Positions 1-39,105 of a stretch of DNA of 39,105 nucleotides are shown here, in pieces. Under the pieces are notes generated by a model. That model did not search any database, was not told where the DNA came from, and saw only the letters and a list, made by a program, of their open reading frames with translations. The position numbers and the translations under genes are program-made. Every line of letters starts with the position of its first letter. Within the stretch, counting starts at the first letter, position 1. The DNA is from Patescibacteria group bacterium. Its GTDB lineage: Bacteria; Patescibacteriota; Patescibacteriia; UBA2196. The stretch lies in contig JBDRGZ010000068.1 in the NCBI GenBank assembly GCA_043817345.1, positions 1 through 39,105 of the forward strand, given 5' to 3'.

Positions 1-264
1 CAAGAACTATTAGCTAATATACGGAAACAAGTTGTTTATAGTATATATAAGGTTGGTGGTTTATCCTCCTCCGTTCCCCAAAGTTCTATTGACACCACGG
101 CGGATAAACTTCAGTTTGCAGGCAATACAAGTTCAACAATAAAGGGTTTGCCCGCCGAAGCAAGAGGGTCGCCAGTGGCGAAGGCGGGTAAAACCAAAGT
201 TGGTCGGAATGACCCATGTCCATGTGGTTCAAACAAAAAGTATAAGAAATGTTGCGGGGCTTAA
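1..264 (+). CDS. secA: Preprotein translocase SecA, C-terminal fragment (5' end lies outside window)
   Basis: Frame 1 is open from nt 1 to TAA 262-264. It ends [22 protein letters not shown], the SEC-C zinc-binding tail. It is absent from the ORF track because it has no start codon in the window. Confidence 0.85.
61..108. repeat. Family-B unit inside secA (in frame, 16 codons)
   Basis: TTATCCTCCTCCG...CGGCGGATAAA encodes [16 protein letters not shown]. The frame is the same as in the tpiA copy. Confidence 0.7.
148..190. repeat. CCCGCC-type GC palindrome inside secA (in frame)
   Basis: TTGCCCGCC GAAGCAAGAGGG TCGCC AGT GGCGA A GGCGGGTAA encodes [14 protein letters not shown]. Confidence 0.6.
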
Positions 265-265
265 T

Positions 266-421
266 ATGCAGAAAGTTAAAATCAAAAAATCAATAGAAAA
301 AATTAGTCATTTTCAATGTGGTAAGTGTAAAAAATGGTGGACTATTGGTGATGCTTCAGAAAAAAAGAAAAAATGGTTCTGTCCTTGGTGTGGATTGGAG
401 CAGGAAGTTGTGATAAAATAA
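266..421 (+). CDS. Small zinc-ribbon protein (hypothetical, 51 aa)
   Basis: ATG at 266, right after the secA stop. Sequence MQKVKIKKSIEKISHFQCGKCKKWW...FCPWCGLEQ has two CxxC pairs. The track's TTG start at 200 would overlap secA. Confidence 0.5.
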   Translation: MQKVKIKKSIEKISHFQCGKCKKWWTIGDASEKKKKWFCPWCGLEQEVVIK

Positions 422-443
422 AAATAGATAATTAAAAAATAAT

Positions 444-1016
444 ATGATTAAAAAAATAAAAATACCTGTAGAAGTATCTGCTAGACATATTCATTTATCT
501 CAAAAAGATTTAGATATATTGTTTGGTAAAAAATATTTTCTTAAAAAATTAAAAGATTTATCTCAAACAGGAGAATTTGCTACTAAAGAAAAAGTTTTTA
601 GTGTGAAGAATAAAAATTATTATTTTAGAATTATTGGCCCAGTTAGAAAAGAAAGCCAAATTGAATTATCATACACAGATAGTGTTAAATTAAATATTAA
701 TATAGATTTAAGATTATCAGGAGATTTAAAAAATATTAAAAACTTTATAGAAATTAAAGGGCCAAAAGGTAAGGTAAAGATAAAAGTAATTATAGCAAAA
801 CGACATTTACATTGTTCGACCGATGAAGCCAAAAAATTAAAGTTAAAAAATAACCAAAAAGCTAGTATTAAAATTATAGGCGAGAGAGGATTGGTTTTTG
901 AAAATATAATTGTCAGGGTGGGCGAAAAATATAATTTATCGTGTCACGTAGATACTGACGAAGCTAATGCTTGTGGATTAGGTAAAGTCTGTGGTACAGG
1001 TTTTTTAATTAAGTAA
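444..1016 (+). CDS. pduL: Phosphate acyltransferase PduL (phosphotransacetylase/propanoyltransferase type)
   Basis: Duplicated PduL signature: VSARHIHLSQKDLDILFG ... IIAKRHLHCSTDEAKKL ... HVDTDEANA. It lies immediately upstream of ackA. Confidence 0.85.
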   Translation: MIKKIKIPVEVSARHIHLSQKDLDILFGKKYFLKKLKDLSQTGEFATKEKVFSVKNKNYYFRIIGPVRKESQIELSYTDSVKLNINIDLRLSGDLKNIKNFIEIKGPKGKVKIKVIIAKRHLHCSTDEAKKLKLKNNQKASIKIIGERGLVFENIIVRVGEKYNLSCHVDTDEANACGLGKVCGTGFLIK

Positions 1017-1019
1017 TTT

Positions 1020-2060
1020 ATGCAGATTCTTGTTTTAAATTTAGGGTCAACTTCTTTTAAATTTGAGTTATTCAATTCAGAAACTTTAGAATCTCTACAA
1101 AAAGGAAATTTTGAAATAGAACAGATAGAAGAAGGAATACAGGAAGAAGTTAATAGAATTTTTAGAGAAGTTCTACGTAAAATTGGTGAAGTAGACAATA
1201 TTGAATCTGTTGGTCATAGGGTTGTGCATGGAGGAGAAAAATACACAGAAACCCTAAAGATTAATCAGGAAAATATTTCAGAGTTGGAAGAAATAAATTC
1301 TTTAGCTCCTTTACATAACCCTTTTAACTTGGCAGGTATTAAAAGTGTACAAGAGTATTTACCTGAAGTAGATAACTATGCAGTTTTTGACACTGCTTTA
1401 TATAAAAATCTTCCAGAACATTCAAAAGTTTATCCAATTCCATATGAATATTATGAACAAGGAATAAGAAAATTTGGTTTTCATGGTATTTCACATAAAT
1501 ATGCAGTAGAACAAGCTGCACAGAAGTTAAAAAAGGATTTAGATAAAATTAACCTAATATCAGTACATTTGGGTGGTGGTTGTTCAATTACTGCTTTTGA
1601 AAATGGTAAACCAATTGATACTTCAATGGGTTTTACGCCAATGCAGGGTTTAATGATGCAAACTAGAAGCGGTGATATAGATCCAGGAATAATTTTTAAA
1701 CTAATAGAACAAGAAGAAGATACAAAAATAGTTAAGGATGTTTTAAACAAAGAATCTGGTATAAAAGGTGTTTGTGGACTTAATAATTATCTAGACCTCC
1801 TAGAAGCTGTGAAAAACAAAGATGAAAAGGCTATTTTAGCTTTTAAGATGTATATATCAAGTATTCAAAAATATATTGGCGCTTATATAGCTATTTTAGG
1901 GCATGTAGATGTAATTGTCTTTACAGGTAAGATTGGTGCTGGTAAGATAGAAACACATAATGCAATTATGAAATCACAGTTATTTAAAGATATTAAGAGT
2001 ATAACTGTGGATCCATGGGAAGAATTAGCAATTGCAAAAGAGATAAAAGAAAATATTTAA
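1020..2060 (+). CDS. ackA: Acetate kinase
   Basis: N-terminus MQILVLNLGSTSFKFELF, then HRVVHGG, FGFHGISH and VHLGGGCSI motifs. At 346 aa it is somewhat short. Confidence 0.9.
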   Translation: MQILVLNLGSTSFKFELFNSETLESLQKGNFEIEQIEEGIQEEVNRIFREVLRKIGEVDNIESVGHRVVHGGEKYTETLKINQENISELEEINSLAPLHNPFNLAGIKSVQEYLPEVDNYAVFDTALYKNLPEHSKVYPIPYEYYEQGIRKFGFHGISHKYAVEQAAQKLKKDLDKINLISVHLGGGCSITAFENGKPIDTSMGFTPMQGLMMQTRSGDIDPGIIFKLIEQEEDTKIVKDVLNKESGIKGVCGLNNYLDLLEAVKNKDEKAILAFKMYISSIQKYIGAYIAILGHVDVIVFTGKIGAGKIETHNAIMKSQLFKDIKSITVDPWEELAIAKEIKENI

Positions 2061-2239
2061 ATAAATAGAAACTTTTCGTTTAAACACTGTTGGAGTTGAT
2101 AAGGATATTAACTATTTTTTATATAAAACAAAAGGTTTTATTTTAACAGGAGAGTTAAATAAAGAAGGCGAGGGGTTTATAAAAATTTTAAAAGCGAAAG
2201 ATAGGATAAAAATCAAAATACCCATTTTATTTATTTGCG

Positions 2240-2271
2240 AGACAACTTATTGAGTCGTCTTAATTTTTTTT
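2240..2271 (+). terminator. Candidate intrinsic terminator after ackA
   Basis: Stem AGACAACT/AGTCGTCT (one mismatch), loop TATTG, followed by TAATTTTTTTT. Confidence 0.5.
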
Positions 2272-2298
2272 GCCAAAAAATCCATAAAAAGATATAAT
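2270..2298 (+). promoter_or_regulatory. Sigma-70-like promoter for the oxidoreductase genes
   Basis: TTGCCA (2270-2275), 17-nt spacer, TATAAT (2293-2298), 34 nt upstream of ATG 2332. Confidence 0.55.
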
Positions 2299-2331
2299 AT
2301 ATATACAAATAAACTAAAACAAAATAAGAAT

Positions 2332-4053
2332 ATGAAAAAATTATCAATAAAAATAGTTGGACCAGCTGGGTTTGGTATTAAGGTTACAGGTATAACAATA
2401 GCTAAGGTATTTATGCGTTTAGGTTTAAATGTTTTTGCATATACAGAATACCCATCTTTAATTCGTGGAGGGCATAATACATATCAAATTGATCTATCTA
2501 AGGATAAGGTTCATTCTTCAAACCAGAAGTGTAATATTTTAATTGCTTTAACAAAAGAAGCTATTCAAAAAGAAAAAGAAAATATTGAACTAGGAGGTAT
2601 TGTTATCTGTGATAAATCAATTATTAATGAAGAAGATTTAAACCTAAGATCTATAAAAACCATAAAAGCTCCTTTGATAGAAAGTGCTAAATTTGCTGGA
2701 TCAGAGTTAATGAAAAATACAGTTGCTCTTGGAGTTTTGTTATCCCTTCTTGATCTATCTATTAAGAATTTAAATAATGTTTTAGCAGATATTTTTGCTA
2801 GTAAAAAAGAAGTGATTAAAGATAATAAAGTAGCGGCAAAAACAGGATATGATTGGATGGAACAATTTAAAAAGAAAGAGAATAGTGATTTTGATAAGTT
2901 AAGTAAAATAGTTTCTGTTTCTAAAAAAGGAAGTAATAATGTATTAATGACTGGTAATCAAGCTTGTGCAATGTCTGTGATAGCTTCTCAATGCCAAATG
3001 TATGTAGCTTATCCAATGACTCCTTCAACAGACATTTTACATATTCTTGAAGCTGAACAAAAAGAAACAGGAATGTTGATTCATCAACCAGAAGATGAGA
3101 TTTCTGGAATTCATGTAGCTTTAGGTTCTTCTTTTACAGGAGCTCGTTCAGCAGTAGGAACTTCTGGTGGAGGATTTGCTTTAATGAATGAGGGTTTTTC
3201 TTTAGCTGGGATGACAGAAACTCCTTTAGTTGTTTTTGAGGTTATGAGACCTGCTCCAGCTACAGGTAACCCTACTTGGTCAGATCAAGGTGATTTAGGA
3301 TATGTTGTTAATGCAGGACACGGTGAGTTTGCTAAAATTGTAATAACACCAGGAACACCAGAACAATCTTTTAATTTAGTACAGCATGCTTTTAATTTAG
3401 CAGATAAATATCAAACCCCTGTAGTAATATTATCAGACAAACATTTAGGAGAGTCTAGCTTTACAGTTAGTAAAGAGGTGTTTAATGAAGTAGATAAAAT
3501 AGATAGAGGAAAGATTGTAAAATCTGTTAAACAAGCACAAGAAATATTTATGCGTTACAAAGTAGAAAAAGATGGAATTTCAGCAAGAACAATTCCTGGA
3601 ATACAAAATGGAGAACATATTGCTAATTCAGATGAACATGACGAATATGGATATTCAGATGAATCAAGCAAAGTTAGAATCCAACAAATGGACAAAAGAA
3701 TGAAAAAATTAGATGAGATTAAAAAAGATATTCCTTTACCAAAAGTTTATGGTCCAAAAATTGCTTCAAAAACATTAGTTTGTTGGGGATCTAGTTTTGG
3801 AGCATGTAAGGACACTGTTGATAATAATAAGGATATTAATTTAATAAATTTTGAATATGTTTATCCAATGCCAAATAATTTAGATAAATTTTTAAAGAAA
3901 TTTAGGAAATTAATTTTAGTTGAACAAAATAAGACAGGACAGTTAGGAAAACTAATTAGACAAGAAACAGGTATTCAAATTAAAGATAAAATATTAAAAT
4001 ATGATTCAAGGCCTTTTTGGAGTGATGAGGTTTTGTCTTTATTGTCATCCTGA
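2332..4053 (+). CDS. 2-oxoacid:ferredoxin oxidoreductase, fused gamma-alpha subunit
   Basis: The N-terminal gamma-like domain has GPAGFGIKVTG...GGHNTYQI. The alpha domain has GNQACAMSVIASQCQMYVAYPMTPSTDIL and GTSGGGFALM. The stop codon TGA (4051-4053) lies inside repeat element 4043-4206. Confidence 0.85.
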   Translation: MKKLSIKIVGPAGFGIKVTGITIAKVFMRLGLNVFAYTEYPSLIRGGHNTYQIDLSKDKVHSSNQKCNILIALTKEAIQKEKENIELGGIVICDKSIINEEDLNLRSIKTIKAPLIESAKFAGSELMKNTVALGVLLSLLDLSIKNLNNVLADIFASKKEVIKDNKVAAKTGYDWMEQFKKKENSDFDKLSKIVSVSKKGSNNVLMTGNQACAMSVIASQCQMYVAYPMTPSTDILHILEAEQKETGMLIHQPEDEISGIHVALGSSFTGARSAVGTSGGGFALMNEGFSLAGMTETPLVVFEVMRPAPATGNPTWSDQGDLGYVVNAGHGEFAKIVITPGTPEQSFNLVQHAFNLADKYQTPVVILSDKHLGESSFTVSKEVFNEVDKIDRGKIVKSVKQAQEIFMRYKVEKDGISARTIPGIQNGEHIANSDEHDEYGYSDESSKVRIQQMDKRMKKLDEIKKDIPLPKVYGPKIASKTLVCWGSSFGACKDTVDNNKDINLINFEYVYPMPNNLDKFLKKFRKLILVEQNKTGQLGKLIRQETGIQIKDKILKYDSRPFWSDEVLSLLSS

Positions 4054-4206
4054 GCGACTTTTAAGGTTGTTAGGAGCCGAAGGATCTCATGTACACATTT
4101 TTCTAAATAGAATAATGAAACATAACTAGTATATTTTAATTCTTCTACACTTTAAAAATAAAAATTAAACAGATTCTTCTCCCGCTATCGCGGGATCAGA
4201 ATGACA
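4043..4206. repeat. Family-A composite palindromic element (two hairpin arms plus spacer)
   Basis: Left arm: TGTCATCCTGAGCGACTTTTAAGGTTGTTAGGAGCCGAAGGATCT. Right arm: CAGATTCTTCTCCCGCTATCGCGGGATCAGAATGACA. The termini are inverted (TGTCATCCTGA / TCAGAATGACA). Confidence 0.8.
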
Positions 4207-4213
4207 TTTATTT

Positions 4214-5059
4214 ATGAATATAAAACCACAAGATTACAATACTTCATATAAACCAACATGGTGTCCATGTTGTGGAGATTTTGGGATATGGACAGCTATT
4301 AAAAATGCATTATCTGAATTAGATATTGCACCGCATAATGTTGTCATAACATATGACATTGGGTGTATAGGCAACATGGCTAGCGCAGTTAAATGCTATG
4401 GTTTCCATTCTTTGCATGGCAGGGCTTTACCAGTAGCCGTTGGAGCTAAATTAGCTAATCCTAAGTTAACTGTATTATCAATAGTTGGCGATGGAGGTAT
4501 GTATGGAGAAGGCACAAATCATTTAATTCATTCTGCAAGATACAATGTGGATGTGAATTTAATTGTAGCTAACAATCATAGTTTTAGTTTAACTACTGGT
4601 CAATCATCTCCAACATCTGAAAAAGGTTATGTAACCAAAACTACACCTTGGGGGGAAATTAAAAAACCAATTAATCCAATTGCTTTATCATTATCATCAG
4701 GTTCAAGTTTTGTAGCTCGAGCAGTAGCTTTTAATATTAAACATATGACTGAAATGATTAAGCAAGCCATTGAACATAAAGGTTTTTCACATGTAGATGT
4801 ATTACAGCAGTGTCTTACTTTTAATAAAGTAAATACAGTTGAATGGATGAAAGATAAGGTGTATGAGTTAGAAAAACCTATTAGTAGTCTAGAAACAGCT
4901 TTAAATAAAGCTTTAGAGCAAGATAAATTACCAATAGGCATATTTTACAAAGAAGATAAAAAGAGCTATAGTGAAGAACTAGATTTTAGTGCTAATGTCT
5001 GTGCTGTTGAGCAGACTATTAAATTTGATAAGAATAGTCTTTTAAGTGAGTATGTCTAA
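4214..5059 (+). CDS. 2-oxoacid:ferredoxin oxidoreductase, beta (TPP-binding) subunit
   Basis: WCPCCGDFGI, GCIGN and the GDGG..GEG thiamine-PP motif. Confidence 0.85.
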   Translation: MNIKPQDYNTSYKPTWCPCCGDFGIWTAIKNALSELDIAPHNVVITYDIGCIGNMASAVKCYGFHSLHGRALPVAVGAKLANPKLTVLSIVGDGGMYGEGTNHLIHSARYNVDVNLIVANNHSFSLTTGQSSPTSEKGYVTKTTPWGEIKKPINPIALSLSSGSSFVARAVAFNIKHMTEMIKQAIEHKGFSHVDVLQQCLTFNKVNTVEWMKDKVYELEKPISSLETALNKALEQDKLPIGIFYKEDKKSYSEELDFSANVCAVEQTIKFDKNSLLSEYV

Positions 5060-6800
5060 AAGGTGGTTATTAAAACCTAAATATCCGCAAGAATTTGCAG
5101 AAAAATTACCGGGCTATAATCCGGTAATTTTGCAATTACTTTATGATCGTGGTTTAGACACACATAAAAAAGTAGATGAGTTTTTAAATCCTGACTATAC
5201 TCAAGACATTTATGATCCTTTTTTGTTTAATGAAATGCAGAAAGCTGTTGATAGAATCAACAAAGCAGTTAAGAATGATGAAAAGATTTTAGTTTACGGA
5301 GACTATGATGCTGATGGTGTTACTTCTACTACACTTTTAGTAAAAACATTAGAAAAAATTAATGCAAAAAATATTGAAATACATATTCCGCATAGGCATT
5401 TGGATGGTTATGGAATGAATAAACAGGCGGTTCAAAACTTTGTTGATAATGGTATAAAATTAGTTATTACTGTTGATTGTGGAATAACAAATATTGAACA
5501 GATAGAATTATTAAAACAAAATAATATTGACACAATTGTTACAGATCACCATTTACAAGCAAAAGAATTACCAGATGCTTTTGCAATTATTAATCCATCA
5601 GTAGAAACAGAAAAATATCCTTTTAAAAAATTAGCTGGAGTAGGGGTTGCTTTTAAATTAGCTCAAGCTCTTTTTAAATCACAGAATGATTCAGAAGATT
5701 ACGAAGCTTTTGAAAAATGGCTTTTAGATGTAGTTACAATTGGGACGATTGGTGATGTAGCTCCCATTTTAGGTGAAAACAGAACTTTGGTTAAATATGG
5801 TTTAATGGTTTTAAATAAAACACCACGCAAAGGTCTAAGAGAATTAATTAGAGTTAGTTCTTTGTCTAATGGGCATGATCCAAGTCAGGAAATTCCTTTA
5901 GGTGAAGATATTTATGAATTAAATGTTAGAAATGTAGCTTGGCAGATTGTGCCACGCATAAATGCAGCTGGTAGAATAGATCATGCCAATTTAGCATACA
6001 CTTTATTAACCACAGAAGATGAAATGGAGGCAGTTGCTTTAGCACAAGATATACATCAAAAAAATTTAGAACGACAGAAAATAGCTGAAACTATGTTAAC
6101 TGAGGCAGAAGAATTAATTGGTAAAGTAACAGATGAAGATAAAATTTTAATTATTGCTAAAGAAGGCTGGCTAGAAGGTATAGTTGGTTTAGTTGCAGGG
6201 AAATTAAAAGATAGATATAACAGACCAATAATATTATTAAATAAAGATGGAGAAAACTATTCTGGTTCAGGTAGAAGTATTTCAGAATTTAATATTACAG
6301 AGGCTTTACAAGAATGTAGTGAATTGCTAGACAGATTTGGTGGACATGCTCAAGCCTGTGGTTTAGGTTTAACTGGAGAAAAGAATTTTAACGGGCTTAA
6401 GGATAAAATTAAATCAATTGCTAATGAAAAGTTAAAAGGTATTGAACTTGTACCAACAATAGAAATTGATGTAGAATTAAAAATGGAGGATTTAAATTGG
6501 GATCTTTGGGATGAAATAGAAAAATTTGAGCCTTTTGCAGAAGCTAACCCATTACCTTTATTTTTAATTAAAAATGTTAAGATAGAAGAAATGGATATAA
6601 TTGGAAAAAATAATAATACATTAAGATTTCAATTGTCTCAGAATAATGAAAAACAAAAAGCAATATCTTTTGGAAAAGTAGAGGAGTGGGGTGATAAAAT
6701 TAAGGTAGGGGATAATATAGATGTTGTTGTCGAGTTTGGTGTGAATGAATGGAATGGAAATAGGGAATTACAATTTAAAATTATTGATTGGAAGAAGTAG
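5046..6800 (+). CDS. recJ: Single-stranded-DNA-specific exonuclease RecJ
   Basis: DHH family motifs: YGDYDADGVTS, VDCGI, VTDHH, GGHAQACG. Confidence 0.9.
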   Translation: MSMSKRWLLKPKYPQEFAEKLPGYNPVILQLLYDRGLDTHKKVDEFLNPDYTQDIYDPFLFNEMQKAVDRINKAVKNDEKILVYGDYDADGVTSTTLLVKTLEKINAKNIEIHIPHRHLDGYGMNKQAVQNFVDNGIKLVITVDCGITNIEQIELLKQNNIDTIVTDHHLQAKELPDAFAIINPSVETEKYPFKKLAGVGVAFKLAQALFKSQNDSEDYEAFEKWLLDVVTIGTIGDVAPILGENRTLVKYGLMVLNKTPRKGLRELIRVSSLSNGHDPSQEIPLGEDIYELNVRNVAWQIVPRINAAGRIDHANLAYTLLTTEDEMEAVALAQDIHQKNLERQKIAETMLTEAEELIGKVTDEDKILIIAKEGWLEGIVGLVAGKLKDRYNRPIILLNKDGENYSGSGRSISEFNITEALQECSELLDRFGGHAQACGLGLTGEKNFNGLKDKIKSIANEKLKGIELVPTIEIDVELKMEDLNWDLWDEIEKFEPFAEANPLPLFLIKNVKIEEMDIIGKNNNTLRFQLSQNNEKQKAISFGKVEEWGDKIKVGDNIDVVVEFGVNEWNGNRELQFKIIDWKK

Positions 6801-6903
6801 TCATCCTGAGGAGGAGTCCCGATAGGGTGACGACGAAGGATCTGTTATAAAAATTACACAGATTCTTCGCTTTTAGTGACTATAAAAGTCGCTCAGAATG
6901 ACA
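6799..6903. repeat. Family-A composite palindromic element
   Basis: (A)GTCATCCTGAGGAGGAGTCCCGATAGGGTGACGACGAAGGATCTG, 14-nt spacer, then CAGATTCTTCGCTTTTAGTGACTATAAAAGTCGCTCAGAATGACA. It fills the recJ-rnhA gap. Confidence 0.85.
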
Positions 6904-6905
6904 TT

Positions 6906-7310
6906 ATGATAGAAAAAGTAATAATATATACAGATGGTGGTGCGCGTGGCAATCCTGGTCCTGCAGGTATTGGTGCTGTAATTTTTAATGAAAAAAAAGA
7001 TATTGTAGGACAATACAAAAAATATATTGGTGAAACCACAAATAATCAGGCTGAATATAGGGCAGTAGTGTTAGGTTTGGAAAAAGCTAAAGAATTACAA
7101 GCAGAAGAAGTTGAAGTTAATTTAGATTCAGAATTGGTGTGTTCTCAAATTAATGGGGTATATAAGCTAAAAAATAAAGACTTTCAGGATAGCTTTATTA
7201 AAATCTATAACCTAAAACAGTCATTTAAAAAAATAAAATTTAAACATATTCCTAGAGAAAAGAACAAATTAGCTGATAGTTTAGCAAATCAAGCCATGGA
7301 TGCTACTTGA
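6906..7310 (+). CDS. rnhA: Ribonuclease HI
   Basis: MIEKVIIYTDGGARGNPGPAGIGAVI...NNQAEYRAV...DSELV...REKNKLADSLAN. Start moved to ATG 6906, because track residues 1-10 (MTIKVAQNDI) are encoded by the repeat. Confidence 0.85.
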   Translation: MIEKVIIYTDGGARGNPGPAGIGAVIFNEKKDIVGQYKKYIGETTNNQAEYRAVVLGLEKAKELQAEEVEVNLDSELVCSQINGVYKLKNKDFQDSFIKIYNLKQSFKKIKFKHIPREKNKLADSLANQAMDAT

Positions 7311-7448
7311 TCCTCCTTCGCTCACTAACGAATATTTATTGCTATGGCGGACAAGCATATTATTCTTTTTAAATAAAATTTTATTTAAAAAGTATTTAAA
7401 ATTTATCCGCCGTAGTCCAATAGGGTTTTAAGGGCGAAGGAGGATAAA
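7308..7448. repeat. Family-B units in inverted orientation flanking a perfect AT palindrome
   Basis: 7308-7355: TGATCCTCCTTCGC...ATGGCGGACAAG. 7365-7392: perfect 14+14 palindrome CTTTTTAAATAAAA/TTTTATTTAAAAAG. 7402-7448: TTTATCCGCCG...GGCGAAGGAGGATAAA. ATCCTCCTTCGC and GCGAAGGAGGAT are exact reverse complements. Confidence 0.8.
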
Positions 7449-7453
7449 CATAA

Positions 7454-7480
7454 TTAGCACTCTTGACACGAGAGTGCTAA
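7454..7480. promoter_or_regulatory. CIRCE operator (HrcA binding site)
   Basis: TTAGCACTC-N9-GAGTGCTAA is a perfect match to the CIRCE consensus, upstream of hrcA. Confidence 0.92.
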
Positions 7481-7492
7481 TTTTTGTATAAT
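7463..7492 (+). promoter_or_regulatory. Promoter of the hrcA-grpE operon, overlapping CIRCE
   Basis: TTGACA (7463-7468) sits in the CIRCE spacer. After an 18-nt spacer comes the extended -10 TGTATAAT (7485-7492). Confidence 0.65.
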
Positions 7493-7610
7493 TATATTAC
7501 CAAATAAATTTTAATGTATTTTTAGCTAATTTTAGCTAATATATATTAAAAATTATTTTAATTAAAATTGTGGATAAGTTAAGTTAAATAAAATTTTGTT
7601 TTATTTTACC

Positions 7611-7651
7611 GGATCCCTCGACTACTAGCAGCCATAGAGGTCACTCAGGAC
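7611..7651 (-). repeat. Family-A-like single arm (variant)
   Basis: The reverse complement reads GTCCTGAGTGACC...TCGAGGGATCC. It lies 7 nt upstream of the hrcA ATG. Confidence 0.55.
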
Positions 7652-7657
7652 AAGCTT

Positions 7658-8335
7658 ATGAACGAAAGACAAAGTCAATTATTTAAAAATATTGTTGAAG
7701 AATATATCCAAACAGCACAGCCAGTAGGGTCAAAATTGGTAGTGGAAAAATTTAATTTAAATGTCTCGCCAGCTACAGTTCGTAATGATATGGCTGAATT
7801 AGAGAGATACAACCTGATAATCTCCCCTCATACTTCAGCTGGAAGGATACCAACAGAGCATGGATATATAAAATACGTGGAAGAATATATAGAATTAGAT
7901 AAAGAATTATCAAAAGAAGAAGGTGAGGAAGTAAAAAAATTAAGAAATATAGAGGTTGAAGATATTGAGACTAAAATAAAGGAATTAGCCAAAGCCATGG
8001 CTGAAAGAACAAGCTTGGGTGTATTTGTAGGTTTTGCTAGAAATAATGTATATTATACTGGTTTATCAAATATATTTTCACAACCAGAATTTCAAAACTT
8101 AAATTTAATTCAAAACATATCTACAGTTATTGATCATTTAGATGATGTAATGGGAGAGATATATGATTCAATCACTAAAACAGAAGTTAAAATCGGTAGT
8201 AGTAATCCATTTTCAAATGATTGTTCCGTAGTTATTACTAAGGTTAAAGATTTTTTGATAGGAATTATGGGACCAATGAGGATGGATTATCAGAATAATC
8301 TTAATTTATTAAATTTTATTAAAAATATTTTATGA
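7658..8335 (+). CDS. hrcA: Heat-inducible transcription repressor HrcA (short form)
   Basis: The N-terminal winged helix has QPVGSK...VSPATVRNDMAELE...PHTSAGRIPT. A CIRCE operator lies upstream and its stop overlaps the grpE start in ATGA. Confidence 0.85.
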   Translation: MNERQSQLFKNIVEEYIQTAQPVGSKLVVEKFNLNVSPATVRNDMAELERYNLIISPHTSAGRIPTEHGYIKYVEEYIELDKELSKEEGEEVKKLRNIEVEDIETKIKELAKAMAERTSLGVFVGFARNNVYYTGLSNIFSQPEFQNLNLIQNISTVIDHLDDVMGEIYDSITKTEVKIGSSNPFSNDCSVVITKVKDFLIGIMGPMRMDYQNNLNLLNFIKNIL

Positions 8336-8796
8336 CCAAAAAACAAGACAAAAAATCAAATATTAAAGAATTACAAGAAAAATGTGATGAATATTTACAT
8401 GGTTGGAAAAGAGCAATGGTTGATTATGAGAATTTTAAAAAACAATCGGAAAAAGAGAAAGAAGAATTTGTTAAATTTGCTAATACAAATTTAGTAATGT
8501 CATTAATCCCTGTATATAACAATTTAAAGTTAGCTTTAGAACATTCACCAGATGATGATTGGGCAAAAGGTATAGATCATATTCAGAAACAGTTTAATCA
8601 AGTTTTAGAACATAATGGCGTTGATGAAGTTTTGCCTAAAATAGGCGGGAAGTTTAATCCAGAAGAACATGAAGCCGTTGAGCAAAATTTAAAACATAAC
8701 CAACAAAACACAGAAAATAAAATTTCTAAAATAATTAGTTGTGGCTATAAATTAAATAATAAAGTGTTTATTCCAGCTAAAGTAATTGTAAAATAA
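8332..8796 (+). CDS. grpE: Nucleotide exchange factor GrpE
   Basis: YLHGWKRAMVDYENFKKQ ... FNPEEHEAV ... GYKLNNKVFIPAKV. Confidence 0.9.
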   Translation: MTKKQDKKSNIKELQEKCDEYLHGWKRAMVDYENFKKQSEKEKEEFVKFANTNLVMSLIPVYNNLKLALEHSPDDDWAKGIDHIQKQFNQVLEHNGVDEVLPKIGGKFNPEEHEAVEQNLKHNQQNTENKISKIISCGYKLNNKVFIPAKVIVK

Positions 8797-8806
8797 AAAT
8801 TAACCC

Positions 8807-8841
8807 ATCTCTTTAGACGTAGCTTGTTGCTCTAGAGAGAT
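8807..8841 (+). promoter_or_regulatory. Leader hairpin covering the purine-rich stretch before hsp20 (candidate RNA thermometer, or grpE 3' hairpin)
   Basis: ATCTCTTTAGA (8807-8817) pairs with TCTAGAGAGAT (8831-8841): 11 bp including one G:U, with a 13-nt loop. ATG is at 8849. Confidence 0.35.
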
Positions 8842-8848
8842 AAAGAAC

Positions 8849-9265
8849 ATGTCTATGTCATTAATAAAATGGACTCCAATGTCTTTAGATCCTTTCGATG
8901 ATTTTTTTGATTTTCCTTCCATGAGACCTGGAAATTTTACACCGGCCATGGATATCTGGCAAGATGAAGAAAATATTTATGCTGAATGTCCTTTAGCAGG
9001 TGTTGACCCTAAAAACGTTGAGGTATCAGTTGAAAATGATATTTTAACTGTCCAGGGCAAAACAGAACAAAAAAGTGAGGTTGAAGAAAAAGAATATTAC
9101 AGGAAAGAAGTTAGGTTTGGTAGTTTCCACCGTTCAGTAGCTTTACCAGCTGCAGTAAACAACGAACGCGTTTCAGCAGAATTTGAAAAAGGAGTTTTAA
9201 AGATTACTTTACCAAAAGAAGATAGAGTTAAACCTAAAAAAATTGATGTAAAGATTAAATCTTAA
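8849..9265 (+). CDS. Small heat-shock protein (Hsp20/alpha-crystallin family)
   Basis: Alpha-crystallin domain: PAMDIWQDEENIYAECPLAGVDPKNVEVSVENDILTVQG...FGSFHRSVALP...GVLKITLPK. Confidence 0.9.
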   Translation: MSMSLIKWTPMSLDPFDDFFDFPSMRPGNFTPAMDIWQDEENIYAECPLAGVDPKNVEVSVENDILTVQGKTEQKSEVEEKEYYRKEVRFGSFHRSVALPAAVNNERVSAEFEKGVLKITLPKEDRVKPKKIDVKIKS

Positions 9266-9273
9266 TCTTTTCC

Positions 9274-9303
9274 CTTTGTCCTAAAATATTTTTTAGGACA
9301 AGG
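9274..9303. terminator. Strong hairpin after hsp20 (bidirectional terminator-like)
   Basis: TTGTCCTAAAA / TTTTAGGACAA 11-bp stem with a short AT loop; A/T runs are part of the stem. Confidence 0.55.
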
Positions 9304-9320
9304 ATGAGAAGATAAAATAT

Positions 9321-9626
9321 ATGAATAACAGAAATAAAATAATTGAAAATTCACTCAAATTAGTTAAAAGCTGCCCTGTGTGTAATAGTAAATATACAGA
9401 AAAATCAGCTGAAGTAGCTAGTGAAATTGAAGCTGGATATTTAATATATTTTGCTTGTCATAAATGTTCAAGTTCACTTCTAGCCCAAGTTGTTGAAGCC
9501 CCGTTTGGTTTAATTGGTTCAGCAATGTTAACTGATTTAGAATTAAATGAAGTTTTAAAATTCAAAAACGGAGAAAAGGTAAGTGTGGATGATGTTTTAG
9601 ACGTTTATCAGAAATTGGAAAAATAA
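9321..9626 (+). CDS. Hypothetical zinc-ribbon protein within the heat-shock cluster
   Basis: CPVC...CHKC cysteine pairs. No family recognised. Confidence 0.45.
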   Translation: MNNRNKIIENSLKLVKSCPVCNSKYTEKSAEVASEIEAGYLIYFACHKCSSSLLAQVVEAPFGLIGSAMLTDLELNEVLKFKNGEKVSVDDVLDVYQKLEK

Positions 9627-9630
9627 AAAA

Positions 9631-9664
9631 CTATATCACACAATTAAATTTAAATGTGATATAG
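9631..9664 (+). terminator. Stem-loop after the 9321-9626 gene
   Basis: CTATATCACA-N14-TGTGATATAG is a perfect 10-bp inverted repeat. Confidence 0.45.
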
Positions 9665-9876
9665 TAAAAGATTTTTCATAGCAACATATGAATGTCTGTT
9701 AAAAATTTTTTTCTGTATAAAGTATTTATTTCACCTCCTTCAACTATGATTTTTTAACCCTTTTAATTTAATTCAACTTTAGATTAAATAGATTAAAAAG
9801 TTAATATTAATAAAAATTAATAATTAAATTTGTGGTCGTTTAAATAATTAATTAAAGATCACTAGAGAATAAAAAT

Positions 9877-11811
9877 ATGGGAAAAATTTTAGGTATCGAT
9901 CTCGGTACAACAAACAGTGCAATGGCTGTGATGGAAGGTGGCAGCCCAAAGATTTTAGAAAATAAAGAAGGAAATAGAACAACTCCTTCTATGGTGGCTA
10001 TTAACAAAGCCAATGAAAGATCAGTTGGTTTAATAGCTAAACGTCAAGCTGTTACTAATCCAACCAATACTTTGTTTTCAATTAAACGTTTAATTGGAAG
10101 ACGTTGGGAAGATGAAGAAGTACAGCGCGATTTAAAAAATATGCCTTTTAAGATTAAGCAGGCAGGTGTTGGTGTTAAAGTTGAAATGAATGGCAAAGAC
10201 TATACACCACAAGAAGTTTCTGCAATGATCTTACAAAAGTTAAAAACTGATGCAGAAGAAAAAACTGGTGAAAAAATTGAAGAAGCTGTTATTACAGTTC
10301 CAGCTTACTTTGATGATTCACAAAGACAAGCCACTAAAGAAGCTGGTGAAATTGCTGGTTTAAAAGTTGCTCGTATTGTTAATGAACCTACAGCAGCAGC
10401 TTTAGCTTATGGTTTTGAAAAGAAAAAAGGCCAACAAATTGCTGTATACGATTTGGGTGGAGGAACTTTTGATGTTTCCATTCTTGATGTAGAAGAAGAT
10501 ACAATTGAAGTTAAATCAACTAATGGTGATACACATTTGGGCGGTGATGATTTTGATCAAGTATTAATTAACTGGATTATTGATGAATTTAAAAAACAAG
10601 AAGGCATTGATTTGTCAAACGACCCAATGGCTTTACAAAGAGTTAAAGAATCTGCAGAAAAAGCTAAGATTGAATTATCTACTGCTCAAGAAACAGAAAT
10701 TTCGCAACCTTTCATTACTACTGATGCTAATGGCCCAAAACACTTATCTTTAAAGATAACCAGATCTAAATTAGAAGAATTAGTTGGTGATTTAGTTAAG
10801 AAAACATTAGAACCTGTTAAACAAGCTTTAAAAGATGCTAGTTTTGAAGCTAAAGATGTCGAAGAAGTGATTTTAGTTGGTGGTATGACAAGAATGCCAT
10901 TGGTTCAAAAAACCGTTGAAGAGTTTTTTGGTAAGAAACCAAACATGTCTGTTAATCCTGATGAAGTAGTTGCTTTAGGCGCGGCTGTTCAAGCAGGTGT
11001 TTTACAAGGTGATGTAAAAGATGTTCTTTTACTTGATGTAACTCCTTTAACTTTAGGTATTGAAACTTTAGGTAGTGTTTCAACTCCTTTAATTGAGAAA
11101 AATACAACTATCCCTACTTCAAAATCTCAAGTTTTCTCAACAGCAGCAGACAACCAACCTTCTGTAGAAATTCATATTTTACAAGGTGAACGTCCAATGG
11201 CTGGAGATAACAAAACACTTGGTAGATTTATTCTAGATGGAATTCCACCATCACCGCGTGGTTTACCACAAATTGAAGTTACTTTTGATATTGATGCTAA
11301 TGGTATTTTAAGTGTTAAAGCTCAAGATAAAGGTACTGGAAAAGAACAACATATTACAATTACAGCTTCAACAGGATTAAATAAAGATGAGATTGAAAAA
11401 ATGAAAAAAGATGCAGAATCTCATGCTGATGAAGACAAAAAGAAGAAAGAATCTATTGAAGTTAAAAATATGGCCGAAACTTTGTACTATACAACAGAGA
11501 AAGCTTTAAAAGATGCTGGAGATAAATTACCAGAGGCAGATAAGAAATCTATAGAAGAAAAGATGGAAGCTCTTAAATCTGTATTAAAAGAAGACGACCC
11601 CGTTTCTAAGAACGGGGCAAGCATTGAAGCTATTAAAAAAGCTACAGAAGAACTTTCAACAGAAGCACAAAAGATTGGACAAGCTATGTACGCTGCTTCG
11701 CAGCAAGAAACAAACACCAAGAAACAAGATACAAAAGACACAAATGAAAAATCTAGTGATGACAAAAAACCTGAAGAAGCTGAATTTGAGGAAGTTGGTA
11801 AAAAGAATTAA
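9877..11811 (+). CDS. dnaK: Molecular chaperone DnaK (Hsp70)
   Basis: [30 protein letters not shown] and EEV-type acidic C-terminus. Confidence 0.97.
11598..11617. repeat. Family-D GC hairpin inside dnaK (in frame)
   Basis: CCCCGTT-TCTAAG-AACGGGG followed by CAAG. It encodes DPVSKNGAS in the variable C-terminal region. Confidence 0.6.
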
Positions 11812-11851
11812 GAATAAAGAATTATGAATTAAGGGATTTATTGGAATAACT

Positions 11852-11926
11852 GTTCCGAACTTTTAAGGTCGTTGGCCCGCCCGCAACGCCTGAGCAGCTA
11901 GCGATGGCGGGCGGGGAGTTCGGGAC
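11852..11926. repeat. GC-rich long palindromic element (CCCGCC type) downstream of dnaK
   Basis: The outer stem GTTCCGAAC/GTTCGGGAC has one mismatch; the inner stem CCCGCCCGC/GCGGGCGGG is perfect. It contains the ACTTTTAAGGTCG module also present in family-A copies. Confidence 0.75.
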
Positions 11927-11986
11927 TTTTTAAGAATTTTTTGTCAAGCATTGTGGATAAGTAAGCCCGTCAAACGAGCCAAGAAA

Positions 11987-12069
11987 AACAAAAACCGCTA
12001 AAATTAGCGGAATTTGTGGGGTTTTAGACGCCCCGGTTAAGACAATTAGGAACTTGACATCCTCATGTT
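11987..12069 (-). ncRNA. Candidate ~80-nt sRNA with 5' end antisense to the neighbouring tRNA-like RNA
   Basis: Minus-strand promoter: TTGACA (12104-12099), 17-nt spacer, TGtTATACT (12081-12076). Terminator: CCGCTA-ATTT-TAGCGG plus TTTTTGTTTTT (12010-11984). The first 16 nt, ACATGAGGATGTCAAG, complement 15 of 16 nt of the tRNA-like RNA. Confidence 0.4.
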
Positions 12070-12083
12070 TATTTAAGTATAAC
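12054..12083 (+). promoter_or_regulatory. Possible plus-strand promoter facing the DUF3467-dnaJ operon
   Basis: TTGACA (12054-12059), 18-nt spacer, TATAAC (12078-12083). It overlaps the minus-strand -10 element. Confidence 0.35.
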
Positions 12084-12127
12084 AAAATATAAAAAAATTG
12101 TCAAAATTTTTTTTACGGACTGGTCAG

Positions 12128-12198
12128 TGGTGGAGGTGAGGGGAATCGAACCCCCGACACGAGGATGTCAAGACCTGTGTCCTAACCGTAGCACCCCC
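12128..12198 (-). ncRNA. 71-nt tmRNA-TLD-like / tRNA-Ala-like RNA (no D stem, no tag ORF)
   Basis: The reverse complement is GGGGGTG CTACGGTTAG GACACAGG TCTTGACAT CCTCGTGTC GGGGG TTCGATT CCCCT CACCTCC ACCA. It has a 7-bp acceptor stem with G3:U70, A73, an encoded CCA and a T-arm. The 5' end resembles the tmRNA start GGGG..G.UACGGAUUCGACA. Confidence 0.55.
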
Positions 12199-12263
12199 AC
12201 GCAACTGAACACAGCCCGCACACTAATTATAACATAATTTAATAAATTAATTATTAAAAAAAT

Positions 12264-12575
12264 ATGGAACAACAACAAAATTCAAACCAAAATCAAAAAC
12301 AAATGCAAATTAAGATTGACGACAACACATTAAAAGGTGTTTATGCTAATGCAATGCAAGTTTTTCATTCAAAAGAAGAATTTGTTTTGGATTATATGAA
12401 TCTTTCTCCTCATCAAGGAGTAGGAATCATAACTTCACGTGTAATTATTAGTCCAGGACATGCAAAAAGAATGATTGCTGCTTTGAGTGATAATTTAAAG
12501 AAATATGAAGATCAGTTTGGTAAAATTGAAGAAGCTGACGCGCCAAATAATGAATTAGGTTTTAAGACTGAATAA
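12264..12575 (+). CDS. DUF3467-like protein
   Basis: KGVYANAMQVFHSKEEFVLDYM...SRVIISPGHAKRMIAAL...YEDQFGKI resembles DUF3467. Family assignment is from memory. Confidence 0.55.
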   Translation: MEQQQNSNQNQKQMQIKIDDNTLKGVYANAMQVFHSKEEFVLDYMNLSPHQGVGIITSRVIISPGHAKRMIAALSDNLKKYEDQFGKIEEADAPNNELGFKTE

Positions 12576-12576
12576 A

Positions 12577-13692
12577 ATGGCTAAAGATTATTATTCCATT
12601 CTTGGAGTAGATAGAAAATCAAGCCAAGATGAGATTAAAAAAGCTTTTCGTAAGAAAGCTCACGAACACCATCCTGATAAGGGTAATGGTGACGATACTA
12701 AATTTAAAGAAGTAAACGAAGCTTATCAAACTCTTGGTAATAAAGATAAACGTGCCCAATATGATCAATTTGGCACGACTTTTGATAGTGCAGGAATGGG
12801 TGGTGGTGGACAAGGTGGTTTTAACTGGCAAGATTTTGCTAAACATTATGGAGGACAACAGCAAAGTTATAGAACAAATATAAACTTTGAAGATATTGGT
12901 GATATTTTTGGAGATTTTGGAGATTTATTTGGTAGAGGACAGAGAAGCTCACGTACACGCTCAGCTAGTGGAGAAGATATTCAGATTCACATGACAATAG
13001 ATTTTAGAGAAGCTGTATTTGGCGCAGAAAAAATTATTTCTTTAGATAAACAAGATAGTTGTGATAAATGTTCTGGTAAGGGTTATGAAGATAAGACAAA
13101 GATAATCACTTGTCCACAATGTAATGGTTCAGGACAAATTCAACAAACACAAAGAACAATGTTTGGGGTATTTTCAACAGCTAGTGTTTGTCCAACTTGT
13201 AAAGGTGAAGGTAAAAAGCCAGAACAATATTGTTCTAAATGTCATGGTGAAGGCAGAACTAAAATTAAGAGAGAATTAAAAATTACAATTCCTGCTGGGA
13301 TTGATACTGGTCAAACAATTAAAATATCTGAACAAGGTAATGTGGGGTCAAAAGGAAGTATGTCTGGTGATTTGTATATCTCTTTTGATATTAGATCAGA
13401 CAAAGAATTTACAAGAGAAAATTATAATATTTTATCTAAAATAGAAATTAATATTTCTCAAGCATCTCTTGGTGATAAAATTGAGATTAATACTTTAGAT
13501 GGTTTAGTTAATTTAAAAATTCCTTCTGGTACACAATCCGGAAAAATATTTATTTTAAAAAATAAAGGCGTGCCAGTTTTAAATTCTCCTAGCAGAAGAG
13601 GCGACCAGCAAGTTGAAGTTAATGTTAAAATTCCAACTAGATTATCTAGAAAACAAAAGAAATTATTAGAAGAATTAAAAGAAGAATTATAG
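12577..13692 (+). CDS. dnaJ: Molecular chaperone DnaJ
   Basis: J domain DYYSILGV...HPDK, a G/F-rich linker and four CxxCxGxG zinc-finger repeats. Confidence 0.95.
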   Translation: MAKDYYSILGVDRKSSQDEIKKAFRKKAHEHHPDKGNGDDTKFKEVNEAYQTLGNKDKRAQYDQFGTTFDSAGMGGGGQGGFNWQDFAKHYGGQQQSYRTNINFEDIGDIFGDFGDLFGRGQRSSRTRSASGEDIQIHMTIDFREAVFGAEKIISLDKQDSCDKCSGKGYEDKTKIITCPQCNGSGQIQQTQRTMFGVFSTASVCPTCKGEGKKPEQYCSKCHGEGRTKIKRELKITIPAGIDTGQTIKISEQGNVGSKGSMSGDLYISFDIRSDKEFTRENYNILSKIEINISQASLGDKIEINTLDGLVNLKIPSGTQSGKIFILKNKGVPVLNSPSRRGDQQVEVNVKIPTRLSRKQKKLLEELKEEL

Positions 13693-13696
13693 ATTT

Positions 13697-13727
13697 AAAA
13701 ACCAGTACAGTCACTATGCTGGTTTTT
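13697..13727. terminator. Terminator hairpin after dnaJ
   Basis: AAAAACCAG-N13-CTGGTTTTT, followed by the extended -10 TGgTATAAT (13736-13744) for the next gene. Confidence 0.6.
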
Positions 13728-13752
13728 AAAATATGTGGTATAATATATTCAT

Positions 13753-14313
13753 ATGTTAGATAAAACAATCTCATTACCAAATATTGCAGGAGCCATGAAT
13801 TCAATGAATTGGTCATTAAATGGTTATGATTTGTATATATTACTATTTTTCGCAATAATAATTTTATTGTGTTTCTTTTTTTTATACAGAAAAATATTTG
13901 CTTTATTATTTAGTATTTATGTTGGTTATTTAATAATTTTGTTTTTCCCATTTAATTTATGGCTGAATAATACTGATTTAGATTTAATTAGTAAAATAAA
14001 AATATACGGTTTTTTATTATTAATTTTATTTTTATTTTTTATATTTTCTAAATGTCATATTTTTGCAATTCAGTTTGGAGGAATAATTAAAAAAACCATA
14101 AAATCTATAATTTATGGCATATTAAACGCGGGATTATTTTTAAGTTTATTAATTTTATTATTGCCTATAAATTGGCTGGCTAAATTTTCCGGAACAAGCT
14201 TAAATATTTTAGCATCAGACCAAGCTAGATTTGTCTGGATAGCTTCGCCAATATTATTAATTATATTTCTAAATAAAAAAAGAAAAGGTCCAGGTAGGCC
14301 TAGTTTTGATTGA
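13753..14313 (+). CDS. Hypothetical integral membrane protein
   Basis: Several hydrophobic segments. No recognised family. Confidence 0.45.
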   Translation: MLDKTISLPNIAGAMNSMNWSLNGYDLYILLFFAIIILLCFFFLYRKIFALLFSIYVGYLIILFFPFNLWLNNTDLDLISKIKIYGFLLLILFLFFIFSKCHIFAIQFGGIIKKTIKSIIYGILNAGLFLSLLILLLPINWLAKFSGTSLNILASDQARFVWIASPILLIIFLNKKRKGPGRPSFD

Positions 14314-14325
14314 TATTAATAATAA

Positions 14326-14358
14326 TGTCATCCTGAGGAGCTTGCGACGAAGGATCTG
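14326..14358. repeat. Family-A single arm
   Basis: TGTCATCCTGAGGAGCTTGCGACGAAGGATCTG, between two convergent genes. Confidence 0.75.
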
Positions 14359-14359
14359 T

Positions 14360-15295
14360 TTATAAAAATAGATTTTTTAGATCTTCCAATTTTTTTATTT
14401 TTATAATTTGTTTTCTTAGTTCCCCAGCATTCTTTTGGCCTTTAATATAATGTAGTAAATGTTTTCTTAAAGACGTTAAGTCTTTATTTTGTTTTAGAAA
14501 TAATTCCGCATGGTTAACCATTGTTTTGTGTATTTTAGATAGATTAGGTGATTTTGATAACGGGATCCCTCGTTTTGCTCGGGACAGGGCAAGGAAAATC
14601 CATGGATTACCCCAAGCCCCTCTTGCAATTCCTATGCCATCCGTATTTGTTTTTTCTAAAATTTCTTTAGCTTGTTCTGGTGTATTAATTCCTCCATTTG
14701 TTAGAACCGGAATGTTTGGTAATAATTGTTTAATTTTTTTAATTGTTTGTATATCAATTTTTCCAGTAAAGCCTTGTTTTAAAGATCTGCCATGAATCAT
14801 AACTGCAGAGATTTTTAAATCTTTTATATATTCTATAAATTCAATTGCAGAAGTATTTTTTACTTGCGATCGTATTTTAATTGAAATTGGTAATTTTGTG
14901 TTATCTAGTGTTGTTTGTATTATCTCTTTAGCTATGTCCATATTATTCATTAGAGCTGCGCCTGAGCCTGTTTTTGTTACTTTATGAGCTGGACAACCCA
15001 GATTTATATCTATGCCTGAAAAATTAGATGTATTAATAATTTTTAAAGCTTTTTGAAAACTTTCTGCCTTATTTCCAAATAATTGCAGAATTATATTTTT
15101 TTCTTGAGGTAAAGTTTTTAGCATTTGTAATGTTTTTTTATTTTTTCTCCAAATAGCTTCAACAGAAACCATTTCAGTATAAACGATATCAGCTTTGTTT
15201 TTTAAGCAGATTAATCTAAAAGCAGGATCTGTATATCCTGCCATTGGGGCTAAAGCCAAAATTGGCTTTTTAAATTTTGACCAAATATTTGTCAT
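14360..15295 (-). CDS. tRNA-dihydrouridine synthase
   Basis: LAPMAGYTD, NLGCP, the IHGRS region, and DGIGIARGAWGNPWIF. Confidence 0.85.
   Translation of the reverse strand: MTNIWSKFKKPILALAPMAGYTDPAFRLICLKNKADIVYTEMVSVEAIWRKNKKTLQMLKTLPQEKNIILQLFGNKAESFQKALKIINTSNFSGIDINLGCPAHKVTKTGSGAALMNNMDIAKEIIQTTLDNTKLPISIKIRSQVKNTSAIEFIEYIKDLKISAVMIHGRSLKQGFTGKIDIQTIKKIKQLLPNIPVLTNGGINTPEQAKEILEKTNTDGIGIARGAWGNPWIFLALSRAKRGIPLSKSPNLSKIHKTMVNHAELFLKQNKDLTSLRKHLLHYIKGQKNAGELRKQIIKIKKLEDLKNLFL
14562..14590 (-). repeat. Family-A-like arm inserted in frame in dus
   Basis: The minus strand reads GCCCTGTCCCGAGCAAAACGAGGGATCCC and encodes ALSRAKRGIP directly after the conserved GNPWIF. Confidence 0.55.
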
Positions 15296-15358
15296 GTGGT
15301 AGATTTAATGAAAAGTGAATAATTAAAAAATTAACAATTAAATTCAGGAGGAAAATAA

Positions 15359-15538
15359 ATGGCAGGAACAGAAAAAGAAGATGGATTAGGGGGACAAATT
15401 TTTGGGCTAAAAACCGATGATGTTGGAAAAGATAGGATATTCCGAGTTAATGAAAATGAAAATTTTTGTATCTATTGTGGCGCTGTTGGAGCAAACCACA
15501 CCTGCGAACGGACTTCTGCCCCACCTAAAGTTTTATAA
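15359..15538 (+). CDS. Small hypothetical protein (59 aa, below the ORF-track cutoff)
   Basis: AGGAGG lies 7 nt before ATG 15359. Sequence is MAGTEKEDGLGGQIFGLKTDDVGKDRIFRVNENENFCIYCGAVGANHTCERTSAPPKVL. Its 3' end overlaps the cysS 3' end by 14 nt, convergently. Confidence 0.35.
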   Translation: MAGTEKEDGLGGQIFGLKTDDVGKDRIFRVNENENFCIYCGAVGANHTCERTSAPPKVL

Positions 15539-16907
15539 TTGAGGTTTTGTTTTTTGTATCTTCAATCAAAAATCCTTTTTTCTCAATCTCATCACGCAAT
15601 TGGTCAGCCAATGACCAGTTTTTATTTTTACGGGCTTTTTTTCTTTGTTTAATTAACTCTTCAACCTCATCTGGAATATCAATTTTTTCTTGTTTAATTT
15701 TATCTAATTTTAAGCCAAATACTTTATCAAAATCTAGAATTGTTGCTAGTTTATCTTTATCTCCTAATTTAGATTTTAAAATTTCTTGTATTAAAGATAA
15801 TGCTTGTGGAGTATTAAAATCATCTGATAATTTTTCAATAAAGAGGTTTTTAAACTTTTGATCTATTTTACCTTTTTTATCTCCCAGGTTTTTGATATTG
15901 GAGTATAGGTTGTTTAATCCATTTTGTGCAGCCTCTAAAGCTTGCCAAGTAAAATTTTGTTTACTTCTGTAATGAGCACTTAAGAAAAAATATCTTAAAG
16001 CCAAAGGATTAAAACCTTTATCTATTATCTCTTGAACAGAATATGCTGTACCTTGAGATTTACTCATTTTTCTATCATTAACTAACAAATGTTCATTGTG
16101 TAACCAATAATTGACAAATTTAACACCATTAGCAACTTCACTTTGTGCTATTTCATTTGTGTGGTGTACAGGTATATGTTCTATACCGCCCATATGAATA
16201 TCAATTGTATCTCCTAGATATTTTTTAGCCATTACAGAACATTCTAAATGCCAACCAGGAAAGCCTTCACCCCATGGTGATTTCCATGTTTGTAAAGCAT
16301 TTTCGTGTTTCCCGGCCTTAAAAAACCATAAAGTAAAATCATAAGGATTTTTCTTATCTTCATCTTCAACTTCTGCTTTACCAGCACCTTCTAATTTGTC
16401 TTCTAATTTTTGTCCAGACAATTCGCCATATTTTTTAAATTTAGAAATATCAAAATATATTGCTAAATTTGTTTGGTAAGCAAAATCTTTTTTAAGAAGG
16501 GTTTTAATAAACTTAATATCTTCTTTAATACATTCAGTTGCACGTGGTTTTTTATCTGCATCTATAATATTTAAAGCTTGTGTATCATCTTCAAAAATTT
16601 TAATGTATTTCTCAGCTATTTTTAAAGGATCCAAATTTTCTCGTTTTGCTGCTTTTTCCATTTCATCTTCACCTTGATCAGCATCAGAGGTTAAATGACC
16701 AACATCTGTGTAGTTTCTGACTAATTTAACTTTGTAATCTAAATATTTAAATATTCTCGTAATAAAATCAGCTAATACAAAAGCACGCATATTTCCAATT
16801 TGTTGTGTCCAATAAACAGTTGGCCCACAATGGTACATTAAAACTTTGCCATTTTTAATTGGCTTAAATTCTTCTTTTTTCTTTGTTAGTGTATTATATA
16901 TCTTCAT
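15525..16907 (-). CDS. cysS: Cysteine--tRNA ligase
   Basis: MYHCGPTVY (HIGH-region equivalent), KMSKS, WHLECS. Confidence 0.95.
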   Translation of the reverse strand: MKIYNTLTKKKEEFKPIKNGKVLMYHCGPTVYWTQQIGNMRAFVLADFITRIFKYLDYKVKLVRNYTDVGHLTSDADQGEDEMEKAAKRENLDPLKIAEKYIKIFEDDTQALNIIDADKKPRATECIKEDIKFIKTLLKKDFAYQTNLAIYFDISKFKKYGELSGQKLEDKLEGAGKAEVEDEDKKNPYDFTLWFFKAGKHENALQTWKSPWGEGFPGWHLECSVMAKKYLGDTIDIHMGGIEHIPVHHTNEIAQSEVANGVKFVNYWLHNEHLLVNDRKMSKSQGTAYSVQEIIDKGFNPLALRYFFLSAHYRSKQNFTWQALEAAQNGLNNLYSNIKNLGDKKGKIDQKFKNLFIEKLSDDFNTPQALSLIQEILKSKLGDKDKLATILDFDKVFGLKLDKIKQEKIDIPDEVEELIKQRKKARKNKNWSLADQLRDEIEKKGFLIEDTKNKTSIIKL

Positions 16908-16965
16908 GGTTTAATGTTATCATTTTTAAGTTGTATTTGACAAATATATATAGTAAGATGAGGAT

Positions 16966-17862
16966 ATGAAATTAAGTATTATCATAGTTTCTTGGAATGT
17001 TTGTGAATTGACTTTAAAATGTATAAAGTCTGTTTTTAGGTATTTAAAGAACATTGATTTTGAAGTTTTTGTGGTAGATAATAACTCAAAAGATAATACT
17101 GTAAAAGAATTAGAAAATTTTAAAAAAAATAATAATTTAAATAACTTAATTTTAATAAAAAACAAAAATAATTTGGGTTTTGCTAAAGCAAATAATCAAG
17201 CTATAAAACAGGCAACAGGGGATTATATTTTATTATTAAATCCAGATGCTGAACTAATTGATAATAATATTATTAAACTAATTAATTTTATTCAGAGTGG
17301 TGAAAAGATTGGAGTTATTGGGCCTAAATTATTAAATACAAATAAAACCTTGCAAAGATCTTGTAGAAGATTTCCAAAATTATTAGATCAATTTTTTATT
17401 CAACTTAAATTCTATAACTTTTTTCCAGATAAGATAAAGGGTATAAGAAAATATTTTATGTTAGATTTTAATCATGATGAAGTTAAGGAAGTAGATCAAA
17501 TTATGGGGGCAGCTATGTTAATTAAAAAACAAGTTCTAGATGAGGTTGGATTGTTTGATGAAAAGTTTTGGTCAACTTTTGAAGAAGTTGATTTATGTAA
17601 ACGTATTAAAGATAAAGGCTGGAAAATACATTTTAATCCTGAATGTAATATTATTCATCATAAAGAACAAAGCTTTAAACAAATGGCTAGTTTAAGAAAA
17701 CAAATAAATTTTAACCATTCATTATATAGATATTTTAAAAAACATAAACCGTTTTATCAGTTATTTATTTTATGGTTTTTACAGCCTATTAATATATTAT
17801 TAACTTGGTTTGGTAGTAGGATTGGGGTTAGGAAAATAATAGGGAAGAGAAAAGATTTCTAA
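16966..17862 (+). CDS. Glycosyltransferase family 2
   Basis: LSIIIVSWN...VVDNNSKDNT...NLGFAKANN...LLLNPD...EEVDLC. Confidence 0.85.
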   Translation: MKLSIIIVSWNVCELTLKCIKSVFRYLKNIDFEVFVVDNNSKDNTVKELENFKKNNNLNNLILIKNKNNLGFAKANNQAIKQATGDYILLLNPDAELIDNNIIKLINFIQSGEKIGVIGPKLLNTNKTLQRSCRRFPKLLDQFFIQLKFYNFFPDKIKGIRKYFMLDFNHDEVKEVDQIMGAAMLIKKQVLDEVGLFDEKFWSTFEEVDLCKRIKDKGWKIHFNPECNIIHHKEQSFKQMASLRKQINFNHSLYRYFKKHKPFYQLFILWFLQPINILLTWFGSRIGVRKIIGKRKDF

Positions 17863-17864
17863 CT

Positions 17865-19313
17865 ATGTCAACCTTCTTAAACAAAAACATATTTAAACTA
17901 ACTTTTCTGTTTGTAATTTTAACAGAGCTTTTTTCGTTTTTTGGCTGGTTATTACCAGAATTTGGGTATTTGTGTTTCTTTGCAATAATGCTTTTAACTT
18001 TAGTTTTAAGTATAAAAAGGCTTGAATATGGAATATATATTCTTTTAGCAGAGTTGTTCATTGGTTCTAAAGGATATCTATTTAGTTTAGATATTGGAGA
18101 TTCTGCTATTTCTTTAAGAATGGGTTTGTTTTTGATTGTTATGGCTGTTTTTTTTATGAATGTCATCCTGAAAAGGAGGCCCGATAGGGCGACGATGAAG
18201 GATCTGTTTAATAAAAAATTAAAACAGATTCTTCGTCGCCACGAAGTGTCGTGGCTTCTCAGAATGACATCTTTATGGCTAGTAATAATATGGGGGTTTG
18301 TTTGGGGACTGATTCAGGGTAACAACTTTGGAAATGTATTTTTAGATTTTAATAATTGGGTATATTTCCTTTTAGTATTTCCAATTTTTCAAATTGTTAA
18401 GAACAATGATAATTTTGTTAAAAATATTTTATCTGTTTTAACAGCCTCTGTTGTATGGATAGGTATAAAATCCCTCGTCTTGCTATATATCTTCTCTCAT
18501 GAGCTCTCCTGGGCTTTGCCAGAGGCATATAAGTGGGTGAGAGACACTTTAGTAGGTGAAATAACTTTTGCAGGGAATGGATTTTGGAGGGTATTTATTC
18601 AATCCCAAGTATATAGTTTAATTTTGTTTTTTATCTTACTGGGCATTAAAGATATTAAAAGATTTTTCTTTCATCATATCTTGCTTTTAATATCTTTAAT
18701 CACAATCATATTAAGTTGGTCAAGAAGTTTTTGGGTTGGTTTGGTTGTTGGTGTTGGTATTTATCTAATATATCTAATTATTCAAAAAATAAAGTTTTTG
18801 AGTTTTTTAAAGATTTCTGGTAAGTTAATACTTATTACCCTAATATCTTTTGGTTTGATTCTCTGCGTCATATATTTACCTCCAAAAGCTGATATGGGTA
18901 ATTTAGCAGATATCTTTGGCAAGAGGTTAACTCAAGGTGAAGCTGCTTCATCTTCACGTATTAATCAATTAAAGCCTTTAATTAAAGAAATTGGTGAACA
19001 TCCAGTAATTGGTTCTGGTTTTGGAACAACTATTACATATTTATCTGATGATCCAAGGATTTTAGGGGACTATACAACATATGCTTTTGAGTGGGGATAT
19101 TTAGACATGATATTAAAATTTGGCATATTAGGTACTTTAATATATCTAATTTTAATATTTAAAATCTTGAAGAAGCTGTTTAATATAAACTTAGGATTTG
19201 CTTTAGCTTTGATCGCTTTGTTAATTGTTAATATATTCAGTCCATATTTAAATCATCCATTAGGAATTGGGTTTGTAATATTATGTAGCTCTATTGTTTA
19301 TGCAAAAGAATGA
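17865..19313 (+). CDS. O-antigen ligase/polymerase-like polytopic membrane protein carrying an in-frame repeat insertion
   Basis: About 10 TM segments with a WSRSFWVG motif (Wzy_C-like). Residues VILKRRPDRATMKDLFNKKLKQILRRHEVSWLLRMT are encoded by a family-A element. Confidence 0.65.
   Translation: MSTFLNKNIFKLTFLFVILTELFSFFGWLLPEFGYLCFFAIMLLTLVLSIKRLEYGIYILLAELFIGSKGYLFSLDIGDSAISLRMGLFLIVMAVFFMNVILKRRPDRATMKDLFNKKLKQILRRHEVSWLLRMTSLWLVIIWGFVWGLIQGNNFGNVFLDFNNWVYFLLVFPIFQIVKNNDNFVKNILSVLTASVVWIGIKSLVLLYIFSHELSWALPEAYKWVRDTLVGEITFAGNGFWRVFIQSQVYSLILFFILLGIKDIKRFFFHHILLLISLITIILSWSRSFWVGLVVGVGIYLIYLIIQKIKFLSFLKISGKLILITLISFGLILCVIYLPPKADMGNLADIFGKRLTQGEAASSSRINQLKPLIKEIGEHPVIGSGFGTTITYLSDDPRILGDYTTYAFEWGYLDMILKFGILGTLIYLILIFKILKKLFNINLGFALALIALLIVNIFSPYLNHPLGIGFVILCSSIVYAKE
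18161..18269. repeat. Family-A composite element inside a CDS (read through, no stop)
   Basis: TGTCATCCTGAAAAGGAGGCCCGATAGGGCGACGATGAAGGATCTG, spacer, then CAGATTCTTCGTCGCCACGAAGTGTCGTGGCTTCTCAGAATGACA. The architecture matches 6799-6903. Confidence 0.85.
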
Positions 19314-20370
19314 AACAACATTATCAATATGTATAGTAACTTGGAACTCTGAAAAATATTTAAGAGAGCTTTTTCAAAGTATTTTTAAACAAACAGTTTT
19401 ACAAAAAGAAAAATATCCAATTAAATTAAGTGTTAATGTTGTAGATTCTGGCTCACAAGATGGTTCAATGGAATTTTTAACAAAGAAATATCCTGAAGTT
19501 CATGTATTACGAAATACACACAACTTGGGCTTTTCTCGTTCATATAACCAATCAATTAGAATGAGTAAAACAGAATACATCTTAGTTATTAACGCAGATA
19601 TTGTTTTGGAAGAAGATTTTATTGAAAAAGCTTTAAATCAAATTAAAAATCCCGAGTACTCGGGAGAAAAAATTGGTGCAGTTGTTGGTAAGCTATATCG
19701 TGGACATTTTGTGTTATCAAATGGAAATGAAATATGTGATATTCAAAAAACCAAAACTATTGATAGTTTTGGAATTGAAATTAAACGTAACAGAAGGTTT
19801 GTAAATATCGGTGAAGGAGAAGAAGACAAAGGACAATACAATAATTTAAAAGAAATTTTTGGATTTAGTGGGGCTTGTGTAATGTTTCGTAGACAGGGTT
19901 TAGAAGATGTAAAATATTCTGCAGAATATTTTGATGAAGATTTTTTTGCATACAAAGAGGATATTGATCTGTCTTGGAGATTACAAATAGCTGGTTATAA
20001 AATAATGTTTGTACAAGAAGCTAAAGCTTATCACTTCAGATCTTTACAAGATAAAAATGCAAAGTATACCAATGTTAAGATAGCTAGGAGTTATAAGAAG
20101 AAAGCAAGTTGGAGAAGAATGTGTTCATACAGAAATCATTTACTTTGTTTGTTTAAAAACGAAACTAAAAGGAATTTTTTAAAGGATTTTTTCCCAATTA
20201 TATTGTATGAATTTAGAAAATTAATATATTTATTAATCTTTGACACAAAGAACTTTAAAGGTTTTTTTCAAGCTTTAAAGTTAAGATCAAAAATGAAAGA
20301 TAAACGAAAAATTAGCATGAGACATAGAATAAAGGATGCGGAAGGAGTTAGAAAATGGATAACATCATGA
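19294..20370 (+). CDS. Glycosyltransferase family 2
   Basis: LSICIVTWN...VVDSGSQDGS...NLGFSRSYN...VINADI...EDIDLSWR. Confidence 0.8.
   Translation: MFMQKNETTLSICIVTWNSEKYLRELFQSIFKQTVLQKEKYPIKLSVNVVDSGSQDGSMEFLTKKYPEVHVLRNTHNLGFSRSYNQSIRMSKTEYILVINADIVLEEDFIEKALNQIKNPEYSGEKIGAVVGKLYRGHFVLSNGNEICDIQKTKTIDSFGIEIKRNRRFVNIGEGEEDKGQYNNLKEIFGFSGACVMFRRQGLEDVKYSAEYFDEDFFAYKEDIDLSWRLQIAGYKIMFVQEAKAYHFRSLQDKNAKYTNVKIARSYKKKASWRRMCSYRNHLLCLFKNETKRNFLKDFFPIILYEFRKLIYLLIFDTKNFKGFFQALKLRSKMKDKRKISMRHRIKDAEGVRKWITS
19650..19665. repeat. Perfect 16-nt GC palindrome inside the GT2 gene
   Basis: TCCCGAGTACTCGGGA encodes (N)PEYSGE. It is related to the TCCCGAA...TTCGGGA hairpin at 37818-37836. Confidence 0.5.
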
Positions 20371-21158
20371 AATTATCAATAATCATATTAAACTACAAAA
20401 CAAGAGGTTTAACTAAACAATGTATTAAAAACATTGAGAATTCGAATTTAAACATAATATATGAGATAATAGTAGTGGACAATGGTTCCCAGGATGGGAT
20501 AGAAGAAATGATGAAAAATGAATTTCCTAATCATAAGTTTATTGCATCAAAAAGAAATCTAGGTATGGGAGCAGGTAACAACCTTGGCATTGCAGAAGCT
20601 CAAGGAGAATATATTTTAGTTATTAATTCAGATATAGTTGTTTTTGAAGAATCAATTAACAATATAATTAGCTTTATGGATGAACATGAACGAGCAGGTG
20701 TAGTTGCCCCTCAAGTTTTAAATCCTGATCGGACAATAGTTGATTCATGTTGTAGATGGCCAAAGTTAGATACTTTTATTTATAGACGAACATTTTTAGG
20801 TAGTACTGGAAGAGGTAAAAAAGAATTAGATCATTATTTATATAAAACAGAAGATCTGTCCATTCCTAAACAAATAGATTGGATATTTGGTTGTTGCTTG
20901 TTATTTCGTAAGCAAGCTTTAAACGAAGTAGGCTCGTTTGATAAAAGATTCTTTTTGTTTTTAGAGGAAACAGATTTGTGCAGAAGAATGTGGCAAAAAA
21001 AATGGCAAGTATGGTATGTTCCAAATTCTAAAGTTGTACATTACCCTCATAGAAGAACCATGGGTACAGGCAGAATAAAAGACATATTTTCTAAATATAC
21101 TTGGATTCATTTACATTCATGGATTAAATATTTTATTAAATGGAGAAAAATATCATAA
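20355..21158 (+). CDS. Glycosyltransferase family 2
   Basis: LSIIILNYK...VVDNGSQDG...NLGMGAGNN...VINSDI...EETDLCRR. Confidence 0.85.
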   Translation: MDNIMKLSIIILNYKTRGLTKQCIKNIENSNLNIIYEIIVVDNGSQDGIEEMMKNEFPNHKFIASKRNLGMGAGNNLGIAEAQGEYILVINSDIVVFEESINNIISFMDEHERAGVVAPQVLNPDRTIVDSCCRWPKLDTFIYRRTFLGSTGRGKKELDHYLYKTEDLSIPKQIDWIFGCCLLFRKQALNEVGSFDKRFFLFLEETDLCRRMWQKKWQVWYVPNSKVVHYPHRRTMGTGRIKDIFSKYTWIHLHSWIKYFIKWRKIS

Positions 21159-22168
21159 ATTGGCAAGTCATTGGACATAAACACATAACATCATATTTAG
21201 AACAGGCGATAATCAGTGATCGTTTAGTTCATGCTTGGCTATTTCATGGACCAAAGATGATTGGTAAGAGAAAATTAGCCAAACAGTTTGCTAAGACCTT
21301 GTTATGTTTCCAAGGACATGAGAATAAAGAAAATTTAAATAATATTCCCTGCAATCAATGCGAACAGTGTGTTGAGTTTAATAAAAAAATTCATCCTGAT
21401 TTCTTTACTGTTGAAAAAGGAAAACAAGAAAAAAATATTTCTGTAGAGCAGATTAGGGAGTTGAAGAATAGGCTTTCATCTAAATCGCTATTTAAATCAT
21501 ACAAGATAGCAATAATATATAACGCAGATAGCTTATCTTTATCTGCTTCTAATGCTTTGTTAAAAACTTTAGAAGAACCTTTAGGAAAAACAATCATAAT
21601 CTTGATTGCTCAGAAAATTGATACGTTACCTAAAACAATTCTTTCTAGAACACAAAAGATTAAGTTTTTGCCTGTTGCTCAAAAAGAAATTTATGAATAT
21701 TTAATTAAAGAAAGAAATGTTGAACATAATTTAGCTTTAAATTTAGCTAGTTTAGCAGATGGAAAACCAGAAAGAGCAATGATTTTTTTAAACAACCAAG
21801 CTTTGTTGCAATCATATACTAATAGTATTAATACTTTTTTAAAATTAATTTCTGCTAAAGAACATCAAAAAATAAGTTTTGTTGAAGAATTAATAGGGGA
21901 TCAGAAAAAGATTGCTGATAAGATTAATATAATTTCACCTCTTTTAAATTTATGGCAGACTATGTTTCGTGATATTTTATTGCTCAAATTCTCTTCATCT
22001 GCTAAAATTATTAATATAAGCGCTAAGCAAGAATTAATTAAGTTAGGACCATATTTCAGTTCAGAAAAGTTGCATGGAATTAATGTAAACATTGAGAAAA
22101 CTAAAAGATATTTAAATCAGAATGTGAATCCAAAATTAGCTTTAGAAAATTTAATATTAAATTTTTAA
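21140..22168 (+). CDS. holB: DNA polymerase III delta' subunit
   Basis: HAWLFHGPKMIGKRKLA..., a CNQCEQC zinc module, and the SRTQ box (ILSRTQKI). Confidence 0.8.
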   Translation: MEKNIINWQVIGHKHITSYLEQAIISDRLVHAWLFHGPKMIGKRKLAKQFAKTLLCFQGHENKENLNNIPCNQCEQCVEFNKKIHPDFFTVEKGKQEKNISVEQIRELKNRLSSKSLFKSYKIAIIYNADSLSLSASNALLKTLEEPLGKTIIILIAQKIDTLPKTILSRTQKIKFLPVAQKEIYEYLIKERNVEHNLALNLASLADGKPERAMIFLNNQALLQSYTNSINTFLKLISAKEHQKISFVEELIGDQKKIADKINIISPLLNLWQTMFRDILLLKFSSSAKIINISAKQELIKLGPYFSSEKLHGINVNIEKTKRYLNQNVNPKLALENLILNF

Positions 22169-22176
22169 ATAAATAT

Positions 22177-23253
22177 ATGAAATCAATAAAACTAATTTTA
22201 ACTTTTGCTTTAATAACAATTGTGTTATCTGGTTGTGGTTTAGGTTTTAAACCAAAAACAGATGGTGCTGGAGTATATAAATCATTTGATTATGGTGAAC
22301 ATTGGGAACAAAAAAACTATGCAGGTAACAATGGTAAAAAAGATTTAACAATAGAAGGTGTAGAAACAAGATATATTATCTTTGATAAAAACGATCATTC
22401 TTTAATATATCTAGCAACACAAAATGCTGGCTTGTTTGTTTCTGAAAACGCAGGAGAAGAATGGCGTCAGATTTTTAAATCTGGATATATAACTTCTGTT
22501 ACTCCAGATCCTACTGAAAGAGGTGTGATATATTTAACTCAAGGTAATAAGATATATAAGACATTAGACTTTGGTAATGATTGGAGTGTAATATATACAG
22601 AGACTCGTGCTGAAGTAGCCATGACATCAGTGGCAATTGACCCTAAAGATACTAGACAAATGTTTACATCTACATCTGAGGGTGAAATTTTACGAAGTGA
22701 TGATTTGGGTCAAAGTTGGAGTTTAGTTACAGAATTGGATGATAATATTGTTAAGGTAATTATTAATCAAAATGATTCAAATATTCTTTATGCAGGAACA
22801 TTAAGAAAAGGACTTTTCAGATCAGGAGATAATGGAAAAACTTGGACTAATTTAAAAGATAGATATATAGGGTTACATAGTTCAAATAAGCATTATAGAA
22901 TATTAACTCCAGATTTTAGTGTATATGATGGTTTGTTTTTTGTTACAGACTACGGACTTTTAAGAACTATTGATGGGGGGAAAACTTGGCAAGATTTAAA
23001 TTTAGTTACACCTAAAAATAGTGTAAAAATATATGCATTTTCTGTTAATCCTCAAGATGCAAATCATATATATTACACAACAAAAGATACGGTCTATAGA
23101 ACTTTTGATAGTGGAAAGAATTGGTTAAGTGCTAAGATGCCTACAACAAACGAACCTACATTTATGCAGGTTGATCCAGAAACACCTAATGTTGTTTATT
23201 TGGGTGTAGTTAGAGAAGAAGCATCGCCTTTCTTCTTTGTAGAATATAAATAA
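22177..23253 (+). CDS. Lipoprotein with seven BNR/Asp-box repeats (beta-propeller)
   Basis: Lipobox VLSGC. Repeated SxDxGxxW motifs: SFDYGEHW, SENAGEEW, TLDFGNDW, SDDLGQSW, SGDNGKTW, TIDGGKTW, TFDSGKNW. Confidence 0.65.
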   Translation: MKSIKLILTFALITIVLSGCGLGFKPKTDGAGVYKSFDYGEHWEQKNYAGNNGKKDLTIEGVETRYIIFDKNDHSLIYLATQNAGLFVSENAGEEWRQIFKSGYITSVTPDPTERGVIYLTQGNKIYKTLDFGNDWSVIYTETRAEVAMTSVAIDPKDTRQMFTSTSEGEILRSDDLGQSWSLVTELDDNIVKVIINQNDSNILYAGTLRKGLFRSGDNGKTWTNLKDRYIGLHSSNKHYRILTPDFSVYDGLFFVTDYGLLRTIDGGKTWQDLNLVTPKNSVKIYAFSVNPQDANHIYYTTKDTVYRTFDSGKNWLSAKMPTTNEPTFMQVDPETPNVVYLGVVREEASPFFFVEYK

Positions 23254-23264
23254 AGATTAAATAT

Positions 23265-23810
23265 ATGAATTTAGATGATAAAAAAGAAAAATTTGAAAAA
23301 TCAATTGAGTTTGTACAAAAAGAACTAAGTTCTATTCGTACAAGTAGAGCAACCCCTTCTTTAATTGAGAATATACGGGTTAGTGTCTATGGAGTTGAGA
23401 CACCAATGATTCAGGTTGCAAGTATCAGTAGTCCAGAACCAAAGCAACTTTTAATTGAGCCGTGGGATAAAAATATTTTAAAAGACATTGAAAAATCAAT
23501 TCAAACAACATCACTTGGTTTATCAGTCTCTAACGAGGGTTCATTTGTACGGGTAACTATGCCTCCAATGACAGAAGAAACTAGAAATGAAGTAATCAAG
23601 GTTTTAAATGAGAAGATTGAAAAAGGAAGACAAAACTTACGTGGTGTTAGGGATGAAGTTAAAGAAGAAATTGTTAAGGCTGAGAAAGACAAAGAAATCA
23701 CAGAGGATGATAAATTTAGTTTATTAGAAGAATTAGATAAAATGACTAGAGAATATACAGATGAAGTAGGAGAGATTGGTAAGAAAAAAGAAGAGGAGAT
23801 AAAGATATAA
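23265..23810 (+). CDS. frr: Ribosome recycling factor
   Basis: SIRTSRATPSLIENIRV..., TMPPMTEETR, and typical length of 181 aa. Confidence 0.95.
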   Translation: MNLDDKKEKFEKSIEFVQKELSSIRTSRATPSLIENIRVSVYGVETPMIQVASISSPEPKQLLIEPWDKNILKDIEKSIQTTSLGLSVSNEGSFVRVTMPPMTEETRNEVIKVLNEKIEKGRQNLRGVRDEVKEEIVKAEKDKEITEDDKFSLLEELDKMTREYTDEVGEIGKKKEEEIKI

Positions 23811-23814
23811 TCTT

Positions 23815-24954
23815 ATGTTATTAACTGCACTTGGTTTTTTTGTAATATTAGGAATAATTGTCTTAGTGCATGAACTAGGACATTTTATTACTGCTCGGAT
23901 TTTTAAAGTAAAAGTACACGAGTTTGGTTTAGGTTTTCCTCCTAGATTATTTGGTGTATACAAAAAGGATGGAAAAAGAAAATGGATTTGGGGATCAAAA
24001 CAAAATGCAGAAGAAGTAGGTGAAACAGTATATTCTTTAAATAAAATACCAATTGGTGGTTTTGTTAATATTAAAGGACAAGATGGTCAAAATCCTGAAG
24101 ATAAAGACAGTTTTGCAAATAAACCAGCCTGGAAAAGATCTATTATCTTAGTCAGTGGTGTTTTAGCTAACTTTTTACTATGCGCAGTAGTTTTAATGAT
24201 CATATATATAGCTGGTACAAATATATCTGTAGATCATAGGGAATTAAATAATGCAAGATACATTGAAAATGTAAAAATACAAGTTATTTCCATTAACTCT
24301 AATTCACCAGCTGAAACAGCAGGAATTTTAAAAAATGATGTAATTTTACAATTAGATAATCAAAAAGTTAAAACAGTAGAACAGATACAAGAATATTCAG
24401 CTCAAAAGGATGGTTTGCTTGTTAATGTTCAGATTCAGCGCGATGAAGAAATTCTTAATTTAGAAGTTATCCCTCGTGTTTTAGAAACTTCAAACAATAG
24501 ATCAGTTTTTGGTATTGGTTTAACCAAAACAGCAGATATTGCTTTTAAATGGTATGCAGCAATATGGTATGGGATAAGAGATACTATTTATCTTATTGGA
24601 GTAATATTTGTAGCTTTATGGAAGATAATTAAAGATATATTTACAACAGGACAAGTTTCAGCAGAAATAGCTGGGCCAATAGGTATTGCGCGAATAACAG
24701 GAGATGTTGTTAAAATGGGATGGATCTATGCTTTGCAATTTACAGCTCTATTATCTGTTAATTTAGGAATAATTAATATATTACCAATCCCAGCTTTAGA
24801 TGGTGGACGTCTCCTTTTTATTTTAATTGAAAAAATTAGGGGCAAAACAGTTAAAAAGAATATTGAAAACATTATTCATACAGTAGGTTTTGCCATATTA
24901 ATGGTTTTGATTGTTTTAGTAACCTATAGGGATATAATAAGGTGGATTAAGTGA
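23815..24954 (+). CDS. rseP: RIP metalloprotease RseP (site-2 protease, M50)
   Basis: HELGH, a PDZ region, and NILPIPALDGG. Confidence 0.85.
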   Translation: MLLTALGFFVILGIIVLVHELGHFITARIFKVKVHEFGLGFPPRLFGVYKKDGKRKWIWGSKQNAEEVGETVYSLNKIPIGGFVNIKGQDGQNPEDKDSFANKPAWKRSIILVSGVLANFLLCAVVLMIIYIAGTNISVDHRELNNARYIENVKIQVISINSNSPAETAGILKNDVILQLDNQKVKTVEQIQEYSAQKDGLLVNVQIQRDEEILNLEVIPRVLETSNNRSVFGIGLTKTADIAFKWYAAIWYGIRDTIYLIGVIFVALWKIIKDIFTTGQVSAEIAGPIGIARITGDVVKMGWIYALQFTALLSVNLGIINILPIPALDGGRLLFILIEKIRGKTVKKNIENIIHTVGFAILMVLIVLVTYRDIIRWIK

Positions 24955-24991
24955 TTTTGTGTTTTTCAAATAAATCTGATATATTTAATAC

Positions 24992-25360
24992 ATGAAGAAA
25001 AAAGATTTACAAAAACCAGTTACATTAGAAGTCTTAAGTCAGTTCACAGAAGAAGTGATATTGCCTGGCGTTGAAAAAATTATGGATAATAAGCTAGATG
25101 ATCAAATGAAATGTATAAAAAAGACTTTTGCAACTAAAAAAGATTTGAAAGCAATGGAAAATAGAATGGTTTCTAAAGATTATTTAGATAAAAAGTTATT
25201 TGAATTTGAAGCAAGACTTATGAGAAGAATATCAAAAGAGGAGTCAAAAATTAAACAAGCCCTAGCTTTTACAATGAAAATTATTCGTAGTGGTAAAACC
25301 CCCACAACAAAACAGATTGAGACTTTAAAGCTGTTAGAATATGAATTAAGTGCTAATTAA
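24992..25360 (+). CDS. Hypothetical coiled-coil protein
   Basis: Charged, heptad-like sequence. No family recognised. Confidence 0.4.
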   Translation: MKKKDLQKPVTLEVLSQFTEEVILPGVEKIMDNKLDDQMKCIKKTFATKKDLKAMENRMVSKDYLDKKLFEFEARLMRRISKEESKIKQALAFTMKIIRSGKTPTTKQIETLKLLEYELSAN

Positions 25361-25387
25361 ATTAAAAATATTTAATCAAACGAAAAA

Positions 25388-25410
25388 GCTGCTTTAAATG
25401 CAGTTTTTTT
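25388..25410 (+). terminator. Intrinsic terminator
   Basis: AGCTGC-TTTAAAT-GCAGTT stem followed by a T8 run. Confidence 0.6.
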
Positions 25411-25438
25411 TGACTAAATGTCCATAAAATTATAGAAT
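25410..25438 (+). promoter_or_regulatory. Promoter of proS
   Basis: TTGACT (25410-25415), 17-nt spacer, TAGAAT (25433-25438). Confidence 0.55.
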
Positions 25439-25463
25439 TAAGGAGATTAAATAAATAAAATAT

Positions 25464-32123: not shown

Positions 32124-32757
32124 AGAGAATAGTGCAGATTATATTGGTTATATTGATGATGATATTGTTCTTGATGAGAAAGCCGTTTACGAGGAGGTTT
32201 CCTTGCTTAATAATGATAGAAATATCTGGGCAGTCTTTGTTGATTCATTTCCTTTGCCTTGCGAGAAAAGTGTGGGGTGGTGGGCTCGAACCGTTTATAA
32301 CGCAATGACAATAAGAACTAGATATAAACTTTTAGCAAAACGATACGATTTATTAATCGGCAGATGTGTTCTTATTAGAAGAGAAAAAATGCCATTTATT
32401 CCTGAAGATATTGTAAACGAGGATCAATTTTTAGATTATCTTTTGTATCCGCATGTTAAAAAAGTTGATAAAGCACTTGTTTATTACGAAGGTATATATA
32501 GTATTAAAAAATATTTTCAAAGAGATGTGAGAATTACTATGGGACGTATGCAACTCAAAACAGAATTACAAGATTCTATTACAAATCTCGTTGACGTTGG
32601 TAGGAGCAAGGCTATAAATTATAAAAAATTATTTAAATTATCAAAAAAAATAATAATACTTTATGTTATATATAGACTTATATATAAAATTTCTAAAATT
32701 ATGGTTAGTATTTATTTAATCATTAATAATAAACCACAATGGAAAAGGACAAATTAA
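32124..32757 (+). pseudogene. 5'-truncated glycosyltransferase family 2 gene abutting the tRNA-Trp 3' end
   Basis: The reading frame begins mid-domain at YIGYIDDDIVLDE (DxD region) and continues with ...LIGRCVLIRRE...NEDQFLDYLL. About 90 N-terminal residues are missing, and the track's N-terminus is a translation of the tRNA. Confidence 0.55.
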
Positions 32758-33200
32758 AAAATAAAACAATAATTAAAGAAAAAGAAGCAGGCGGTGTTTT
32801 GTACAAAATCAAAAATGGCAAGGTGCTATTTTTGATTATTCATAGAATTAAACAAGATGACTGGTCTTTACCTAAGGGGCATGTTGAAACGGGAGAGACA
32901 CTTAAAGAGTGTGCTCTTAGAGAAATTAAAGAAGAAACTGGATGGTATGGGAAAATAGTTTCAAAGCTTGGCGTTATGAATTATACACATCAAGATAAAA
33001 ATAAGATAAGAAATGTATTTGTTACTTTTTTTCTAGTTAAACCTGTTAAGAGAGATAAGTCTTATATGTTTATTGATGAGGTTAATAAATGTAAATGGTT
33101 TGAGTATAATAAAAAATTATTAGATATAATTACCTACCCATCTCAAAAATCATTAATCCACAAAGCTTTTAAATATATAAAAGAAAATGAAAAAAGTTAG
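32739..33200 (+). CDS. NUDIX hydrolase
   Basis: Nudix box: [22 protein letters not shown]. Confidence 0.85.
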
Positions 33201-33246
33201 TAAAATCATTATTATCATTTAGCATATTTTCAACTATCATTAATAT

Positions 33247-33996
33247 ATGATTAAAAACAATCAAACTACAATACAATCAATTAAAATCAATAATAAAGTT
33301 ATTGCTGATTTTTGTTATAAAAAAAACGATAATTCAATAGAGCCATATATTAAAGGATTTACAAAACAATATAAAGAATTAATTAAATTTTTTAATAAAC
33401 AGCCATTAAAAATAACAATTAACTTTGTTTATACCAGAAAAGAGATGAATAAACATTGGGGAGTTAAAAGTAGAAAACGACTATGTGCTATGGTTGATAA
33501 CGATAATGTGTATGTTATATACATATTTAGCCCTTTAGTTTTTGAAAAATTAACCATATACAAACAAACAGAAATATTACCTACAATAATTCATGAAACA
33601 GCTCATACATTTGTCACTGAAATTAATAAAAAAAGTTTTGCGTGGATGAATGAAGGTATTTGTCAATATCTAGAAAAACAGAATAACCAAGATAATGTTA
33701 TTAAAAAGAAAAATTGGGAGTGGTTTATAGAAAACAACATCTTTTTTGATCCTGATATAAAATGGAGTAAACAAGTAGAGTATGATGGCTATAAAATATC
33801 ATATAACTTAGTAAACTATATTTTAAAAACTAAAGGTAAAAATAAATTTATTAAGTTATTAAAGATTAGACGGGAAGGTGGTTTAGAGGAATTAAAACAA
33901 AAAATGAATAAAGTCGTTGGAGATATGGATTTATTGTTAAATAAATTTAGTCAGAAATTAAAGTTAGTAAATAAAGCTAAAATGGAGTTGAATTAA
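33247..33996 (+). CDS. Hypothetical HExxH protein (peptidase MA-like)
   Basis: IIHETAHTF followed by WMNEGICQYLE, a possible third zinc ligand. Confidence 0.45.
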   Translation: MIKNNQTTIQSIKINNKVIADFCYKKNDNSIEPYIKGFTKQYKELIKFFNKQPLKITINFVYTRKEMNKHWGVKSRKRLCAMVDNDNVYVIYIFSPLVFEKLTIYKQTEILPTIIHETAHTFVTEINKKSFAWMNEGICQYLEKQNNQDNVIKKKNWEWFIENNIFFDPDIKWSKQVEYDGYKISYNLVNYILKTKGKNKFIKLLKIRREGGLEELKQKMNKVVGDMDLLLNKFSQKLKLVNKAKMELN

Positions 33997-34826
33997 CAAA
34001 TGAAGAGGCGACTGAATTTGCCACGATTTTTTTAAGACAATAAATAAAAAAATCTGACTCAAAATAAGTCAGATAATATAAAACAATAACCAAATATGCT
34101 ATCTCTATAAAAAGTTAAACAATTATTAGGTGATGAAGATAAAAACCACACAAAAGAAAAAATAATAAAAAAAAATTATTTAATATTTTTTTCTTATAAA
34201 TCTTTCTTTTTTATTTTTCTTAGCTTGTTGTAGACAAAGGGAAACCCTGTCAATTTTAGTTAATTGATTTTTTACTAGCATATTGGACTTTCTTCGGGTC
34301 TTCCTAAAATGTTTTTCTTGAGCTTGGACACCTATTTAGAGGCGGTGTCACCCCAGATTTATTATCTCAATCGTATCCGTATTAAATCGAGCGGAAGTTT
34401 CAAATGTTGAAACGGATTATAAAATTAAGTTTCCATTGACGGTGTAATAATAGGTTTCCCTGTTCATTATCACGCTTAATTTCTCTTTAATGTCGTCTTC
34501 TTTTGTTCTACGACGTTTGGGTGAAGTTTCATGATTTTGGTTATTTAGCACAATGGTTACCCAATATGTTTTCTTATTATGTTTATGACATGATGACTGT
34601 TAGGGACATTACTGAGTTTTACTAAACAGATTTATATCAATTTGTTTTATATTAATTATTATCATTCAGAGGATAAAATTGCTTCCTTTAATTCAGCTAT
34701 TAATTTATGTAGTAAAAGTTCTAACTTCCTCTCTCTATCCCTGAATGACAAAATTTTCCCTAAAATTAGGGAATTTTTTGATTGGGGCAGAGGGAGGCTA
34801 GAACTAAAATGCTTTTAAATTTTAAG

Positions 34827-34870
34827 TTATCCACACAAAATATTGACATTTTATTTAAAAAAGGTATACT
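34827..34870 (+). promoter_or_regulatory. Promoter with an upstream TTATCCACA box
   Basis: TTATCCACA (34827-34835), 7 nt, TTGACA (34843-34848), 16-nt spacer, TATACT (34865-34870). The leader carries the hairpin GAAGCCAC-N8-GTGGCTTC (34901-34924). Confidence 0.5.
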
Positions 34871-34950
34871 AAAGACAGATATTCATCCTGTTGCCTCGGT
34901 GGCAGGACGCGAAGCCACTGTAATAGGTGGCTTCTGCAATTTATATATAC

Positions 34951-35221
34951 ATGAATAACAAAAGAATAAATATCTACATAGATGGATTTAATTTGTATTA
35001 TTGTGCTTTAAAAGGTACAAAATACAAATGGCTCAATGTTGAAAAACTTTGTTCTTTATATTTTAAAAAATTTGATATTAATGAAATAAAATATTTTACA
35101 GCAAATGTTAAGTGTGGTAAAATATACAAAGATGATTAGAGAAGGTGCTTTAGGCGCTTCGCAATTTCCAAACGAATTTGAAGACGAAAACGGCACAATC
35201 AGAAAACCATATTCTTGGTAA
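34951..35221 (+). pseudogene. NYN/LabA-like nuclease gene remnant (internal deletion plus frameshift)
   Basis: N-terminus MNNKRINIYIDGFNLYYCALKGTKYKWLNVEKL stops at 35137-35139. A C-terminal-like peptide, EGALGASQFPNEFEDENGTIRKPYSW*, follows in the +1 frame (35141-35221). Confidence 0.5.
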
Positions 35222-35313
35222 AATTGGTTCTAACATCCTCCACGAGCCCCTGCCAAAAAATGCTCATAAAATTGTTATGGGTATTTTTTGATTTATGATA
35301 TAATTAAACCAAT

Positions 35314-36555
35314 ATGATCAAGAAGGAAAATGATAAAATTTTAAACTTTGCTCCAGATTTTTTATGGGGAACTGCCACATCAGCTCATCAAATTGAAGGT
35401 GATAATTTTAATTCTGATTGGTGGGCTTTTGAAGAGAATAAAGAGCTTAAACATGCTTCTTTAAAAGCTTGTAATAGTTATGAATTGTGGAAAAAGGATC
35501 ATTCTTGTATTGATCAAATGAATAATAACGCATATAGGTTATCAATTGAATGGGCCAAGATAGAACCACAAGAAGGTAAGTTTAATCATGATGCTATGCA
35601 TCATTATGTAGAAATGATATCAGATTTAAAAGCTAAAAACATTAAAGTAATGCTTACTTTACATCATTTTACTAATCCTAATTGGTTTTTAAATAAAGGG
35701 GGATGGGTAAGCTTTAAAAGTGTAAAATATTTTAAAAGATATGTTAAATATGTTTTAGAACATTTAGGTGGATTAGTAGATTTTTGGATCACAATTAATG
35801 AACCAGGAATTTATGCAGATCTAAGCTATCTAAAAGGCAAATGGCCACCTAAATTAAAAAGTCCTAAAAAAGCTTTTCTTGTATATATTAATATGGCTAG
35901 GGCACACAAGATGGCATATAACCTGATTCATAAGACATTAGAAGATCCACAGGTTGGATTTGCAATGAATGTGCATTCATTTGCCTCATATCATAAACAC
36001 AGATTAATTGAGTTGCTATATGTACATTTGGCAGATAGATTTGTAAACCATTCTTTTTATGATTTAACAAAGAAAAAACACGATTTTTTAGGAATCAATT
36101 ACTATTTCCGAGTACGGTTGAAAAAAGATGAAGGAAGTATGAAGCCTGTGGTAGAAAAGATTAAGGAAACAGAGAGAGAACTGTCTGATTTAGGTTGGAT
36201 GATTTACCCACATGGAATATTTGATGTTTTAATGGATCTTGAAGATTTTAAAACCCCAATATATATTACTGAAAACGGGATAGCTGCTCAAGATGATGAG
36301 AAAAGGCAAAGATTTTTAATTGAACATTTAAAAGAAATTCATCATGCAATTCAAGCAGGAGTAGATGTGCGAGGATATTTTCATTGGTCTTTATTAGATA
36401 ATTTTGAATGGGCAGACGGTTTTGATCCTAAATTTGGTTTAGTTGAAGTAAATCTTAAAACATTTGAACGCAAGTTAAAAACTAGTGCTAAAATGTATTC
36501 AGAGATCGCAAAAACAAATTCTTTAGATGAAAGAAAACTAAAAAGTATCACCTAA
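35314..36555 (+). CDS. Beta-glucosidase, glycoside hydrolase family 1
   Basis: FLWGTATSAHQIEG, TINEP (acid/base Glu), YITENG (nucleophile Glu), WSLLDNFEW. Confidence 0.9.
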   Translation: MIKKENDKILNFAPDFLWGTATSAHQIEGDNFNSDWWAFEENKELKHASLKACNSYELWKKDHSCIDQMNNNAYRLSIEWAKIEPQEGKFNHDAMHHYVEMISDLKAKNIKVMLTLHHFTNPNWFLNKGGWVSFKSVKYFKRYVKYVLEHLGGLVDFWITINEPGIYADLSYLKGKWPPKLKSPKKAFLVYINMARAHKMAYNLIHKTLEDPQVGFAMNVHSFASYHKHRLIELLYVHLADRFVNHSFYDLTKKKHDFLGINYYFRVRLKKDEGSMKPVVEKIKETERELSDLGWMIYPHGIFDVLMDLEDFKTPIYITENGIAAQDDEKRQRFLIEHLKEIHHAIQAGVDVRGYFHWSLLDNFEWADGFDPKFGLVEVNLKTFERKLKTSAKMYSEIAKTNSLDERKLKSIT

Positions 36556-36556
36556 G

Positions 36557-36720
36557 TAAATTATTCTAATTAACCTAATTACTCTAATTATTCTAAATAA
36601 TAACCAGATCCCAATAAACTAAATAAATTAAAATATAAAATATTTTTTTGGCACATTAGTTATTAGGTATTGGGATTTATTTAGGTTAATTAGTATAATT
36701 AGAATAATTAGTTTAATTCT
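36557..36720. repeat. Complex AT-rich inverted/direct repeat region
   Basis: ATTATTCTAATTA, CTAATTAACCTAA and ATCCCAATA on the left recur reverse-complemented on the right (TAATTAGAATAAT, TTAGGTTAATTAG, TATTGGGAT), around a centre near 36640. Confidence 0.55.
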
Positions 36721-36722
36721 TT

Positions 36723-37688
36723 ATGTCCTGGCTAATAATAACAATTTTTGCTTATCTATTAAATGCTGTTGCAGCAGTGATAGACAAGACAATGCTTAAG
36801 AAAAATATCTTAAGCCCTATTAGTTATACATTTTCTATTGCTGTATTAGGAGGTGTTTTAATGCTATTAGTTATTCCTTTTGGTTTTGGAATACCTAGTA
36901 GATTAACTTTAATTGTTTCATTAATAGCTGGTGCAGCTTTTGTTTGGGCTTTAATATTGATGTTTAAAGCTTTAGAAAAAGATGATGCTACTAGAGTAGC
37001 ACCCATAATAGGCGGTTTAGTGCCTGTTTTTGTTTTCATATTTGCTTGGTATGTTTTAGAAGAGTCTTTAACTGGTAATCAATATTTTGCTTTTATATTT
37101 TTAATTATTGGTACATTCTTAATATCTTTAGATTTTCAAAAACATGGAGCTTGGGCTTGGTTGAAGAATAAGTTCGGGATGAAAGGTAAAATAGCTTTGC
37201 CACAGATACGTAAAACATTATGGCTTGCTTTTCCAGCCAGTTTATTATTTAGCATATCTCATATTTTAACTAAGTTTGTCTATTCTAACACAGAATTTCT
37301 TACTGGCTTCATATGGACACGTTTAGGTAGCTTTTTAGCTATTATGTTGCTTCTCTTATCTATTAAGAACAGACAAATCATTAAAAGAGACTTTAAGAAG
37401 AATAAGAAGCAACCAAAACAAACTAAAACTGCGGGTGTTAGATTTTTCTTTGGTCAATTGTGTGGAGGTGGGGGAGCTTTGTTATTACAATATGCAATAT
37501 TTTTAGGTTCAGTAACTTTAGTCAATGCCTTACAAGGAGTTCAATATATTTTTATATTTTTATTAATTTTATTATTTACCACAACTTTACCAAAATTAAT
37601 TAAAGAAAAGTTTACCAAAGAATTAGTTATTCAAAAGGTTATTGCAATATTAATAATTGGTATAGGCCTATATCTAATAGCTTACTAA
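36723..37688 (+). CDS. DMT-superfamily (EamA-like) membrane transporter
   Basis: About 10 TM helices in two-repeat organisation. The family call is tentative. Confidence 0.6.
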   Translation: MSWLIITIFAYLLNAVAAVIDKTMLKKNILSPISYTFSIAVLGGVLMLLVIPFGFGIPSRLTLIVSLIAGAAFVWALILMFKALEKDDATRVAPIIGGLVPVFVFIFAWYVLEESLTGNQYFAFIFLIIGTFLISLDFQKHGAWAWLKNKFGMKGKIALPQIRKTLWLAFPASLLFSISHILTKFVYSNTEFLTGFIWTRLGSFLAIMLLLLSIKNRQIIKRDFKKNKKQPKQTKTAGVRFFFGQLCGGGGALLLQYAIFLGSVTLVNALQGVQYIFIFLLILLFTTTLPKLIKEKFTKELVIQKVIAILIIGIGLYLIAY

Positions 37689-37691
37689 GGT

Positions 37692-37841
37692 TGTCATCCT
37701 GAGCGACTTTTAAGGTCGCTAGGAGCCGAAGGATCTGTTTTTTTGTAAAAACTTTCTCTTTCTGTTATCCTGAACTTGTTTCAGGATAAAACAAATTAGA
37801 GAAATAAGAATGTTAAATCCCGAAATAAATTCGGGATGACA
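37692..37841. repeat. Family-A composite element (variant with three hairpins)
   Basis: TGTCATCCTGAGCGACTTTTAAGGTCGCTAGGAGCCGAAGGATCTG, then TTATCCTGAA-CTTGT-TTCAGGATAA (perfect 10-bp stem), then TCCCGAA-ATAAA-TTCGGGATGACA. The termini GTCATCC/GGATGAC are inverted. Confidence 0.8.
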
Positions 37842-37889
37842 AGGAATATAATATTTAGCTGACGAATTAAAAAGTCTTAATAAAAATAT

Positions 37890-38618
37890 ATGAAGTATCC
37901 AGCCTTATCAATTATAATCCCTTGTTATAACGAGGAAAAATTAGTAGCTAAGTGTTTGTGGCATATTTTAAAACAGACTGTCTTGCCTGAAGAAGTAATT
38001 TTTGTAGATAATAACTCAACAGATAAGTCTATAGAAATAGCTGAGGGATTTATAGATAAATTTAAAGATGTTGGGGTTGAATTTAAAATCTTAAAAGAAG
38101 AACAACAAGGTCAAACATTTGCTCGATTAAATGCTTTTTCAAAAGTTAAAAATGATTTAATTGGTTCTCTTGATACAGATACTTTAATTTCTAAAGACTG
38201 GGTAAAGACTGCTAAAGAAATTTTTAGTAAAAAAGAAAACATAATAGCAATTAGTGGTCCTTTCTATTTCTACAACTTATCTATTTTTTCTAAAATACAT
38301 TTTTTCTTTGTTTTTCTAATGTATTCAATTTTTAAACCAACATATATACTTTGGGGTGGTAATGTAGTTTTTAAAAAACAAATATATGAATCTATTGGTG
38401 GACTAGAAGGTTGTGAAGTAATGAGAAAAGAATTAAAATTAAAACAACCCTCTGATGATGTGTTTTTAACTGAAAAATTTAAATTAGTTGGTAAAGTTAA
38501 ATTTATTTGGAAACTAAAAGCAAAAGGCCTTTCACGTTATGAAAAAGGAAGAACTTCAGAAGAAACTTCTGCTTTTTTTAAAGTTAAAAAATATATTAGA
38601 AAAAAATACAAAAAATGA
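37890..38618 (+). CDS. Glycosyltransferase family 2
   Basis: LSIIIPCYNEE...FVDNNSTDKS...SLDTDT. Confidence 0.8.
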   Translation: MKYPALSIIIPCYNEEKLVAKCLWHILKQTVLPEEVIFVDNNSTDKSIEIAEGFIDKFKDVGVEFKILKEEQQGQTFARLNAFSKVKNDLIGSLDTDTLISKDWVKTAKEIFSKKENIIAISGPFYFYNLSIFSKIHFFFVFLMYSIFKPTYILWGGNVVFKKQIYESIGGLEGCEVMRKELKLKQPSDDVFLTEKFKLVGKVKFIWKLKAKGLSRYEKGRTSEETSAFFKVKKYIRKKYKK

Positions 38619-39105
38619 AATCAAAAAAAACAAAACTCCACTATATCATATTTTTTACAGTCTTAATTATTTTTTTATTTCTTTTGATTTTATGGAATTG
38701 GGATTTTAGTGAAAAAGATAAAGAAGTTGTTTGGGGTGCAACTTTTTCCAAGTTACAAGCAGAGGAATTAGGATTAGATTGGGTAGTTGTTTATGGGACA
38801 ATGATAGATGAGTTAAATTTAAAAGTCATCAGGTTGCCAATTTATTGGCCTGATGTTGAACAAAAACCAGGTAAATATGATTTTTCTAGTTATGGCTGGA
38901 TGATAGAAAAAGCAGCTGAAAAAGATATTGAAGTTATGCCTGTTTTAGGTAGAAGAGTTCCTAGGTGGCCAGAGTGTCATGTGCCAGAGATATATATGGA
39001 TTTGTCTGAAAAGGAAATACAAGAAAAAATCTTTAATTTAATTGAAGCAGAAATAAAATATTTTAGAAAGTTTGATAATATTAAAAAATGGCAAGTAGAT
39101 AATGA
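38615..39105 (+). CDS. Membrane-anchored glycoside hydrolase-like protein (TIM-barrel type), N-terminal part; runs off the window
   Basis: ATG 38615 overlaps the previous stop (ATGA). A TM anchor is followed by IRLPIYWPDVEQKPGKYDF..., typical of the GH5/GH42-like N-terminal strand pattern. Not in the ORF track because it has no stop in the window. Confidence 0.5.
   Translation, partial: MKSKKTKLHYIIFFTVLIIFLFLLILWNWDFSEKDKEVVWGATFSKLQAEELGLDWVVVYGTMIDELNLKVIRLPIYWPDVEQKPGKYDFSSYGWMIEKAAEKDIEVMPVLGRRVPRWPECHVPEIYMDLSEKEIQEKIFNLIEAEIKYFRKFDNIKKWQVDN

Follow-up and report, generated by a model that had tools for sequence, protein, structure and literature searches.

A GC-rich palindromic repeat family in Patescibacteria, found between genes and translated in frame within housekeeping proteins

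The window analysed here, meaning the whole stretch of DNA under study at its full length of 39,105 nucleotides, is contig C68 (JBDRGZ010000068.1) of the Patescibacteria assembly G000 (GCA_043817345.1), a fragmented metagenome-assembled genome of 707 kb in 78 contigs with a GC content of about 31% (30.6%). A sequence-only reading of this window had drawn attention to four copies of a short palindromic unit, termed family B, at 61-108, 7308-7355, 7402-7448 (inverted) and 28619-28663, all of which are present as written, and had named the genes concerned as secA, rnhA and tpiA, identities which Pfam confirms (SEC-C motif, RNase H and TIM, respectively). The genomes most often compared with G000 below are G001, which is of the same genus, and G011, which is of another genus in the same family; G001 and G007 are both congeners of G000.

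The window opens on the forward strand with the 3' end of secA (1..264), which comprises the linker and the zinc-binding SEC-C motif (Pfam SEC-C, E = 1.4e-10; the orthologue is the 923-aa frame of G001) and hosts two units. The unit in the C-terminal linker (58..111, forward strand; nhmmer E = 1e-9; 50.7 bits with a covariance model, CM) is translated in frame as 16 residues between a glycine and a leucine. The second secA unit, of the GCCCGCC subtype, lies on the reverse strand at 146..193 (CM 55.2 bits, E = 1.4e-13), is likewise read in frame, giving 15 residues, and forms a hairpin of -26.8 kcal/mol (z = -4.1); this inverted unit is the fifth in the window and was not among the four quoted. 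The peptides of both secA units are absent from the SecA proteins of G001 and G011.

The two units at rnhA (RNase H; 6876..7310, forward strand; Pfam RVT_3/RNase_H), a gene whose stop codon lies inside the element, form one doublet at 7305-7449. Its left unit (7305..7357, forward strand; nhmmer E = 1.3e-11) supplies in its ACT TGA the last codon and the stop of rnhA, so that the open reading frame 6876-7310 ends on the first codon of the unit; an AT-rich spacer, read from the sequence at 7358..7398, forms the loop of a long hairpin; and the right unit (7399..7449, reverse strand; nhmmer E = 1.2e-13; CM 63.8 bits) is intergenic. The stretch 7303-7451 has a folding energy of -54.4 kcal/mol (z = -9.65). 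G001 lacks the entire doublet at the orthologous site, and its rnhA ends ...MDEA* on native sequence.

The third host gene in the window is tpiA (28538..29320, forward strand; Pfam TIM, E = 1.7e-79), in which a solo unit (28617..28666, forward strand; nhmmer E = 1.4e-11; CM 54 bits) encodes residues 28-42, KSASATNSFCATADK. The segment between NWKM and VVLCP had been judged by eye to be unusually long, and it does exceed that of 17 aligned orthologues by 7 residues; it stands 6-8 residues above most relatives in the family, and the extra 7 columns occur only in the TpiA of G000 among the 17 orthologues, which extend down to 36% identity. In an AlphaFold (AF2) model of the protein (mean pLDDT 89, pTM 0.89), helix α1 spans residues 16-32, the loop at 34-39 has pLDDT < 50 and strand β2 spans 44-49, so the insert at 28-42 is predicted to form the end of α1 and a disordered surface loop after it, where the sequence-only reading had expected it to map. 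The α1-β2 loop side of a TIM barrel faces away from the active site. A second loop of TpiA is hit in G011 and G002.

Genome-wide, a strict arm pattern finds 15 copies of the unit in G000, a profile built from the strict matches (nhmmer) finds 42 units at E <= 0.04 (best 4e-15), with the four quoted units scoring E values from 1e-9 to 1e-13, and the CM finds 44 copies. The basic unit is about 50 nt long and reads (AAG)TTTATCC[G/T]CCT[T/C]CGC, a variable loop, CTACGGCGGA[T/C]AAACTT and then a T-rich tail, with the consensus nTTTATCCGCCTTCGCC..CTAACAAC..CT.TT..GCTACGGCGGA(T/C)AAACTT. Two properties claimed from the four copies in the window, GC-richness and mutually complementary ends, hold for the family as well. 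The GC content is 44-51% in the four quoted units and 44-62% in family-B units generally, against 30.6% for the genome, and the arms pair with compensatory changes in the stem: at column pair 7-49, 29 copies have U-A and 10 have C-G, and at column pair 3-53, 19 copies have U-A and 10 have C-G. The proportion of paired cells is 76% in the named pairing as against 35-48% in controls with slid partners. RNAalifold alone favoured another register, TTCGCC with GGCGGA, a choice explained by the imperfect tandem TCCGCC-TTCGCC that makes up the 5' arm. Sequence conservation ends about 4 nt outside the 5' arm, and on the inner side of the doublet, past the 3' arm, a T-rich tail of about 15 nt is conserved. 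The G000 copies are diverged from one another, with a mean pairwise identity of 64% and an identity of >=90% in only 3 of 861 pairs; judged by this divergence they appear to be old and give no sign of recent movement. A gathering search of the window with Rfam returned tRNAs only.

The unit of 45-48 nt recognized from the window alone is real, but it is only half of the common element, which is usually an inverted doublet consisting of a forward unit, an AT-rich spacer of 22-45 nt and a reverse unit, arranged tail to tail over a total of 116-146 nt and able to fold into one long hairpin. Adjacent pairs in G000 are (+)(−) in 13 cases and (−)(+) in none, the corresponding ratio in G011 is 24:1, and the combined bias over the two genomes has p = 3e-10. 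At least two of the apparently solo units in G000 have a decayed partner downstream, and most of the start-adjacent solos in G011 are doublets whose forward unit is of a diverged subtype missed by the model. With its two units inverted around an AT-rich spacer, the doublet carries the terminal inverted repeats expected of a miniature inverted-repeat element (MITE).

The distribution of the family among related genomes is patchy. Within one bacterial family the CM counts 44 copies in G000, 1 in G001, 127 in the 0.72 Mb of G011, 29 in G006, 18 in G008, 17 in G012, 10 in G007 and 5 in G009, and other families of the order and class give 0-3 weak matches each, except for 8 weak matches in G035. 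The near absence of copies from G001 allows filled and empty sites to be compared directly. For 24 of 29 elements, both 400-nt flanks adjoin on a single G001 contig, 0-31 nt apart. The unit peptides are missing from G001 in all 12 of the intragenic hosts (SecA, TpiA, YebC, LepA, a NuoF-like protein, a MiaB-like protein, the glycosyltransferase GT1, Pth, L23, RecG, SerRS and the C14 membrane protein), the Adk of G001 is without the element-coded C-terminal tail, and the peptides are absent from G011 too in 9 of the 11 hosts that have a G011 orthologue (the C14 protein has none). The insertion in YebC is a clean 42 nt (+14 aa) with flanks intact relative to G001, and in LepA a whole doublet has been inserted, giving about +37 aa over G001. 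A search of the alignments for the same residues in distant orthologues lacking the nucleotide palindrome yielded no such case. On the evidence of these alignments, the units are to be regarded as insertions and the peptides as lineage-specific.

Lineage-specific peptides, foreseen in SecA and TpiA as indels of 15-16 residues, do appear in the orthologue alignments. The net gain is +3 aa in SecA for its two units and +7 in TpiA; it is also below unit length in L23 (+2) and in GT1. Filled sites are often without 0-30 nt of native sequence, and several of them look like replacements, as far as aligned sequence can tell, and not like pure insertions. No target-site duplication is visible in the comparisons of filled sites with empty G001 sites, in which the flanks are about 85% identical, so that duplications of 2-3 nt could escape, and the G001 empty-site sequences have no common target motif.

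About one third of the units are intragenic, namely 14 of 42, or 15 if one at a contig edge is counted, in 12 host genes; two further units overlap stop codons, in rnhA and adk, and the remaining copies, about two thirds of the total, are intergenic and fill stop-to-start gaps. Coding sequence makes up at least 77% of the genome, so that the units are under-represented in it (p = 5e-10, computed from an automatic count of 13/42 in which C16:545 was included in error and both secA units were overlooked). Most intragenic survivors are single units of 45-55 nt (14-17 aa), and the sites other than that of TpiA, the only one placed on a model, are length-variable loops in alignments.

The host frame stays open in every intragenic copy. 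The sequence-only reading inferred that the element is kept only when it is in frame, and proposed a genome-wide count by frame and location. The tallies given here rest on printed peptides, because automatic anchor calls were noisy (they chose a wrong L23 reading frame and counted C16:545 as intragenic). The quoted frame (TCC GCC ... ACG GCG GAT AAA) accounts for 17 of the 26 sense-oriented intragenic units in G000 and G011 together (p = 8e-4 against an expectation of one third), and it exceeds the other stop-free frame by 17 to 6 (p = 0.035). Four of the sense copies in G000 (secA, tpiA, and the NuoF-like and MiaB-like genes) carry this frame as …S(A/S)(F/S)A…T(A/T)ADK, and YPPS…LRRIN (LepA) and IRLRS…YGGQAS (Pth) occur once each; antisense copies read SLSAEA…AK.DK in the second secA unit, GT1 and RecG, and RRS…GEGG in YebC, the C14 protein, L23, SerRS and the second LepA unit. 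In G011, which has at least 33 validated intragenic units, the sense copies divide 13:5:2 among the three sense frames seen in G000, and a single copy uses the sixth. The count thus bears out a bias towards the quoted frame, with open frames throughout, but five frames are occupied in G000 and all six when G011 is added, and about two thirds of all copies are not in genes at all. The frame is a preference, not a rule, and the bias probably reflects the small polar peptide, rich in Ser, Ala and Thr (…SAFATNN..TADK), that the quoted frame yields. The original interpretation is in this sense partly supported, being largely right and too narrow on the frame.

Two of the intragenic sites have a more complicated history. 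Of 18 relatives, 12 (G001 and G007 among them) retain the short, ancestral FW|xEDG|LCL loop of SerRS, while the other 6 have GC-rich inserts there that are not all alike: G000 and G011 share one family-B insert, and the inserts of G015, G009, G003 and G019 are GC-rich palindromes of other kinds. The RecG site is filled in G000 and G011 and empty in G001. Judged from these alignments, simple vertical descent from single insertions does not account for the RecG and SerRS inserts, because they are common to G000 and G011 and absent from G001 (and, for SerRS, also from G007). The pattern indicates one of three things: permissive loops that have been hit repeatedly, site targeting, or precise loss.

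Between genes, doublets replace the whole stop-to-start gap. The left end of the doublet abuts or supplies the upstream stop (ACT TGA in rnhA, CTC TAG in adk), and the right end lies 9-10 nt before the downstream ATG. A 5' arm faces an ATG (of a reading frame of >=80 aa) at a distance of 8-16 nt, with a peak at 9-10, for 9 of 42 units in G000 and 35 of 115 in G011, whereas a 3' arm does so once in each genome (p = 3e-11 for 5' against 3' arms). Native gaps in G001 measure 0-10 nt between tandem genes and roughly 10-30 nt between divergent genes, and because they are so small, any intergenic insertion that survives must adjoin a start. The adjacency to starts would then be mostly a survival filter, although the strict placement of 5' arms could mean function and not only such a filter. 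Both outer ends of a doublet are 5' arms by construction.

Taken together, these observations make it probable, with fairly high confidence, that family B is a non-autonomous, hairpin-forming repeat whose copies have multiplied within a single Patescibacteria family and are retained wherever selection permits. Copying within that family would spread the unit or the doublet, and selection would then act as a filter: intergenic doublets would survive in stop-to-start gaps, and intragenic copies would survive only if their length keeps the frame, they introduce no stop, and their 14-17 residues are accommodated in a surface loop or linker of variable length. The maintenance of the paired arms by compensatory changes suggests that the element may be recognized as a hairpin or palindrome. 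The copying itself might be carried out in trans by a hairpin-directed enzyme of the IS200/REP type, or might occur by repair-templated patching, and either route fits the lack of a visible target duplication and the frequent loss of 0-30 nt of native sequence.

No mobilizing enzyme whose presence tracks the copy number was found among the candidates searched, which were Y1_Tnp/RAYT, GIY-YIG and YraN. The Y1_Tnp/RAYT family (PF01797) has no match at cut-off in G000, G011, G006 or G008 (44, 127, 29 and 18 copies), the only trace in G000 being a fragment of 15.7 bits, below the cut-off; a RAYT or IS200-like transposase is rejected as a correlate, given that Y1_Tnp is present in several relatives with few or no copies and absent from high-copy genomes. 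Eleven open reading frames are common to G000 and G011 and missing from G001, and they include two nucleases. YraN and the small GIY-YIG nucleases were rejected as mobilizers over 20 relatives, the former being nearly universal and the latter occurring in genomes with 0-1 copies. No arrangement of the form unit, reading frame, unit was noticed, without a systematic search for one.

The details of the filled sites lend some weight to a different account, possible but on balance unlikely, in which the spread is entirely a matter of gene conversion or templated repair: where AT-rich DNA suffers a break or a stalled fork, another copy would serve as the patch via short arm homology. Such patching would leave the footprint seen at many filled sites, where 3-30 nt of native sequence are missing, and would give net gains far below the unit length, as in SecA, L23, TpiA and GT1; post-insertion indels, however, explain these replacements equally well at about 85% flank identity, and the clean 42-nt insertion with intact flanks in YebC speaks against patching. 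The native SecA sequence ACGGATGATAAA appears to resemble the arm ACGGCGGATAAA, and the native SerRS sequence GAAGATAAGTT appears to resemble GAAGG(A/C)GGATAAACTT, but these resemblances are short, and the empty sites have no motif in common. The filling of the same SerRS and RecG sites in two non-sister genomes and the failure to find either a target duplication or a transposase also speak for repair.

In a further reading, the family would be more than a tolerated passenger, namely the substrate of an unrecognized hairpin-directed insertion and excision system of Patescibacteria which uses defined sites, restores empty sites precisely, and places a stop-to-start cassette before dozens of genes. 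Such a system, which is considered improbable, would account for identical SerRS and RecG inserts in non-sister genomes while the congener (G001, and for SerRS also G007) retains the ancestral state, for the absence of target duplications, and for the 44:2 rule that sets the end of the 5' arm 9-10 nt ahead of a start.

The same placement rule invites the interpretation, regarded as quite improbable, that intergenic doublets serve a function as punctuation: the first hairpin, together with the T-tract, would be a terminator or an mRNA-stabilizing structure, the second, at a fixed 9-10 nt from the start, would be a leader or insulator where initiation does not use a Shine-Dalgarno sequence, and the intragenic copies would be by-products. 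The excess of 5' arms facing an ATG over the single 3' arm per genome, and the way in which doublets take over the entire gap from stop to start, would be natural under such a scheme, but the tiny native gaps of G001 force intergenic survivors next to starts in any case, a doublet exposes 5' arms at both outer ends by its construction, and G001 expresses the same genes without the elements. The conserved T-rich tail past the 3' arm is suggestive of termination; a terminator scan nevertheless leaves the units unflagged, calling none of them because their loops exceed 8 nt. The start-adjacent arms in G000 are mostly GGCGGAGGCGGA, which contains GGAGG, but Shine-Dalgarno 4-mers precede only 8% of genes in G000 and 13% in G001, the GGAGG of the element lies at -19 to -22 as against a weak Shine-Dalgarno peak at -10 to -13 in G001, and the tail of the G011 16S rRNA, ...GGATTATCTCCTTT (which reads CTCCTTT), does not pair with GGCGG. 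The outward-facing GGAGG/GGCGGA is accordingly rejected as a Shine-Dalgarno site in the role of main explanation, on account of its wrong spacing and the very low usage of such sites.

It is extremely improbable that the peptides are segments inherited from ancestral proteins, or that the repeats are artefacts of assembly or binning. The RecG and SerRS inserts are common to G000 and G011 and G000 is a fragmented metagenome assembly of 78 contigs, but the peptides are absent from the congener and nearly all relatives, and the same ~50 nt turn up on either strand at 42 unrelated loci. Moreover, the elements are embedded in contigs with flanks collinear with an independent assembly, and six more genomes, each assembled independently, contain the family (5-127 copies each), as do metagenome contigs.

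The preferred reading, a non-autonomous repeat spread by copying, places family B beside several known systems, and as the best reading it would be an analogue, not a homologue, of the Rickettsia palindromic elements (RPEs), the REPINs and the yeast mitochondrial GC clusters, and a member of none of them. The RPEs (Ogata et al. 2000, 2002, as summarized in PMC10969869) occur in many copies, nearly half of them in frame inside open reading frames at positions compatible with the protein fold. They share with family B the presence of dozens of palindromic copies in a small AT-rich genome, the in-frame location in unrelated housekeeping genes, the translation as peptide, the compatibility of insertions with the protein fold, and the lack of a known transposase. 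The classification as an RPE-like family thus stands, in that the peptides are lineage-specific and the TpiA insert is modelled as a surface loop after α1, but the likeness is one of behaviour, the Patescibacteria family belonging to another phylum and being set beside the RPEs by description. The translated unit of family B measures 45-55 nt (14-17 aa) and its doublets 116-146 nt, against about 100-150 bp for RPEs. Unlike RPEs, family B has as its common form an inverted doublet in intergenic gaps, and it is GC-rich against an AT-rich background.

The REP, BIME and REPIN elements and their RAYT transposases are reportedly the subject of work by Bertels and Rainey in 2011 and by Nunvar et al. 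in 2010. Like them, family B consists of short GC-rich imperfect palindromes arranged as inverted doublets, the doublet apparently being the propagated unit, with copies between genes in operons and no target duplication seen. REPs are extragenic by definition, whereas one third of the family-B copies are intragenic and translated; in addition, no Y1/RAYT gene occurs in the high-copy genomes, and family-B units are somewhat longer than REP units.

The GC clusters of yeast mitochondria are mobile GC-rich palindromes of 30-80 bp in very AT-rich DNA (PMC4464245). They resemble family B in having a lineage-specific copy number, a mostly non-coding location with occurrences also in a protein gene, rps3/VAR1, where they change the size of the product, and no settled mechanism of spread (PMC4464245). 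They differ in being organellar, in having an unrelated sequence and in affecting one protein gene, as against a dozen housekeeping genes for family B; the likeness is functional only, since GC clusters are, by definition, a mitochondrial family (PMC4464245). Small mobile sequences and MITEs of enterobacteria are non-autonomous inverted-repeat elements with occasional in-frame fusions to open reading frames (PMC2759123, PMC3184786, PMC10969869). Their terminal repeats are recognizable and, like their target duplications, tied to IS families, and they are only exceptionally intragenic; in family B no duplication is visible, no parent IS emerged from the searches for Y1_Tnp and the two nucleases, and copies inside genes are frequent.

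Full-text literature searches found no published description of such elements in Patescibacteria. Protein-coding palindromes have so far been treated as a peculiarity of Rickettsia, and family B would be an independent and unrelated case in an ultra-small Patescibacteria genome, affecting core machinery that includes SecA, TpiA, LepA, RecG, SerRS, ribosomal protein L23, Pth and MiaB. It suggests that, despite extreme streamlining, essential proteins and almost all of the punctuation between genes can be reshaped by selfish hairpin repeats. For annotation, the implication is that lineage-specific loops and odd N- or C-termini in CPR proteins may be repeat-derived; for evolutionary work, the series from a near-empty G001 to a saturated G011 offers a natural sequence of stages in the birth of new peptide segments; and for the study of mechanism, the family presents conserved, covarying arms and no known transposase.

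Two further aspects of the distribution were considered. The strands of solo units compared with local GC skew divide 7 against 8 in G000 and 32 against 23 in G011, neither of which is significant, and a tie between orientation and the replication strand is rejected on these counts. As regards carriage by phages, a loose pattern run on viral contigs gave chance matches only (best CM score 28 bits), and the strict pattern gave two stretches, one of them that same 28-bit match and the other below threshold. In a metagenome scan, about 6 of the 80 contigs listed score like true members of the family (>40 bits), the rest being GC-rich chance matches.

Among 18 relatives (SerRS loci L164-L179), 12 have a short SerRS loop following LPKFREDLFW, and in the other six this loop holds GC-rich palindromic inserts which represent at least four distinct sequences (G000, the genome that contains the window, and G011, from another genus of the same bacterial family; G015 and G009; G003; G019). 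In TpiA, the loop preceding the LGAQN strand, which is not the loop that carries the insert in G000, is filled in G011 by an antisense family-B unit, KSLSAGAVKGSQGAKAEQ (L007), and in G002 by a small, unrelated hairpin insert, GDSSPDFRRGQNDIR (L012).

In the inverted doublets of family B an AT-rich spacer separates the two units. A mini hairpin of 22 nt, TTCCTGCCTGTCGGCAGACAGG, recurs in many G011 doublets, where it is nested between spacer and minus unit (for example at C3:15240-15350 and C1:14450-14560). At C41:1024-1470 of G000 there is a pair of doublets, 96% identical and separated by 193 nt, both adjoining a minus-strand start codon; the arrangement suggests that a doublet was duplicated locally together with a short ORF. 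Immediately 3' of the rnhA doublet, a 14-bp hairpin with a T-run (window 7452-7492) overlaps a perfect TTGACA-18-TATAAT promoter match, and the same-genus genome G001, which lacks the doublet, keeps this stretch.

Both the flanks of the tRNA-Thr cassette (31104-31289; CCTGCCCGCCATAGC and GCGATAGCAGGCGGG) and a palindrome 3' of dnaK (11852-11926; arms GGCCCGCCCGCAACGCC and GCGATGGCGGGCGGG) are similar to the GCCCGCC subtype of family B found in secA at 146-193; neither is scored by the family-B covariance model. A second two-arm repeat family, unrelated to family B, has the ends GTCATCCTGAG and CTCAGAATGAC, with window copies at 4043-4206, 6799-6903, 18161-18269 (contained in the ORF 17865-19313) and 37692-37841. 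A further copy lies upstream of pth on contig C62 of G000, and the orthologous site in G001 is without it.

Small stand-alone GIY-YIG nuclease genes, which are multi-copy in several relatives and were looked for in G001 and found to be absent, are represented in G000 by one intact gene (C62:8881-9192) and two short fragments with in-frame stops (C60:8967-9050 and C51:86-178).

Only 8-13% of long ORFs genome-wide in G000 and G001 are preceded by a Shine-Dalgarno 4-mer. The 16S 3' end was not found in either of these assemblies; in G011 the tail (C17:4242) reads GGATTATCTCCTTT, as opposed to the usual GGATCACCTCCTTA.

What the first reader, a model, noticed from the sequence alone, without database searches (positions are those of the whole stretch)
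11984..12104. Promoter/terminator-defined sRNA whose 5' end is antisense to the hairpin of the adjacent tmRNA-like RNA
Seen in the sequence, on the minus strand directly downstream of the 71-nt RNA:
- A near-consensus promoter: TTGACA, 17 nt, TGtTATACT.
- A predicted start near 12069.
- An intrinsic terminator: CCGCTA-ATTT-TAGCGG followed by TTTTTGTTTTT.
- These bound an ~80-nt transcript whose first 16 nt, ACAUGAGGAUGUCAAG, pair with CUUGACAUCCUCGUGU, the loop plus 3' stem strand of the 71-nt RNA. That is 16 bp including one G:U.
- No Ala-rich tag ORF is present, so it is not a classical tmRNA coding piece.
- The same layout recurs at 28285-28514 (see that finding).

Inference: a trans-pairing partner or regulator of the tRNA-like RNA. 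Possible roles are an antisense RNA, a second piece of a composite RNA, or a toxin/antitoxin-like RNA pair.
Basis: partly seen in the sequence, partly recalled or inferred. Interest (0 to 1): 0.62.

Follow-up and report, generated by a model that had tools for sequence, protein, structure and literature searches.

The report
Antisense RNA partner of mini-tmRNA
An 86-base RNA gene lies next to a miniature copy of the ribosome-rescue RNA (tmRNA), is built to base-pair with about 40 bases of it, and recurs with it as a small mobile two-RNA cassette, with matching sequence changes, in many ultra-small bacteria; I found no description of such a system.

Summary

- **Gene signals.** On the minus strand, a near-consensus promoter (TTGACA-17-TGtTATACT) and an intrinsic terminator bound an ~86-nt RNA at 12069-11984.
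- **Pairing.** The first 16 nt are only the best part. About 37 pairs join sRNA 12069-12025 to nt 2-43 of the 71-nt tmRNA-like RNA at 12128-12198.
- **Conservation.** I collected 30 distinct loci from related genomes and metagenomes. All keep the same order: promoter, start, antisense segment, terminator. The pairing covaries: 25 of 34 pairs change on both sides, and no shuffle of 500 reached the observed values.
- **Level of selection.** Mismatches are biased to G:U, so pairing is selected on this strand as a single strand.
- **Specificity.** Partners in one genome are orthogonal.
- **Mobility.** The 264-bp unit (11984-12247) is an insertion. It is absent from the same spacer in three relatives and sits elsewhere in a congener. 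In about a third of loci it lies antisense and in frame inside genes (inteins, LeuRS).

Best reading: a dedicated antisense repressor, antitoxin-like, of a message-less tmRNA mimic. The pairing is well supported. The function is inferred.

The parts
11984..12247 (-). Whole two-RNA cassette, 264 bp: promoter P1, the tmRNA-like RNA (TLD), promoter P2, the sRNA and its terminator.
   Evidence: The only stretch shared with the congener's copy is this one (blastn 77% identity over 278 nt; the flanks match a different contig). It is absent from the dnaK-DUF3467 spacer of G001, G007 and G012.
12226..12234 (-). P1, the promoter of the tmRNA-like RNA: an extended -10 (TGtTATAAT) with no recognisable -35. 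A 27-nt leader follows.
   Evidence: Read. Across 30 loci P1 has a -10 match of 5.5/6 but a -35 match of only 3.3/6.
12128..12198 (-). The 71-nt tmRNA-like RNA (TLD-only mini-tmRNA): G3:U70, a canonical T arm, an encoded ACCA end and a hairpin in place of the message domain. It is the target of the sRNA.
   Evidence: Rfam RF00023 scores 43.2 bits over model positions 1-374. My own model R1 scores 89 bits.
12076..12104 (-). P2, the sRNA promoter: TTGACA (12104-12099), a 17-nt spacer, then TG-n-TATACT (12084-12076).
   Evidence: 11 of 12 matches, with TG. Across 30 loci the -35 match is 5.8/6 and the -10 match is 5.3/6, always ending 5-9 nt before the complementary segment.
11984..12069 (-). Predicted sRNA transcript, about 86 nt.
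   Evidence: Bounded by the promoter and terminator. Fold z-score -3.75. Homologues are 65-88 nt long, median 72.
12053..12068 (-). Antisense segment 1 (ACAUGAGGAUGUCAAG). It pairs with TLD nt 27-42 (window 12157-12172), the loop plus the 3' stem strand.
   Evidence: 16 nt, 94%. (z 9.5).
12025..12052 (-). Antisense segments 2 and 3. CCU (12050-12048) pairs with TLD nt 23-25. UGUCUUAACCG (12044-12034) pairs with the D-like region, nt 11-21. GGCGUCU pairs weakly with the 5' acceptor strand.
   Evidence: RNAduplex gives 37 pairs in all, 6 of them G:U, at -54.6 kcal/mol. The same helices appear in RNAalifold and in the pair counts.
11984..12010 (-). Intrinsic terminator: stem-loop CCGCUA-AUUU-UAGCGG (12010-11995), then UUUUUGUUUUU.
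   Evidence: All 30 homologues have a terminator here, with 25 different stem sequences.
11952..11960 (-). TTATCCACA (identical to the E. coli DnaA-box consensus), followed 4 nt later by TTGACA (11947-11942). It lies outside the cassette and probably belongs to the flank.
   Evidence: The motif occurs in 17 of 31 loci, always on the RNA strand. It is also over-represented genome-wide (33 copies against 8.9 expected) next to -35 boxes.

Best explanation
The 86-nt RNA is a dedicated antisense RNA against the neighbouring 71-nt message-less tmRNA mimic (the TLD).

**Proposed steps**
1. The sRNA is transcribed from its own strong sigma-70-type promoter.
2. Its largely unstructured 5' end meets the anticodon-loop-like hairpin loop of the TLD.
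3. The duplex then spreads over about 37 pairs, covering TLD nt 2-43.
4. This opens the hairpin, the D-like region and the 5' acceptor strand. The TLD can then no longer adopt the L-shape needed for end maturation, alanylation and SmpB/EF-Tu binding, and it becomes a substrate for double-strand RNases.

**Net effect.** The sRNA represses a potentially harmful ribosome-rescue decoy. Each TLD has its own private antisense. The pair forms a protein-free 264-bp cassette that behaves as mobile or selfish DNA, and the logic resembles an RNA-toxin/RNA-antitoxin pair.

**Shown**
- The gene signals.
- The extended complementarity, its covariation and its strand-specific wobble bias.
- Orthogonality between partners in one genome.
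- The insertional nature of the cassette.

**Inferred**
- That both RNAs are made.
- The direction of regulation.
- Toxicity of the TLD and any addiction effect.
For: **Gene signals**
- The window has a promoter and a terminator in place.
- All 30 homologues have a near-consensus P2 ending 5-9 nt before the complement.
- All 30 have a terminator, with 25 distinct stems.

**Pairing**
- The 30 loci average 32.5 pairs and -48.9 kcal/mol.
- 80.2% of cells are paired, against 34-46% when the partner is slid by 1-3 columns.
- 25 of 34 pairs change on both sides, and no shuffle of 500 reached the observed values.
- RNAalifold finds the helix unprompted: 19 of 21 predicted pairs are compensatory.

**Strand specificity**
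- Transition mismatches are 169 G:U-type against 46 A.C-type.
- Opposite a TLD G, 34.5% of partners are U. Opposite a TLD C, only 15.1% are A (odds ratio 3.0, p 1e-7).

**Specificity within a genome**
- Cognate duplexes are -54.6 and -51.0 kcal/mol. Cross duplexes are -21.8 and -24.6.
- The resident tmRNA is not a target: -24.4 against -23.7 +/- 3.4 for shuffled sRNA.

**Controls**
- Ordinary 77-nt tRNA-Ala genes hit by the same model have no partner.

**Promoter asymmetry**
- P2 has a full -35 and -10. P1 has only an extended -10.

**Context**
- The genome has its own full tmRNA (64.4 bits) and SmpB, so the TLD is an extra.
- A CDS-less tmRNA of phage DS6A inhibited the host tmRNA in E. coli (Mao et al. 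2009, as reported in PMC11915505).
- The cassette is inserted and mobile.
Against: - There are no expression data.
- No terminator lies between the TLD and P2. P1 transcripts may therefore read through and carry TLD and anti-TLD on one molecule, which then folds on itself. A cis role cannot be excluded.
- Partnerless 71-nt TLD genes with their own terminators exist in the same class (L136, L138, L140) and in a GC-rich viral contig. A TLD is therefore not always kept under antisense control.
- Two copies (L139, L150) lack G3:U70, so alanylation is not universal.
- One locus (L159) pairs a TLD with a non-cognate sRNA.
- Toxicity is inferred from one cited heterologous experiment on a different mini-tmRNA.
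Confidence: 0.5

Rival explanations
1. Cis-acting pro-sequence or processing guide. P1 transcripts run through to the sRNA terminator. The anti-TLD segment pairs within the same molecule, holding the TLD unfolded or creating an RNase III site. It would control, or be required for, TLD maturation rather than repress it in trans.
For: No terminator-like site lies between the TLD and P2. The 243-nt co-transcript folds with the TLD 5' half paired to the anti-TLD (MFE -87.1 kcal/mol, z -5.8). In several loci the TLD leader and trailer pair with each other (read).
Against: A full-consensus -35/-10 promoter sits 5-9 nt before the complement in all 30 loci. A purely cis element would have no need for it. 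In the related locus at 28285-28515 the antisense gene lies upstream of its target and has its own terminator, so cis read-through cannot be the general rule.
Confidence: 0.15
2. The TLD is a sponge or decoy for the sRNA. The sRNA's real targets would lie elsewhere: host mRNAs into which cassettes are inserted antisense, or other tRNA-like RNAs. The TLD would titrate it.
For: About a third of cassettes lie antisense inside genes. There, both cassette RNAs are fully complementary to the host mRNA. The loops of the two window modules share CUUGACA.
Against: The window cassette is intergenic. The covariation is between the sRNA and its own TLD. Cross-pairing with the other modules of the genome and with the resident tmRNA is at background level.
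Confidence: 0.1
3. A DNA-level inverted repeat of a small mobile element. The two arms would be needed as a DNA or single-stranded-DNA structure for transposition, for instance by a hairpin-recognising nuclease. The RNA signals would be incidental.
For: The unit is mobile and dispersed. The genome is rich in palindromic elements and has two small GIY-YIG ORFs. G.T wobbles are also tolerated in single-stranded-DNA hairpins.
Against: The arms are about 90 nt apart and lie inside the unit, not at its ends. Each copy has private arm sequences, whereas a shared enzyme would need a fixed site. The consensus promoter and the terminator are conserved in position in 30 of 30 loci. The hairpin does not fit the published Ssn-related motif: the tag is not followed by a hairpin within 0-2 nt (my reading of the motif in PMC11893778). 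No GIY-YIG gene lies near either cassette.
Confidence: 0.1
4. The sRNA is the coding piece of a two-piece tmRNA. It would dock on the TLD hairpin and supply the tag reading frame.
For: The Rfam permuted-tmRNA model aligns weakly from the T arm to the sRNA 5' end (18.2 bits, E 0.19).
Against: That score is far below the 47-bit cut-off. By eye, the homologues share no frame with a resume codon and a stop. The sRNA consists only of the antisense segment plus the terminator. In different subfamilies the sRNA pairs with opposite strands of the hairpin (C68_1 against C27). The genome has a complete tmRNA.
Confidence: 0.03

Closest known systems
CDS-less (message-less) tmRNAs: mycobacteriophage DS6A tmRNA (Mao et al. 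2009), about-65-bp plastid forms, and jakobid mitochondrial tmRNA (as summarised in PMC11915505)
   Same: The sRNA's target is of this kind: an RNA of about 70 nt that keeps only the tRNA-like domain of tmRNA, present alongside a full host tmRNA. The DS6A form is reported to inhibit host tmRNA.
   Different: None of these is described with an adjacent antisense RNA gene. Here the mini-tmRNA and its antisense form a conserved two-gene cassette, seen here only in the window's own phylum and in metagenomes (a Patescibacteria lineage according to earlier notes).
Antisense RNA control systems with tail-loop recognition: CopA/CopT of plasmid R1, RNA I/RNA II of ColE1, and Sok/hok type I toxin-antitoxin (from my own knowledge)
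   Same: A short terminator-ended antisense RNA from a strong promoter. Recognition starts at a YUNR-like loop and spreads to a long duplex interrupted by bulges and wobbles. Specificity is private to each copy, as with incompatibility groups.
   Different: The target is a non-coding tRNA-like RNA, not an mRNA or a primer. The antisense gene does not overlap its target. It is a diverged inverted copy placed about 60 nt downstream on the same strand.
Type VIII toxin-antitoxin systems, in which both toxin and antitoxin are RNAs: SdsR/RyeA and CreT/CreA (papers listed, e.g. PMC8501985)
   Same: Both partners are RNAs, and the presumed harmful partner acts on translation. CreT sequesters a tRNA; here the harmful partner is a tmRNA mimic.
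   Different: Toxicity is not shown here. CreA needs Cascade, and SdsR/RyeA overlap in cis. This pair would act by plain trans pairing, and it travels as a 264-bp cassette.
Two-piece (circularly permuted) tmRNA of alphaproteobacteria and cyanobacteria (Rfam RF04321)
   Same: Two RNAs from one locus, held together by base pairing, one of them carrying the T arm and the CCA end.
   Different: In those systems the two pieces together rebuild one tmRNA with a tag frame. Here the tRNA-like RNA is complete on its own, the second RNA has no frame, and pairing would unfold the tRNA-like RNA rather than complete it.
Rickettsia palindromic elements (RPE): small non-autonomous repeats inserted in frame in genes
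   Same: In about a third of loci the cassette lies inside an ORF and is read through in frame as about 85-90 extra residues.
   Different: RPEs carry no RNA genes. This unit carries two promoters, a tRNA-like gene, an antisense gene and a terminator, and it is always antisense to the host gene.

Membership tests
Promoter/terminator-defined bacterial sRNA gene | A sigma-70-type promoter at the right distance from the proposed 5' end. | tested here: met
   11 of 12 matches with TG. Conserved in 30 of 30 homologues.
Promoter/terminator-defined bacterial sRNA gene | An intrinsic terminator at the 3' end. | tested here: met
   Present in 30 of 30 homologues, with 25 different stems.
Promoter/terminator-defined bacterial sRNA gene | A detected transcript with these ends. 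| not testable with these tools
Trans-pairing antisense RNA of the neighbouring RNA | Extended complementarity beyond chance. | tested here: met
   z 9.5 for the 16-nt core. 37 pairs at -54.6 kcal/mol.
Trans-pairing antisense RNA of the neighbouring RNA | Compensatory changes in both partners across homologues. | tested here: met
   25 of 34 pairs change on both sides, no shuffle of 500 reached the observed values, and slid controls are far lower. RNAalifold agrees.
Trans-pairing antisense RNA of the neighbouring RNA | Duplex formation in vivo or in vitro, and an effect on the target. | not testable with these tools
   Needs gel shifts, structure probing or genetics.
tmRNA, Rfam RF00023 (applies to the partner RNA, not the sRNA) | A tRNA-like domain: acceptor stem with G3:U70, a D-loop analogue, a T arm and A73. 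| tested here: met
   The model aligns at positions 1-17 and 346-374. The sequence was read.
tmRNA, Rfam RF00023 (applies to the partner RNA, not the sRNA) | An mRNA-like domain with a tag frame and pseudoknots, and a score at or above the gathering score. | tested here: not met
   328 model positions are replaced by 26 nt. The score is 43.2 bits against a cut-off of 47.
Coding piece of a two-piece tmRNA, RF04321 | A match to the permuted model, and a conserved tag reading frame. | tested here: not met
   18.2 bits against 47. By eye, no frame is shared among homologues.
Type I toxin-antitoxin | The target encodes a small toxic peptide. | tested here: not met
   The target is a 71-nt tRNA-like RNA. 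I saw no conserved ORF on the RNA strand.
Type VIII (RNA-RNA) toxin-antitoxin | An RNA antitoxin that neutralises an RNA toxin by pairing. | tested here: inconclusive
   Pairing is shown. Neutralisation is not testable here.
Type VIII (RNA-RNA) toxin-antitoxin | The toxin RNA arrests growth when the antitoxin is absent. | not testable with these tools
   The only support is an analogy with phage DS6A mini-tmRNA (PMC11915505).
Dispersed palindromic repeat (REP/RPE/Ssn-motif type) | Many near-identical copies per genome with a fixed recognition sequence. | tested here: not met
   The genome has two copies, plus one tRNA-type variant, with different arm sequences. The arms covary from copy to copy.
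Any described RNA family (Rfam 15) | A match of the sRNA to a curated covariance model. | tested here: not met
   Only chance-level hits cover 11984-12104 (SNORD11B at 19 bits, E 1.9).

The most novel reading that the evidence does not exclude
The unit is a protein-free selfish genetic element made only of two RNA genes. The first is a message-less tmRNA mimic that would jam ribosome rescue, acting as an RNA toxin. The second is a private, short-lived antisense RNA that disarms it, acting as an RNA antitoxin. Together they would make the 264-bp cassette hard to lose. That would let it spread through streamlined genomes of ultra-small bacteria, even into inteins and essential genes, where it is read through in frame.
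Probability: 0.25. Interest if true: 0.9.

Novelty: new variant of a known kind. Interest (0 to 1): 0.72.

Why it matters
- **A new kind of target.** This would be a bacterial antisense RNA whose dedicated target is a tRNA-like, tmRNA-derived RNA rather than an mRNA or a replication primer. I found no description of such a pairing.
- **A minimal system.** Two small RNA genes with no protein gene offer a very small system for studying how trans-translation can be interfered with and how that interference is kept in check.
- **Engineering use.** The private, orthogonal pairing of each copy is a natural set of specificity variants. It could be reused to build orthogonal RNA-RNA switches.
- **Genome biology.** The cassette's habit of sitting in frame inside essential genes and inteins adds a new type of passenger to the mobile DNA of ultra-small bacteria with reduced genomes. 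It also creates about 85-residue protein insertions whose sequence is dictated by RNA genes on the other strand.

Tried and rejected
- **Genome contigs pattern scan.** The scan for mini-TLDs allowed too wide a gap.
- **Phage records.** blastn of the cassette against phage records found nothing.
- **Viral contigs.** The scan found one GC-rich contig with a partnerless mini-TLD. That speaks to the target RNA, not to the sRNA.
- **Coding piece of a split tmRNA.** Rejected. There is no conserved frame, the permuted model scores 18 bits, and the pairing topology differs between subfamilies.
- **Small-protein gene on either strand.** Rejected. The 51-aa TTG frame at 12085-11930 starts upstream of the predicted transcript start. 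The window cassette has stops in all three opposite-strand frames. A short frame seen in C27-type copies (MW..KKPL..) follows RNA-constrained sequence and is broken in the window and in L133.
- **Ssn-type hairpin repeat.** The loop resembles the tag in some copies only, the published motif's geometry does not fit, and the GIY-YIG genes are elsewhere.
- **TTATCCACA as a cassette component.** It is frequent beside -35 boxes all over the genome, so it is not specific to the cassette.
- **Resident tmRNA as a second target.** The duplex energy is at the shuffle level.

Full report
**What is in the window**

All features lie on the minus strand.
- An extended -10 promoter (TGtTATAAT, 12234-12226) and a 27-nt leader precede a 71-nt RNA at 12198-12128.
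- Rfam's tmRNA model matches this RNA end to end. It replaces 328 model positions with a 26-nt hairpin and scores 43.2 bits against a gathering score of 47.
- The RNA has a G3:U70 pair, a canonical T arm and an encoded ACCA end.
- About 24 nt further on lies the only promoter-like site found in 11700-12400: TTGACA, 17 nt, TG-n-TATACT, 11 of 12 matches.
- Seven to eight nt after the -10 begins ACAUGAGGAUGUCAAG (12068-12053).
- An intrinsic terminator follows at 12010-11995, and its U run ends at 11984.
- The predicted RNA is 86 nt long and folds better than shuffles (z -3.75).
- The 16-nt complement to 12157-12172 was found by the repeat finder. It is far beyond chance: score 15.25 against 6.89 +/- 0.88 in 500 dinucleotide shuffles.

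**The pairing is much longer than 16 nt**

- RNAduplex pairs sRNA 12069-12025 with nt 2-43 of the tmRNA-like domain (TLD). There are 37 pairs, 6 of them G:U, at -54.6 kcal/mol.
- After the 16-nt core come three further segments:
  - CCU pairs with nt 23-25.
  - UGUCUUAACCG pairs with the D-like region, nt 11-21.
  - A weak segment pairs with the 5' acceptor strand.
- The sRNA is in effect a diverged inverted copy of the 5' two-thirds of the TLD, followed only by a terminator.

**The genome**

- The window is contig C68 of a 0.71-Mb assembly with 30.6% G+C and 94.5% completeness.
- I could not name the organism with the tools left. Earlier notes call it Patescibacteria, and the genome's size and composition fit that.
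- It has a full-length tmRNA (C21:5968-6364, 64.4 bits). SmpB lies directly upstream of it. The 71-nt RNA is therefore an extra.
- A second module on contig C27 (658-728) has an identical acceptor stem, T arm and terminator, but a different hairpin. Its downstream RNA begins with the complement of that different hairpin.

**Homologues**

- I built a covariance model of the TLD.
- It found 71-nt TLDs in related genomes. Counting only those with an antisense partner gives 11 of the 101 genomes searched, the window's own among them.
- In an even sample of 400 genomes of the phylum it found two more, both with a partner.
- A metagenome pattern scan added 32 loci.
- After removing duplicates, 30 distinct loci carry a partner. 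They share these features:
  - P2 matches the -35 consensus at 5.8 of 6 and the -10 at 5.3 of 6, and ends 5-9 nt before the complementary segment.
  - The duplex averages 32.5 pairs and -48.9 kcal/mol.
  - Every locus has an intrinsic terminator, with 25 different stem sequences. Predicted RNA lengths are 65-88 nt, median 72.
- The TLD's own promoter (P1) is an extended -10 without a -35 (3.3 of 6, background level). This asymmetry between the two promoters is conserved.
- Ordinary 77-nt tRNA-Ala genes hit by the same model have no such partner.

**Covariation**

I aligned the TLD 5' part with the sRNA 5' part for 28 loci and counted pairs for a structure read from one member.
- 80.2% of cells form standard pairs, against 34-46% when the 3' partner is slid by 1-3 columns.
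- 25 of 34 pairs change on both sides.
- 117 cells carry double changes, against 23-49 in the slid controls.
- None of 500 shuffles reaches any of the observed values.
- The helix between the hairpin 5' strand plus loop and the sRNA 5' end is 90.6% paired, and 13 of its 14 pairs are compensatory.
- RNAalifold, given no structure, predicts the same intermolecular helices: 21 pairs, 19 of them with compensatory changes.

The loci are related, so the counts are not independent events. The slid controls keep that relatedness and still fall far short.

**RNA or DNA?**

- If the two arms were only a decaying DNA palindrome, transition mismatches would fall equally into G.T-type and A.C-type. They do not: 169 against 46.
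- Normalised for opportunity, 34.5% of partners opposite a TLD G are U. Only 15.1% opposite a TLD C are A (odds ratio 3.0, p 1e-7).
- Pairing is therefore selected on this strand as a single strand.
- Single-stranded DNA would tolerate G.T as well. However, the arms are about 90 nt apart, lie inside the unit, and are flanked by a conserved promoter and terminator. That makes RNA the natural reading.

**Specificity**

- Within this genome, cognate pairs give -54.6 and -51.0 kcal/mol. Cross pairs give -21.8 and -24.6.
- Over the variable region alone, the 30 cognate pairs average -29.1, against -14.0 +/- 5.2 for non-cognate pairs.
- The resident tmRNA is at shuffle level.
- Acceptor stem and T arm stay constant while hairpin and antisense diversify together. 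This is the pattern of private partner recognition seen in antisense-controlled plasmid and toxin-antitoxin systems (my own knowledge).

**The unit is an inserted, mobile cassette**

- The only similarity between this locus and the congener's copy (G001, L133) is window 11984-12247 (77% identity).
- The congener's downstream flank matches contig C13 of this genome, not C68.
- The dnaK-DUF3467 spacer of G007 and G012 is about 100 nt long and has no cassette. The spacer of G001 holds a small opposite-strand ORF instead.
- In about 10 of 30 loci the cassette lies inside a long ORF. It is always antisense to that ORF and read through without a stop. The hosts are:
  - three inteins (PF14890; C27, L134, L180);
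  - a leucyl-tRNA synthetase gene with two tandem copies;
  - a GT4 glycosyltransferase;
  - a zinc-ribbon plus PD-(D/E)XK nuclease gene;
  - a large surface protein.
- The window copy is intergenic and has stops in all opposite-strand frames.
- The antisense-only orientation is what one expects if a same-sense copy would terminate the host transcript (inference).

**Mechanism**

What is shown: two conserved transcription units, a long private duplex kept by compensatory change, and a strong promoter for the antisense.

What I infer:
1. The free 5' end of the sRNA meets the anticodon-loop-like loop. The mean unpaired probability of sRNA nt 1-12 is 0.36-0.95 across loci. The loop reads CUUG or CUUA, a YUNR-type turn by my reading.
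2. The duplex spreads and unfolds the TLD. This blocks end maturation, alanylation and SmpB binding, and exposes the TLD to double-strand RNases.

Why repress it:
- A message-less tmRNA can take the place of tmRNA on stalled ribosomes without providing a stop codon.
- The CDS-less tmRNA of phage DS6A is reported to inhibit host tmRNA in E. coli (PMC11915505).
- A stable tRNA-like toxin with a private antisense from a strong promoter, on a tiny mobile unit, is the logic of an addiction module.

My confidence by step:
- About 0.9 that the pairing is real and selected.
- About 0.6 that the sRNA is a negative regulator.
- About 0.25-0.3 that the pair works as an RNA-only toxin-antitoxin.

**Evidence against, and open points**

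- No expression data could be obtained.
- No terminator separates the TLD from P2. Read-through transcripts would therefore fold on themselves, and a cis role is the main rival.
- Partnerless TLD genes with their own terminators exist in the same class. All three have a UUACCA loop.
- One locus (L159) has a mismatched partner. This could be a recombinant or a chimeric contig.
- Two copies lack G3:U70.

**Literature**

- Searches found message-less tmRNAs and RNA-RNA toxin-antitoxin systems.
- They found no description of a tmRNA-like RNA with a dedicated antisense gene.
- Absence from the held library is not proof of novelty.

**Earlier notes of this scan**

- Notes on the adjacent findings reached a similar reading. 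I treated them as leads.
- I re-derived independently the homologue set, the covariation, the cassette boundaries and the empty sites.
- New here: the extent of pairing, the wobble bias, the promoter asymmetry, the orthogonality figures and the list of host genes.

Noticed in passing
L004 (G000:C70:6073-6233, minus strand): A complete tRNA-Ser(GGA) gene sits inside the extended anticodon helix (CCCUCACCUUUC / GAAAGGUGAGGG) of a second tRNA-Ser-like gene that has its own acceptor stem, D arm, variable arm, T arm and CCA.
   Followed up: no
G000:C26:19040-19240 (plus strand; not in the window): tRNA-Lys(UUU) is nested, with a long flanking helix, inside the D region of a second tRNA-Lys-like gene whose anticodon loop also carries an insert. 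The arrangement parallels the nested tRNA-Thr at window 31104-31289.
   Followed up: no
G000:C32:2160-2355 and C32:590-690 (minus strand): Two tRNA-like 3' ends (T arm plus acceptor stem, one with G3:U70) are preceded by long AT-rich inserts or by two extra hairpins. ARAGORN calls neither. ARAGORN finds only about 30 tRNAs in the genome and none for Ala, Val, Ile, Pro, Phe, Asp or Cys.
   Followed up: no
window 11952-11960, 28285-28293, 34827-34835, 7569-7577: TTATCCACA, identical to the E. coli DnaA-box consensus, occurs 33 times in the genome against 8.9 expected. It typically lies 1-8 nt from a TTGACA -35 box in either orientation. It is present in 17 of 31 cassette loci, always on the RNA strand. 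It may be a general promoter-proximal regulatory site.
   Followed up: partly
L150 and L139 (G059:C104:5684-6204): A leucyl-tRNA synthetase gene carries two tandem cassettes read through in frame, plus an inserted alpha/beta-hydrolase (Ser_hydrolase) domain. The TLDs here have a GCCGGCG acceptor stem without G3:U70.
   Followed up: partly
L136, L138, L140 (G072:C1, G033:C2, G041:C28): Partnerless 71-73-nt TLD genes from three families share the hairpin loop UUACCA. L136 and L140 have their own terminator directly downstream. L140 repeats GAACTTACCACT in the sense direction about 75 nt downstream.
   Followed up: no
L159 (Ga0209343_10038275:212-279): Here a TLD whose body is identical to that of L130 and L181 is followed by an sRNA whose 5' end fits a different hairpin (GGUGGUAAUCCGGG). 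This is either a recombinant cassette or a chimeric contig.
   Followed up: no
window 12199-12225 with 12108-12127; C27, L132, L134, L147: The 5' leader and 3' trailer of the TLD gene pair with each other and covary between loci: CCAU/AUGG, CUGU/ACAG, CCGU/ACGG, GGGCUG/CAGUCC, GCGGGCUG/CAGUCCGC. This extends the acceptor stem and includes a pair between U-1 and A73 (read).
   Followed up: no
L148 (G072:C3:41159-41230): In a genome of another family, the cassette also lies between dnaK and dnaJ and antisense to them, as in the window. This could be a shared hot spot after dnaK or a coincidence.
   Followed up: no
L147, L153, L161 (G002:C47 and two metagenome contigs): Cassettes of two different subfamilies sit at the same position of orthologous genes for a zinc-ribbon (InsA-like, weak) plus PD-(D/E)XK nuclease protein. 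This suggests site preference or cassette exchange.
   Followed up: partly
L195 (IMGVR_UViG_3300036841_000277:4719-4786): A 69% G+C viral contig carries a 71-nt TLD-only tmRNA-like gene with an encoded CCA end and no antisense partner.
   Followed up: partly

Follow-up and report, generated by a model that had tools for sequence, protein, structure and literature searches.

Organisation of the locus

The window analysed here is the whole contig stretch of 39,105 nucleotides, in which a GC-rich insert of ~400 nt lies between dnaK and DUF3467-dnaJ. Two small RNA units, termed RNA1 and RNA2, are laid out on the minus strand of this cassette, the RNA2 unit starting ~60 nt downstream of RNA1. The cassette has a GC content of 46.5% against 30% for the genome, and the segment 11850-11994 reaches 50%. 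Across the entire locus, the sequence is 100% identical to that of an independent ENA assembly contig (L001). The features are as follows:

12226..12234, minus strand: RNA1 promoter, extended -10 element TGTTATAAT (TG at 12234-12233, TATAAT at 12231-12226), read from the sequence
12199..12219, minus strand: RNA1 5' leader GCGGGCUGUGUUCAGUUGCGU, which pairs with the 3' trailer
12128..12198, minus strand: RNA1, a 71-nt CDS-less tmRNA-like gene (sequence, fold, global alignment to RF00023, covariation among homologues)
12198-12192, minus strand: acceptor 5' strand of RNA1
12191-12182, minus strand: D-loop-like linker of RNA1
12181-12156, minus strand: P2-like hairpin of RNA1
12155-12139, minus strand: T-arm of RNA1
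12138-12132, minus strand: acceptor 3' strand of RNA1
12131, minus strand: A73 of RNA1
12130-12128, minus strand: CCA of RNA1
12116..12127, minus strand: RNA1 3' trailer CUGACCAGUCCG, which pairs with the leader (precursor fold and reading of the sequence)
12076..12104, minus strand: RNA2 promoter, TTGACA, 17 nt, TATACT, with TG extension (11 of 12 consensus matches)
11985..12070, minus strand: RNA2, sRNA of ~85 nt with inferred 5' end (promoter, terminator, fold, complementarity)
12068-12034, minus strand: antisense segment of RNA2
12034-12018, minus strand: small hairpin of RNA2
12010-11995, minus strand: intrinsic terminator of RNA2, followed by a U-tract
11852..11926, no strand assigned: GC-rich long hairpin in the tail of the insert (inverted repeat I8, fold), reading as a dnaK terminator on the plus strand

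The GC-rich hairpin at 11852..11926, which holds a plus-strand terminator-like site at 11908-11922, may or may not form part of the cassette.

Anatomy of RNA1

Exactly over the coordinates listed, RNA1 reads GGGGGUG-CUACGGUUAG-GACACAGG-UCUUGACAU-CCUCGUGUC-GGGGG-UUCGAUU-CCCCU-CACCUCC-ACCA. The first-pass annotation of this DNA had described G3:U70, A73, an encoded CCA, a canonical T-arm and the lack of a D-stem, all of which are seen in the sequence and the fold: the acceptor stem has seven perfect base pairs including G3:U70, with discriminator A73 and an encoded CCA, while a 5-bp T-stem closes the loop UUCGAUU. As for the 8-bp hairpin with a 9-nt loop, both sizes stand, but the helix is not continuous, as one bulged C in the 3' strand splits it into 5 bp and 3 bp.

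The promoter of RNA1 was missed by a consensus scan because it possesses no -35 hexamer. Its type, TGn-TAnAAT, is that of the promoters of small genes filling the same slot in relatives, and it shares 83% identity over 23 nt with the RNA2 promoter region (direct repeat D1). Leader, RNA1 and trailer fold together into a single extended rod of -51.9 kcal/mol; leader/trailer helices likewise flank the RNA1-like elements of three other loci (L020, L002 and L018). Reading RNA1 as a D-armless decoding tRNA with anticodon UGA was rejected, since an 8-bp stem with a 9-nt loop is unlike an anticodon arm; UCA codons also behave as Ser.

Identity as a tmRNA-type domain

The Rfam tmRNA model RF00023 aligned to RNA1 from end to end (model positions 1-374, 328 interior positions deleted) with a score of 34.7 bits and an E-value of 5.5e-13 in a 126-nt search, or ~1e-10 when scaled to the whole window. 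Model positions 1-17 and 346-374 were placed at high posterior probability, and just 26 nt, forming the hairpin with the 9-nt loop, lie between these two aligned ends. Among the models of clan CL00001, RF00023 was the best for RNA1, lower-scoring clan members being suppressed. The score stays below the RF00023 gathering score of 47, and the element was unreported in the gathering-score scan; no Rfam model matched the locus at its gathering score, and ARAGORN gave neither a call nor a tag at RNA1.

The 5' end (GGGGGUG.UACGGUU..GAC) and the 3' end (GGGGGUUCGAUUCCCCUCACCUCCACCA) both fit the tmRNA family consensus, which bears out the earlier observation that the two ends are tmRNA-like. In contrast to a standard tmRNA, ~300 nt are missing: the mRNA-like domain (resume codon, tag reading frame, stop codon) is not present, and in the RF00023 alignment pseudoknots PK1-PK4 and the long helix P2 (beyond 8 bp) are gone. 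The proposal of a tmRNA-type tRNA-like domain without an mRNA-like part is thus upheld and extends to the pseudoknot part. A check against covariance models, suggested at the same time, likewise returned a tmRNA with both ends aligned and the interior deleted, not an ordinary tRNA fragment. With respect to the tRNA model (RF00005), RNA1 displays no D-arm, no anticodon arm of 5 bp and 7 nt and no gathering-score call; the tRNA matches of the window-wide gathering scan are five ordinary tRNA genes, none of them at RNA1. A reading as YrlA (Y-RNA-like) found no Rfam match.

Neither ARAGORN nor Rfam detected a full-length tmRNA in the 39-kb window, and a Pfam scan detected no SmpB domain among its 37 ORFs. 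Taken together with the partner RNA and the mechanism proposed below, the reading of RNA1 as a genuine small RNA gene, i.e., a CDS-less tmRNA cut down to its tRNA-like domain and forming the first RNA of a two-RNA cassette, has a probability of roughly 55%. Of the three options in the first-pass annotation (a reduced ssrA derivative open to alanylation but incapable of tagging, a deletion remnant, and the acceptor module of a multi-piece RNA), the first fits best.

RNA2 and its complementarity to RNA1

The RNA2 promoter was the sole promoter-like site in the 700 nt scanned. Over its 5' 35 nt, RNA2 is complementary to RNA1 nt 11-42, i.e., the D-loop and the entire hairpin, through ~30 bp, and the duplex scores z=-5.5 against shuffled flanks. 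Folded alone, RNA2 has z=-3.6 and leaves its antisense portion mainly unpaired. Relative to the two RNAs folded separately, their pairing gains a net -28 kcal/mol, and the loops share an 8-nt complement; the RNA1 loop UCUUGACAU and the RNA2 loop AUGUCAAG are complementary and are predicted to be able to kiss. The mismatches of the duplex are G:U wobbles on this strand only. A mini-ORF in RNA2 (MRMSSS) was discarded, its ribosome-binding spacing being improper and the frame not being conserved in other modules. The option of a multi-piece RNA is right in that a partner RNA exists, but this partner is antisense to nt 11-42 and supplies no missing coding piece. The first-pass annotation mentioned neither this downstream unit nor the CDS-less tmRNAs on record. 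No description of such a two-RNA arrangement (CDS-less tmRNA and antisense sRNA on an inserted cassette) was found in the literature.

Homologous elements and modules in other genomes

A pattern scan of 185,579 species genomes for RNA1-like elements yielded 27 matches, mostly ordinary tRNAs after GGGG..TACGG, with two other CPR-type copies only. Four matches (L003, L008, L011 and L013) were set aside for poor folds. A further one, L025, turned out to be no mini-tmRNA: it is a genuine island remnant, in which just the 3' ~27 nt reproduce part of a full tmRNA nearby, the acceptor stem has a mismatch and there is no good hairpin.

Elements of the same size and layout as RNA1 (L020, L002 and L133c) align to RF00023 from end to end with 29-39 bits, the close homologue L133c reaching 38.9 bits, and the shorter element of L018 does so with 31.2 bits. 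The window, L020 and L002 elements have identical dimensions and a D-loop of the form N-UACGGUUA-N. Their hairpin sequences are wholly different, yet paired, seven of the eight pairs being altered on both sides; acceptor, T and hairpin stems covary across the RNA1 homologues.

From L002, L129, L130, L133 and L018, a module was defined as follows: the first element is a tRNA-shaped RNA of 65-71 nt that has no D-arm, and it is followed on the same strand by a promoter-bearing spacer, an sRNA with a 14-35-nt complement to the first RNA, and a terminator. The window cassette has this organisation, which recurs in other CPR genomes (L002, L129, L130 and L133, the last with three modules in tandem) and in the Eremiobacterota genome L018. 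Promoters of the form TTGAC..TGTTAT stand at the corresponding place in the modules of L129, L130, L133 and L002. The L002 module has both promoter and terminator, with a duplex of z=-4.0 between its two RNAs; that of L018 shows z=-7.0 and a terminator. Inserted as a 325-nt unit, the L018 module has terminal inverted repeats of 5 bp and is accompanied by a target duplication of 5 bp.

When four modules were compared, the 27-pair intermolecular helix was 100% paired, with five pairs changed on both sides, against 29-41% in slid-register controls; cognate RNA1/RNA2 duplexes also surpassed swapped ones. Between module loci, sequence changes in the RNA1 loop go together with changes in the RNA2 antisense stretch, as seen for L129, L130 and L133a/b. 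This evidence comes from modules, homologous or analogous, in other genomes because no relative of the window lineage carries the cassette. An antisense partner was not seen for L020, for the phage copies L106, L107 and L114, or for mycobacteriophage DS6A. Phage mini-tmRNA copies occur beside full-length tmRNAs.

The modules differ in what the antisense RNA targets: in the window, L018 and L129 it is the 5' half, whereas L133c has the loop as target and L002 the 3' end. In addition, the RNA1 variant of L129, L130 and L133a/b carries G3:C70 and a non-canonical T-loop and is recognised by no Rfam model, so alanylation is not essential to the module overall. Long intergenic inverted repeats without a tRNA shape are common in that CPR clade; some of the complementarity could therefore be a DNA-level phenomenon.

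Comparison with known systems

Mitochondrial tmRNAs of jakobids were reportedly described by Jacob and colleagues in 2004. CDS-less tmRNAs are known from jakobid mitochondria, two plastids and mycobacteriophage DS6A, and the DS6A form inhibits the endogenous tmRNA in E. coli (PMC11915505); this form goes back to Mao et al. (2009), as cited in PMC11915505. The plastid forms are ~65-bp in size. In the DS6A genome, the element was located at 28478-28556 of L135 and its architecture matches RNA1. The phage and organelle type shares with RNA1 a 7-bp acceptor stem with G3:U70 and A73, a stemless D-loop, a hairpin at the P2 site and a canonical T-arm, along with the absence of tag frame and pseudoknots. 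RNA1 belongs by size to the CDS-less tmRNA class (~55-85 nt, a tRNA-like domain alone with a hairpin) and is closer to tmRNA than to tRNA. Unlike these known forms, the window element is situated on a bacterial chromosome of the CPR type, encodes its CCA, is flanked by a leader/trailer helix and is coupled to a dedicated antisense sRNA, whereas DS6A has no clear partner (z=-2.1). The family of modules of which it is a member also occurs in tandem, diversified arrays. Thus, the kind of RNA is already known, while its context (CPR-type chromosome, inserted cassette, antisense partner) is new.

Two-piece tmRNAs (RF04321, RF01849-51) of alpha- and beta-proteobacteria, cyanobacteria and cyanophages resemble the window cassette in having two base-pairing RNAs at one locus. 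The permuted tmRNA of cyanophage S-CAM1 has a 3' end of 25 nt identical to that of RNA1 and nearly the same acceptor stem and 5' segment; this 25-nt tmRNA 3' end was the sole match when the cassette was compared with phages by BLAST. Viral scans with the window 5' sequence and both CPR RNA1 types gave chance matches only, and an origin from a phage or plasmid was rejected. A permuted or two-piece tmRNA was rejected for the window: the match of RF04321 to the locus is weak and local, takes in just the T-arm, CCA and spacer, and scores 18-20 bits where the gathering score is 47. Two of the seven positions are mispaired in the candidate downstream strand GAGGAUG. Further, the gene order is standard, with the 5' strand first, and RNA2 pairs inside a complete tRNA-like domain, has no tag frame and does not complete the acceptor stem.

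The C4 RNA of phages P1 and P7 is tRNA-like and a substrate of RNase P (PMC2190699). It resembles the module, C4 (RF01695) being a tRNA-like RNA with complementary sequence downstream on the same strand. The targets of C4 are encoded further downstream in its own operon and show co-variation when the heteroimmune phages P1 and P7 are compared; Citron and Schuster are said to have shown in 1990 that C4 pairing specificity co-varies between variants. In contrast to C4, module complementarity spans 14-35 nt instead of two short boxes, there is no regulated protein gene further downstream, and the window RNA1 bears alanine identity and CCA.

Type I toxin-antitoxin pairs such as Ibs/Sib and Ldr/Rdl, as well as type VIII RNA-RNA pairs, are small, sporadic and often tandem, with cognate-specific antisense RNAs and intergenic hot spots. 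The window module is likened to them by analogy only: as opposed to type I systems, RNA1 encodes no toxic peptide (its toxicity being putative) and both module RNAs lie on one strand as an inverted repeat, not as overlapping cis-antisense genes.

Proposed mechanism

RNA1 would be transcribed from its own extended -10 promoter as a precursor with mutually pairing leader and trailer, and its structure leads one to expect an RNase P cut at G1. As it has all the known AlaRS determinants (G3:U70, A73 and CCA), RNA1 may be alanylated. It cannot tag proteins, since it has no resume codon, tag frame or pseudoknots. By analogy with the DS6A form, its most likely role is that of a tmRNA mimic or competitor. 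RNA2 would be made from the strong downstream promoter and end at its intrinsic terminator. Pairing between the two probably starts as a kiss of the 8-9-nt loops; its extension would open up the D-loop and hairpin of RNA1 and probably its acceptor stem as well, and RNA2 would thereby neutralise RNA1 or mark it for cleavage. Regulation running in this direction, from RNA2 to RNA1, would follow a logic akin to that of an antisense-controlled RNA toxin/antitoxin or immunity pair. A bolder version is put forward tentatively: the cassette may be an RNA-only addiction or immunity module, in which alanine-charged RNA1 poisons or hijacks trans-translation and RNA2 serves as the antidote, with mobile spread and diversification of the kissing loops in tandem arrays. 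If true, it would represent a new class of toxin-antitoxin-like system, derived wholly from a ribosome-rescue RNA, in minimal-genome bacteria.

Origin of the cassette and alternative explanations

The cassette is not present in any of 75 syntenic metagenome loci, including those of the 93% and 82% relatives. Conservation of the short form in related genomes, which the first-pass annotation had proposed to look for, is accordingly lacking at all 75, and the window cassette offers no lineage-internal covariation for the same reason. As the closest relatives have no insert, insertion was recent, and the intactness of the cassette could reflect youth instead of selection. On this ground, it might be an inert relic, i.e., recent non-functional mobile DNA, the scar of an element formerly bearing or targeting a tmRNA gene, or an internally deleted ssrA, whose 71-mer pseudogene is still intact because it is young. 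A GC content foreign to the host, the resemblance of the L018 target-site duplication to that of a mobile element, and the frequent use of tmRNA genes as integration sites, which leaves fragments such as L025, all agree with this explanation, which we nevertheless regard as unlikely. The idea that the element is a deletion remnant left at the ssrA locus is not supported, since it sits in a lineage-specific insert; relatives have a dnaK-dnaJ operon free of this insert, and the position is hence no ancestral site of ssrA. An att-site remnant is also at odds with the locus, where both tRNA-like halves are present and perfectly paired (the remnant L025 copies the 3' part alone) and neither an integrase nor a full ssrA lies within 39 kb. 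Moreover, both RNAs have promoters of the host-lineage type and RNA2 has a terminator, homologues elsewhere maintain the structure through compensatory changes, and tandem diversified arrays are unexpected for scars. Still less credible, and the least probable of the explanations considered, is a purely DNA-level element, in which the inverted repeats, as in a MITE, a REPIN or an invertible segment, would serve as sites for recombination or transposition and the tRNA shape would be incidental. In its favour, the repeat arms fold into hairpins of their own and the unit was inserted, the L018 module has its target duplication and terminal inverted repeats, and the related CPR clade often shows long rod-like inverted repeats. 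Against these points, the inserted segment carries the repeat arms in its interior and not at its ends; the 3' strand of the acceptor falls within the repeat, while the 5' strand with which it pairs perfectly does not; covariation is also seen in the T-stem and acceptor stem, which the repeat does not include; the mismatches are G:U on one strand only; and no recombinase gene is nearby. The cassette is single-copy in the window and in the 716 kb of DNA searched, for which reason a MITE or REPIN origin was rejected.

The remaining alternatives accept RNA1 as an RNA and assign it another role. The roles may be reversed in a C4-like manner, with RNase P-released RNA1 as the antisense regulator, the downstream same-strand stretch as its target and the tmRNA likeness serving processing or stability only. 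Such an arrangement would control read-through or stability of the downstream transcript, in a layout with module-specific co-variation as in C4, and co-transcription with the target is possible because RNA1 has no clear terminator of its own. L133c gives a weak match to the C4 model (19.8 bits, E=0.78, gathering score 45), and in the L129-type RNA1 the structure is kept despite the loss of G3:U70 and of the T-loop consensus. In the window, however, RF01695 has no match at E<=10, the target segment owns a strong promoter, and no gene lies beyond the RNA2 terminator on that strand, the next feature being the convergent end of dnaK; RNA1 also keeps every AlaRS and CCA feature, which would be needless for a processing handle. 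We consider such a reversal rather improbable. That RNA1 is the only tmRNA of the organism, a jakobid-like housekeeping RNA rescuing ribosomes with SmpB without tagging, appears very improbable: CPR genomes are highly reduced and the 39-kb window holds no full tmRNA, but the element is missing at the same locus in all 75 syntenic relatives and the pattern scan found just two other CPR-type copies. Besides, RNA1 adjoins an RNA built to unfold it, phage copies stand beside full-length tmRNAs, and in L133 the element is one of three tandem paralogous modules.

Significance

Until now, CDS-less tmRNAs have been curiosities of organelles and one phage. The reading of RNA1 as a CDS-less tmRNA of a two-RNA cassette places such an RNA on a candidate-phyla-radiation chromosome, wired to a dedicated antisense RNA, in an architecture that recurs and co-evolves, with tandem duplication and insertion as a discrete cassette. 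Should the pair function as proposed, it would provide a compact, testable system, raising the questions of what a message-less tRNA-like domain does on the ribosome, whether an RNA mimic can switch off trans-translation and how the mimic is controlled.

A link to heat shock, suggested by dnaK in the window and groEL in L018, was dropped, as other modules adjoin RNase Y, cyclase or AstB; the proximity to dnaK and groEL probably reflects coincidence or a preference for sites after strong terminators. For annotators, a caution follows from the scans above, as ARAGORN and the Rfam gathering thresholds overlook the CDS-less tmRNA class.

The tmRNA-like element and its fold

RNA1, encoded on the minus strand at 12198..12128, reads GGGGGUG CUACGGUUAG GACACAGG UCUUGACAU CCUCGUGUC GGGGG UUCGAUU CCCCU CACCUCC ACCA. 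The predicted fold comprises a 7-bp acceptor stem with G3:U70, a D region reduced to a 10-nt GG-containing linker in which the D-stem is absent, and a hairpin (5 + 3 bp, single bulged C, 9-nt loop) that directly abuts the T-arm; the latter has a 5-bp stem and the loop UUCGAUU, and the 3' end carries A73 with CCA in the gene. The locus is called neither by ARAGORN nor by Rfam at gathering score, and these searches returned five tRNA genes, all ordinary, and no full tmRNA in the 39-kb window. A permissive Rfam scan yielded a truncated and misleading alignment (14.4 bits). When the search was restricted to a shorter stretch, RF00023, the tmRNA model, aligned over its full length (positions 1-374) with a score of 34.7 bits (E=5.5e-13), leaving 328 internal positions as a deletion. 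The first-pass annotation had described tmRNA-type ends without an mRNA-like domain, an observation confirmed by the sequence, the fold and this alignment; the covariance-model comparison that it proposed returned tmRNA ends with the middle missing rather than an ordinary tRNA fragment. Its interpretation (a reduced ssrA derivative, a deletion remnant or the acceptor module of a multi-piece RNA) is supported in part, namely for tmRNA-type ends lacking the middle. The entire locus recurs without a single difference in L001, an independent contig from ENA.

Mitochondrial tmRNAs are without a tag frame, and two plastid genes of ~65 bp are CDS-less (PMC11915505, the 2025 tmRNA database paper). The element of phage DS6A was located at L135 28478-28556 and has the architecture of the 71-mer. 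A tmRNA consisting of the tRNA-like domain only is therefore already known, and the window copy adds a member in a new host group.

Genomic setting of the insert

The window is a bacterial chromosome segment of 30% GC with streamlined CPR-like genes, including PFOR, acetate kinase, an archaeal-type ProRS and numerous glycosyltransferases; neither smpB nor an integrase was found in its 39 kb. The 71-mer lies within the heat-shock operon hrcA-grpE-hsp20-dnaK / DUF3467-dnaJ, at the dnaK-DUF3467 junction and on the opposite strand. Among 75 metagenome loci gathered via the adjacent DUF3467 protein, the dnaK-DUF3467 synteny is kept in all and the element is present in none. The spacer measures ~45 nt in an 82% relative, and the same slot holds unrelated small minus-strand protein genes in a 93% relative and others. 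As the element is absent from the 75 loci and the slot content varies, the ~400-nt segment (46.5% GC vs 18-32% in other intergenic regions) is an insert specific to this lineage, placed at a variable position.

Comparison with L029, L030, L031, L033 and L034 marks the spacer (11812-12263) as a hot spot, its genes differing between relatives and every one of them having a terminator and a strong promoter of the TTGACA/TGnTATAAT type, while one relative has nothing there. A GC-rich long hairpin at the tail of the insert (11852-11926; GUUCCGAAC..GGCCCGCCCGC..GCGGGCGGGG..GUUCGGGAC) acts as a terminator-like structure after dnaK and might form the cassette's third component. Upstream of hrcA, a perfect CIRCE operator (7454-7480, plus strand; TTAGCACTC-N9-GAGTGCTAA) overlaps a TTGACA, the arrangement expected if HrcA controls the heat-shock operon.

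The putative antisense partner RNA2

The wider region folds with z=-6.6. Nucleotides 11-42 of RNA1 (the D-loop and the entire hairpin) are complementary to a same-strand segment, forming ~30 bp in three blocks that include a 16-nt core at 94%.

12068-12034, minus: segment complementary to RNA1
Upstream of 12068-12034, minus: RNA2 promoter, TTGACA-17-TATACT with a TG extension, 11/12 matches

No other site resembling a promoter occurs in the 700 nt that were scanned, and a small hairpin followed by an intrinsic terminator lies downstream of the segment. The putative RNA2 (~85 nt) folds by itself (z=-3.6) with the antisense part mostly open, and the computed heteroduplex is ~28 kcal/mol better than the separate folds. 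The hairpin loops UCUUGACAU (RNA1) and AUGUCAAG (RNA2) form a perfect 8-nt complement, with the same geometry as kissing-loop antisense systems. RNA1 has its own extended -10 promoter, TGTTATAAT, resembling that of RNA2, and its leader is predicted to pair with its trailer.

A mini-ORF in RNA2 (12065-12045, minus; AUG AGG AUG UCA AGU UCC UAA, MRMSSS) contains three different Ser codons, and GAGG stands flush against the second AUG, too near for a normal ribosome-binding site. The frame is not conserved in other modules and is therefore probably due to chance.

Look-alikes in other genomes

Of the 27 matches from a structural pattern scan covering 185,579 species genomes, most were ordinary tRNAs; three genuine look-alikes remained.

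L020: Patescibacteria
L002: 829-kb chromosome, RNase Y grouping with Parcubacteria-type CPR
L018: Vulcanimicrobiota/Eremiobacterota

Each aligns end to end with RF00023 as in the window (29-33 bits). The window, L020 and L002 elements have equal dimensions and share the D-loop N-UACGGUUA-N, and their hairpins have no sequence in common yet remain paired, both sides being changed at seven of the eight pairs. Acceptor and T-stem covariation is strong over ten members, a partly circular result because some were chosen for good stems. In L020, part of the 5' half is repeated in direct, not inverted, orientation ~75 nt downstream of the gene and past the terminator (~6715-6745, minus; CUUACCGAGGUCGACG vs CUUAUCGAGGUCGACA).

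Compact D-arm-less elements with G3:U70 also occur on viral contigs, either within tRNA arrays (L114, L106, L107) or adjoining full-length phage tmRNAs (L112, L117, L118).

L117 8239-8664 (also L112, L118): locus with a phage compact G3:U70 RNA of tRNA-like-domain type
L114 8513-8593: phage compact G3:U70 RNA
L107 7650-7722 and 9221-9304: two different phage compact G3:U70 RNAs

One such RNA is 2 nt downstream of a full phage tmRNA (tag ANEQFALAA), and one is inside a 20-tRNA array also holding a normal tRNA-Ala.

The candidate in L025 was rejected, since its 3' ~27 nt exactly match the terminus of a full tmRNA (6020-6384, tag AKNELALAA) at a distance of 5.8 kb and its acceptor stem is imperfect. 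The segment (112-176) is a displaced 3' tmRNA end at the distal border of a small island that integrated into ssrA, its 5' match being due to chance, and this genomic-island remnant is a useful negative control for the class.

Recurrence and co-variation of the two-RNA module

The downstream same-strand complement reaches significance in the window (z=-5.5), L018 (-7.0) and L002 (-4.0), and not in L020 or the phage copies; promoter-like and terminator signals flank it in L002 and L018. With groEL as anchor, the module of L018 stands out as a separate insertion of 325 nt (1646-1971) vs the empty site of a 96% relative (L122), located just past the groEL terminator, with a 5-bp CTATT duplicated at its flanks and short inverted termini (CTGGC/GCCAG). 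Relatives of L002 were compared by the RNase Y anchor; the cassette is absent from a 73% relative, and two ~94% relatives (L129, L130) have the same slot, terminator and upstream motif and an identical architecture with a different RNA1, which is 68 nt long and tRNA-shaped, with G3:C70 and the T-loop CGCAAGU, and is matched by no Rfam model.

Modules upstream of RNase Y in Parcubacteria-type genomes
L133 1500-2470, minus: three tandem modules
L129 ~2230-2470: module
L130 ~2280-2510: module

Two L133 modules are of the L129 type with different loops; in the third, RNA1 is a close homologue of the 71-mer (38.9 bits to the tmRNA model) and RNA2 contains 14 nt perfectly complementary to the RNA1 hairpin loop. 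These modules occur as tandem arrays and allelic variants, each comprising a tRNA-shaped RNA1 of 68-71 nt and an antisense sRNA, with conserved promoter motif TTTAGATAGTTTTAAT and terminator and co-varying specificity loops. Long intergenic rod-like hairpins are found in the same CPR clade (L132 2733-2917; L002 3124-3265 and 1082-1207), with arms of 32-41 nt and a structured interior, without tRNA shape or internal promoter; one occupies the slot upstream of RNase Y.

Across four L129-type modules, the 27 pairs of the RNA1:RNA2 helix are 100% paired (29-41% in slid-register controls), five being altered on both sides, mostly in the variable loop, and exchanging partners between modules gives less stable duplexes than the cognate combinations. 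On the opposite strand, several of the conserved G:U pairs would read as A-C mismatches, so selection acts on RNA of the module's own strand. A single G-to-A change in RNA1 is compensated both in its intramolecular partner and in RNA2; therefore the RNA1 fold and the duplex both matter.

Interpretation and alternative explanations

The best-supported reading makes the 71-mer the RNA1 component of a small two-RNA module that was acquired horizontally, in which RNA1 is a CDS-less tmRNA with all AlaRS determinants and CCA, and RNA2 is a cognate antisense RNA capable of unfolding it. By analogy with DS6A, RNA1 would serve as a tmRNA mimic, with RNA2 as its putative antidote. As far as could be found, the literature describes neither a CDS-less tmRNA on a CPR chromosome nor the coupling of one to an antisense RNA that co-evolves with it, in cassettes that are mobile and diversify in tandem.

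Among the rival explanations, the cassette might be an inert young relic. A C4-like arrangement would reverse the roles of RNA1 and RNA2, the C4 of phages P1/P7 being tRNA-like and an RNase P substrate (PMC2190699). The 71-mer could also be a housekeeping reduced tmRNA, or the cassette might be a repeat element acting at the DNA level. Several points temper the main reading: the exact cassette of the window is carried by no relative examined, several mini-tmRNAs are without a partner RNA, alanine identity has been lost in L129-type RNA1, and long inverted repeats that are not tRNA-like are common in the CPR clade of the L129-type modules.

Other features of the window

A tRNA-Ser(UGA) at 28441-28515 on the plus strand (ARAGORN; 53 bits to RF00005) is without the long variable arm and has G3:U70 and A73 in its acceptor, an alanine identity. 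Its anticodon loop, CUUGACA, is a heptamer shared with the hairpin loop of RNA1 and complementary to that of RNA2. In dnaK, dnaJ, grpE and DUF3467, UCA codons match Ser in relatives, as UCU codons do, and hence are not recoded. Between the GH1 glycosidase and EamA transporter genes, an AT-rich inverted repeat (36550-36718) has 38-nt arms and a 93-nt spacer.

Follow-up and report, generated by a model that had tools for sequence, protein, structure and literature searches.

A palindromic insert read in frame within an O-antigen-ligase-like gene of a Patescibacteria bacterium is probably a gene-less miniature of a nuclease cassette

Introduction

How does a gene for a polytopic membrane protein come to hold, within its reading frame, a palindromic repeat that also occurs between genes? 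The question is raised by a segment at positions 18161-18269 of the window, by which we mean the whole 39,105-nt stretch of DNA analyzed here. In-frame selfish repeats are best known in Rickettsia and Wolbachia. The RPEs of Rickettsia, as the work of Ogata et al. (2000/2002) is summarized in PMC3733652 and PMC10969869, are numerous short palindromic repeats, some of which lie in frame within genes that probably still work and add 20-50 residues in permissive regions. Our topic search of the literature found no paper on in-frame palindromic repeats of CPR bacteria, and searches with the sequence strings of the element and with its translated peptides gave no relevant match. The insert described below is a real, tolerated in-frame insertion of a kind already known, to which it adds a new member. 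We regard it as probable, moreover, that this 108-nt segment is the gene-less miniature of a tiny mobile nuclease cassette, and that it landed in frame and was tolerated.

Results

Anatomy of the insert

The element (plus strand, 18161-18269) is 108 nt long and, on the basis of its sequence, its fold and its absence from the closest orthologues, is assigned as a miniature element in which two tagged hairpin units form an inverted dimer; it runs from TGTC to GACA and codes VILKRR...LLRMT. Its two units, each of about 43 nt, follow the pattern TGTC-AT-CCTGAG...CGAAGG-AT-C. The left unit (plus strand, 18162-18204) consists of GTCATCCTGAA, a GCCC GATA GGGC hairpin and CGACGATGAAGGATC, and folding predicts the inner mini-hairpin GCCC-GATA-GGGC at 18179-18190 on the same strand. 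The right unit (18227-18268) is read on the minus strand as GTCATTCTGAGAA, a GCCACGA CACT TCGTGGC hairpin and GACGAAGAATC, by sequence and fold. Between the units lies an AT-rich palindromic spacer of a type also found in other dimers (family D3), and this spacer together with the two GAAGRATCTGTTT tails is predicted to form a central stem-loop (plus strand, 18193-18238) that codes for a stretch including TMKDLFNKKLKQILRR. The tag and the stem beginning with AT (tGTC-AT-CCTGA...) stand at 18161 and in mirror image at 18269, an arrangement shared by most of the 38 dimers.

The whole element is predicted to fold into a four-way junction; relative to shuffled sequences, z is -7.1 for DNA and -8.1 / -9.7 for RNA. 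Within the mRNA, the hairpin at the insert has a predicted energy of -53 kcal/mol, and a structure of this stability could hamper expression of the host gene. Across the whole window, Rfam at its gathering thresholds finds only tRNAs, and a permissive Rfam scan of the insert gives only sub-threshold look-alikes of microRNA hairpins. A hammerhead-like reading of CTGAGGAG...CGAA was dropped on inspection: there is a G at position 15.1, and the major subtype has no core.

The host gene and its protein

The host gene (plus strand, 17865-19313) is assigned to the Wzy_C / O-antigen-ligase family of polytopic membrane proteins on the basis of its ORF, Pfam, synteny, AlphaFold and a PDB fold match. 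A first-pass annotation of this DNA had described the repeat as lying in frame and without a stop codon inside an O-antigen-ligase-like gene, and this description holds: the ORF is intact, includes VILKRRPDRATMKDLFNKKLKQILRRHEVSWLLRMT without a stop, and encodes 482 aa that match PF04932 over residues 273-428 (47.9 bits against a cut-off of 31.7, E = 1.6e-12). Its neighbors are GT2 genes of a glycosyltransferase gene cluster, and the order cysS-GT2-Wzy_C-GT2-GT2-holB is kept in the orthologous contigs. The AlphaFold model of the protein has a pLDDT of 92.9 and a pTM of 0.93, the pLDDT falling to 64-70 only at residues about 101-130, which correspond to the insert. Comparison of this model with the PDB suggests a WaaL-like polytopic fold whose conserved extracytoplasmic loop is large, WaaL (7TPG_B) being the best fold match (probability 1.00, TM-score 0.44-0.51), and a sequence-profile search of the PDB with the same protein gave 0 matches. 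On these grounds the host protein is a putative O-antigen-ligase-family enzyme in a Patescibacteria bacterium. No intrinsic terminator was found within the gene on the plus strand, and the source genome carries a second Wzy_C paralogue on contig C58.

The segment encoded by the insert is strongly basic, with a net charge of about +8, and its earlier placement in a cytoplasmic loop agrees both with the positive-inside rule and with the parity of the AlphaFold helices relative to the large conserved Wzy_C loop. That the insertion was tolerated, as had also been proposed, is supported indirectly by sequence comparison: the ORF is intact, all 30 invariant columns in an alignment of 119 homologues are retained in the window protein, and dN/dS between the window gene and its orthologues is 0.14-0.18, as in an insert-free orthologue pair (0.15), these pairwise values being averaged over both lineages, so that a very recent loss of function could stay hidden in them.

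Comparison with orthologues

In what follows G000 is the source genome, G001 is a genome of the same genus, and labels such as P0002 denote orthologues. Aligning orthologues had been proposed as a check on whether the extra residues are an indel. The closest orthologues, P0002, P0003 and P0004, are syntenic with the window gene, share 77-78% identity with it and have a repeat-free loop of 33 residues, an AT-rich stretch whose homologues are the loops of orthologues further away, and G001 likewise has an empty, insert-free allele. The GC content of this loop is 0.22-0.25 in the insert-free relatives as against 0.41 in the window. Since it is absent from these orthologues, the insert is an indel and not ancestral sequence, and by the same alignment it is the derived state of the window gene. 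No orthologue with the same 36 residues and without the repeat was found, since the closest relatives have the empty native loop. In a tree calculated with the loop masked, the window protein groups in a clade with P0002, P0003 and P0004 with an SH-aLRT support of 100.

The first reading held that the insert adds 36 residues, and the segment is indeed 36-37 residues long, but it replaces native sequence: relative to the closest orthologues, about 19 native residues (about 57 nt of native loop) have been exchanged for 37, so that the net gain is 18 residues, or 54 nt. The insertion is therefore not clean, about 19 native residues being missing.

Of the 119 orthologues, about 30 have related tagged-hairpin inserts in their TM4-TM5 loop. 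Three of these further inserts, read as DNA, have the same design of a tag-plus-hairpin dimer with other closing stems, and the inner hairpins of the window copy are unlike those of the orthologues with inserts in this loop. On the tree of the 119 orthologues, the history of the inserts needs at least 19 changes of state, at least 12 of which are forced by well-supported branches. Judged from this tree, the TM4-TM5 loop has been colonized over and over, at least a dozen times. In seven orthologues the insert begins with (V/F)IL at an identical alignment column, and in five of these seven the dimer fills the entire loop from TM4 to TM5. An identical column in seven orthologues is a poor fit to independent random insertion.

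Copies elsewhere in the window and in the genome

Family-A copies had been placed between genes at 4043-4206, 6799-6903 and 37692-37841, and all three exist on the plus strand, but only with qualification in two cases. In the dimer at 4043-4206 the AT-rich spacer is long and the right arm has diverged, and the copy at 37692-37841 is a hybrid that joins a family-A left arm and an internal hairpin to a family-B-type right hairpin ending GGGATGACA, this right hairpin differing from family A yet bearing the same type of tag. The copy at 6799-6903, a clean dimer of this family, exactly fills a stop-to-start gap, and the in-frame stop codon reported for its spacer is present, as TAA in the GTC ATC CTG frame. 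At 14327-14356 on the plus strand there is one short unit, GTCATCCTGAGGAGCTTGCGACGAAGGATC, whose partner is partial, and the region of this site in G001 has no alignable repeat. Over 47-48 nt, the left arm of the insert shares about 90% identity with the copy at window position 6800, with one at C60:8905 and with an arm at C62:8829-9242 that flanks a GIY-YIG gene; the insert as a whole is 85-91% identical to all other copies in the genome and is not an exact duplicate of any other locus.

When one mismatch is allowed, the head GTCATYCTGAG occurs 8 times in the window as against 0.6 expected. The genome-wide census that had been suggested gives 108 occurrences of the 11-mer head GTCATYCTGAR in the 707-kb genome versus 0 in a reversed control, and only 3 in G001; the source genome has 93 elements, 7-8 of which are within recognizable genes. 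Units measure 25-46 nt; their interior varies from 5 to 25 nt, and their tail is CTG. The hosts of the intragenic copies include Wzy_C (twice), a Mur ligase, a ValS-like aaRS and a Hint-domain protein, among others. All 7-8 intragenic copies are open in the frame of their host, whereas only about 15% of copy-by-frame combinations among the short dimers are free of stops, and no gene split by an element was found in the genome. Translation acts as a filter on copies inside genes.

Two 94-bp dimers are 100% identical and have unrelated flanks, and an identical pair at unrelated loci indicates at the sequence level that copying of the dimers is recent. The flanks of the 38 dimers show no target-site duplication, and the conserved AAT...ATT flanks belong to the ends of the element because they are inverted. 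At the sole empty site examined, target DNA has been replaced by the element.

A GIY-YIG nuclease cassette as candidate parent

A full-length form of the element is present as a single copy at C62:8829-9242 in G000, where, within 414 bp, the same arms stand in inverted orientation around an intact 104-aa GIY-YIG gene (C62:8881-9192, minus strand). The only domain of this ORF is PF01541 (E = 1.7e-11); an NCBIfam search with the nuclease gave no specific match, and no related solved structure was found in the PDB. Elements of the family form a size series from 414 bp with the gene intact, through 152-200 bp with C-terminal remnants of the gene, to 57-108 bp with no gene, and the remnants in the longer dimers comprise only the last 20-30 codons. 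A unit-nuclease-unit layout is also found at 5 loci in Omnitrophota, Bacteroidota and Proteobacteria, and relatives within the Patescibacteria have the same layout, in which the two sides of the closing stem have changed in a compensatory manner (ATCCT/AGGAT, ATCCC/GGGAT, ATTCC/GGAAT). In addition, among 12 genomes with 10 or more heads, 10 have a close homologue of the nuclease, compared with 11 of 29 genomes with fewer.

The mechanism of mobility had earlier been called unclear. The Ssn-like GIY-YIG nuclease cassette is now a candidate for it, and by analogy with known systems the nuclease may be what moves the element. A second GIY-YIG gene, at C70:17856-18056, is a YhbQ-like paralogue and is placed outside the system because it lacks flanking repeats. 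Mobilization of the RAYT or IS200/IS605 type was also considered and rejected, the genome having no TnpB and no Y1 transposase above the cut-off; the best match to PF01797 (15.7 bits against a cut-off of 23) is in an open frame of 63 aa. The genome also has no DUF559 (Vsr-like) cassette.

Discussion

Alternative explanations

A single ancestral insertion, kept in the window gene, P0009, P0012, P0014, P0035 and others and lost or eroded in P0002-P0004, P0005 and P0007, would fit the (V/F)IL column and frame that seven orthologues share, the coverage of the full TM4-TM5 loop in five of them, and the fact that all same-column copies are of the GAGGAG...CGACGAAGGATC subtype. This last bias has a simpler cause, however, because the major subtype has TAA or TAG in frame. 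An ancient origin seems improbable given that the window protein is nested among three insert-free sequences with a support of 100, that fitting the label to the tree requires 9 changes, of which 5 are forced, and that the loops without an insert show homology to native loops in distant orthologues. Moreover, the inner hairpins of the window copy, P0009 and P0014 are unrelated, the arm in the window shares about 90% identity with others in its own genome, and sister pairs such as P0035/P0036 differ in the site and frame of their inserts. Misthreading of a repeat into the gene by the metagenome assembler can be given almost no weight, even though the genome is a MAG of 78 contigs, several of which terminate in these repeats: the DNA on either side is collinear with the orthologous G001 contig over >20 kb, the frame is kept, the copy is diverged from all others (85-91% identity), and independent assemblies of other species have comparable inserts in the same loop.

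The gene might instead be a young pseudogene, or its product might be crippled by loss of the native loop, with stop codons not yet accrued. Loss of the 19-residue native loop, the strong hairpin inside the mRNA and the C58 Wzy_C paralogue, which could compensate, would all be in keeping with inactivation or impairment. Nevertheless, we find this unlikely when, in a genome of 31% GC, where stops arise easily, the ORF is intact over 482 codons, when dN/dS equals that of the insert-free pair and when every invariant residue is retained. Many orthologues, in addition, carry similar or larger inserts in this loop and are otherwise conserved, and all intragenic copies in the genome are open in the host frame. 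The opposite proposal, that the element has been co-opted, so that the basic segment or an RNA or DNA four-way junction has a role in, for example, the cytoplasmic loop or regulation of the glycan cluster, draws on the complete substitution of a native basic loop by the element here and in four other orthologues, on the AlphaFold model, in which the ends of the insert extend TM4 and TM5, and on the host roles suggested for Neisseria repeats (PMC11893778). Co-option appears very improbable to us, given that the insert has the lowest pLDDT of the model, that the insert sequences differ between orthologues and are unconserved, and that the same elements are found in unrelated proteins and in intergenic DNA.

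Proposed mechanism

Our preferred explanation, that a miniature of the nuclease cassette landed in frame and was tolerated, runs as follows. In the cassette, two inverted tagged hairpins (TGTC-AT-stem...stem-AT-C) flank the nuclease gene, and in the common short form the hairpins are joined tail to tail. By analogy with Neisseria SsnA, the nuclease would bind the folded hairpin in ssDNA and nick the strand immediately 5' of either terminal tag. The family has undergone a burst in this lineage, as the 108 heads compared to 3 in the same-genus genome show, and a short dimer entered the Wzy_C TM4-TM5 loop, probably after divergence from the nearest known relatives. The reading frame was kept because the net change is +54 nt and this copy has no stop in that frame, and translation most likely yields the strongly basic segment of 36-37 residues. 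In the model, VIL extends TM4, SWLLRMT extends TM5 and the middle forms a short helix. The insert would be tolerated because it lies on the cytoplasmic face, distant from the conserved extracytoplasmic loops that are probably catalytic.

Two linked claims might go beyond this account, and we are doubtful that both hold together: that the hairpin dimers and the 104-aa GIY-YIG gene form a non-autonomous and autonomous pair that is transposase-less and driven by an ssDNA nuclease, and that landings target a feature at the TM4 end of Wzy_C genes. Targeted landing at the TM4 end would explain both the shared (V/F)IL column and the replacement of the native loop, and would imply that, across Patescibacteria, this cytoplasmic loop of the protein is still being turned over.

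Relation to known repeat systems

REPINs and BIMEs are inverted REP doublets that form a long hairpin and are associated with a GTAG tag and with RAYT, a Y1 transposase of the IS200/IS605 type. The elements described here resemble this system in being inverted doublets with a proposed ssDNA-hairpin enzyme encoded by a single-copy, repeat-flanked gene; unlike it, their tag is TGTC instead of GTAG, the linked gene encodes a GIY-YIG nuclease, and the genome has neither a Y1 transposase above threshold nor TnpB. With bacterial MITEs such as the Correia elements of Neisseria and the QMITEs of Coxiella (PMC5896051, PMC10969869) they share the character of gene-less, internally deleted derivatives with inverted ends, some of which are read through in genes, but they have no DDE transposase parent and no visible target-site duplication, and in place of simple terminal inverted repeats they have structured hairpins at their ends.

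A closer likeness is to the CGTC-tagged REP superfamily, which includes Neisseria dRS3 and Rickettsia RPE-4/RPE-6 (Di Nocera, De Gregorio and Rocco 2013, PMC3733652) and has 8-9-bp stems, 4-5-nt loops and a CCA tail; no dedicated enzyme had been found for it in 2013 (PMC3733652). Common to both are an unpaired end tag (CGTC, often TGTC), a stem beginning with AT, a short unpaired tail, a preponderance of inverted dimers and the presence of intragenic units (PMC3733652), whereas family A differs in its 5-bp closing stem with tandem G.A pairs, in its 5-25-nt interior, which is often hairpinned, and in its CTG tail. For CGTC-type REPs, to which the 2013 study could assign no dedicated enzyme, the cassette offers a possible explanation.

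Ssn nucleases (CDD family cd10448) cleave ssDNA beside the repeated hairpins that flank them (Chenal et al. 2025, Nat Commun, PMC11893778), and for the NTS repeats, 2% of which are inside genes, host roles in Neisseria have been suggested and mobility is treated as a hypothesis (PMC11893778). The present cassette matches the Ssn/SRM arrangement in having a single-domain GIY-YIG protein of about 94-104 aa between inverted 20-50-nt repeats that start with GTCAT and end with ATC, in the hundreds of orphan repeats seen in some genomes, and in the linked occurrence of enzyme and repeat (PMC11893778). When the published SRM search pattern, HGTCWYN(0-2)YYVSBRHN(0-5)WNVSBRGN(0-2)RNCYNB (Chenal 2025, PMC11893778), was run on G000, family-A and family-B units failed and only three other repeats passed, as against 0 in a reversed control. 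Further differences from published SRM-Ssn pairs are the decay series from cassette to miniature dimer and the identical dimers at unrelated loci. The translated repeats are linked to a concrete parent, a cassette of roughly 400 bp that bears only an Ssn-like GIY-YIG nuclease, and cassette mobility, a published suggestion, can now be tested through a defined enzyme-substrate pair.

As with RPEs, these are multi-copy palindromes that carry no gene, commonly occur as dimers and have some copies in frame, as far as RPEs are described in PMC3733652 and PMC10969869. In-frame selfish repeats may shape proteins of ultra-small Patescibacteria too, and on a large scale, so that annotation pipelines for CPR proteins should expect such inserts and predictions of structure and topology should treat them as dispensable loops. 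The setting differs from that of RPEs in the phylum, Patescibacteria, in the sequence family and in the replacement of a native loop of a polytopic membrane protein, and also in that the same loop has been struck repeatedly throughout an orthologue family.

Anatomy and host of the in-frame element

The residues VILKRRPDRATMKDLFNKKLKQILRRHEVSWLLRMT are encoded at 18162-18269 within ORF 17865-19313 (+), and the corresponding DNA is a pair of inverted units joined by an AT-rich palindromic spacer: a left unit on the plus strand (18162-18204; GTCATCCTGAA-[GCCCGATAGGGC]-GACGATGAAGGATC) and a right unit on the minus strand (18227-18268; GTCATTCTGAGAA-[GCCACGACACTTCGTGGC]-GACGAAGAATC in minus-strand reading). 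Translation of the ORF, which is open over 482 codons, bears out the first-pass annotation in that the insert is in frame and stop-free; the intergenic copies listed there are also present, and the copy at 6799-6903 does carry a TAA in its spacer in the same frame. The 11-mer head of this repeat family (family A) has 8 occurrences in the window, where 0.6 are expected, and 108 in the genome (707 kb, 30.6% GC), where a reversed control has none; its recurrence is more than a chance match. As a single strand, the insert segment is predicted to form a four-way junction whose helices are an outer stem, a pair of small GC hairpins and one long central stem, with fold z-scores of -7.1 (DNA) and -8.1 / -9.7 (RNA).

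The host protein matches Wzy_C (PF04932) and is surrounded by GT2 glycosyltransferase genes, the order cysS-GT2-Wzy_C-GT2-GT2-holB being maintained across orthologous contigs. In an AlphaFold model computed with 119 homologues as input (pLDDT 92.9, pTM 0.93; top PDB match, WaaL ligase 7TPG), the sole low-confidence stretch is the insert (residues ~101-130, pLDDT 64-70), with V100-L102 lying within TM4, a short helix at 111-122 and TM5 starting at 125. The large conserved loop of WaaL and Wzy is extracytoplasmic. Counting helices from the N-terminus with this loop (338-410) as the extracytoplasmic reference would place the TM4-TM5 loop and its insert on the cytoplasmic side, as proposed at first reading, and the charges of the insert (~+8) and the native loop (~+3) are consistent with such a placement.

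The insert is a derived state in a recurrently occupied loop

At the insert position the three closest proteins (P0002-P0004; 77-78% identity, syntenic) have SNLKGLKILESLKSTKIFY, encoded by loop DNA with a GC content of 0.22-0.25, compared to 0.41 in the window, and with no repeat motifs. The empty allele is also present in the same-genus genome G001, which is collinear with the window for more than 20 kb at ~84% nucleotide identity. These relatives lack the insert; the window protein and the three closest form a clade with SH-aLRT 100 in a tree computed with the loop columns removed; and the native loop shares homology with the loops of more remote orthologues (common motif ...LK.FKF.K.Y...). 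The insert-bearing state is therefore derived. Orthologue alignment thus upholds the suggestion that the extra residues are an in-frame indel, although not a clean gain of 36, since ~19 native residues have been swapped for 37 (net change, +54 nt). In the closest orthologue (locus L001/L139 of G001), the DNA of the native loop (AGAATCTTTAAAATCCACAAAGATTTTC) is itself palindromic and similar to the central stem found in dimers of family A (GAAGAATCTGTTT...AAACAGATTCTTC; window 18193-18238), a likeness that may be fortuitous, given AT-rich lysine codons, or may represent microhomology guiding the replacement. Elsewhere, a 110-nt insert within tRNA-Thr (window 31127-31236) is absent from the orthologous G001 site (window 31126|31237 = G001 C17 20354|20355), and the content of these two contigs differs by 0.4-2 kb at 25410-26880, 28253-28284 and 28519-28533.

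Extra, GC-richer sequence is found in the TM4-TM5 loop of ~30 of the 119 homologues. Gain and loss on the tree require at least 19 changes, at least 12 of them forced by strongly supported branches, and for several proteins with an insert a nearly identical sister lacks it (e.g., P0042/P0055 and P0056/P0089). The insert DNA was read for nine proteins (the window protein, P0006, P0008, P0009, P0010, P0014, P0028, P0042 and P0056), all of which follow one design: a TGTC or GTC tag leads into AT and a closing stem, a variable interior comes next, and the complement of the stem is followed by ATC. Most are inverted dimers with varying closing stems and frames, and that of P0028 is a classical NTS-like pair (NTS and SRM being the hairpin repeats that flank Ssn nucleases). 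In seven orthologues the (V/F)IL of the insert begins at one common alignment column, and in five of these the dimer covers the entire loop. This common column is explained in part by the conserved AAT...ATT immediately outside the heads, which belongs to the element ends, and by the TAA or TAG that the major subtype has in the (V/F)IL frame; an insertion site preference is also possible. Proteins P0005-P0013 have in-frame low-complexity or repeat-like inserts in further loops (alignment A1 columns ~347-372, 411-427 and 574-608; e.g., ISNFQFPISKQ...LLITNY and CRDVIYDVSGDAMNRVST), which resemble translated members of other repeat families.

A parent nuclease cassette

When the longest dimers of the genome were translated, two family-A arms were found around an intact 104-aa ORF (C62:8829-9242) matching the GIY-YIG domain (PF01541, 1.7e-11). 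Of this ORF, dimers of 152-200 bp (C60:8905-9104, C51, C42) retain just the final 20-30 codons and contain stop codons, and the common 57-108-bp dimers retain nothing. In the Wzy_C copy, the left arm has ~90% identity to one arm of the intact cassette. The element in Wzy_C is real, derived and in frame, and is a miniature of a GIY-YIG hairpin cassette. An identical 94-bp dimer pair at two loci with unrelated flanks shows that whole dimers have been copied recently. Heads number 108 in this genome and 3 in the same-genus genome, with a maximum of 49 across the family.

The unit GTCATCCTGAG...CGAAGGATCT occurs at no fewer than 120 loci, frequently as inverted pairs, in Chloroflexota, Acidobacteriota, Bacillota, Bacteroidota, Omnitrophota, Planctomycetota, Proteobacteria, Cyanobacteria and several Patescibacteria. 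A nuclease homologue (42-52% identity) is present at five of these loci, in every case directly between or adjoining the heads. In Patescibacteria relatives, nuclease homologues (49-66% identity) lie between arms whose closing stems have changed on both sides (ATCCT/AGGAT, ATCCC/GGGAT, ATTCC/GGAAT), supporting the hairpin as the feature under selection. Of 12 genomes with 10 or more heads, 10 have a close homologue, compared with 11 of 29 with fewer. Searches of the genome for a Y1 transposase gave nothing above threshold, and neither TnpB nor DUF559 was found. By analogy, the nuclease may mobilise the element.

CGTC-tagged REPs, as defined by Di Nocera et al. 2013, often carry a TGTC tag, have AT-starting stems, are mostly dimers and include Neisseria dRS3 together with Rickettsia RPE-4 and RPE-6; copies within genes have been described, and the authors concluded that there is no dedicated transposase (PMC3733652). 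Chenal et al. 2025 showed hairpins (SRM/NTS) to flank small GIY-YIG proteins (Ssn family, cd10448) across phyla, and four of these proteins to cleave only single-stranded DNA, beside their own hairpin; they remarked that NTS-ssnA-NTS resembles an insertion sequence and that NTS within genes are rare (PMC11893778). The present element agrees with Ssn/SRM in having hairpins that flank a small GIY-YIG gene, although it does not match the published SRM search pattern and differs from the 2013 families in stem and loop dimensions. Because the architecture fits, we file it with the Rickettsia palindromic elements (RPEs) and SRM dimers as working like them; what is new is the phylum, not the kind.

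Gene integrity and the reading frame

The host ORF is intact and retains 30 of 30 invariant columns. Pairwise dN/dS values of the window gene against P0002, P0003 and P0004 are 0.14-0.18, that of the insert-free pair P0002/P0003 being 0.15, and the coding strand of the insert has no terminator-like site. We infer that the insert is tolerated in a cytoplasmic loop. A genome-wide census delimited 93 elements, of which 7-8 lie within genes (the present Wzy_C gene and a second one, plus genes for a Mur ligase, a ValS-like synthetase and a Hint-domain protein, among others), every one stop-free in the host frame. Only ~15% of copy-by-frame combinations are open for short dimers, and no gene split by an element was found genome-wide, which together is the pattern predicted by translation-based filtering.

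A 1650-codon ORF on C27 reads through two single units in frame (~551-576 and 1124-1169), one of them within a Hint/intein-like segment (CVTGDTLLP...). The second Wzy_C gene, on C58, contains a single hairpin of family-B type in frame. Family B (~15 sites, e.g., C5:5899-5974, C34:1687-1762 and C76:1591-1666) has a constant 76 nt (GTCATCCTGAACTTGTTTCAGGAT...ATCCCGAAATAAATTCGGGATGAC) and shares the GTCAT tag of family A, but has two differing terminal hairpins. Three further repeats (TGTCATCCCGTGCTTGAYACGGGATCCAG; C18, C19:9730 and C23:6590) fit the published search pattern for SRM/NTS and have an inverted partner each, and no nuclease gene was seen beside them. The dimer at 6799-6903 exactly occupies a stop-to-start gap, the TAG of the upstream gene sharing its first base and the ATG of the downstream RNase-H-like gene lying 3 nt past its end. 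At C41:13063-13169 and C41:22650-22743 the upstream genes terminate as ...MSF* in the element head (ATG TCA TTC TGA), so that the element provides their final codons and TGA stop, and the next gene begins just beyond the opposite element end.
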